A stretch of DNA of 63,773 nt, filler included, from Octopus bimaculoides (lineage: Eukaryota), in assembly GCF_001194135.2 (NCBI RefSeq). It is 7 parts of 6 records of this genome, joined end to end, with 100 filler letters (N's around TTAATTAATTAA, not from the genome) between each part and the next. Parts side by side here need not be neighbours in the genome. Positions count along the whole stretch, not along the records: positions 1 to 22,118 come from NC_069007.1; 6 more parts are not named here. One strand, given 5' to 3'. The position numbers and the translations under genes are program-made. Shown here piece after piece: positions 1 to 63,773 of the stretch; the stretch's first letter is position 1; every line of letters starts with the position of its first letter. Under the pieces are notes generated by a model that worked only from the letters and a program-made list of their open reading frames with translations, ran no database searches and was not told the DNA's origin.

Positions 1-132
1 TTATTTTATTTTATATTATATATTGTATATTATATTATATATTGTATATTCCATATTCTATACCCCACATTGGTTCTGCAGGAATATAAATAAAACATAA
101 AAAACAGACAGTGTTGGAACTCTTTTAAGCAA

Positions 133-168
<36 letters not shown>

Positions 169-302
169 GTGGAGAATGGAGCAACAAATACAAGAAGAAG
201 CAATTCTGTTGGGCTAGTTAGCCGTTGTTTTATTGTGTGGAGGTTATGTAATGAGTCATTGTGAATGTTATGTAATAGTCATTTACGTACGTTATATATA
301 TA

Positions 303-1171
303 TAAGATCTGATCAATAAGTATCTGAACTGTTGCCATAGTAACGAAGCTAAAGCATGCAGAGTGAAGATGTTTGACCAAAATGGACCTTGAACTCTGCT
401 GTGCATGTGCACAAAGTTTTAATGTTCTAACTGACTTCCACTGTTTACAGCAGTGCTTGGAAGGAAAGTGTGTAGCATGTGATCCTTGCATTGACCATGA
501 CAGAGAAAGTTGAGCAGAGAATGTACATGATATTCTGCCAAAAGCTTGGTGATACCTGCTCAGAGGCCTACGAAAAGTTTTCAAAATATTTTCTTTGTTC
601 TTGACACAATCAAGGAGATCTTGTGTAGCTGAAACCTGAGTGTCTCTTTGATCAGCTGAAAGCAGTTTTGGCACAAACTTGGCAGACACCTCTTTTACCC
701 AAACCTTCAGTGATAATAGACTGAACTGAACCGTAACTAATCTGCCCATCCTCTGATAACTTATGGATGGTGATTTGATGATTTTCCCTCACAGCTGCAG
801 CACATCTGCAATATTTTCTCAGTTCTGCTGGTTGCAGGTCTCTCGGAACATTCATCAATATTGACATTTATTCAGCCATCTTGGAAATGTCCGAACCACC
901 CACACACTCCTCTCCGTACATTTTCTGCAACCTTGCATAGGCCTCTGAGTAGGCATTGCCAGGAAAACTTCCTGTCTTGGTCAATGTGATGATCACATGC
1001 TACACACATTCCTTCCAAGCACTGCTGTAAACAGTGGAAGTGAGCTAGAATGTTAAAACTCAGTGCACATGCACAGCAGAGTTCAAGGTCAGTCTGTGCC
1101 AAGCGGCTCACTCTGTGTACTTTAGCTTTGTTACTATGGCAACAGTCCAGGTACTTATTGATCAGACCTCA
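303..1171 (-). mobile_element. Non-autonomous mariner derivative with an inverted duplicated 5' end (foldback)
   Basis: Termini (a)gatctgatcaataagta...ttgccatagtaac (about 305) and gttactatggcaac...tacttattgatcagacctc (about 1130-1170) are inverted and TA-flanked. Minus-strand remnants encode mariner HTH/WVP-region sequence (ISYGSVQSII, VSAKFVPKLLSADQ). The left ~280 bp are an inverted copy of the 5' end. Confidence 0.8.
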
Positions 1172-1364
1172 TATATATATATGTATATATATACACGCAC
1201 ACACACACACAGACATACATATTTTGTCACTCTTTGGTGTTTATGAGTGAGTTATTTATCTTATACGTATAGACATATATATATATATATATTTATATAG
1301 ATAGATGAATATTTACACATATACACAAATATCATGCATAGACTTGCCAACGCATACATAGATA

Positions 1365-1755
1365 TGTAGTGGCACGTGTGGCCGCCATCTTGGGAAGTGC
1401 CATTGCGCATGTGCAAGAGATTTGCCGTCAGCGGAAGTACCCAAGCATGCATGTGCAATGCAACAGGTGGAGAGAGAGCAATAGCGTTCCCTCTCTTATT
1501 CATCCAGCCGGCGTCGTGACAAGATGTTCTTTTAAACTCTCTGACAACCCGACCCTGACATGTGGTCGAAACATCCTTTGGTATTCTAGTGGCATGCCTA
1601 TTCACCCAGGAACAAAATGGCTCTACACCAAACAGGAATAAATCATTGATCTGTTGTTACCGTTATCCCTTGTGTTGTTGTATTTCTGAATTTAATTATT
1701 AATATAAGAACTGGGGAGAGATGGCCGAGCCGTCATATCTCATCCAACTCTTATA
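1365..1755 (+). mobile_element. Probable solo LTR (391 bp)
   Basis: Begins TGTAG and ends TTATA (possibly decayed TTACA). Flanked on both sides by GATA (1361-1364, 1756-1759). AATAAA at 1637-1642 is followed by a GT-rich tract. GC content is above the flanks. Confidence 0.55.
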
Positions 1756-1977
1756 GATAAATATATATTTGTGTGCTTGCAGAAAAAGAAATACATATGT
1801 ATGTGTGTATAAAAACAATATAAACTCCACTTAATTACTCTCTCACCTTATCATTTCATCTGTTTATTAATTTGATTCTTTCTCTTGTCCTTCTGATGTT
1901 TTTTTTTCTTCCAATTCTTGCACCCCACCCACTTTAGGGGGACACCATTTTTTAATATGTCTTAGTTGATTTTTCAG

Positions 1978-2234
1978 ATCAATCAACCAAATAAAGAAGG
2001 TTACACACCTCTGCATCTAGCCTGTGAGAGGGGAAACAAAAACATCGTTCAGTACCTACTTGGTTGTAATGCTGATGTAAATGTGAAGAACCGTGAGGAT
2101 GCAACACCTCTCAGTTTAGCCTGTAAGAAAGATCACCCAGACACTGTTTGTCTGTTACTGCAGATGAGTAATCCTGATTGCAATGTAGTGTACGATGATA
2201 AAGATAACACACCTCTACACTGGGCTATTCAAAC
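1978..2234 (+). CDS. MIB2-like ankyrin/RING gene, internal exon A (ankyrin repeats); gene continues upstream of the window
   Basis: ttttcag acceptor and ac|gtaagt donor. Encodes INQPNKEGYTPLHLACERGNKNIVQYLL...DATPLSLAC...DNTPLHWAIQ (TPLH ankyrin motifs). Confidence 0.92.
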
Positions 2235-2749
2235 GTAAGTCCCCATTGATCTGGAATATCCATATTTGTTTCTTTTGTTTTCAATAATCTTTGATTTTAT
2301 TGAGTCCTTCATGTCATAATCCCATCATGGATCATGGATCCTTCTACTCTCTTTCACACTGTAATGGCAAGGTAATCTACTTCATTAATTAATCGTCACC
2401 ATAATTATTGTTGTTGTTATCTGACTAGATTCTTTACTTCATCTCATCCTCTGTTAATATTACAGATTCAAATTCACTCTCTTCTCACTTTCACTCCATG
2501 TAAAACTCAACATCTCTCTTTCTCTCTCTCTCTCTCGTTAGCAATGTTCATCTTTCTTTTGACCCTGGGCTAAATACAGAATCATCACCTTATATTATTT
2601 AGTTTTGTCTCTATGTTCCTACTGGAATATCTACTGTCACTCTGGAGTTGATAATTTGTAATACCAGTAATATCCAGGGGTCATTTAATAAACTTTTCCC
2701 ACCTCTCTTGTTCTTGTGTCTTATTACTTTGTATTATTCATGACTACTC

Positions 2750-2915
2750 TTTTACTTGTTTCAGTCATTTGACTGCGGCCATGTTGGAGCACCGCCTTTA
2801 GTCGAGCAAATCGACCCCAGGACTTATTCTTTGTAATATTGGTCTCTTTTGCCGAACCGCTAAGTTACGGGGACGTAAACACACCAGCATCGGTTGTTAA
2901 GCGATGTTGGGGGGA

Positions 2916-2991
<76 letters not shown>

Positions 2992-3160
2992 TATCTACGA
3001 CGGACTTCTTTCAGTTTCCGTCTACCGAATCCACTCACAAGGCTTTGGTCAGCCTGAGGCTATAGTAGATGACACTTGCTCAAGGTGCCACACAGTGGGA
3101 CTGAACCCGGAACCATGTGGTTGGTAAGCAAGCTACTTACCACACATCCACTCCTACGCC
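2750..3160 (-). mobile_element. tRNA-derived SINE, family A
   Basis: Reverse-complement match to 21558-21943 (tRNA-like head, (CA)/(TA) spacer, tail ...gctccaacatggccgcagtcaaatgactgaaacaagtaaa). Confidence 0.85.
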
Positions 3161-3548
3161 TATAACATTCAGACTCTTAACATTCGGAGCTTAAAACCTG
3201 CTGAGGTCAACTTGGCCTTCTATCTTTGCAAGGTTGATCAAATGCAATACCAGTCATGTACTGGGCTCCATATAATTATACCCCCATCTCCTAAGTTTCA
3301 CCTCTATATAACAGTTATTTATTGTACCATATATACATTGCTCTGTTTACTCAGGTATGTATATATCGTTGTCTTACTGTGTAATGTGTATGTTAACTAT
3401 ATGGGTGTGTGTGTGTCTAAATAACTGTTGACGCAATTAGGTTTTAGTGACCTAATTACACTTGTTTTACATTAATTAATGACCTAATAATTACTAATAA
3501 TCTCAATTTCTGTGATGCTTGTATGTTTTCTATTTCTTTGATTTTCAG

Positions 3549-3585
3549 GAATCACTATGATATGGCTTTATTGATTCTATCCAAG
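3549..3585 (+). CDS. MIB2-like gene, 37-nt exon B
   Basis: ttttcag acceptor and aag|gttag donor. The phase-2 entry completes T and then reads NHYDMALLILSK, finishing the ankyrin helix started in exon A. Exits in phase 0. Confidence 0.85.
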
Positions 3586-3834
3586 GTTAGTTGTCATTCT
3601 TTTTCACTTGTTTCAGTTGTATGACTGGCCATGCTGAAGCACTGCCTTTAAGGGTTTTATTCAAACAAGTCGACCTCAGGACTTATTCTATCAATCTCTT
3701 TTGCTGAACTACTGCATTACAGGGAGCACAAATACACTAACAATGGTTGTCAAATGATGTATATGTATATATATATATATATACATATGTATATATGTAT
3801 ATGTATATACTCTTATATATGTATATATATGAGA

Positions 3835-4195
3835 GAGAATCGTGATGTCGTAGGAGAGAAATGTGTCCGCTTGGATGATGGCTCACTTGCACTAAACGAG
3901 GCTGCAAAGATAGAGGTTTGGAGATGCCACTATGAAAGGCTGTTTAATAAAGAGAATGAATGGGAGGAAGAGAGTCTGCTGCATGTCGACCCAACAGAGG
4001 GACCAGCTATCCTAATTGACATTACCTTGGTAGATAAAGCAATCAAGATTATGAAGACAGGGAAAGCCCTCGGCCCATCAGGAATCACTGCTGAGATGCT
4101 CAAAATATCTGGCAGTGTTGGCTATAGCCTAGTCACCCGTATAGTCAATCAGGTAATACATGAAGGAGTCATACCCAATGACTGGTGTAGCAGGT
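3835..4195 (+). mobile_element. RTE-type non-LTR retrotransposon ORF fragment (tether/pre-RT region)
   Basis: Encodes VWRCHYERLFN...KAIKIMKTGKALGPSGITAEMLK...IPNDW, the typical KAxGPxGIxAE...IPxDW region. Confidence 0.85.
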
Positions 4196-4326
4196 CGACT
4201 TCACTGACAAGCATAAAATGTACATGATCAGTTTGATCAAGTGCTCAATAGAAAACAGTAATGGCATATTAATATCCATCATAATTTCCATGTAAATTTT
4301 TGTCTTCTATTTTTACCTCTACAAAG

Positions 4327-4533
4327 CACATGGTGAAATTTGATACGGAGAACAAAGATGGAATGACACCATTGCTCCTTGCTGTCTCTGAGGGTCACCT
4401 CAGATTAATCCAACAATTCATTTCAAAAGGAGCAAATATAAACGCTGAGAATGCTGAAAAAGAAAACTGCCTGCACTACGCTGTAAAGAATTATTTTCAT
4501 TCTGAGGAGAAGTCCATAGATATTTTAGATGAG
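4327..4533 (+). CDS. MIB2-like gene, exon C (ankyrin repeats)
   Basis: Pyrimidine tract plus aag acceptor, and gag|gtaagt donor. Encodes HMVKFDTENKDGMTPLLLAVSEGH...ENCLHYAV...DILDE. The acceptor position is less certain than the donor. Confidence 0.88.
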
Positions 4534-5029
4534 GTAAGTTTTAAAATTGTTTGTGAATATATAAGAGATGGAAGCAGATCTAGTTTCTCTGTATAACCCT
4601 AGTTATATTATGTAACTAACAATATTCCATCAACTTCAACCATCAAAGAGATAGCTCTTTCACTGTAGAGAATGTAACCCATCTCAGATGTTGGCCATAT
4701 ACACACATCCACAACAGTGTGAAGGGGAGCTGATTTACTGAACAGAGGAGATATTATTCCTAATAATCAAAAATTCAGGATAATGGAAATGACAACTTTT
4801 ATAGCTCTGGTGCCATGATAAATCACCCAGTTCATTCTATGAAGTATTTTATGATTGAAACATCTCCCCTTTCACACTTCTTGTACACAACATATACCCA
4901 CTGATTTCTTGTGGATAGTTCATAACAATGTTGAATTCTTGAACACTTGAAAGTGAGTGTAAAGAAGATCCTTTGTGAGTTTCCTGTACTTAAGCTTTGT
5001 ATGTTCGATTATATATATCATCATTATCA

Positions 5030-5350
5030 TCATCATTGTTTAACGTCCGCTTTCCATGCTAGCATGGGTTGGACGGTTTGACTGAGGACTGGTGAACCAG
5101 ATGGCTACACCAGGCTCCAATCTGATTTGGCAGAGTTTGTACAGCTGGATGCCCTTCCTAACGCCAACCACTCCGAGAGTATAGTGGGTGCTTTTACGTG
5201 CCACCGGCAGGAGGTACTGGCAATGGCCACATTCGAAATGGTGTATTTTACATGCCACCTGCACACGGGCCAGTCCAGCGGCACTGGCAACGATCTCGCT
5301 CGAATGTCTTTTCACATGCCACTGGCACAAGTGCCAGGAAGGCAACGTTG
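5030..5350 (-). mobile_element. RTE 3'-UTR/tail repeat (short element family)
   Basis: Reverse-complement match to 56960-57270 and to the end of the LINE at about 11850-12015. Other copies at about 7975-8150, 14205-14480, 16085-16200, 16395-16490 and 50655-50790. Confidence 0.8.
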
Positions 5351-5357
5351 GTAACAG

Positions 5358-5392
<35 letters not shown>

Positions 5393-5946
5393 TTATACGT
5401 ACACAAAGGTACCAGCATCTAATGATCAGAAGATTTGATGCTTTGATGGTATTTATTATCAACTTTTGCAGAATTCAAGCAACTCTCTGATTTCCATATG
5501 AATAAAGGCCACTACAGGTGTGTGACAATATTTTGATGGTCATCTGTGTGGTTATAACATCTACTTTGGTAAAAAGAAGCCATTATGACAGTCAAATCTT
5601 ACCCTGTCTGATGGAATTGTTTATCAGACTAACAGTTTGAATGGTTTAGCAACTACAATGTATTGGTGTGCTGCCTCAACTGTGATACCAGTTCTTACTT
5701 TTACTTCCCCTTCATCATCTAAAGATGTTTCTTCATTAATAATGGAAACATTATTGATATGTTTGGATATGTCTTTGTGGTGTTGGTCATGTTATGTCTG
5801 AAGAAATTTCCATGTTGTTCTGTGTTAGTTCTGATATAACATATATTATTTGTTGTCATGTTGTTGTGTTACAGTCATATATAAAATACTCTTCCATCAG
5901 TATTTCTTTTGGTATGGCTTGTTGGCTTTATCAAACCAGCTATATA

Positions 5947-7175
5947 TTGGGTTGGCAACTAAGTTCCCGCTGTTTTTTTAATCTAAATTTTTTAAAAGGT
6001 TTAATAAAAAATAACAACTAATTAATTAATAATGTATTCACCCTTGTTGTTTACAACTTCTTCCCCACGTTCAACAAGATCTTCAATACCTCGTTGGTAG
6101 AAATCACCCGATTTTGACTCTCCTACCAAGCTCTCAATTCTGCATCAGTATTGAACGAAACTCAGTGCATAGCATTTGAAAGAGATCGAAAGAAGTGGAA
6201 ATCCGTTGGTGCCAAATCAGGAGAATACAGCGGGTGTGGCAGCACTTCCCAGCCATGCATTTGAGTGGCTTCCTTGGTCATATTGGCGATATGAAGGCAG
6301 GCGTTGTCGTGCAGCAGAACTCCATGCTGCCAACTTTCTCTTGAATAGCCATGTTGAGTTGTTCCATCCGTTGAACTGTTTGGTTCTGTTCAAGCAATTC
6401 ATAATGGAAAGTCTCTTCCCAGTCCCACCATACGCACAACATCGTTTTACGCGGATGAAGATCTTGTTTCACGCGTGGTGTCGCTTGTTTACCGGGGTTA
6501 AACCATTCCTTACACTGCTTCATATTCATGTACAGGCACCATTTTTCGTCGCCAGTAACGATTCAGTAAAGAAATCGTTGCTTGTGTCCATGAGTTGAGC
6601 AGTGACAAGCAAGCAAACCAGTGGAGATTGTGGCTCGTTGATTTTTGTTGTTGTCACTTAAAGTATGCGGAACCCATGCTCCATACTTCTGAACCTTTCC
6701 CATTGAGTGAAGATGCTTCAATATAGCAGTGTGGGAGCATTCCATTTTCTCTTCCAGTTCCCTTGTCATTTGACGAGAATTTTTGTGCAAAAGTTGGTTT
6801 AATCGCTCTTCATTGAACTCAACTGGACAGCAAGAACGAGGTGCGTCTTTGAGGTCAAAATTTCCATTTTTGAACTTAGTATACCAATAACGAGCGGTTC
6901 TTTCAGCTATGGCACCCTCTCCATACACAGCACAAATGTCACAAGCTGCTTTTGCAGCTTTAGAACCTTAATTAAAAACAAAAAGGAGGTGTTGAAAATG
7001 CTCGTTTTTCTTATACTTGACATTCCATTTTAATGATCTGAAAATAAACAAAATTTAACTAAAATTAATTAGAAAAAAAACAAAATAGATTCCAAAATAA
7101 TTCGAAACTAGAATTCTCAAAAAAAAAAATAGATTCCAAAATTTAAAAACAGCGGGAATTTAGTTGCCAACCCAA
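5947..7175 (-). mobile_element. Near full-length decayed mariner (DD34D) transposon in an intron of the MIB2-like gene
   Basis: TIRs ttgggttggcaactaagttcccgctgttttt / aaaaacagcgggaatttagttgccaacccaa with TA on both sides. Broken minus-strand transposase starting at ATG 7028 with WVPHTL, IVTGDEKW, MLCVWWD and YSPDLAP motifs. Confidence 0.95.
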
Positions 7176-7315
7176 TACATAAGTTCTTGTGTTTTATCAT
7201 TGTGATATTTGTTCCATTATATTTCCTATATTTGACACGATGCTATGATTTTGTTTACCTCTAATATATATTTGTGTAATACTAAACTCATCGTTTTATA
7301 TTTCACTATTTGTAG

Positions 7316-7515
7316 TTCTCCTTTAAGCTCTCTTTGAACAAAGATGACAGGCTTTCTGGAACAGTAGTAGCCTGTTATCTAGCACATAGTGGAGCCGACT
7401 TTTACCACGAAAACGATAAAAAGGAGATCCCATTGGATCACATAGCGGATAACAATACAAAAGAGAAAATCAAAACATTATTCCCACAACCATTACAACC
7501 ACCATCACCACCACG
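7316..7515 (+). CDS. MIB2-like gene, exon D (terminal ankyrin-like repeat)
   Basis: tttgtag acceptor and cg|gtaagt donor. VACYLAHSGADFYHENDKKEIPLDHI resembles the ACFLAxxGAD...N...PLDL segment that precedes the RINGs in Mind bomb proteins. Confidence 0.88.
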
Positions 7516-8167
7516 GTAAGTATTCGCTAGGTATAACGAGATAAACCTGTACATCTTGCATTTTGTCTATAATTGTGTTTATATGTTTTAGTTTTAATCC
7601 TACCAATACATTATACTATCATTAGTGTCTTGACCAAAGGCCACACAACAATAGAAAGAAGAACAATAAACAGAAAATACAGTTGTTAGAACACTATCTT
7701 AATTACATTCACATGATTTGCTGTGTTGACTGTCCACCTCCCCTACCTCTCTTAATTCCCTATTTTAAAGATCTGTGACCATCAGGAAAATTTAGTACTA
7801 AATAATGAAGTGAATGAACATATTTTGAAATTGTTACTGAAAAGAAAGTAGAATTTATTTATCTACCAACATTTTTCTATCTCTTTTCTCTGTCCCAATC
7901 CGTCATCATCCTGTAAGGTTTCTTAAAAGAAATATGATTAACAAATACATACGAACAGTGCATATCATCAAACATCCATTTTCCATGCTGGCATGGGTTG
8001 GATGGTTTGACTGAAAACTGGTAAGCTGGTGAGCTGCACCAAGTTCCAATCTGATTTGGCATGGTTTCTACAACTGGATGCTCTTCCTGTCACCAACTAC
8101 TCCAAGAGTGTAGTGGGTGCATTTTATGTACCACTGGCATTGGTGCCAGGGCTTAACAGGTCCTCTC

Positions 8168-8199
<32 letters not shown>

Positions 8200-8465
8200 T
8201 TCTACGTACATATATACATGCATAATGAAATTCCATTATGCAGCTGAGGAGTACATTTTCATTGTACATTTTATGTAGTGTTCTCACTACATAAATAAAT
8301 GGAGCTTGTATGAAACGTGCGTACTGCTATAACCTATTGAATTTTTGTTGCTTTTCTTCAAATTTTATTCACCAAATCTCTTGATTTTGTTTTTGGTTTT
8401 TACCCTACCAAATTCTGGTGCCTCAAACATTTTAAGTACCACATTTAATCTTTTGATTAAATCTA

Positions 8466-8496
<31 letters not shown>

Positions 8497-8970
8497 TATA
8501 NNNNNNNNNNNNNNNNNNNNNNNNNNNNNNNNNNNNNNNNNNNNNNNNNNNNNNNNNNNNNNNNNNNNNNNNNNNNNNNNNNNNNNNNNNNNNNNNNNNN
8601 NNNNNNNNNNNNNNNNNNNNNNNNNNNNNNNNNNNNNNNNNNNNNNNNNNNNNNNNNNNNNNNNNNNNNNNNNNNNNNNNNNNNNNNNNNNNNNNNNNNN
8701 NNNNNNNNNNNNNNNNNNNNNNNNNNNNNNNNNNNNNNNNNNNNNNNNNNNNNNNNNNNNNNNNNNNNNNNNNNNNNNNNNNNNNNNNNNNNNNNNNNNN
8801 NNNNNNNNNNNNNNNNNNNNNNNNNNNNNNNNNNNNNNNNNNNNNNNNNNNNNNNNNNNNNNNNNNNNNNNNNNNNNNNNNNNNNNNNNNNNNNNNNNNN
8901 NNNNNNNNNNNNNNNNNNNNNNNNNNNNNNNNNNNNNNNNNNNNNNNNNNNNNNNNNNNNNNNNNNNNNN

Positions 8971-9203
8971 TCTTCCACCACAACTTTCTCTCACTCTTAC
9001 TTCCTGTTTCTGTTGTGCCTGTAATTCAAAGGGTCAGCCTTGCCACACAGTGTCACGCTGAATATCCCCGAGAACTACGTTAAGGGTACACGTGTCTGTG
9101 GAGTGCTCAGCCACTTGCACGTTAATTTCACGAGCAGGCTGTTCCATTGATCGGATCAACTGGAACCCTCGACATCGTAAGCGATGGAGTGCCAACAACA
9201 ACA
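8971..9203 (+). mobile_element. SINE family C, 3' part
   Basis: Matches the reverse complement of 52232-52608 and ends in a (caa)n tail. Confidence 0.8.
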
Positions 9204-9605
9204 ATTTTATAAGCACATCAGCTGATAGTACAGTAGTGAATTCAAAAATGTGGCCAAAGTGGCATGATGATGGATAATCTTGTGAGATTTTGCCAAGTCA
9301 TCTGCTAGATGTGAAAACTGTAGTGTGTCAATACCTAGAGAAGTTATACATTCAATATATGGTGACTGATAGAGGATATATGCCTGGATGTATGTCTCTA
9401 GACAGCTTCCAGTAGAGTAATATTCTAGACAAAATGGGGGTTCCTGGTTGAAGAAGCATGTATAACTTTAAATAGATAGCTTGCGGATGGCAGACGCAGG
9501 TCTTACTGAGTGATGCTTAGGCACCTTTGAGCTTTTTGATGATTTTAGAGATGTGGTTTGCTCATCACAGTTCAATGTTGACATTAATACCTTTTCATTA
9601 CACAG

Positions 9606-9766
9606 ATTTTCATGTAAGTGGTGTAACGAAGATGAGCCCACTACGAAGATCTATTCCTGTAAGCAAGCTCATTTGGTGTTATGCAATGATTGTTTTATCA
9701 AAACTGGGCGTCCAGAATGCACCTCCTGTCAAAAGCCCTTAAACTTAAAAAGGAAAAGTAAACTTG
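9606..9766 (+). CDS. MIB2-like gene, exon E (RING finger 1)
   Basis: cacag acceptor (phase 2, matching exon D) and g|gtaag donor. Encodes CKWC-x11-CKQAH-x3-CNDC-x8-CTSC. Confidence 0.88.
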
Positions 9767-9881
9767 GTAAGAATATTATTTAATGATCTGTCTATTTATC
9801 TCATTGATTTTTATAAGTGTGGAATAATGTACTTATGTTGTTTTGTGAACCCAGGTATGCCATAATCTGGCATATTTAAGA

Positions 9882-10505
9882 TTAACCCTTTAGCATTTAA
9901 AATGGCCATATCCAGCCAAAATATTGTATTTGTTTTATGTTCAAACCAGCTAGATCTGGCCTCTTGCACCAACCCTACAATCTCATTCTAAAAATAAAGA
10001 ATCACTTCATCAAAATCTCAAATCTACACGATAATGCTTGATAAATTCAAAACCATGTGAATAAATAAGCATGTAGGGAAGTGGTTATACACCATTAGGT
10101 GTACTCCGCTCTCGTACATTAAATTTCTTGAATAAAACAACAGGAACGCAGACTCTAAACTATCAACACAACAATATTTATTACAATAGAATTCGGCAGC
10201 ACTTCGCCCTTTGGTTACTGAGACGCCGTCAATGAAGTTCGTGGTTATTTGTGTAGCTCCAGTGCTGGGTTGTGAGAGAGCTCTGTTGTGACGTCTAGGC
10301 TCTACGAAGGTCAGCTAGCAAGAGGGTGAAAGAAGCGGGAACGTTTGGATATCGATGACTACGCATGCGCATGAGACTCTTCCTGTATTCCTTCCGGAAC
10401 TAGTCCCTGCGCAAGCGTGGATAAACTTTCCGGAAATGTCATCTGCTATTAGGTGTCACTACAAGCATTACATTTGACCAAATAATCTGAATGTTAAAGA
10501 GTTAA
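9882..10505. mobile_element. piggyBac-like MITE (interrupted by a solo LTR)
   Basis: TTAA-CCCTTTAGCATT ... AATGTTAAAGAG-TTAA termini. Related copies at 17296-17400 and 17732-17951. Confidence 0.8.
10072..10463 (-). mobile_element. Solo LTR (392 bp)
   Basis: TGTAG...CTACA inverted termini and a 4-bp TSD AGCA (10068-10071, 10464-10467). The related MITE copy at about 17905-17920 has a single AGCA (empty site). Minus-strand AATAAA at 10177-10182. Confidence 0.85.
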
Positions 10506-11199
10506 AAGGCGTCTTTTCTCTGTGGTACTATGTCTATCACTACATATTCTCTTTACCCAATTGAAAGATTTGTCAGCATCAAACTAATTGATTGACACCT
10601 CAAAGTAAATGGTGACTAACTGAAATGTTGATAGACCTCCATGGTTCTATTTGTAAACACTAACTTTTTACAGTCAGTTTTGAGTGATTAGAAGCAATTA
10701 ATGATTTATCAGTATCTTGAGAAATTGATAAAGACAATGGTACAGTGGTGACATTTTTAGAGAAAACATTTCGTTTTCAGACAAATTTCTTTATTGCCTT
10801 TTTTTTATTTATTAGTATTTTTAATGCTGATTATGGAAATAACTTTTGTTTTTATCCATTTCCAATATTTTACTTGAAATTTTATTTTGAAGACCCCATT
10901 TTTGGCAAAAATGAGATAACTTGTCTTTCCATATTTTTTTTATTTATTGCTTTTTTTTTTCCAGCTTTATCATCAAAAGGAAAGGGGAATTACACATTTA
11001 TTTTACTCTTTTTTTTTAGCATGTCTTCTCAAAAATCTTTTTTATATATATATTTATTGCATTTACCTTCAGGGAAATTGAATTGCTTGACATGTAGCAA
11101 AGAAGAGTCTTGACATGTGGCAGATGTGCAGGTACAGTAAACATCAAGAATATATAAAAAATAGACTCCTTCATATGCGGGTGGGGGTGGGGGGTATCC

Positions 11200-12015
11200 C
11201 GAGAAGTAGTAGACAGTTTCTGTTACTTAGGTGACTAAATTAGTAGTTGGAGTTGTTCTGAAAGCATAGCTGTTAGAATAAGAATAGGCTGGGTGAAGTT
11301 CAGAGAGCAACTACCTCTGTTAGTAATGAAGGGCTTCTTCCTCGGAGTGAAATGCAGACTGTACGATGCCTTTGTAGGAACAGTTATGCTACATAGCAGT
11401 GAGACATGGGTTGTAACTACTGAGAATATGGGAAGGCTTGAAAGAAATGAAACCAGAATGCTTCCCAGGGTGGGTAATGTTAGTGTGCATATGACAGAGT
11501 GTAAGTGATCTGAGAATAAATCTAGGTATATGAGGCATCAGGTGTAGTGTGCAAGAGAGAAGACTGCACTGGTATGTAATGTGTATGAATGAAGACAGTT
11601 GCATCAAGAGGTGCTGATCTCTCATTGTAAAGGGAACATGTGGAAGGGGTACACCAACAAGATGTGGGATGAAGTGATGAGAAAGGATCTACAAATGTTA
11701 GGATTTACCGAGGGATGATGGGACTGCAACTCCTGGGGGTTTGCCGTACTTGAAAAGGCATGTCAAGCTAAGTAAATGAGTGGCTGCCTTTGCATATAGG
11801 CTTGTCCTCTGCAGCTGAGCATCCCTAATCTTGTGGGCCCATAGGTGTTGGTGCTGCATAAAAAGCACCCAGTACACTTTGTGAAGTGGTTGGCATTAGG
11901 AAAGGCACCCAGCCATAGAAACCATGCCTGAACAGTCCTTCAGCTGGTCAGCTCCTGTCAAACCATCCAACCCATACCAACATGGAAAATGGACATTAAA
12001 TGATGATGATAATGA
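11200..12015 (+). mobile_element. RTE-type LINE 3' end (decayed) with 3' UTR and (gat)n tail
   Basis: Encodes EVVDSFCYLGD, WVKFREQLPLL, MLHSSETW and RLERNE. Ends ...catggaaaatggacattaaatgatgatgat. Confidence 0.85.
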
Positions 12016-12166
12016 TGACCATCATTTTTTTAAATATCTAACTTCCATGGCCCTTTCATAATCCTACATTTTCACAGACTATTTCTTGGTTGTAATTTCC
12101 TGTTAAATTGCCTGATTCATAGTTTTCAACCTAAATATACTAACAGTTGTGCATTTATCATTTCAG

Positions 12167-12222
12167 ATGAGTCCCAAGTCGACGACCAAACCTCATGTAC
12201 ATGTACAACATGTATGGAGTGA
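12167..12222 (+). CDS. MIB2-like gene, last exon F up to the premature TGA
   Basis: tttcag acceptor (phase 1, matching exon E). Reads (D)ESQVDDQTSCTCTTCME then TGA at 12220-12222. Confidence 0.8.
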
Positions 12223-12339
12223 CATTGGAACATGGTCTTTGATTGTGGCCATACCATTTGTAAAGAATGTGGAGAAGGACTTGATAAGTTCCGTTTGTAT
12301 AGGAAACAAATTGAGAAAAAGACCATTGTTAAACATTAA
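12223..12339 (+). pseudogene. Relic second RING coding sequence beyond the premature stop
   Basis: The same frame continues HWNMVFDCGHTICKECGEGLDKFRLYRKQIEKKTIVKH-TAA. This matches the Mind bomb terminal RING pattern (NMVFxCGHxxCxxC...CPxCRK), but the last Cys pair is F and Y. Confidence 0.8.
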
Positions 12340-12477
12340 TTGCCCATTTCTTCTTATGTTCTTTTGTTTGTCTTATTATCTCATCTTGTCCCCACCACCC
12401 TTAATCACACGCACATATAAACATCTGATCTACCAATATTGGAACCTTTATCTACCATATTTTTGGTTGTTTTGATC

Positions 12478-12525
12478 AATAAACTTGACAAACCTTACAA
12501 AATCTGTACAAAACTGGTCAATAAA
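12478..12525 (+). terminator. Candidate polyadenylation signals of the MIB2-like gene
   Basis: AATAAA at 12478-12483 and 12520-12525, followed by a T/GT-rich tract. Confidence 0.55.
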
Positions 12526-12782
12526 TTTTAATTAGATGTTAACATTTTTCGTTCTTGTCATTGTTATGTGCATGTTGGACCATAGTGTCAGTTTAAGCTG
12601 TGAGAGCATTACAAAGGTAGGTCCTTAATGTGGGTTCTTCTGTTTTGGTGGTTAGGTTAGGTGCAATGAAAGCCTCTCTATATTCCTGTGGTTTAATCAG
12701 ATTTGGATGCATGTGGATGTTTATTATTATGTGATTATGAGACATCAATGTGTGTGTGTTTATATATATATATATATACCGT

Positions 12783-13288
12783 GGAGGTGCAATGGCCCAG
12801 TGGTTAGGGCAGCAGATTCGCAGTCGTAGGATCACGGTATCGATTACCAGACCGGGTGTTGTGAGTGTTTATTGAGCGAAAACACCTAAAGCTCCACGAG
12901 GCTCCGGCAGGGGATGGTGGCGAACCCTGCTGTACTCTTTCACCACAACTTTCTCTCTCTCTATGTGTGTATGTGAAGGCATGTGGCTTAATGGTTAGGC
13001 ATTCGGCTCACGATCATAAAGTCGCAAGTTCAATTCCCGGCGATGTGTTGTATCCTTGAGGAAGATGCTTTATTTCACGTTGCTCCAGTCCACTCTGCTG
13101 GCAAAAATGAGTAGTGCCTGTATTTCAAAAGGGTCAGCCTTGTCACACTCTGTGTCACGCTGAATCTCTCTGAGAATTATGTTAAGGGTACATGTGTCTG
13201 TGGAGTGCTCAGCCACTTGCATGTTAATTTCACAAGCAAGCTGTTCCAATGATCATATCAGCTGGGACCCTTGATGGAGTGCTCCTAT
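12783..13288 (+). mobile_element. Two adjacent SINEs (family C 5' half, then a family D-like head joined to a family C tail)
   Basis: tRNA-like heads at 12783 (ggaggtgcaatggcccagtggttagg) and about 12978 (ggcatgtggcttaatggttagg...gttcaattccc). The tail matches 9010-9190. Confidence 0.75.
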
Positions 13289-13421
13289 ATATATATATAT
13301 ATACATATACAACGGGCTTCGCTCACTTTCTATCAACCAACATAAGGCTCTGGCCACCCCAAAGTGAGAACGAACCTGGAACCATGTGGATTAATGTTGT
13401 TAAGGATTAGGCTTTCTAGAT

Positions 13422-13695
13422 CAGGGGTTTTCAAACTTTTTGACTTGCGGACCCCTTTATATTTCAAGCTTTACCTTAGGGCCCCCTTATAAACGCTTAC
13501 GAAATTTATACATAAATATTTGCTTAAAATAACATATATTTTTACATTTATTTATTTAACAGTATTTAACAAATAGGTTTATTGTCAATTAAAAGATTTC
13601 GATTAAAGAACATATATAAAATCAAATTGCCCATAAAAAGTATTTGCTGTCCACGGACCCCCTGTGGTCCGTGGACCACAGTTTGAAAACCCCTG
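13422..13695. mobile_element. hAT/Charlie-type MITE (274 bp)
   Basis: TIR CAGGGGTTTTCAAAC / GTTTGAAAACCCCTG. 8-bp TSD ttctagat / gtctagat (NTCTAGAN target). Confidence 0.92.
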
Positions 13696-14569
13696 GTCTA
13701 GATTACTACAAACGTCATTCAAAGGGAGATAATAACAGTACTTCCAGTTTATATTTTTGTTTCTTTAGTAATATGTATTTTTGTAGAGATTTTTTTGTAA
13801 AAATCGTTGTTGGGTTTTCTTTCAGTAAGCATTTCAGAAAATATTTAATCTTTTATAAGGATTTCAAAGCTTGTTTCACGCAGATTTGTGTCTTTGTTCA
13901 ACCGATATTTAATCTACGACTATTCCGTCTTTGCTCTTGATGTATTTAGCTGGTATATGCATCAGAATACCAAAAGCACAAGTTCTGATAGGCTGGACAT
14001 GTCCCAAGGGTCACAGACAACAGGTGGACCCATGCAGTTGCCTTCTTGTTTTGTAATGGCATTTACCTGTCACAAAGTGAAGAAGATAAACCAGGTTTTC
14101 CTTTGCTAATGTCTTGATATCAAATGTTGGGCATTAATAGTACACCGATGCATGTACATATAATACATTTAATGTATCAGATGGTTATATTACATTTCAT
14201 CATCATAATCATCGTTTAACGTCCGCTTTCCATGCTAGCATGGGTTGGATGATTTGACTGAGGACTGGTGAACCAGATGGCTACACCAAGCTCCAATCTG
14301 ATTTGGCAGAGTTTCTACAGCTGGATGCCCTTCCTAACGCCAACCACTCCTAGAGTGTAGTGGGTGCTTTTATGTGCCACCAGCACGAAGGCCAGTCAGG
14401 AGATACTAGCAACGGCCATGCTCGAAATGGTGTATTTTACATGCCACCTGCACAGGAGCCAGTCCAGCGGTACTGGCAACGAACTCGCATCAAATTTGTT
14501 TTGTGTTAGTATTTAATGTAATTAATACGATATTTTATCTTACATAATTATTCCACTTGATATAACCAT

Positions 14570-15000
14570 GAAGGACCTTACTGAATTGTAATTCTGTCAG
14601 CAGCCAATTCTGCAGCATGTTGAAGCCATTCTCAGTTCCAGTGACAAATGCCAAGTCTCGAGGGTCAGAAATGAGCTCCGAATCTGCTTTGACTGTTGTG
14701 AGCCAAATCTTCTGCTGACCACCTCTCCACTTACACCAATCCAGGAGGAAGATCTGGTGCTATTGCCTTCCAGATGAGTTCATCATGGGGGCGCCACAAT
14801 GCATAACCAAACCACCATAGTTTCCTCATTAAAATAATTCCCTCAAGAAGTGAGAGATATCGCAGTGAGCGTAAAGTTGCAGAGTGGTATCCAAGAGGGT
14901 GGAAAAGCCACTTGGAAAGCATCCACGGTGATGGGAAGATGATTTGGTCACGCAATTTGTGTCAATATGGAAAGTAATGGTGCAATCAAGACAGAATTGG
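14570..15000 (-). mobile_element. Decayed RTE-clade LINE 3' coding remnant
   Basis: Minus strand reads RKLWWFGYALWRPHDELI...QKIWLTTVKAD. A related fragment lies at about 50470-50630. Confidence 0.6.
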
Positions 15001-15585
15001 AAGTGCATTGTGACTAGTGGTGTGTAATAGTACCTGGTAGCCTGGCTGATACTGTGATGTATCTGTTTATAAGACGGATGGATGGATAATACTTCAAATT
15101 TTCTTGGAGGTGAAGTGACCATATAAAAACATCTTTGTTATCTTGAGTGTGATGTGGTCACTGTTGGCGATAATGTTGATGTGTGGCTACGTTATTCTTG
15201 GTGTGGTCACTCTTGGTGACAAAGATTCTATGCAGGGTTTCAATGCCACTTTTAAGAATGCTGCACATTAAACTGTATAATTTACCAAAAAAATGAAAAT
15301 ATAGTAATATGACAACAAAAGTATTCCATCACGGTAGTAAGGCAGTTTTATGATAAAAAAACAACAAAACATGGTAATCAAAGTTAGTGTATTACGCCAG
15401 GAGGAAAAAGAATATTATTAACATTTCAAACAAGGAGCTCCTTGTCATGATTAAGAAAAAAAAAATACAGAAGACATAAAGTGAAAAATTGTTATATATG
15501 TTACTGACATATGATATGCATTGATCTGGACAGACCATGTCCACCTCGTCCCATCACTAATGTAACAGAGTGTTTAATCACACAC

Positions 15586-15619
<34 letters not shown>

Positions 15620-15879
15620 TCTCTCATGTCAGTTCACGATGTCTACCTTTCCGGTCTCTATGGTTGAAGAGGAGATAACCATTCCAAAATGAAAGTATCC
15701 AACAGTCTGGTTAGGTGGCGCTGTGGGCTGAATCAGTGTATCTACAATTTGTCTAAAGCGAGAAATTTTCTCCATCACAAAATACAGTGAATGGCTTTCT
15801 TATGGGTTCAAATATATCTAAAAGGTAACAAATTTGTATGCATCATTTAGAATCCATTTTCTATACTGGCATTGGTTAA

Positions 15880-16069
15880 CACATTGAGTGCCAAGGGGAA
15901 ATGTGTAAATCAGTCCTGTGTGCCATATGTGCTTTTTTTCAAATTTATATAATGTTTCAGTTGTATATAATAGCTGTATGCAGTTCATTTTTCAATGAGA
16001 AAACATGTATACAATATACGTATATGCAGCACATTTGTAAAGTGCCGTGTACACATGGCACTCAATGTG
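15880..16069. mobile_element. TTAA-flanked MITE (piggyBac-like, 190 bp)
   Basis: Perfect 14-bp TIR CACATTGAGTGCCA / TGGCACTCAATGTG with TTAA on both sides. Confidence 0.85.
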
Positions 16070-16756
16070 TTAAATAGTCTGAGGACTGATAAGCTGTACC
16101 AGACCCCAGTCCAATTGTGGCTTGGTTTCTGCAGCTGGATGCCCTTCCTAATGCCAACCTCTCCAAGAGTGTAGTGGGTGCCTTTTACACATTACCAGCA
16201 TATTCCACGACTGTGATATCACTTGGCTCGACGAGTCTTCTGAAGCACTGCAAAACACCAACGGTCTCGATCATTGGTCATCAGCTCCATGAGACCCGAA
16301 ATCTGAAAATCATGCTTTACCACTTTGTCCCATGTCTTCCAGGGTCTACCTCTTCCACAGACTTCCCTCACATATACACCTTACTTGGAAACAAAGGTTT
16401 ATAACAGGAAGGGCATCCAGTCGTAGAAATTTTTCCACAACAATTTCCACCCGACCCATGCAAGCATGGAAAAATGGATCCTAAATGATTATAATGACAG
16501 CAGAATGAGCATGGTTATAAATGATGGACAAGAAGCAAACAGGAGTTAGGGGTTTCTAAGAAAGGAGAGTGTAACAGGAAATGAGTGACACTAACTTTGA
16601 TTAATTCTGTTGTATTCTTTTTTTTTTTTTTCTATCACACACTTGTCTATGTGCACCTAGACTCCCTAGGTTCTGGATTGCCTATGACAGCTGGAGTATG
16701 TCATATTAAAGTAACATGTGGTAAGTACTAAGTTATAAGTCAACGGGTACAGGTGA

Positions 16757-17075
16757 AGACGCATGGTTCAGTGGTTAGAACATCAGGCTCACAATCATAA
16801 GGTAATGAGTTCAATTCCCACACCAGGCTGTGTTGTGTTCTTGAGCAAGACACTTTATTTCACACTGCTTCCAGTTCACTCAGCTGTAGAAATGAGTTGT
16901 GATGTCACTGGTGCCAAGTTGTCTCAGCCTTTGCGATTTCCCTTGGATAACACTGGTGGTGTGGAGAGGGGGGGCTGGTATGCATGGGCGACTGCTGGCC
17001 TTCCATAAACAACCTTGCCCGGACTTGTGCCAGGGAGGGTAACTTTCTAGGTGCAATCTGATGGTTAATCATGAC
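16757..17075 (+). mobile_element. tRNA-derived SINE, family D
   Basis: tRNA-like A/B boxes (tggttcagtggtt; gagttcaattcc). The body matches the reverse complement of 45825-46085 and of about 47640-47850. Confidence 0.85.
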
Positions 17076-17295
17076 CAAAGTGGGTGGGGATTACAGTTGT
17101 ATGTCAGAGAACAGTATCGTACAGTAAAGTGTCTGAGTATACAGTAATGTCTAACAGTAAAATAAAATGGCAGATAGAGTACAGCACCAGTCCTATTATC
17201 CAGCTTCCAGAAAAATCTATTTTGTGTAAGATGATCCTCTCATAGCTACATGTTTATTTGTGTGACTTTATTATAATTTTCATTTATAATCATGT

Positions 17296-17400
17296 TTAAC
17301 CCTTTAGTGTTTAAACCGGCTGTATCCGGCCCAGATATTCTACACATTTTATGCTCAAAGGATTACTTTTGGCAAATTAATCTGAATGCTAAAGGGTTAA
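17296..17400. mobile_element. Internally deleted piggyBac-like MITE (105 bp)
   Basis: TTAA-CCCTTTAG ... CTAAAGGG-TTAA, same family as 9882-10505. Confidence 0.8.
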
Positions 17401-17731
17401 AAGGCTAGTAGAAATGTCATTAGATGAAGGTCAGTGGATGCCTTCAACATCTTCTTTCAAGAATATGTCAACCAAAACACTGTGCGATATCAGTCAATAC
17501 ACTATATCCTGTATTGAGTGAACAGAACCTGTTTTAGAAGTCAGTTAATTTGCATACAGCATGAAAACAATTAAACATTATTCTTCTTTAGAAATGTATT
17601 AATTTTGTACCTGCAACTGTTAAATAAAATCATATTTACTTTCTTTCATTTAGTTTTCCTCCCATAAACATTATACTGTATACACGGTACACTATGACAG
17701 ATTTCAAGAATTTTAAGTGGATTAATAAAGA

Positions 17732-17951
17732 TTAAACATTTAGCATTTAATCTGGTCATATGTGGCCCAAATATTCTACCTATTTTATGTTCAAACTAAC
17801 CAGATCCGGCCTCTCACACTTCGCCTACAATATTATTCTTAAATCATATAACCACATCAAAATCTCAAAGCTAAGAGATAAAGTATGATTAATTCAAAAC
17901 AATGTGAATAAATAAGCATTTGGTAGAGTAATCTGAATGCTAAAGAGTTAA
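17732..17951. mobile_element. piggyBac-like MITE, uninterrupted copy
   Basis: Colinear with 9882-10505 minus the LTR. Ends aatgctaaagag-ttaa; the left end is decayed. Confidence 0.78.
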
Positions 17952-18154
17952 TTTGTACTCGTATCTGAGAAATAAAATCATGTTTGTTACTTTTCTTTGT
18001 TTAATTTCCATCCTATAAAACATCATACTGTATGCATGGTATAATATGATACATTTTAAAGAATTTTAAGTGGATTAAATAAATATCAAACTCAGCTTCA
18101 GAAATGAATTAATTTAAACCTGTTAATTACAATTTAGTTCGTTACTTTTCATAG

Positions 18155-18160
18155 TTTATT
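18155..18160 (-). terminator. Candidate SART1 polyadenylation signal
   Basis: Minus-strand AATAAA about 370 nt past the stop codon. Confidence 0.35.
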
Positions 18161-18526
18161 TTATATATTAAGTAAAAATTTACATAGTCTCCAGAAAACT
18201 GGAAAATCTAGAAATCTAGTCCCTGGCTTGCTAGATATTCGATCCAATAGTGTAGTAAGTTGTAAGTCGGATAGTACAGAAGTACAGTAGTATGTCAGAG
18301 AATATAGAGTACAGTCAAGTAATGTGTTTTGGAGAGGACAATGCAGTAAGTATAAGTCAAAACTCAAGTCACTATAAACAACATTTACATGTCGAAGTTG
18401 ATATTAAATAATAATAATTAATGGAAACAAAATGTAGGGTTTTCTATGTTTTAGTTTGAAAACAAAGAAAAGGAGAAATTATTGCAAAAAAAAAAAGAAA
18501 AAGAGAAAAAAAGACATTTAAAAAGT

Positions 18527-20866
18527 CTATTTAACAATGGTATTAGCAGACATTCCTTTGTTACCACTGAGAATGACATAAGGAGTTCTTTCTTGCTTTT
18601 GTTTTTCTTGTAGAAGAGTCAATGTATTAAGAGGAGTGTCTGTGGAACTCATCTGTTTCATCAATTGTTCTTCTTCTAATTTCTTCATGCGTTTCTCAGT
18701 CTTTTTCTTGCCTGGCCCCTTGCCATGGAAACGGTGAGAGAGCTGACGAAACGCTTCTTTTTCATTTAACAATCGTCCAGAATCGTCGGCATATTCTAAC
18801 CGAACGTCTGGCTTGTATCCTTCTTTCTCTTTGAAGTCTACCAACATCCCCGTGTACCGATCTCTCTTGCGGTACTTTTCGTCAAGGTCATCATATCGTT
18901 TGTCCTCAATAGAATAATGAATAGCTTCGAGACCGCTGTGTTTGGGACCACTGGGCATTCGTTTGCTCTGATTCTCCAGGTAACCCTTTTTCTGTGCTAC
19001 TTGTAAAGCTGCTGCAAGTCCCATATTTATAGCTGGTTCTTCATCCAAGACTGCATTTTCCTCTTTCACAATATTAACAGGTTTAGTATCAATATCAACC
19101 TCGTTCCACTGACTCGACAGATCCTCTTCATCTTGGATTTTTTTCTTACGTTCCATCAATTCCAATTCTAAATCCAAAAAGGCATCGCGTTCTTCATCAC
19201 GATTGCCAGCTAAACCATAAGTTGGAATGTCACCTAAAGCACGACAAAATTCTGACGTAGCATTTAAAATAATGTCACTTTTTTTCATCTCACTATCAAA
19301 TGCATTGGAACCCAGCGACTGGGTGTGGTGCAATGTTTTGGCGATTTCGTCAGGAACTGTCCGTTCTCTCCTTTGTTTCAACTTCCGCACTTTATCTAAA
19401 GTGGAGTAAAGTTCATTCATTGCATCATCTTCATCTACGACATAACTGTTGTAGATGTCGCTGTCGTCGTGCCCCAGAATGGTCGTTTCTTCTGGCTGCT
19501 GTTGATCTATGTCCATATCTTCCACCTCTATTCTAGGAGAAACCGACTCTTTACCATCTTCTGTAGGATTCTCAGTTTTTATTTTCATTTTCCGATTTCC
19601 AAGGTCATTACCATTCCTGGCATCACCGACCTCATCAGGCATGTTCAATAAATCATCTGGTTTTAATATTTTCTTGCGGATTTTTCTCTTCACCTTTTTA
19701 ACTTTGTTAAATTTAGCTGATTCCACTTCCTCATTAGTGTAATATTCCCTGGCTAGAGTTGACAACTGTACAAGGTTTTGACTCTGTTGTTTTAATTCCT
19801 TACGAATTCTTTCAAGATCTCGTTCAGCAGATGGAACATATTTACCACCAGATCCAAGTTCAAAAGATGTAATTTTCTTACCATAAATTTCCTCATCATA
19901 TTTACTCAACATGGCTTCTTTTTGGGGTTGGAAATCATCAGTAAATTCTTCATCATCATATGGGGTATATTCAGGTTTCTTCTTTTTAATCTCGTTATTT
20001 TTTATAGCAACTTCATCTTCATGTAACCTGGGATTAACAAGAACATCTTGGTCTTCAGTTAAAACTTGGTTGTCTTTAAGAGTCAAAATAACGGTACTAC
20101 CTTCTTTGAAACTGTCCAAATTATGTTCAACTTTGAAACCTTTTAGATCTCTAGACGAATAATTCTTCTTCTTCTTATCTTTATTAAATTCTTCTTCCAT
20201 TAAACTACCAATTCCAAAGTCTTCGTCCATCTGATCCAACATTTTCGCCGTTTTCTCTGCCATTTCGCGATCGTGTTCCAGCTTTCGACTTTTCTCAATC
20301 CATTTCTTCACATCGTCGTCATCCGCTCCGTCTCCCAACGTTTTGATCTTGCTAAACTTGTCATAAATTTTCCTCTTCTCTCGCAGAAGTTCGGTTTTCT
20401 CCCGGATCTTATTCGTTCGTTTCATTTCACCCAAATTCACCGCAGGCACATGGACATCTTCAGATTTCTTCGCGACTGTCTCAGTAGTTCCAATGTCTTC
20501 TCCACCAGCACTGGCGGCCCCAGAACCGGAACCACTAACATCTAAGGGCCTCATCCCAAGCTTTATCCTTAACCTATTCGCCTCTTCGATACTCAAAGAA
20601 CAGGTATTACTGTTGCTACCACTGGTATTATTATTATTGTTATTACCAGCGGTAGAAGCAGCGCCCCCGGAGGAACCACTGTTGAACGGTGTTTCCTTCC
20701 TCTCTGAACTACTAATATCATGTTTATGAGAAGATTTCTTACTTTCATCTTTGTCCCGCCGCTTCTTGCTTTGATGCTCCTTGTTTCGTGACCGTGACGA
20801 AGATCTCCGCCTGTGTTTATGTCGGTGTTCTCGGTCAGATTTGTGTTTCTTCGACGAGGAACCCAT
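18527..20866 (-). CDS. SART1: U4/U6.U5 tri-snRNP-associated protein 1 (SART1/Snu66), 779 aa, intronless CDS
   Basis: Uninterrupted ORF with an RS/RH-rich N-terminus, the Hub1-interaction (HIND) motif LSIEEANRLRIKLGMRPL, and conserved SART-1 blocks (LTLKD..VL, ILNATSEFCRALGDIPTYG, EAFRQLSHRFHGKGPGKKKTEKR). Start context is aaaATGG. Confidence 0.97.
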   Translation of the reverse strand: MGSSSKKHKSDREHRHKHRRRSSSRSRNKEHQSKKRRDKDESKKSSHKHDISSSERKETPFNSGSSGGAASTAGNNNNNNTSGSNSNTCSLSIEEANRLRIKLGMRPLDVSGSGSGAASAGGEDIGTTETVAKKSEDVHVPAVNLGEMKRTNKIREKTELLREKRKIYDKFSKIKTLGDGADDDDVKKWIEKSRKLEHDREMAEKTAKMLDQMDEDFGIGSLMEEEFNKDKKKKNYSSRDLKGFKVEHNLDSFKEGSTVILTLKDNQVLTEDQDVLVNPRLHEDEVAIKNNEIKKKKPEYTPYDDEEFTDDFQPQKEAMLSKYDEEIYGKKITSFELGSGGKYVPSAERDLERIRKELKQQSQNLVQLSTLAREYYTNEEVESAKFNKVKKVKRKIRKKILKPDDLLNMPDEVGDARNGNDLGNRKMKIKTENPTEDGKESVSPRIEVEDMDIDQQQPEETTILGHDDSDIYNSYVVDEDDAMNELYSTLDKVRKLKQRRERTVPDEIAKTLHHTQSLGSNAFDSEMKKSDIILNATSEFCRALGDIPTYGLAGNRDEERDAFLDLELELMERKKKIQDEEDLSSQWNEVDIDTKPVNIVKEENAVLDEEPAINMGLAAALQVAQKKGYLENQSKRMPSGPKHSGLEAIHYSIEDKRYDDLDEKYRKRDRYTGMLVDFKEKEGYKPDVRLEYADDSGRLLNEKEAFRQLSHRFHGKGPGKKKTEKRMKKLEEEQLMKQMSSTDTPLNTLTLLQEKQKQERTPYVILSGNKGMSANTIVK

Positions 20867-20948
20867 TTTGTGTCACTCAACAAAAGATCACAGGACCGGA
20901 CTGACTGGATCATTTATTGCCTGCATCTCTCATCGGTCAAAATTAAAT
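20867..20948 (-). other. SART1 5'-UTR portion of the coding exon (probable 3' splice site at 20949-20950)
   Basis: Minus strand reads ...gacttttttctctttatggtag|atttaa: a pyrimidine tract plus AG, preceded by very AT-rich intron-like sequence. Confidence 0.55.
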
Positions 20949-21557
20949 CTACCATAAAGAGAAAAAAGTCATTAATATTTTACGAATAAAATATAATAAA
21001 GTAATTTATATTCTATTTATTATACGTAAAATATCGATTAATTGATATAATTTATTTAAAAAAATGTATTTTTGTTTGCCGCAGTTAAGGCAAGGGAGCT
21101 AACTCGTACATGACTTTACAATTTTATTTTAAAAATTATTTTTTCTTTGAAGAAATAAATTTTTGTAGGTTTTTCTCGGAATTTTATTGATTTTCAACGT
21201 CGGGAGATGGTTAGGTGAGGGATATAGTAAATTATACTGATCGCTGTACGAGACTGCTAATTTAGATTATCTAATTAAATTAGTAAAAGTAACGGATTCA
21301 GAACACGAAGAGCGTTTCTCTTAAGCACACACACATACACACACATGTACATAGACACATGCTCACACGTACTCATATACACACACACACTCGCATGTAC
21401 ACTTACGCATACAGGAGCACACACTTTACTCACACGTATGTACACACGCATACACATAAACACTAACGCTCGCATACATACACGCACACACGTCTATTGT
21501 AATATGATCATTTCCCTTTGAATGGCAGATCGAGAAATTAATTTTTTGTAACTAAAC

Positions 21558-21943
21558 TAGGCGCAGAAGTGGCTATGTGGTAAGTAGCTTGCTTACCAAC
21601 CACATGGTTCCGGGTTCATTCCCACTGCGTGGCACCTTGGGCAAGTGTCTTCTACTATAGCCTAGGGCCGACCAAAGCCTTGTGAGTGGATTTGGTAGAC
21701 GGAAACTGAAAGAAGCCCGTCGTATATATGTGTGTGTATATGTTTGTGCGTCTGTGTTTGTCCCCTCCCCACCATCGCTTGACAGCCGATGGTGGTGTGT
21801 TTACGTCCCCGTAACTTAGCGGTTCGGCAAAAGAGACCGATAGAATAAGTACTAGGATTCCAAAGAATAAGTCCTGGGGTCGATTTGCTCGACTAAAGGC
21901 GGTGCTCCAGCATGGCCGCAGTCAAGTGACTGAAACAAGTAAA
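21558..21943 (+). mobile_element. tRNA-derived SINE, family A (full length)
   Basis: Head ggcgcagaagtggctatgtggtaag...ccgggttcattccca, central ccttgggcaagtgtctt, (TG)n spacer and tail. Further copies at about 3600-3755, 39170-39330, 41100-41290, 42319-42677, 49868-50420, 54800-55020 and 55275-55500. Confidence 0.88.
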
Positions 21944-23849
21944 CACTTTCAAACTTCGGACACTGGTGGAATCGGCGGCGTATATTTCGTTTGTCACTGT
22001 TATTTATGACATATTACATCTAAGTTACGTTTGTATGAATAAACGTACGGGTGCGCCCAATTTTGATTCCGAAGTAGGCAAGATTTCCGCCCGTCCCCTC
22101 CCCCACAAATACCCTCTTNNNNNNNNNNNNNNNNNNNNNNNNNNNNNNNNNNNNNNNNNNNNTTAATTAATTAANNNNNNNNNNNNNNNNNNNNNNNNNN
22201 NNNNNNNNNNNNNNNNNNTGTGTGCGCGTGTGTGTGTGCATATTTGTATATCATTATCTTGGTTTGCTATTTTACTGATAATATACATGGAGTTGAACGG
22301 TAATTGAAAACTCCAAACACATACTGAGATTCATTATATTTCTCTCTACTTTGAGAAGATATTTCTTTTAACTGTCTGTTTTCTCCATTATAATGAATAA
22401 ACAAATCTATATTTCTGCACTTTAATTGTAGTGATCAGTAAAAGACTCAGTTTAAATTACTGTCGTCGAATAAATTCCGAATGTATTGTCAAAGAAACAA
22501 ACAGGAGAATTTTGAAGAACAAATTGTCAGAGAAAAATTATAACGTCCAGACATTGCGGTATCTTGGTTGACTCAAGCTCAAAATAGTAGGGACAAAAAC
22601 TCAAATTACACATTATGTCCTTTATAAGTGGTCAAAAGTTTACATGATTGAATCCGAGTAAATCCCGTCCAAAACGAAAACCCTAGGGGTAATGTGTGAA
22701 AATAGCATCGTCTTTAACTTGTAGGATATGTTTTCTTTGAACCGAAATTCCGTTCTTTAACTTCAAATTCTGCTAAGAGAAATATGTTTTTCTTTTTATA
22801 ATTCCAATGACATTTCAAATGAATGTACAATGTCTATGGTAGTGGATTCCCTTAATAGCAACAAAGCCGGAGAGGATATGCTACGGTGTTTGTTTCTAAT
22901 CATAGTTTTCTGTATTGAAACACTGTTAATGATTATTTAAGTGGTGGACTTACTCTGTTGCCTTGTCTGACACCGCCATTCACATACAGTAGCAAGGATT
23001 CCGGTTTCTGTTACGTTCCAGTACTCTCGAAATAGCTGTCAGAGGATAATGGCTACTACTACCTGAAATTTCCATTGTAATAAAAACTAAAAGTTTGAAA
23101 CATCTAGACCCCAAATCTTCTCGATTATAATAAAACTGTACAAAAAAAAAAAAAAAAGACTTCACGCAATACATCGTGAGACAACTGGAGAGTAACTACT
23201 TCTTTCCTTGACCTGCTAGAAATAGCAATGATTTCCTTTTGAAAACACAACCTATCATTCCGGCAAATGAGGGACACATGTTCGAGTAAATTAAGACATA
23301 GGAAAGGCTGGACAACTTGTGATTAAATATAGCATTGCATTGGGGGTAATTAACAATAACGAAAGAACAGTGCCTTATGAAACTTGAATTTAATTTCATT
23401 TAACGTCGACGTTAACCTTATTAATGATTCTGCTAAAACTGTAAGAAATAATACTAGAGTAATTGTATAAAAAAGCGTGAAATACAAAATTAAAATCTGA
23501 TCTCACAATTTGAAAATTTAAAACACTTAACTCTTGCGAATGGCTGTTAATTTTATGTAATTTTTGAGATTTGTTCATCCTTCGCAGGTTATTGAAACTC
23601 CTTCATGAATTCTCCCATAGATTTTATTGCATTTAAACAAAAATTTCATCATTTGTTTTTCCTTTACAATGTCTGCTTATCTTTTGGTCTTTTTCTTATT
23701 ACCAACGTCACGAGTGGATGGAGTAGGTGATACTACTAAAAGGGGTATTTCCTGGGCGCTTTATAATACCAGATCTCCTCATTACTCTAGGTGATTATAC
23801 TTTCGTTGTGGTGAAACCTGACATCCCTGTGGGATAGCAAGTCAACTGT

Positions 23850-23900
23850 CCTAAAACGCATAAAGGCGCATGCGCACTTTCAATTAGGGGCGGTGTGGTT
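23850..23900. promoter_or_regulatory. Candidate (possibly bidirectional) promoter: NRF1-type palindrome plus GC box
   Basis: GCGCATGCGC at 23866-23875 and GGGGCGG at 23887-23893, in CpG-retaining unique sequence about 3 kb upstream of the SART1 ATG. Confidence 0.5.
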
Positions 23901-24419
23901 GTGCAGGCGCTTTGTGAAGACAGTCGTAAAAGTCGTAGAGATGAGATATTGTTTGTTACGTGTTATTTCTGATTGATATTTCTATTGTAATAACCTTGTT
24001 ATAAGTCCACGTTATAAAGTGGCATTTACAGTGAGTCCAAAGTAGGACATAACAGTGTGAACAAGACACAACATCTTTACTGTTGGCTGTGCTGAAAGAT
24101 TGTTTTTAGGATTTCGTGCTTTGCTCTTGGTAATTAGGATTGAACAAACTTATTTTCCGACTTTCGAATCGTGATTGGTGTCGCTTAGAACCGACAACTA
24201 CAATAATAAATGATTAATTATTGTTCTTGCTTTTCTTAAAGAGAATCTCTGTGCAGAAAGGTGGCCTTAAATGAGTTTTGCTTGCAGGTCTGTAACCACA
24301 GGATGATGCTCTATAACATTTTAATTACTTCCTCCAGTACGCCATAAAGAGCAGCGTTCCGATATAAATTTCCAGTGTTTCACGATCATGGATACTCCTA
24401 TGTCTTTGTTGATGTACAC

Positions 24420-24955
24420 TAGGGGTCACCAAACTGCGGCCCCAGGGCCGGATTCGGCCTGCAAGTTCAGCTTATCCAGCCCGCCGCTGCACTGAAATTT
24501 TGTGTAAGTACATGCAATGAAAGTTCGTTTGCCTCTGGTATGGCGTCAATGTTTGGAACAACTTATGTCTGTGAGCAAACAAAAATGAAGAATGTGATGT
24601 CAGCCCAACGGACGAAGTTGACTGATGAATATTTGAAAGCAATCCTCTTGGTTGGATGCAGCAATTCCAAAAGCAAATAATGAGGATATCTTCAAAAGCT
24701 AATCCCCAGTTTCATAAATTACACTAACCTTTTTTATGCTGCTTACTTTGTGTGATTCGGCTATGTCCGTACTGGGTGTGATATAATTATTTTATTGCTA
24801 GCGTCAACTTCTTTGATAATTTTGGTAAATAAATATGCTGGTTGTCTTTATTCTTTGTGTATTCACAGTATTGTATTGAACAAAATTGTTATGCAGCCCA
24901 CGGTCGTCATTCTCCCAGTTATCTGGCCTGCTGTGGAAATGTTTGGTGACCCCTG
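24420..24955 (+). mobile_element. hAT (Charlie/SPIN-like) deletion derivative
   Basis: TIR (t)AGGGGTCACCAAAC / GTTTGGTGACCCCTG. Internal remnant MFGTTYVCEQ..MK.....RTKLTDEYLKAIL of the hAT C-terminal dimerisation domain. TSD is degenerate. Confidence 0.85.
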
Positions 24956-27499
24956 GTCTAAATCAATTACATTTGGTCATATGTTATGCCTGCATCATCT
25001 ACTGACTTATTTTGTCACGGACGCACTTCGAAACACGGTTCAACTCTGTCACCATTTTCAGTATCGGCCCCTTTGTGGATCTTCTCCACAAACGCTGTAG
25101 CAGTAGCACGTAGGGAGGTGTGGTGCGTGCTGTTTGGGATTATGCTTTCGTTCCGACACCTATTTTTAGATAATATAACTGGTATCTTATGAAACAAACG
25201 AAAATTCTGTGATCGTGTTAAGACGCTGGTAAGTTACGTTTCTTCTCTGATATAAATTTGATGAATAGGAATAGCGTGTTCACGTTTAAAAAATATTCTC
25301 ACGTGATATATTCCAATTATACCATCGAGGCGATTATACCATCTTTATCATTTATCCTTTCAGGAACGTTAGATTAGGAACCAACTAAATCTCGAGAACA
25401 ATCTCGTCATCAGTAATGATTATGTGGAGATTCTTTTGTGATAGAAAAAGATCGGCAAACATATTTCTGCTGCATAGAAACAGCTGCAGGTGTTTCTTTT
25501 GGCAACACGTATTGTTATGCACTGTGGCCCCATTTGATGTTATGCATAATCAGAGCTTTACGTTTAGTTCAGTGAATATTCTATATCTAGCCTGATTACA
25601 GTATTTTAGACATTCAGTTGTAAAGAATCCTCTACATCTATCAGTAATATTATTGTTTCTGACAATGCCAACAATATATCATAGTTTTCTATTGTAATTT
25701 AATAGTTGTTACTGTGATGCTACTACGAGTCTTTCTGCTCTTCCCTAGGAACTGATTCTCTTACCTAGAATGCTGATGGTGATTTCCTTACTAATATCAG
25801 GTATTTTAACACAGTTATCAGACAAAGACTAGTGTATCACTGGATTTTTTAATATATTTTTTACTTTTTATGGGATTGAATCTTCAGTGCGCTGAACTTC
25901 AATAAACCTAACGGATCCTTAATTTCAAAACAGAATTTCAGATTAGTGTGAGAGGGGGATTCAGTTTCTAATACTTGGAGATAAAACAGGCTTATAGAAG
26001 CTCTGTCATTGTTCTGAGTAAAACTAGTGAATGCTTAACTGCAGAACACACATGCTGAATTAAAACTATCATCATAAGGTGTTGCAGCTGTGTCTGTTTC
26101 TGTTTTCAAATACCATATTTCCTATTTTAAACATTTATTACAGAGGCCCTTTACCTATAAATTTCTCAAAGACTAATTTGTGCTAATTTTGGTTGTATCC
26201 CCTTATATATCGAGCGAACACACAGTGGATACCTCGTACCTTATTATTGTGAAAGATATATGAAGATGCTTGCTTCACAGATATTTAGTAAATACAATGT
26301 GATGAAAGATGTCAGGAAGAATTTGGTCGCAGTTCGCTCTTCATCTTATATTCATTACTCATCATTGAACAAGTAGACTAATTTAAAGCCCATTGAGTCT
26401 ATTACGCAGCGCCCTTCTTGCCCTTGGTTTCAAATGAATATACATCTATCAGTTATTTGTAGATGCTATATTTAATTACAAAAAGCATTGAGTGTACACA
26501 TAACATGTTGTCTATGATCAGTTCCTCTACACCTCTTATTGGTCTCATAATTATCTTAAAGCGATGTTTTACGTTTTGGAAGAGTAAACCCGGCATTAGT
26601 TATTTTTTGTTTTTAATTTTAACGTAACATTTTCTTCAAAGAATTCTAGATGTCTGTATTTTTCGATGTTTTGAGTTAATCGTTTTCCTTAACTTTTTTT
26701 CCCAAAATCATAATTACTCTATTCATCAGCAATTAAACAGGGTGACCATCATATAACTTCCTTCCTTTTGGAATGACACTCGGCATCAAAGTTCATTTAT
26801 ATCTGAATAGAGATATAGATTATGGTGCAGAAATCAATGGCAGAGGAGATGGGTTGTCCTTTAACTCACGTAAAACGGATGCTTAAATTTAGGAATTAAT
26901 GACGTTGACAGACAAAGTATTAACAGAGAAATGTATGTCATATTGGAATAATTGTGTTTTTATTTATGTATTTATATATGTTTTCAATATAATTTTCAAA
27001 TAGTATAGACTAGAGTGAGGTGTCTACTTCAGTTTCGAGACGTAATTAAAGAAATGTTATTACTTTCTCATTCATATCTATGAACATTGTGAAGAAAACT
27101 GTCAAATGCAACACAATAGGCAAGTCATATAATTGAAATAAAAATATTTCTTTTTTATTTGTCTTTGTGATCAATTTCTGTTTAATCAAGAGAGTGGAGA
27201 AGCTATACGAGAAAGTCCAAACATTTGTGAACATCTGGTGTAAATACATGTATACATACACACCGAGATTTACANNNNNNNNNNNNNNNNNNNNNNNNNN
27301 NNNNNNNNNNNNNNNNNNNNNNNNNNNNNNNNNNNNNNNNNNNNNNNNNNNNNNNNNNNNNNNNNNNNNNNNNNNNNNNNNNNNNNNNNNNNNNNNNNNN
27401 NNNNNNNNNNNNNNNNNNNNNNNNNNNNNNNNNNNNNNNNNNNNNNNNNNNNNNNNNNNNNNNNNNNNNNNNNNNNNNNNNNNNNNNNNNNNNNNNNAT

Positions 27500-28900
27500 A
27501 TATATATATATATAATTAGCATCTCCCCTATTTTCTTAAACGAGTCCCTGATTTTCGCTAAAGGCCTCTCTTTTATAACCAGGAACAAGATAGATATTTT
27601 AGCTAGGAAAATTATCATACAAAATGAGGACAGGTTATGGACAAGGTGCATAACCTACCCTTAAGGATTTTGATATTGCTATGGGTTCAAGTGACTCGAC
27701 CTAGATTACTGATTTGATTGGTGCATATCTCTAAATGTATCTTAGTAGTGAAACTGCAGGGTGGTCTTTATAGGGATGATGCTTTGTTCAAACAGTCATA
27801 GAATAATGCGGAAAAAAATCAGAAAATTTTTCAAAAGCTTTAACCTAGGACTCACTTTCGAATACTGCTTGAAGGTAGCTAACTTCTTAGACACTACTTT
27901 AGATATAGACTGTAGCTTATATTATTCCTATAGAAGATCAGATGGAATTACTAGATGTGCGAGTAAGTGCTCTAATTATCCCCCTAATGTATTAAAATCG
28001 TTATTAAAATGAATTTCGAGAAGAATTACACTATTATCAGTTAATAGTGATATATTTAATTCATACTCCCACAATTGTAACTCTGCTCTTTCTAAGGCAG
28101 GATATAATCAGGAGATTCCTTTCCTTAAATCGGAAAGTCAGATACCCACAAGGAATTGTAATGAAAATAGAAGGGAAAAATAGGAACAATAGCAAGTAGT
28201 TGAGCATATAGACCTACTAGGATAACCTCTAGCATTCCTATTAAATCAATGAATAAGATATATAAAAAGGAGAAAATAGAATTGAAGGGCGGTAAAATGT
28301 CTAATATGTATAGTAATAGTAAGGATATGATTGAGATGAATGGAGCCTGCTCTAATGATAACATAAATACCGATAATGAGACCATAGCTGATAATCAAAC
28401 CGAGATTTTGAGAGGTAGTAGAATTGATTGGATCCGCGTTCATATATATAAGAATTCTAGAAATAATAATGCTGTCTGGTATAACATTCCCTTTAACTGT
28501 GCTATATCTACTCATATATATAGTAAGTTATATATACTCATAAATAAATTATATATTATATAAATAAATTATATATATACTCATATATATAGTAAATTTA
28601 TGGTGATTTTAGAAAAAACTTCCCAGCTTCTCATAAGTACAATAAAATCTTCTCCCGTCAGACAATCAGAATCTTATATTCCACCCTTCCTAATATAGGT
28701 ACTATTATAGCCTGATTTAATAGAAGAAATATAAAATTAGCCCGGGGAATTAGCAATAATAATACAGTCACTAGTATTTTAAACCCCTGTAATGATGATG
28801 ATAATAGTGAATAGACTGGAACCCAGAACAATAGAACTAAAATAAACAGTGATACCGCAAGTTAAAATACCTCATGCATTAGTGGCAAAACACCTGATAA
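27500..28900 (+). mobile_element. Penelope-like element, RT/thumb/linker part (decayed)
   Basis: Encodes DFDIAMGS, LYRDD (27766-27780), VANFLDTTL, SNYPPNVLK, VWYNIPFN and FPASHKYNKIFSRQTIRILYSTLPN. Confidence 0.8.
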
Positions 28901-28934
28901 TACTACAACGAATTTGAATGATACTATAAATGAT

Positions 28935-28939
28935 ACAAG

Positions 28940-28997
<58 letters not shown>

Positions 28998-29001
28998 ACG
29001 G

Positions 29002-29038
<37 letters not shown>

Positions 29039-29240
29039 AACTACTACTACCACCACCACCATCAATACTACTACTACTACTACTACTATTACTGCTGCTG
29101 CTGCTGCGGCTGCTGCTGCTGCTACGGCTACTACTACTACTACTACTACTTATAATAATAATAATAATACTACCACTACTACTACTACTACTAATAATAA
29201 TAATAATAACGATAATAATAATAATCATCATCATCTGGAG
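28935..29240. repeat. Compound (ACT)n/(GCT)n/(AAT)n trinucleotide array
   Basis: Directly visible. Confidence 0.95.
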
Positions 29241-29274
29241 CAAATACAAGGAGCACAAGGAGGATGCTGAATTG

Positions 29275-31314
29275 TTGCAATTATAGGCCGTTATCCTGTT
29301 TGTCACTTATGTGGAAGTTATTGACTGGAATACTCGCAGAGTCAATGTACGAACATCTGGAAAAAGTGGAGTCCTGCCACATGAGTAGAAGGGTCACAAA
29401 CGTAAGTGCAGAGGTACCAAGGATCAACTCCTGATAGACAAAACTGTATTTAAAGATCATAAGACGAGGAAAAGTAACTTAGCCATGTCAAGAATCGACT
29501 TTCGTAAGGCGTACGATATTATCCCACATTCTTGGATTATGAAATGTATGAATCTATTTGTTATTGTATCGAATGTTGAGCGATTGCTTGGAAAATGTAT
29601 GGTGAATTGGAGGACGGACATAACAGCATTCAGAAGAAGATTAGGGACAGTAGAAATCATGCGGTGTATCTTCCAAGGGAACTGCCTATCCCCACTGATC
29701 TTTGTTCTGTGCTTGATAGCACTAACACTGATTCTGAGGAAAGCAAAAGGTGGGTATGTATTCAAAAGTCACTAACCAAAAGTCAACCATTTGTTATTCA
29801 TGGATAACCGCAAACTTTATGATAAAGATGAAGACCGAGTCAGTTCCCTCGTTGATATGGTGTATACTTTCAGTGTTCGGAGTGCGAAAGTGTGGTGTGT
29901 TAGTCTTGAAGAGAGGCAAAATCAAATATATGGACGGGCTATCGATACCGTTGGGGAAGGTTATGAAGCAGATAGAAGAGACGGGCAATATGTATTTGGG
30001 GATTTGGGAAATGGATAAATTGATGGAGAAAGAAATGAGAGAAAAATTTAAGGTGGAGTACTTACGAAGACTGAAGCTGATTCTTAGATCGAAATTAAAC
30101 GGACGGAATAAGATTGAAGCTATCAACACTTGCGCGGTTTCACTCCTTAGATATGGAGCAGGGGTAATCGCATGGACAGTAGACGAACTAAACAGCTTAG
30201 ACAGAAAGGCAAGAAAGTTGCTAACTAGGTATGGGTCACTCACCCAAAAAGTGACACAGACAAACTGTATGTACCAAGAAAAAGAGGGGAAAGAAGACTT
30301 ATTGGATGTGAACACAGCGTTAGAGCAGAAGAAAACAACATAGCATGGTAATTAAAAAATGCCACAGAACCGCTTTTATTAGAAGTAAGAGGATCGGGCC
30401 TATGTAGGATGAAAGATTGCATAGACAAAGCATTATACAAGCAATTGAAAACGAATGAAACTGAAAATAGGTGAGTAAAGAAAAGAATGCATGGACAATT
30501 TCATAGGGATGCTGAAGATAAGACAGACAGAGGAAAAAGATGACTGTGGATGACTAAAAGTAATTTAAAACAAGAAACGGTGGCTCTTATCTGTGCTGCT
30601 CAAGAGCAAGCACTAAGAACAGACTACAAAAAATACAGAATAGACAACACATCAGACAGTGATAAGTGCAGAATCTAGGGAAAAATTGGAGAAACCGTAT
30701 GGCATATTACCAGCCAATGTACGCCGCTAGCGCAGAAGGAATATAAGAGACGCCACGACAATATAATCAGGTTTGTCCATTGGGCACTTTGCAACAAGTA
30801 TGGACTTGACGGAGCAAAACATTGGTTCGACCAAAAACCTGAAGTCATCATCGAAAATGATAATGGAATGATCCTGTGGGGCCTTATGATTCAGTGCGAC
30901 CATGAGATAGAGCATAGGAAGCCGGATATAATCTTAATCCAGAAAGAAAACAAACTAAGCTGGATCATAGATGTAGCATGCCCAGCTGACAGCAAAGTAA
31001 ACGATGAGAAAGAAAGAAAAGTCGATAGATATGACAGGTTAGCATCGGAGATTAAGCAGTTGTAGTCGATGAAAAAGGTAGTAGTAGTTCCAATAATTGT
31101 CGAAGCCCTGGGAACAGTGAGTAAAAATCTTGAGAAGTACGTGGAACAAATAGGGGCTGCAAGAAGTGTGGAGTACTTGCAGAAAATTGCACTGATTAGA
31201 ACCACTGGAATACTCTGGAAGGTGCTCAAAATATAAGGGGCGTTACCTTAGTTCACTGGTAGTGAATAGCTGACACCGTAGTACATCTCCAGCGTTAGAA
31301 GCTGTGCAAAGGCA

Positions 31315-31315
<1 letters not shown>
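29275..31315 (+). mobile_element. 5'-truncated R4/Dong-clade non-LTR retrotransposon (RT, CCHC finger, restriction-like endonuclease), decayed
   Basis: Encodes [46 protein letters not shown]...ETVWHI.S.C, RRHDN and RKPDII...IDVACP (PD..D nuclease). Short 3' UTR followed by (TAA)n. Confidence 0.88.
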
Positions 31316-31432
<117 letters not shown>

Positions 31433-31446
31433 TCATTATTATCATC

Positions 31447-31860
31447 TACAGCTGCAATTGTAGGGAAGATCCCAATGCCCGTTATTAGGCAGTTGTTTAG
31501 TCCAACATGTTTACAAATATACAGTGATGACTAAAACTAGTAACTTTACATCGGATGTTCGATAAATATGAAGAAGCGCCTTAATATCCATCTTTCGTCT
31601 TTTAGACTTCGACATGAAACTAACAGTACATAATTATTTTTAAAAATCTCAGAACTTAAGGATAGCAATAGTAAATTTAGTCTTAAACAGGATATATCAA
31701 GGGAAGCTCAGCCATACAAAGACAGCCGATGTGGATGCCGACTATGTTGTATGGAAATTTACGAAATTTTTAAGTATAGAGATAAGAATAACATAATTAA
31801 TAATAAATTACTCCTTAGAGTATCTTGTGTGCATAGGGTCACCCTTATCTTCAAATATTT
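31447..31860 (+). mobile_element. Penelope-like element, Zn-finger/GIY-YIG part (decayed)
   Basis: With frameshifts reads SCNC...CPLLGSCLVQHVYKYTV...YIGCSINMKKRLNIHLSSF...AQPYKDSRCGCRLCCMEIYEI. Confidence 0.72.
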
Positions 31861-32699
31861 TAGAAACAAATAATATTAAACATATCATACTACGATTTGA
31901 TGGCAGAAATTATCTGGGGTGTCATATCTCTATTGTATGGAATGATACGTAATATTGCTCTCTTATAACCCCTACCTGTTTAATCTGCATTCCATTTATA
32001 CTTAGATTACACTATTTCCCTTTCGGTTCTAAGACTTTCTTCTCTATCAGTCATAATAAGTATATTTACAATGGATTACCAGATCTTACTCCTCCCTTAA
32101 GTATATTATATACTCGCTAAGAACTGTTATGATTCTACACATATCTGTACCTCTAATAATATACTTTGCAAATAATTTATAAAACCATTCCCAATGGTGT
32201 TTTATTTTATTTTATTTATTGTTTAATTAGCGTTTGTTATGAATATCTCGACTTATCTTTATTTTTTATCTTTTATCTCTTTTTATATCCGGTATATATT
32301 TTATGGCATTCGCAATATAAATTTTTTTATCTTTATTTTAATTCTTTCATTTTATAAATCCTTTATTGGAATTTTATACAAATATTTTTCCTTTTATTCA
32401 TATTTATTTTATCCTATTTATTCTTTTATATTATATTATTGTATTTTGTATGTCTATATACCCTCATATATACTGGTGTAATCTCTATAGATTATGATGG
32501 AGTTTGCAATCGTGATATAATATAATACAATATGGTATTGCTATTTATAGCTATATTTTACAATTGCCTTATATATTTCATTATATGTATATATATGATA
32601 TTTTTATACCTTCTTATATCCTTTCAGAGTTTTTCATAATATTGGTAATTTTCATATAAATATATTTTCCAAAGTTTTTTAAAATATTTACCTTTTATA

Positions 32700-33250
32700 G
32701 AAATATTTATCTTATCTTATTTTTATTAGACCCCAGGCTTTTATTTTTTTATTCCTTAATCTTTGGTCTTGATTCTATAGAAAATGCGTACCCCTAATCA
32801 GGTGATATCTGAATTTAATTATGGGTTCAATTTTGAATAATTTTATCATGACCACCTTAACATAAAGTTAGAAAGAAGTATTATAGGGTCCACCACTTTT
32901 CCTCTCTTACTTGGTCCTTAAATCCTTTTCTACATTTTAATATTTTAATACATAAACTTTACTAAGTTTCGATGCACATATTCCCCGTAACTTTAATTCC
33001 CACAATTAGATCCCATTATGATCTCCTTTGTTTTCATTTTAAAATCCCATTTAGCTGATAATCATGTTATGTTAAGTCACCCCAGGCGTTCCTCTTTCTG
33101 GTCATTACCTCGTCTCTATTTATCATTATCTTGCTAGTATCTTCTTAGACACATTCTTTTATATAGATATGGCTGATTTTAGGGTCACAGTAAGATAGGT
33201 CTTGGGAAGAGCATCTGACATTAATTAATCATCACCACCAACAACAACAT
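32700..33250 (-). mobile_element. Possible highly decayed Penelope-like RT remnant
   Basis: Only short motif echoes (IMGSNCG, PIIKF, HFL). Confidence 0.3.
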
Positions 33251-33709
33251 AACTGTCAATTCCCAATGATTTTAGTTCTAAGGGAATGCAGACCATTTGC
33301 TGCATTGAGTCTTTTGAATGTGATAAGGACAACGATGATTGCATCTAAATCACCATTCCTCTTTATTAACCCTCGTTATTGCCTTCTACCATTCTAAATT
33401 AAAATAGGCTTCAAGTATTTTTTCCTTAAATTCATTCTGCTACAATAATAGCAAAAGGAAACAATGTGATTACTTTAGTCTCTACTATTGGTGAAACATT
33501 TGCTAAAAATTGATAAAGGTGTGTCCTGTATGTTGGAAATCTATATGGTAGTATGCTTCCGAGGAGGGTGGTTTATTTCAAATTGATGTAATATTTGAAT
33601 CGATCGAATAAATGAAATCACTTGAAACGGCCTTAATATACCGATACCCGGACATCCTTGTTACTTACACACACACACACACAAACACACATACACACAC
33701 ACACATATA

Positions 33710-33753
<44 letters not shown>

Positions 33754-34347
33754 TACACAGAGAGTGAAACAGAGAGAAAGATTGAAAAAAAAATAAAACG
33801 ATAGAGTGATATTTAATTACATAGTAAGTTTTGTGTTTAGCTGTGTAATCAATAATTAAATGTAGCTACCATTAACGGGTAGCTACGTTCATAATACAAT
33901 CAGAGTATTCTGAATTCTGATGACAGCGTAATCCTTTACCTTTCATATAAATCTCCTCTCTTATTCACTTAATTTTATCAGTTACACTTCTCAACAATAT
34001 GACAGTGAATGGGTGAAAGATACCTGAGTGGTTTCCCAGATCACACTCGAAACATGAGACGGGAATTACAGTAACCCTGATCATTTGTGTTCTGCTTGCA
34101 CTAGGTTGGTAGGATGAGAGTTAAACGCTTGAACTTTTTGCAGCACAGAACTGCATATTTCTTCCTTCAGTTCATTGTTTTGAGGGCTGGCTTTAGTTTT
34201 GTGTTATATTCAGTTTCTTTGACTGCTTGTCATATTTTTTGTATCGTTAACTCAACCGATGTCTGTAGCTGACTAAGATAGAAATTTCAAAGAGCAGCGG
34301 GTCCTCAACATAGTTTGTGTGATTGAATTAGAAATGATGTCTTTTTC

Positions 34348-34358
34348 GAGAGAGCGAG

Positions 34359-34442
<84 letters not shown>

Positions 34443-34462
34443 TGAGAGAGAGAGAGAGAGAG
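34348..34462. repeat. (GA)n microsatellite
   Basis: Directly visible. Confidence 0.97.
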
Positions 34463-60068: not shown

Positions 60069-61818
60069 ACACACACGCACGTACACACAGACACTCACGC
60101 GCGCTCGCGCTCTCGCTCTATCTCTGTCTAGTTCATTCTGGGATTAGGAATAAAAATAGTGACCTGCCTGCGGCTCAGCGGACCACAATAAAGAGCCAGG
60201 TCAAATCGATCACTTTTCGCGATATTCTTGCCTTTGGCGACTTAGCAAGCCCCAAACAAATTTATGACCAGAGTGCCTCGAGCATCTTTCCGTTTCCATT
60301 CTTCCTAATTTGTTCCTAAATAGCAGAGCAGCGAGGCTCTTTCTTTATCACAGTTATACATCACGCTTTTCCCGCCTCCACCATCCTTAATTTTCTGGTA
60401 GAAAGTTAGGAAGCTCTCAAGATATAATATCGAATGAAGAACACGCACAGTAATATTGACACACTTACACGCAGTCAAGCATTCACAAGCGCACAGGCAC
60501 GCAGGGATAAGCATGTGAAGTACATTCATACATACAAGTACACAACACAGAATGACATAGAGATGTACTCATGAGGCACATGAACGACATAAATTGTCAA
60601 CAGATACACACGAATACTACACACAAACACGCACACTCAAACGCTCACATACTCACAGATTCATATATATATATATATATATATTTAATATATGTGTGTG
60701 TGCATGTGCGTATGGATGAATACGTGTGCGTGAATATATATATATATATATATANNNNNNNNNNNNNNNNNNNNNNNNNNNNNNNNNNNNNNNNNNNNNN
60801 NNNNNNNNNNNNNNNNNNNNNNNNNNNNNNNNNNNNNNNNNNNNNNNNNNNNNNNNNNNNNNNNNNNNNNNNNNNNNNNNNNNNNNNNNNNNNNNNNNNN
60901 NNNNNNNNNNNNNNNNNNNNNNNNNNNNNNNNNNNNNNNNNNNNNNNNNNNNNNNNNNNNNNNNNNNNNNNNNNNNNNNNNNNNNNNNNNNNNNNNNNNN
61001 NNNNNNNNNNNNNNNNNNNNNNNNNNNNNNNNNNNNNNNNNNNNNNNNNNNNNNNNNNNNNNNNNNNNNNNNNNNNNNNNNNNNNNNNNNNNNNNNNNNN
61101 NNNNNNNNNNNNNNNNNNNNNNNNNNNNNNNNNNNNNNNNNNNNNNNNNNNNNNNNNNNNNNNNNNNNNNNNNNNNNNNNNNNNNNNNNNNNNNNNNNNN
61201 NNNNNNNNNNNNNNNNNNNNNNNNNNNNNNNNNNNNNNNNNNNNNNNNNNNNNNNNNNNNNNNNNNNNNNNNNNNNNNNNNNNNNNNNNNNNNNNNNNNN
61301 NNNNNNNNNNNNNNNNNNNNNNNNNNNNNNNNNNNNNNNNNNNNNNNNNNNNNNNNNNNNNNNNNNNNNNNNNNNNNNNNNNNNNNNNNNNNNNNNNNNN
61401 NNNNNNNNNNNNNNNNNNNNNNNNNNNNNNNNNNNNNNNNNNNNNNNNNNNNNNNNATATATATATATATATATATACATATATATGTATATATACACAC
61501 ATGTTTGTATGGTGTGCGTGCATGAGTGACAGAATTCTACTTATCTAGCAACAGAGTTAATCTGAAACCTCGTGGTGAAATTGAAGCAATTACAGCGTGG
61601 AAGAACCAGTCTAGCCATTTAGTAGTGCACAAAATCTGCTTAAAGGATTTGAACTTCAAACTTATTAATGTAAGACAAAATTTTCGTCGCACAGCTGCGA
61701 TCTGGAACAGTGTCGGTAGCAATTTAATAAATTTCAAATTGAAAGAAATTTAACAGATCTTAACAGTCTCCATATATTACATAGCTAGAACGTCTACACC
61801 GTGACAAAATTTACACAT

Positions 61819-61861
<43 letters not shown>

Positions 61862-62984
61862 NNNNNNNNNNNNNNNNNNNNNNNNNNNNNNNNNNNNNNN
61901 NNNNNTTAATTAATTAANNNNNNNNNNNNNNNNNNNNNNNNNNNNNNNNNNNNNNNNNNNNTGAACCACCAGTACATTGTCTTGTATTCCTTGCATTCTT
62001 CCTTACCTTCTTTATTCCTTTCTTTTCGCATTTCGTGTTACGTTTGTCTTCTTTTCAAATTCACTTTCTCACAGCGTCTTAAACTATGTATATCTCTGTC
62101 GTAATCTTTCCCTCTCTCCCTCCCTCTGTCTACCACACTCTCTCACAATTCTACTCTTGTACATGCATATTTATATTGTACACTCTGCTAGACACACTAA
62201 CAATTTTTCCAATGCTACTTANNNNNNNNNNNNNNNNNNNNNNNNNNNNNNNNNNNNNNNNNNNNNNNNNNNNNNNNNNNNNNNNNNNNNNNNNNNNNNN
62301 NNNNNNNNNNNNNNNNNNNNNNNNNNNNNNNNNNNNNNNNNNNNNNNNNNNNNNNNNNNNNNNNNNNNNNNNNNNNNNNNNNNNNNNNNNNNNNNNNNNN
62401 NNNNNNNNNNNNNNNNNNNNNNNNNNNNNNNNNNNNNNNNNNNNNNNNNNNNNNNNNNNNNNNNNNNNNNNNNNNNNNNNNNNNNNNNNNNNNNNNNNNN
62501 NNNNNNNNNNNNNNNNNNNNNNNNNNNNNNNNNNNNNNNNNNNNNNNNNNNNNNNNNNNNNNNNNNNNNNNNNNNNNNNNNNNNNNNNNNNNNNNNNNNN
62601 NNNNNNNNNNNNNNNNNNNNNNNNNNNNNNNNNNNNNNNNNNNNNNNNNNNNNNNNNNNNNNNNNNNNNNNNNNNNNNNNNNNNNNNNNNNNNNNNNNNN
62701 NNNNNNNNNNNNNNNNNNNNNNNNNNNNNNNNNNNNNNNNNNNNNNNNNNNNNNNNNNNNNNNNNNNNNNNNNNNNNNNNNNNNNNNNNNNNNNNNNNNN
62801 NNNNNNNNNNNNNNNNNNNNNNNNNNNNNNNNNNNNNNNNNNNNNNNNNNNNNNNNNNNNNNNNNNNNNNNNNNNNNNNNNNNNNNNNNNNNNNNNNNNN
62901 NNNNNNNNNNNNNNNNNNNNNNNNNNTATATATATATCATAATATATATATATTATTATTGTGCTGATTGACTTCAAAGTTTCT

Positions 62985-63080
62985 GCTTACGGCCATACCA
63001 TGCTGAAAGCACCGGTTCTCGTTCCATCACTAGTGAGTACTTAGATGGGTGACTGCTTGGGAAACCCATGTACTGTAAAC
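62985..63080 (+). pseudogene. 5S rRNA-derived sequence with an internal deletion
   Basis: gcttacggccataccatgctgaaagcaccggttctcgttccatcac and tagtgagtacttagatgggtgactgcttgggaaacccatgtactgtaaac match the 5' and 3' parts of metazoan 5S. The box A region (gaagttaagc...) is missing. Confidence 0.88.
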
Positions 63081-63149
63081 GTCTCACACGCCTAAAGGCG
63101 GTGCTCCAGCATGGCCGCAGTCAAATGGCTAAAGCAAGTAAAAGAATCA

Positions 63150-63750
63150 ATATGTATAGAAGGTGCAACGGGTAAAGAGTCAACATATTATATTATTAGT
63201 TTCACGCATGAGCATTGTTTGTGTTTGATTTTGTCGATTGCTCAATATGCAAGGATCAGTTGTGGACCGTCTGTGAGGAAAGCAGCACCATGACGCAATT
63301 CATTTTCCCAGGAATTTGGAAACGGTATGCTGTACCGATTGTCATTCACACTGGAGACTGCAATGCGGACATTTCAGGGTTTGCGTGTCAATTTGAGATG
63401 ATTGCAATCGGAGGACATGTACCGAGAGTGACAAAAACAAAACAGCCGGTCAACATCATGATGTTTGGAGTGACCACTAATGACAGCAACGTTATGCTTC
63501 TATTCATCTTCCCACAGGGCCTCAGACTCAACACGGTGGCAAGCATCAAGTGCCTGGAAGATGTAGTGCTGACCTGGGTCAAGCGGGTGGTTACTGAAAG
63601 ACCTTATGTCTGGCAAGAGGAATCTGCACCATGCCACACAAACAGGAGAACCCAGTCATGGCTGTCAGGCAATTTCTGCGACGACATCACCCGTAACAAG
63701 TCGCCATCTAACTCCCCAGACCGCACGCCATTGATTATTATGTGTTATTT
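63150..63750 (+). mobile_element. maT/DD37D-like transposase remnant, same family as 55915-56756
   Basis: Encodes PVNIMMFGVTT...FIFPQGLRLNT...CLEDVVLTWVKRV...WQEESAPCHTNRRTQSWLS. Confidence 0.8.
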
Positions 63751-63773
63751 CTTTACTACCCACAAGGGGCTAC

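What the first reader, a model, noticed from the sequence alone, without database searches (positions are those of the whole stretch)
1978..12339. Mind bomb 2-like E3 ligase with an intact ANK+RING1 body but a selectively destroyed terminal RING
Seen: five exons are open with matching splice phases. The last exon alone carries TGA (12220-12222, plausibly from CGA) and has lost the final Cys pair (TTC and TAT where CPxC is expected). A stop in the last exon would normally escape NMD. Known: the C-terminal RING of Mind bomb proteins is important for ligase activity, and a zebrafish mib allele in that RING is antimorphic. Inference: a diverged paralogue encoding a one-RING decoy or modulator of Notch or innate-immune ubiquitination, or a young pseudogene.
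Basis: partly seen in the sequence, partly recalled or inferred. Interest (0 to 1): 0.7.

Follow-up and report, generated by a model that had tools for sequence, protein, structure and literature searches.

The report
Octopus ankyrin-RING gene, dead terminal RING
An octopus-specific, shortened relative of the Mind bomb ubiquitin ligases has lost its last, probably catalytic, RING finger: that exon survives only as a broken relic behind a transposon while the rest of the gene stays intact, which is an ordinary domain loss in a gene family with high turnover.

Summary
The window is Octopus bimaculoides chromosome CM046627.1. The gene is RefSeq XP_014785653.1, named "MIB2". The core observation holds. 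The exon at 12167-12339 is a homologue of the family's terminal RING. It carries TGA (12220-12222) where paralogues have Arg, and TTC and TAT where they have the last two zinc-binding Cys. Corrections: the window holds six exons, not five (a 37-nt exon at 3549-3585 is needed for frame), and three more intact exons lie upstream. The N gap is intronic. The annotated protein skips the broken exon and ends in a 13-codon alternative exon (11073-11113), upstream of a sense-oriented repeat that carries poly(A) signals. The gene is not a true Mind bomb: it has no MIB/HERC2, ZZ or REP domains. It belongs to an Octopus-restricted family of ANK-linker-RING1 proteins whose tails vary (RING2, Death domain or other), and in which RING2-less members are common. 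All three disabling hits fall in exon 9 (p about 0.01 if the whole gene were neutral), and RING1 keeps 8/8 ligands. So a RING2-less, probably ligase-dead protein is more likely than a dead gene, but a young pseudogene is not excluded. Expression, population data and an orthologue could not be checked. Interest is low to moderate.

The parts
1978..2234 (+). Coding exon 4 of 9 (ANK repeats). It is 204 nt (two ANK repeats) shorter than the same exon of paralogue XP_014787114.1.
   Evidence: Acceptor tttttcag|ATC, donor AC|gtaagt; identical to residues 133-218 of XP_014785653.1.
3549..3585 (+). It is required to keep the frame between 2234 and 4327.
   Evidence: ttttcag|GAATCAC...CCAAG|gttagt; present in the annotated protein. 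The paralogue has a 37-nt exon at the same place.
4327..4533 (+). Coding exon 6 (last ANK repeats).
7316..7515 (+). Coding exon 7 (helical linker conserved across the family, then Pro-rich end).
   Evidence: matched by the family profile.
8501..8970 (.). Assembly gap inside intron 7. It does not touch the reading frame.
9606..9766 (+). Coding exon 8: RING1, C-x2-C-x11-C-x3-H-x3-C-x2-C-x8-C-x2-C. All 8 ligands are kept and the surface is heavily remodelled.
   Evidence: zf-C3HC4_3 26.3 bits against 51.9 in the paralogue; ligands 8/8 kept, other family invariants 1/8 kept, Fisher p 0.0014.
11073..11113 (+). Annotated alternative terminal coding exon (G)KLNCLTCSKEES*. It has no counterpart in the paralogue's intron 8.
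   Evidence: In phase with the donor at 9766. It reproduces the C-terminus of XP_014785653.1 / UniProt A0A0L8FYY4. Nothing in the paralogue's locus matches it.
11236..12030 (+). Interspersed-repeat fragment in intron 8, in sense orientation. It has a LINE-like ORF remnant at 11293-11508, carries AATAAA (11515) and ATTAAA (11995), and ends about 135 nt before the RING2 acceptor.
   Evidence: Copies in other octopus loci. Homology with the paralogue's locus resumes only at 12048. Sequence; signals. No Pfam hit, so its class is inferred.
12167..12339 (+). Relic of the ancestral last exon (RING2, homologue of MIB1 RING3). The acceptor and a TACTAAC branch site are intact. Damage: TGA 12220-12222 (for Arg), TTC 12289-12291 (for Cys7), CGT 12292-12294 (for His), TAT 12298-12300 (for Cys8). 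Original TAA at 12337-12339.
12478..12525 (+). Two AATAAA signals (12478, 12520) downstream of the relic exon, likely the ancestral 3' end.
   Evidence: The 3'UTR is alignable with paralogues up to about 12424.

Best explanation
The locus is a lineage-specific member of an Octopus-restricted family that descends from the C-terminal half of Mind bomb 2: ANK repeats, a helical linker, an IAP-like RING1 and a terminal RING2 homologous to MIB1 RING3. In this copy the terminal RING has been lost.

Shown: the ancestral last exon still sits 2.4 kb downstream of exon 8 with good splice signals, but it carries a stop and lacks two zinc ligands. The annotated mRNA instead ends in a new 13-codon exon. 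That exon lies just upstream of a sense-oriented repeat that carries poly(A) signals.

Whichever 3' end is used, the product is the same kind of protein: about 433-438 aa, seven ANK repeats plus a remodelled RING1 and no RING2.

Inferred: by analogy with MIB1, where only the terminal RING transfers ubiquitin, this product is probably ligase-dead or has a changed E2 specificity. It would then act through its ANK domain as a binder, adaptor or competitor of its two-RING paralogues.

Inferred order of events: the repeat inserted or the new 3' exon arose, the RING2 exon dropped out of the mRNA, and the exon then decayed. The reverse order is equally possible.
For: Identity and structure:
- The window equals CM046627.1:17384849-17405961 with 0 mismatches. 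The gene product is XP_014785653.1.
- There are nine coding exons with canonical sites and matching phases, the same plan as paralogue XP_014787114.1, whose exon 9 is an intact RING2.

RING2 relic:
- Codon-by-codon alignment with four intact paralogues.
- All 8 window-specific nucleotide changes in the exon are non-synonymous or nonsense.
- The family RING2's best solved match is MIB1 RING3 (8v0d, E 2.9e-11). MIB1 activity relies solely on RING3.

The rest of the gene is still constrained:
- Three of three disabling hits fall in exon 9, which holds 22% of the target (p 0.010).
- If exons 1-8 had been neutral for t = 0.035-0.05 substitutions per site, the chance of no stop, no splice hit and no frameshift is about 0.0001-0.06.
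- RING1 keeps 8/8 ligands while 7/8 other family-invariant residues changed (p 0.0014).
- The ANK domain scores Pfam Ank E 2e-53 with 7 repeats. AlphaFold2 gives pLDDT above 90 up to about residue 355, and the top Foldseek hit is the MIB1 ANK domain, 8v0e.

Family context:
- A profile search of 1.84 billion representatives finds 25 clusters at E < 1e-30.
- All eight of the top-scoring clusters I looked up are Octopus species.
- Many match linker plus RING1 only, with a Death domain or another tail in place of RING2.
Against: - No expression data could be consulted. No transcript-derived protein for this gene turned up in the protein collection.
- No orthologue is annotated in O. sinensis or O. 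vulgaris. Yet the duplication (dS 0.78) is older than the species split (SART1 dS 0.43), and paralogue XP_014787114.1 has orthologues at 90% identity or more in both species. This suggests the gene is dispensable.
- The window lineage has evolved 2.5 times faster in the ANK region and 5-14 times faster in RING1 than its closest paralogue. My rough estimate of lineage dN/dS is 0.65-0.9, which is not far from neutral.
- The ORF-integrity argument weakens if the decay is very recent (t = 0.02 gives P = 0.03-0.2).
- That RING1 alone cannot transfer ubiquitin is an analogy to MIB1. It was not tested.
Confidence: 0.5

Rival explanations
1. Young pseudogene. The whole gene is already non-functional. 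The RING2 hits are simply the first disabling mutations to appear, and the annotated alternative last exon is an annotation pipeline's way of closing an ORF.
For: - No orthologue is annotated in O. sinensis or O. vulgaris.
- It has the longest branch in the family tree.
- ANK and RING1 evolve faster than in the closest paralogue. Pairwise dN/dS is 1.0 in RING1 and 0.45 in ANK.
- Lineage-specific non-synonymous to synonymous counts are 97:34 against 52:27 in the paralogue.
- Two ANK repeats have been deleted.
- No transcript-derived copies were found.
Against: - Disabling hits cluster in exon 9 (p 0.010).
- No stop, frameshift or splice-site loss occurs in 1263 coding nt and 8 exons.
- RING1 ligands are selectively retained (p 0.0014).
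- The ANK fold is predicted with high confidence.
- The same 433-aa model is held under a RefSeq accession and a UniProt accession. That these come from independent annotations is my inference.
Confidence: 0.3
2. Assembly error or segregating allele. The reference individual or assembly carries errors or a rare null allele in exon 9, and the species has a functional two-RING gene.
For: - The assembly is short-read based with many N gaps nearby.
- TGA at a former CpG-containing Arg codon is a typical single-step polymorphism from CGA.
Against: - Four separate window-specific replacements hit conserved RING2 positions (stop, C to F, H to R, C to Y), and four more lie elsewhere in the exon. A single error or allele does not explain them.
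- Gene annotation also avoids the exon.
Confidence: 0.07
3. Recoding rescues RING2. Cephalopod A-to-I editing would turn UGA into UGG and UAU into UGU, or the stop would be read through or decoded as selenocysteine, so that a RING2-bearing protein is still made.
For: - Two of the lesions (TGA, TAT) are G-to-A changes that editing could in principle reverse at the RNA level.
- The exon and its flanks are unusually conserved at the nucleotide level.
Against: - TTC (Phe for Cys7) cannot be edited back, so at most 7 of 8 ligands return.
- No local RNA structure is predicted (z +0.85 and +0.96).
- No SECIS or other Rfam family is found.
- The annotated mRNA does not contain the exon.
Confidence: 0.02

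Closest known systems
Mind bomb E3 ligases (MIB2 / MIB1)
   Same: - ANK-repeat domain: the top Foldseek hit is the MIB1 ANK domain, 8v0e.
- The ANK domain is followed by zf-C3HC4_3 RINGs.
- The family's terminal RING best matches MIB1 RING3 (8v0d).
- The family's linker-RING1-RING2 profile also hits true MIB proteins, including O. bimaculoides XP_014786080.1, which has Mind bomb REP/SH3_15 repeats.
   Different: - No MIB/HERC2, ZZ or REP (SH3_15) domains, even at E <= 10.
- 433 aa against about 1000 aa.
- The protein starts directly with ANK repeats.
- The terminal RING is dead.
- It is therefore not an orthologue of MIB2 despite the RefSeq name.
Octopus ANK-linker-RING1-RING2 paralogues, e.g. 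XP_014787114.1 (O. bimaculoides), XP_029652975.1 (O. sinensis), XP_014783380.1
   Same: - Same nine-exon plan and intron phases.
- Homologous introns.
- Same linker.
- RING2 exon 86% identical in nucleotides to XP_014787114.1.
   Different: - RING2 is disabled and bypassed.
- Two fewer ANK repeats.
- RING1 carries insertions and 7/8 invariant non-ligand residues replaced.
- Longest branch in the tree.
- No cross-species orthologue found.
RING2-less members of the same Octopus family (ANK-RING1-Death domain, e.g. XP_036355466.1, XP_014782788.1; ANK-RING1 plus another tail, e.g. XP_036370839.1, XP_014776763.1)
   Same: ANK plus linker plus RING1 with no terminal RING, the architecture the window gene now encodes.
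   Different: - Those members carry a Death domain or a longer tail.
- Here the tail is 13 residues, and the dead RING2 exon is still visible in the genome.
Engineered or mutant Mind bomb lacking terminal-RING function (Mib1 deltaRF3, zebrafish mib1 ta52b)
   Same: ANK plus non-catalytic RING(s) without a working terminal RING. Such proteins are antimorphic (PMC8937233). ANK-RING1-2 of MIB1 has no autoubiquitination activity.
   Different: Those proteins keep the N-terminal substrate-binding region, which is how they trap Delta. The octopus protein has none, so any decoy action would have to work through the ANK domain or through heteromerisation.

Membership tests
Mind bomb (MIB1/MIB2) E3 ligases | N-terminal MZM module (MIB/HERC2 - ZZ - MIB/HERC2) | tested here: not met
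   Pfam scan of the full annotated protein at E <= 10 finds no PF06701 or PF00569. True MIBs found in the same session have both. All nine exons are mapped and the protein starts with ANK repeats.
Mind bomb (MIB1/MIB2) E3 ligases | REP / Mind bomb SH3 repeats (PF18346) | tested here: not met
   No hit in P0001 or P0002. Present in O. bimaculoides XP_014786080.1 and in P0280 and P0353.
Mind bomb (MIB1/MIB2) E3 ligases | Central ankyrin-repeat domain | tested here: met
   Pfam Ank E 2.2e-53, 7 repeats. AlphaFold2 pLDDT above 90. Best Foldseek hit is the MIB1 ANK domain, 8v0e, E 1e-16, TM 0.74. ANK hits are generic, so this carries little weight alone.
Mind bomb (MIB1/MIB2) E3 ligases | Functional C-terminal RING (MIB1 RING3 type) with eight zinc ligands | tested here: not met
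   The homologous exon is present but has an in-frame TGA and ligands 7 and 8 replaced by F and Y. It gives no zf-C3HC4_3 hit.
Octopus ANK-linker-RING family (N-terminally truncated MIB2 derivatives) | Conserved helical linker plus RING1 after the ANK repeats | tested here: met
   The family profile hits P0001 at E 4.1e-30 over profile positions 2-120. Alignments.
Octopus ANK-linker-RING family (N-terminally truncated MIB2 derivatives) | Shared exon-intron plan with paralogues | tested here: met
   Nine exons of 84/152/163/257/37/207/200/161 nt plus the last exon, against 84/152/160/461/37/210/179/149/176 nt in XP_014787114.1, with the same phases. Intron homology.
C3HC4 RING finger (for RING1) | Eight ligands with consensus spacing C-x2-C-x(9-39)-C-x(1-3)-H-x(2-3)-C-x2-C-x(4-48)-C-x2-C | tested here: met
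   C-x2-C-x11-C-x3-H-x3-C-x2-C-x8-C-x2-C. The consensus itself is from established knowledge.
C3HC4 RING finger (for RING1) | Pfam zf-C3HC4_3 at or above the gathering score | tested here: not met
   26.3 bits for the isolated domain and 20.5 in the whole protein, against a cut-off of 27. Paralogue RING1 scores 51.9. The miss is narrow.
C3HC4 RING finger (for RING1) | E2 binding and ubiquitin transfer | not testable with these tools
   AlphaFold2 confidence in RING1 is low (46-62), but the intact paralogue's RINGs also score low (RING1 65-72, RING2 29-48). The model is therefore uninformative.
Pseudogene (whole gene) | Disabling mutations spread over the coding sequence or lost splice sites | tested here: not met
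   None in exons 1-8 or at their 15 splice junction dinucleotide pairs. All three disabling hits are in exon 9.
Pseudogene (whole gene) | Neutral dN/dS on the lineage | tested here: inconclusive
   Pairwise omega is 0.45 (ANK) and 1.0 (RING1). Lineage-specific non-synonymous to synonymous counts are 97:34 against 52:27, Fisher p 0.21. Synonymous sites are near saturation and no orthologue is available.
Pseudogene (whole gene) | No expression | not testable with these tools
   No RNA-seq access.

The most novel reading that the evidence does not exclude
The gene is kept by selection as a naturally evolved, ligase-dead ANK-RING1 protein. It would be the evolutionary counterpart of the antimorphic Mib1 deltaRF3 constructs, titrating partners or heteromerising with its two-RING or Death-domain paralogues in an octopus-specific signalling family, possibly immune or cell-death related. 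Its birth by transposon-driven replacement of the last exon would still be visible in the genome.
Probability: 0.15. Interest if true: 0.5.

Novelty: new member of a known kind. Interest (0 to 1): 0.25.

Why it matters
On its own it matters little. It is one more domain loss in a lineage-specific gene family with high turnover, and the RING2-less product is already in RefSeq under a misleading MIB2 name.

Three modest points of value:
- It shows that the many octopus "MIB2 / MIB2-like" annotations are a separate, Octopus-restricted family of N-terminally truncated Mind bomb derivatives with interchangeable C-terminal modules (RING2, Death domain, other). They should not be used to infer Notch biology.
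- The locus is a clean snapshot of how a terminal catalytic domain is shed. An intact acceptor, a relic exon with three fresh lesions, a new upstream terminal exon and a repeat carrying poly(A) signals sit side by side.
- If the product proves to be expressed and constrained, it would be a natural test of whether ANK-RING1 without the terminal RING acts as a decoy.

Tried and rejected
- Orthologue by synteny. I fetched the O. sinensis SART1 locus with 10-kb flanks (L002). Synteny runs from window 21469 back to 13853 and then breaks into non-homologous, repeat-rich sequence. No ANK or RING exon lies within reach.
- The Argonauta hians SART1 flank (L003) has only low-complexity ORFs.
- TERT as a second anchor was dropped. 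The annotated first exon of the O. bimaculoides TERT model is poor and the region is full of N gaps.
- None of the O. sinensis or O. bimaculoides paralogue loci I fetched is next to TERT or SART1.
- Two look-ups (P0004, P0006) found no record.
- The third word-indexed protein search, with the linker-RING region, returned a single hit and was uninformative. The exhaustive profile search replaced it.
- Gene conversion or RNA structure as the cause of low synonymous divergence in exon 9: RNA folding shows nothing. Conversion remains possible but unproven.
- A-to-I editing rescue is rejected because Phe at ligand 7 cannot be edited back.
- Selenocysteine or SECIS: no Rfam hit.
- A second, intact RING2 or a Death-domain exon elsewhere in the window: none.
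- AlphaFold2 as a test of RING1 integrity is rejected as uninformative. The intact paralogue's RINGs are also modelled with low confidence from the same 9-sequence alignment.
- A weak tblastn match of RING1 to the minus strand at 16392-16514 falls in a repeat family that recurs at 5150, 14308 and 16116. I take it as chance or repeat, not a RING.

Full report
WHERE THE WINDOW COMES FROM. Its locus is GCA_001194135.2 CM046627.1:17366980-17405961 (L001), and L001 overlaps the window with zero mismatches over 21,113 bases (window position = L001 position - 17869). The upstream neighbour, head to head, is a telomerase reverse transcriptase model. The downstream neighbour is SART1 on the minus strand at window 18527-20866.

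THE GAP, TESTED FIRST. The N run 8501-8970 lies between coding exon 7 (7316-7515) and exon 8 (9606-9766). Its left flank ends in a (TTA)n(TA)n microsatellite and its right flank starts inside a SINE-like repeat. Both sides are collinear with the closest paralogue's locus: window 7263-7921 aligns with L004 22936-23920, and window 9751-9856 with L004 24922-25026. Exon 7 ends two bases into a codon and exon 8 supplies the third, which reproduces the annotated "PPR|FSCKWC". The paralogue goes from exon 7 straight to exon 8, and family alignments show no residues missing at this point. The gap is therefore intronic and its unknown length does not affect the frame. An extra exon hidden in the gap cannot be formally excluded, but nothing calls for one.

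GENE STRUCTURE.
- The annotated protein maps to nine coding exons, all with AG/GT sites and matching phases.
- Three exons lie upstream of the window (about -7868, -5001, -2787). Six lie inside it: 1978-2234, 3549-3585, 4327-4533, 7316-7515, 9606-9766 and 11073-11113.
Without it the 2234-to-4327 junction is out of phase.
- The annotated last exon (11073-11113, "KLNCLTCSKEES*") is not the RING2 exon. No database protein uses the RING2 exon.

THE OBSERVATION. The exon at 12167-12339 has a good acceptor (72% pyrimidines, a TACTAAC branch site 30 nt upstream) and is in phase with the exon-8 donor. It reads DESQVDDQTSCTCTTCME*HWNMVFDCGHTICKECGEGLDKFRLYRKQIEKKTIVKH*.

Four intact paralogues (two from O. 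bimaculoides, two from O. sinensis) read ...C-T-I-C-M-E-R-x-W-N-M-V-F-x-C-G-H-T-x-C-K-E-C-G-x(5)-C-H-L-C-R-K-x-I-E.... At the nucleotide level (three paralogues):

| Window codon | Position | Paralogue codons | Paralogue residue |
|---|---|---|---|
| TGA | 12220-12222 | CGG / CGG / CGT | Arg |
| TTC | 12289-12291 | TGT / TGC / TGC | Cys7 |
| CGT | 12292-12294 | CAT | His |
| TAT | 12298-12300 | TGT | Cys8 |

No second RING2-like or Death-domain exon exists in the window.

WHAT THE FAMILY IS.
- Neither the window protein nor its paralogues have MIB/HERC2, ZZ or Mind bomb REP domains, even at E <= 10. They start directly with ANK repeats.
- The family's terminal RING best matches MIB1 RING3 among solved structures (8v0d, E 2.9e-11). 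RING1 resembles IAP RINGs.
- A profile of the linker-RING1-RING2 region was searched exhaustively against 1.84 billion representative proteins. It finds 25 clusters at E < 1e-30.
- All eight of the top-scoring clusters I looked up are O. bimaculoides, O. sinensis or O. vulgaris.
- Many of the hits match only linker plus RING1, with a Death domain or an unrelated tail in place of RING2.
- True Mind bomb proteins match the same profile more weakly. These include O. bimaculoides XP_014786080.1 with REP repeats, and full-length proteins with MIB/HERC2 and ZZ.
- The family is therefore an Octopus-restricted set of N-terminally truncated Mind bomb derivatives with exchangeable C-terminal modules. 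The name "MIB2" is a similarity label, not orthology.

HISTORY OF THIS COPY.
- The closest paralogue is XP_014787114.1. It lies on the same chromosome 17 Mb away, has the same nine-exon plan, and still has alignable introns.
- Outside exon 9 the pair has dS 0.78 and dN 0.39. In exon 9 dS is 0.23, or 6 of about 30 synonymous sites, which has binomial p 0.0013 against the rest of the gene.
- For scale, SART1 between O. bimaculoides and O. sinensis has dS 0.43. The duplication therefore predates that species split.
- XP_014787114.1 has orthologues at 90% identity or more in O. sinensis and O. vulgaris. The window gene has none above 44%.
- Relative-rate counts give the window lineage 2.5 times more amino-acid changes in the ANK region and 5-14 times more in RING1. 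It also has the longest branch in a neighbour-joining tree, where its sister grouping with XP_014787114.1 has only 65% bootstrap support.
- It has lost two ANK repeats from exon 4.

IS THE DECAY SELECTIVE?
- RING1 and RING2 show opposite patterns. In RING1 all 8 ligands are kept but only 1 of 8 other family-invariant residues (Fisher p 0.0014). In RING2 20 of 23 non-ligand invariants are kept but 2 of 8 ligands are lost, and there is a stop. RING1 has been remodelled under constraint on its zinc scaffold. RING2 was conserved until recently and then broke.
- The relic has only 8 lineage-specific nucleotide changes, against 6-14 in its functional paralogues. All 8 are non-synonymous or nonsense.
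- Counting only unambiguous disabling targets, exon 9 holds 31 of 143 site-equivalents. Three hits of three there has p 0.010 if the whole gene were neutral.
- If exons 1-8 had drifted for t = 0.035-0.05, the chance of staying free of stops, splice hits and frameshifts is 0.0001-0.06. At t = 0.02 it is 0.03-0.2.
- These tests favour continued constraint on exons 1-8 but do not prove it. Lineage dN/dS is high, by my rough split 0.65-0.9.

HOW THE RING WAS BYPASSED.
- Intron 8 contains an interspersed-repeat fragment of about 800 bp (about 11236-12030) in sense orientation. It has a LINE-like ORF remnant, AATAAA at 11515 and ATTAAA at 11995.
- Homology with the paralogue's locus resumes at 12048, just after the repeat ends. 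The insertion is therefore specific to this copy.
- The annotated terminal exon lies 120 nt upstream of the repeat and has no counterpart in the paralogue.
- A plausible but inferred mechanism follows. The insertion supplied a polyadenylation site, a cryptic acceptor at 11072 created a new last exon, and the RING2 exon fell out of the mRNA and decayed. The opposite order, with the stop first, cannot be excluded.
- Either 3' end yields an ANK-RING1 protein of 433-438 aa.

LIKELY FUNCTION. In MIB1, ubiquitin transfer depends solely on the terminal RING3, and ANK-RING1-2 is inactive in autoubiquitination (bioRxiv 10.1101/2024.03.01.582834). Mib1 lacking RF3 function is antimorphic (PMC8937233). 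By homology the window protein has probably lost ligase activity. Unlike Mib1 deltaRF3 it has no Notch-ligand-binding N-terminus, so any decoy effect would have to go through its ANK domain or through association with paralogues. This is inference. AlphaFold2 models the ANK solenoid confidently but is uninformative for the RINGs, even in the intact paralogue.

VERDICT. My probabilities are 0.5 for an expressed RING2-less gene under relaxed constraint, 0.3 for a young pseudogene, 0.07 for an artefact or segregating allele, and 0.02 for recoding. Expression, population data and orthologues, all outside the reach of these tools, would decide.

Noticed in passing
window 18527-20866 (-); L002 10001-12343; L003 10001-12160: SART1 (U4/U6.U5 tri-snRNP protein 1) is a single uninterrupted 779-codon ORF here. 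The O. sinensis and Argonauta hians genes are also called as one exon. From general knowledge, SART1 is multi-exonic in most animals, so octopods may carry a retrogene that replaced the parent. O. bimaculoides against O. sinensis: dS 0.43, dN/dS 0.07.
   Followed up: partly
window 12100-12420; L004 28470-28790; L005 17073-17390; L006 23665-23985: The RING2 exon, about 65 nt of intron before it and part of the 3'UTR are conserved at the nucleotide level among paralogues on different chromosomes. Synonymous divergence in exon 9 is well below that of the rest of the gene: 0.23 against 0.78 for the window gene against XP_014787114.1. Gene conversion or nucleotide-level constraint could explain it. 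Local RNA folding gives no signal.
   Followed up: partly
window 6217-6928 (-) and 279-867 (-): Mariner/Mos1-type transposase remnants (Pfam HTH_48 and Transposase_1) with internal stops, one of them inside intron 6 of the gene.
   Followed up: partly
window 3754-4227 (+): A 157-codon ORF that looks like the start of a LINE reverse transcriptase, in sense orientation in intron 5 and ending 100 nt before exon 6. It has no Pfam hit.
   Followed up: no
window 5011-5209, 7964-8148, 14192-14424, 16098-16189; also 8971-9192, 12781-12962, 13111-13271: Two short interspersed repeat families, each with several copies in the window. Copies in other O. bimaculoides and O. sinensis loci reach 95% identity. 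No tRNA or Rfam match.
   Followed up: no
L002 (reverse complement) 7494-8139, against window 16652-16835: A segment that is single-copy in O. bimaculoides is a 161-bp tandem array of about five units in the syntenic O. sinensis intergenic region.
   Followed up: no
L001 1-6249 (outside the window, upstream): A telomerase reverse transcriptase gene model lies head to head with the ANK-RING gene, 3.7 kb from its start codon. Its annotated first exon looks unconvincing and the region is full of N gaps.
   Followed up: no
proteins P0007, P0008 (O. sinensis ANK-RING1-Death paralogues): RING1 zinc ligands are themselves partly replaced in the Death-domain members: Ser at ligand 5 in P0007 and Asp at the His position in P0008. 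RING1 may therefore be degenerate in several branches of the family.
   Followed up: no
protein P0244 (representative search hit, 3387 aa): A protein with 51 separate matches to the RING part of the family profile, apparently a giant tandem array of MIB-type RINGs. Its organism is unknown.
   Followed up: no
O. sinensis CM016887.1 (17.06 Mb): Several family members sit on this one O. sinensis chromosome: XP_029652975, XP_029653072, XP_036370839 and XP_029653061. The close accession numbers suggest a tandem cluster. The two O. bimaculoides copies on CM046627.1 are 17 Mb apart.
   Followed up: no

What the first reader, a model, noticed from the sequence alone, without database searches (positions are those of the whole stretch)
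18527..20866. Intronless SART1: a core spliceosome gene that looks retroposed
Seen: a 2340-nt CDS with no intron, next to a gene with kb-scale introns, with no frameshifts and all hallmark motifs. Known: vertebrate SART1 is multi-exon, and retrogenes typically have an intronless CDS and later gain 5'-UTR introns. Inference: a functional retrogene that may have replaced its parent, or wholesale intron loss. An intronless gene for a splicing factor would escape splicing-based autoregulation.
Basis: partly seen in the sequence, partly recalled or inferred. Interest (0 to 1): 0.7.

Follow-up and report, generated by a model that had tools for sequence, protein, structure and literature searches.

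The report
Intronless SART1 shared by coleoid cephalopods
The octopus gene for the core splicing protein SART1 has no introns in its coding sequence; the same holds in cuttlefish and other coleoids, where it always sits next to the GCSH gene, so it is most likely an ancient reverse-transcribed copy that replaced the original about 20-exon gene.

Summary
Window 18527-20866 (- strand) is one uninterrupted 779-codon ORF. It encodes a full-length SART1/Snu66 (Pfam SART-1 3e-109 plus HIND; human SART1 in tri-snRNP structures 1.5e-154). The window is Octopus bimaculoides chromosome CM046627.1.

The intronless state is not specific to octopus. O. sinensis, Argonauta hians, Sepia pharaonis and a further decapodiform contig all carry one uninterrupted SART1 ORF. 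In each of these four it lies head-to-head with GCSH, 0.5-2.6 kb between start codons.

A chiton, a gastropod and two bivalves have 13-18 or more coding-exon blocks over 13-26 kb. Their neighbours are different: an ASB3-like gene head-to-head and NXF1 convergent. In Argonauta the ASB3-like orthologue lies on another contig with no SART1 remnant nearby.

The gene is functional:
- dN/dS is 0.066.
- There is no rate acceleration.
- Only one SART1 per cephalopod appears among the 120 listed hits.
- Cuttlefish contigs that look like transcripts are colinear with the genome.

Best reading (about 0.6): retrogene replacement in the coleoid stem lineage, with co-option of the GCSH bidirectional promoter. 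Main rival (about 0.3): cDNA-mediated intron loss in place, followed by rearrangement. This is a new member of a known kind and of moderate interest.

The parts
18527..20866 (-). SART1 (U4/U6.U5 tri-snRNP-associated protein 1 / Snu66) coding sequence: a single exon of 779 codons plus the stop
   Evidence: ORF. Pfam SART-1 and HIND. Human SART1 5o9z_P E 1.5e-154. Identical protein on record for O. bimaculoides. dN/dS 0.066 against O. sinensis.
20867..21469 (-). 5' flank (presumed 5' UTR and promoter side). It is AT-rich and includes a (TG)n-like tract at its distal end.
   Evidence: It lies inside the 3.3-kb blastn block shared with O. sinensis (87.6% identity overall). The aligned flank itself has 89% mean column identity, against about 67% identity at synonymous sites of the CDS (pS 0.33). 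The TSS is not mapped. A pyrimidine tract followed by AG about 86 nt upstream of the ATG is kept in both Octopus species, but there is no evidence that it is used as a splice site.
18155..18526 (-). Presumed 3' UTR, up to the first AATAAA (367 nt after the stop)
   Evidence: The first poly(A) signal is at +367. The region is conserved with O. sinensis. No A-rich relic follows it.
1972..11110 (+). Context: the 3' part of the convergent neighbour, an Ank-RING gene (P0121, named 'E3 ubiquitin-protein ligase MIB2' by NCBI) with introns of 1.3-2.8 kb. It is not the ancestral neighbour of SART1.
   Evidence: tblastn exon matches. Pfam Ank repeats plus a weak zf-C3HC4_3 match. The closest relatives are octopus paralogues. 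Similarity to the mollusc ASB3-like gene is only generic, 30-35% with shifting repeat register.

Best explanation
This is the working SART1 gene of coleoid cephalopods and, as far as annotated proteomes show, their only one. It is a processed, single-exon gene. The most likely history is as follows. In the coleoid stem lineage, after the split from the other molluscs sampled and before octopods and decapodiforms diverged, a fully spliced SART1 mRNA was reverse-transcribed. The copy inserted a few hundred bases upstream of the housekeeping gene GCSH, in the opposite orientation. There it was driven from the start by the GCSH bidirectional promoter. The roughly 20-exon parent, which lay between an ASB3-like gene and NXF1, then became redundant and was lost. 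This is retrogene replacement, also called an orphan retrogene.

Shown here: the intronless CDS in five coleoids; GCSH adjacency in four of them; multi-exon genes with different, conserved neighbours in four other molluscs; purifying selection. Inferred: the reverse-transcription step, the promoter co-option, and the timing relative to Nautilus.
For: - Uninterrupted full-length ORFs occur in O. bimaculoides, O. sinensis, Argonauta hians (ORF 9602-12160 of L003, 852 aa), decapodiform contig L004 and Sepia pharaonis (L010 8675-11002).
- GCSH lies head-to-head upstream in O. sinensis (2.55 kb ATG to ATG), Argonauta (1.67 kb), Sepia (505 bp) and L004 (about 493 bp).
- Chiton, Solemya, Pomacea and Pinctada SART1 span 13-26 kb with 13-18 or more exon blocks.
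- In those species an orthologous ASB3-like gene is head-to-head (chiton, Pomacea, Pinctada) and NXF1 is convergent downstream (Solemya, Pinctada). No GCSH lies within 10 kb.
- The Argonauta ASB3-like orthologue (P0239) is colinear over its whole length with Pinctada P0229 (E 9e-105). It lies on a different contig, and tblastn at E<=10 finds no SART1 relic in that 35-kb locus (the ASB3-like gene plus 10 kb on each side).
- Coleoid SART1 proteins form one clade inside molluscs with no rate acceleration.
- dN/dS is 0.066.
- Only one SART1 per cephalopod species appears among the listed hits.
- Six contigs from independent sequencing runs are colinear with the Sepia genome, and four of them end within 8 nt of each other at the 3' end, as transcripts would.
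- The flanking genes keep kb-scale introns, so there is no regional intron loss.
- Precedent: amphioxus SYCP1 is a retrogene replacement with a co-opted bidirectional promoter (PMC5803294).
Against: - None of the five loci has a poly(A) relic at a conserved position, and no target-site duplications were identified. This is expected after more than about 250 My, but it leaves no direct scar of retroposition.
- Coleoid genomes were extensively restructured (PMC9023564 abstract; PMC9068888). Loss of the ancestral neighbours would therefore be expected even without retroposition.
- NXF1 and the octopus ASB3-like locus could not be examined.
- Nautilus could not be examined.
- Absence of a parent copy rests on annotated proteomes and one 35-kb Argonauta locus, not on whole-genome searches.
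- That the six contigs come from RNA is inferred from their shape, not from run metadata.
Confidence: 0.6

Rival explanations
1. Intron loss in place. A full-length SART1 cDNA recombined with the genomic gene at its original locus and erased all coding introns at once. The rearrangements of the coleoid stem genome then separated it from ASB3-like and NXF1 and placed it next to GCSH.
For: Coleoid genomes were extensively restructured and gained hundreds of new microsyntenies (PMC9023564). There is no poly(A) or target-site-duplication scar. Reverse-transcriptase-mediated intron loss by recombination is an established model (PMC3652778).
Against: This needs a full-length conversion that removes about 20 introns without an intermediate. 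It also needs two breakpoints, one inside a roughly 2-kb bidirectional promoter, rejoined within about 0.5 kb of another gene's start codon without harming either gene. All five coleoids are fully intronless, so no partial states are seen.
Confidence: 0.3
2. The intronless gene is the ancestral mollusc or spiralian state, and the other lineages gained introns.
For: None found.
Against: Chiton (Aculifera) and gastropod and bivalves (Conchifera) all have many exons, with several exon boundaries falling at matching protein positions, for example chiton 306/330, Solemya 306/330 and Pomacea 298/322. Coleoids nest inside molluscs.
Confidence: 0.02
3. This is a retrocopy that coexists with an unannotated, expressed multi-exon parent, so it would be a duplicate rather than a replacement.
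For: Whole cephalopod genomes could not be searched. Only the best 120 of 568 hits were listed.
Against: Only one SART1 was listed for each of O. bimaculoides, O. sinensis, Argonauta hians and Sepia pharaonis. Purifying selection is strong and there is no rate acceleration, as expected for a sole essential copy. No relic lies beside the Argonauta ASB3-like gene.
Confidence: 0.05

Closest known systems
Human SART1 / yeast Snu66 (U4/U6.U5 tri-snRNP-associated protein 1)
   Same: The whole SART-1 domain and the HIND motif are present. The alignment to the human protein seen in tri-snRNP and B-complex cryo-EM structures is near end-to-end. The protein is orthologous to other mollusc SART1 proteins.
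   Different: Gene structure only: a single coding exon against 13-18 or more coding-exon blocks in other molluscs. The genomic neighbours also differ.
Amphioxus SYCP1 retrogene replacement (Garstang & Ferrier 2018, PMC5803294)
   Same: A single-coding-exon gene replaces a multi-exon ancestral gene. It lies at a new locus and is the only copy. It is head-to-head with a neighbour (CHIC there, GCSH here), which suggests co-option of a bidirectional promoter.
   Different: Here the gene is an essential, ubiquitously needed core spliceosome component rather than a meiosis gene. The event is shared by a whole subclass (coleoids). Promoter sharing is inferred from a 0.5-kb spacing and has not been tested.
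'Orphan' retrogenes (Ciomborowska et al. 2013, PMC3548309)
   Same: A functional retrogene whose parent has been lost from the genome.
   Different: That survey covered human, chicken and worm. No cephalopod or SART1 case was found in the library searches.
Coleoid-specific microsyntenies (Schmidbaur et al. 2022, PMC9023564)
   Same: The GCSH-SART1 pair is tightly linked in both octopodiforms and decapodiforms and was not seen in the four other molluscs examined. That is the pattern of a novel coleoid microsynteny.
   Different: This pair probably arose by insertion of a processed gene rather than by chromosomal rearrangement. Whether it appears in their catalogue was not checked.

Membership tests
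SART1/Snu66 family (Pfam PF03343) | Full-length SART-1 domain above the Pfam gathering score | tested here: met
   366.6 bits against a cut-off of 31.5; profile positions 2-585 of 585.
SART1/Snu66 family (Pfam PF03343) | N-terminal HIND motif | tested here: met
   PF19252, 31.2 bits against a cut-off of 25; residues 90-110.
SART1/Snu66 family (Pfam PF03343) | Sequence homology to the experimentally placed tri-snRNP subunit | tested here: met
   Human 5o9z_P E 1.5e-154 over residues 6-779; yeast Snu66 5nrl_E E 7e-6.
SART1/Snu66 family (Pfam PF03343) | Physical association with the U4/U6.U5 tri-snRNP in this organism | not testable with these tools
   This needs biochemistry.
Retrogene replacement / orphan retrogene | Intronless coding sequence where orthologues in outgroups are multi-exonic | tested here: met
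   Five coleoids have a single ORF. Four other molluscs have 13-18 or more exon blocks.
Retrogene replacement / orphan retrogene | Location unrelated to the parental locus | tested here: met
   The ancestral neighbours ASB3-like and NXF1 are replaced by GCSH. The Argonauta ASB3-like orthologue is on another contig. Caveat: coleoid genome reshuffling could give the same pattern.
Retrogene replacement / orphan retrogene | Parental multi-exon copy absent | tested here: inconclusive
   One SART1 per cephalopod species among the listed hits. No relic in the 35-kb Argonauta ASB3-like locus. No whole-genome search was possible.
Retrogene replacement / orphan retrogene | Poly(A) tract remnant and target-site duplications | tested here: inconclusive
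   No A-rich tract lies at a conserved position downstream in any of the five loci. Target-site duplications were not searched for. At an age of more than about 250 My such scars are expected to be erased, so their absence is uninformative.
Retrogene replacement / orphan retrogene | The copy is functional (constrained and expressed) | tested here: met
   dN/dS 0.066. No rate acceleration. Six transcript-like contigs in a Sepia species (that they are RNA is inferred).

The most novel reading that the evidence does not exclude
The SART1 retrocopy landed in the GCSH promoter and was expressed at once as one arm of a bidirectional housekeeping promoter, which allowed an essential spliceosome gene to be swapped for a processed copy. 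It would be one of a set of retrogene replacements that accompanied the reorganisation of the coleoid stem genome. One hint is that the vacated head-to-head slot beside ASB3-like in Argonauta now holds another single-exon gene (SPATA24-like). If so, reverse transcription, and not only chromosomal rearrangement, helped to build coleoid-specific microsyntenies.
Probability: 0.2. Interest if true: 0.6.

Novelty: new member of a known kind. Interest (0 to 1): 0.4.

Why it matters
Essential, dosage-sensitive genes of core machinery are rarely replaced by processed copies. Here the replacement is shared by a whole animal subclass, and there is a clear candidate for how the copy gained expression: a 0.5-kb head-to-head spacing with GCSH. 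That makes it a clean natural case for studying promoter co-option by retrogenes. It also gives a discrete rare genomic change (intronless SART1 beside GCSH) that marks Coleoidea and can be scored in Nautilus and Vampyroteuthis. It further raises the question of whether retroposition contributed to the coleoid-specific gene linkages described in 2022. It changes nothing about what SART1 does.

Tried and rejected
1. Shared Ank neighbour as evidence of conserved synteny. Both octopus and chiton have an ankyrin-repeat gene beside SART1. This was rejected. The octopus gene is an Ank-RING protein whose nearest relatives are octopus paralogues. It matches the mollusc ASB3-like gene only at a generic 30-35% with shifting repeat register. 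Its orientation also differs (convergent rather than divergent).
2. Search for the 'empty' parental site. The ASB3-like orthologue was found only for Argonauta. Its upstream neighbour is a SPATA24-like single-exon gene and then a peroxidase, not NXF1, so a clean ASB3-like/NXF1 junction could not be shown.
3. NXF1 as a query.
4. Hemichordate outgroup locus (P0027). It is not on record.
5. Poly(A) relic. None was found.
6. The octopus Ank-RING gene downstream of SART1 in other coleoids. There was no hit within 10 kb, so conservation of the downstream neighbour is undetermined.
7. GCSH in O. bimaculoides itself. It is hidden by an assembly gap (L001 5890-8748), which is also where this window piece ends.
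8. ARAGORN on the tRNA-like head of the upstream SINE: no call.
9. Pfam on transposon-like ORFs in the window: no hits.
10. Literature. Nothing was found on intronless SART1 or cephalopod retrogene replacement. The 'SART1' hit in PMC3747384 is the silkworm LINE of the same name. Nothing was found on SART1 autoregulation by splicing.

Full report
**1. The observation**

On the - strand of the window a single ORF runs from the ATG at 20866 to the stop at 18527-18529. It is 779 codons long with no internal stop. Stop codons make up 5.6% of codons in this AT-rich window, so 779 open codons by chance has P of about 2e-20.

The product is a complete SART1:
- Pfam SART-1 covers the whole profile (positions 2-585 of 585, E 3.4e-109), and the HIND motif is present.
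- Residues 6-779 align to human SART1 as seen in tri-snRNP structures (5o9z_P, E 1.5e-154). The C-terminus aligns to yeast Snu66.

The exact protein is on record for Octopus bimaculoides GCA_001194135.2, chromosome CM046627.1, at about 17.4 Mb, as a gene whose range equals its CDS.

The 'gene with kb-scale introns' next to it is also real. It is an Ank-RING gene (P0121) on the + strand, convergent with SART1. Its exons match at 1972-2235, 4306-4548, 7316-7477, 9613-9771 and 11072-11110.

**2. How widely the intronless state is shared**

The coding sequence is uninterrupted in every coleoid locus that could be fetched:
- O. sinensis: 780 aa, 92% identical.
- Argonauta hians: the annotation starts too late. 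The ORF is open from an upstream MGSSKKHK start at L003 9602 and gives 852 aa.
- A 580-kb ENA contig, L004: 775 aa, 65% identical to octopus.
- Sepia (Acanthosepion) pharaonis: annotated as only 333 aa, but tblastn shows one 775-codon ORF at L010 8675-11002.

The L004 protein is 87% identical to a cuttlefish-cluster protein, so it is taken to be a decapodiform.

In a neighbour-joining tree on 662 ungapped columns these proteins form one clade inside the molluscs. Their identity to a hemichordate outgroup (0.48-0.49) lies within the range of other molluscs (0.46-0.51), so there is no rate acceleration.

**3. Polarity**

Four non-cephalopod molluscs have long, split genes:
- chiton Liolophura, 22.8 kb
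- Solemya, 26.5 kb
- Pomacea, 13.3 kb
- Pinctada, 13.7 kb

Each shows 13-18 high-identity exon blocks (more at lower stringency), and several boundaries fall at matching protein positions. Both Aculifera and Conchifera are represented, so the multi-exon gene is the ancestral mollusc state. The coleoid state is derived.

**4. Neighbourhood**

In chiton, Pomacea and Pinctada the gene head-to-head with SART1, about 2 kb away, is an Ank-SOCS protein of 590-609 aa. The copies are mutually orthologous, exon by exon at 50-60% identity. NCBI names relatives of it ASB3-like or ASB2-like. In Solemya and Pinctada NXF1 is the convergent downstream neighbour.

None of this holds in coleoids. There the head-to-head partner is GCSH (Pfam GCV_H). 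The distance from the GCSH start codon to the SART1 start codon is:
- 2.55 kb in O. sinensis
- 1.67 kb in Argonauta
- 505 bp in Sepia pharaonis
- about 493 bp in L004

GCSH exon 1 is recognisably conserved (MASS...VVERYY) across all four. In O. bimaculoides an assembly gap (L001 5890-8748) covers the place where GCSH exon 1 should lie, and this gap is also where the window piece ends.

I first suspected that the octopus Ank gene was the ancestral Ank neighbour. It is not. Its closest relatives are octopus paralogues with a RING finger. It resembles the ASB3-like gene only at the generic repeat level.

The true ASB3-like orthologue was found in Argonauta (P0239). It is colinear with Pinctada P0229 over its whole length (E 9e-105). 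It lies on a different contig (BAAFZT010000100.1), and there is no SART1 similarity at E<=10 anywhere in the 35-kb locus. The head-to-head slot there is occupied by a SPATA24-like single-exon gene. Given the positions within the two contigs, SART1 and ASB3-like are at least about 1.6 Mb apart in that assembly.

**5. Function**

- Between the two Octopus species dN is 0.028 and dS is 0.43, so dN/dS is 0.066. At deeper nodes synonymous sites are saturated while proteins stay 65-80% identical.
- Only one SART1 per cephalopod species appears among the 120 listed hits.
- Six contigs from six sequencing runs encode the cuttlefish-type protein. They are 2.5-2.9 kb long and 97% identical to the S. pharaonis genome.
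- All six are colinear with the genome from up to 184 nt upstream of the ATG to about 385 nt past the stop.
- Four of them end within 8 nt of each other at the 3' end.

This is the shape of assembled transcripts. I infer, but cannot prove from metadata, that they are RNA. They indicate expression, and they show no intron in the 5' UTR (at least its proximal 184 nt), the CDS or the 3' UTR of the cuttlefish gene.

**6. Mechanism**

Two histories fit.

(a) Retroposition of a spliced mRNA next to GCSH, followed by loss of the parent. This is retrogene replacement.

(b) Recombination of a full-length cDNA with the gene in place, followed by rearrangement.

Points in favour of (a):
- All of roughly 20 introns are gone in every coleoid, with no intermediates.
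- Flanking genes keep their introns.
- Both ancestral neighbours are gone.
- The new junction lies within 0.5 kb of another gene's start codon, the kind of site where a retrocopy gains a promoter for free. Amphioxus SYCP1 is a precedent (PMC5803294).

Points in favour of (b), or at least against certainty:
- There is no poly(A) or target-site-duplication scar, although none is expected at this age.
- Coleoid genomes were extensively restructured (PMC9023564; PMC9068888), so loss of synteny alone is weak evidence.

I put (a) at about 0.6 and (b) at about 0.3.

The event predates the split between octopodiforms and decapodiforms and postdates the split of cephalopods from the other molluscs sampled. 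Nautilus could not be examined.

**7.

A pyrimidine tract followed by AG about 86 nt upstream of the octopus ATG is conserved between the two Octopus species. Nothing shows that it is used as a splice site, and the cuttlefish contigs argue against a 5'-UTR intron there.

The remark about escaping splicing-based autoregulation is untested. The search for SART1 together with autoregulation or poison exons returned no paper that mentions SART1 among those listed.

**8. Comparison and novelty**

The protein is an ordinary SART1 orthologue. The gene history belongs to a known class: retrogene replacement, or orphan retrogenes (PMC5803294, PMC3548309). No paper in the library describes it for SART1 or for cephalopods.

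It is therefore a new member of a known kind. What sets it apart is that the gene is an essential core spliceosome component, that the state is fixed across a whole subclass, and that the GCSH pairing gives a concrete hypothesis for promoter capture. Interest is moderate, 0.4.

**9. Limits**

- Flanks were limited to 10 kb.
- No whole eukaryotic genome could be scanned.
- The organism and library type of the Logan runs and of the ENA contig are not given by the tools.

Noticed in passing
window 21550-22000 (+) and 2751-3162 (-): Two copies (80% identical) of a SINE of about 430 nt with a tRNA-like head, one of them about 700 nt upstream of the SART1 ATG. The same element gives 11 hits in the O. 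sinensis locus and 4 in Argonauta, but none in the decapodiform, chiton or Pomacea loci, so it is octopod-specific. ARAGORN does not call the head as a tRNA.
   Followed up: partly
window 8501-8970; L001 5890-8748 (just beyond window end 22118): There are assembly gaps (runs of N). The second one hides the place where GCSH exon 1 should lie in O. bimaculoides, so the GCSH-SART1 pairing in this species is inferred from relatives.
   Followed up: yes
L003 9602-10000 (Argonauta) and L010 8675-10000 (Sepia pharaonis): The public SART1 gene models are truncated at the N-terminus. Argonauta is annotated as 719 aa but the ORF is 852 aa, with expanded low-complexity Ser/Asn/Gly tracts. S. pharaonis is annotated as 333 aa but the ORF is 775 aa. 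In Sepia an antisense RING-finger gene model (189 aa, L010 8942-21002) overlaps the SART1 ORF and looks like an annotation artefact or a nested arrangement.
   Followed up: partly
L009 7036-7746 (-), Argonauta hians: A single-exon SPATA24-like gene (236 aa, coiled-coil) sits head-to-head, 2.25 kb away, with the ASB3-like gene. This is exactly where SART1 sits in other molluscs. It has no similarity to SART1. It might be a second processed gene using the vacated promoter side.
   Followed up: partly
window 1972-11110 (+): The convergent neighbour P0121 (NCBI name 'MIB2') belongs to a small Ank-repeat plus C-terminal RING family. Its best hits are other octopus proteins (37-39% identity), followed by unnamed sequences. 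No clear orthologue in other molluscs was listed. Its last annotated exon (11072-11110) lies in low-complexity sequence and may be mis-called.
   Followed up: partly
window 3754-4227 (+), 11239-11505 (+): These ORFs lie in an intron of the Ank-RING gene and downstream of it. By eye their translations look like fragments of non-LTR retrotransposon proteins, but Pfam gives no hit, so this is unconfirmed.
   Followed up: partly
(hit tables): SART1 and the ASB3-like gene are also on the same chromosome-scale record in Littorina saxatilis (71,654,694 bp). In Tegillarca granosa, SART1 and an Ank-repeat protein that matches the ASB3-like query over part of its length carry locus tags three apart (KUTeg_014060 and 014063). 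This suggests that the ancestral linkage extends to more gastropods and bivalves. Distances were not checked.
   Followed up: no
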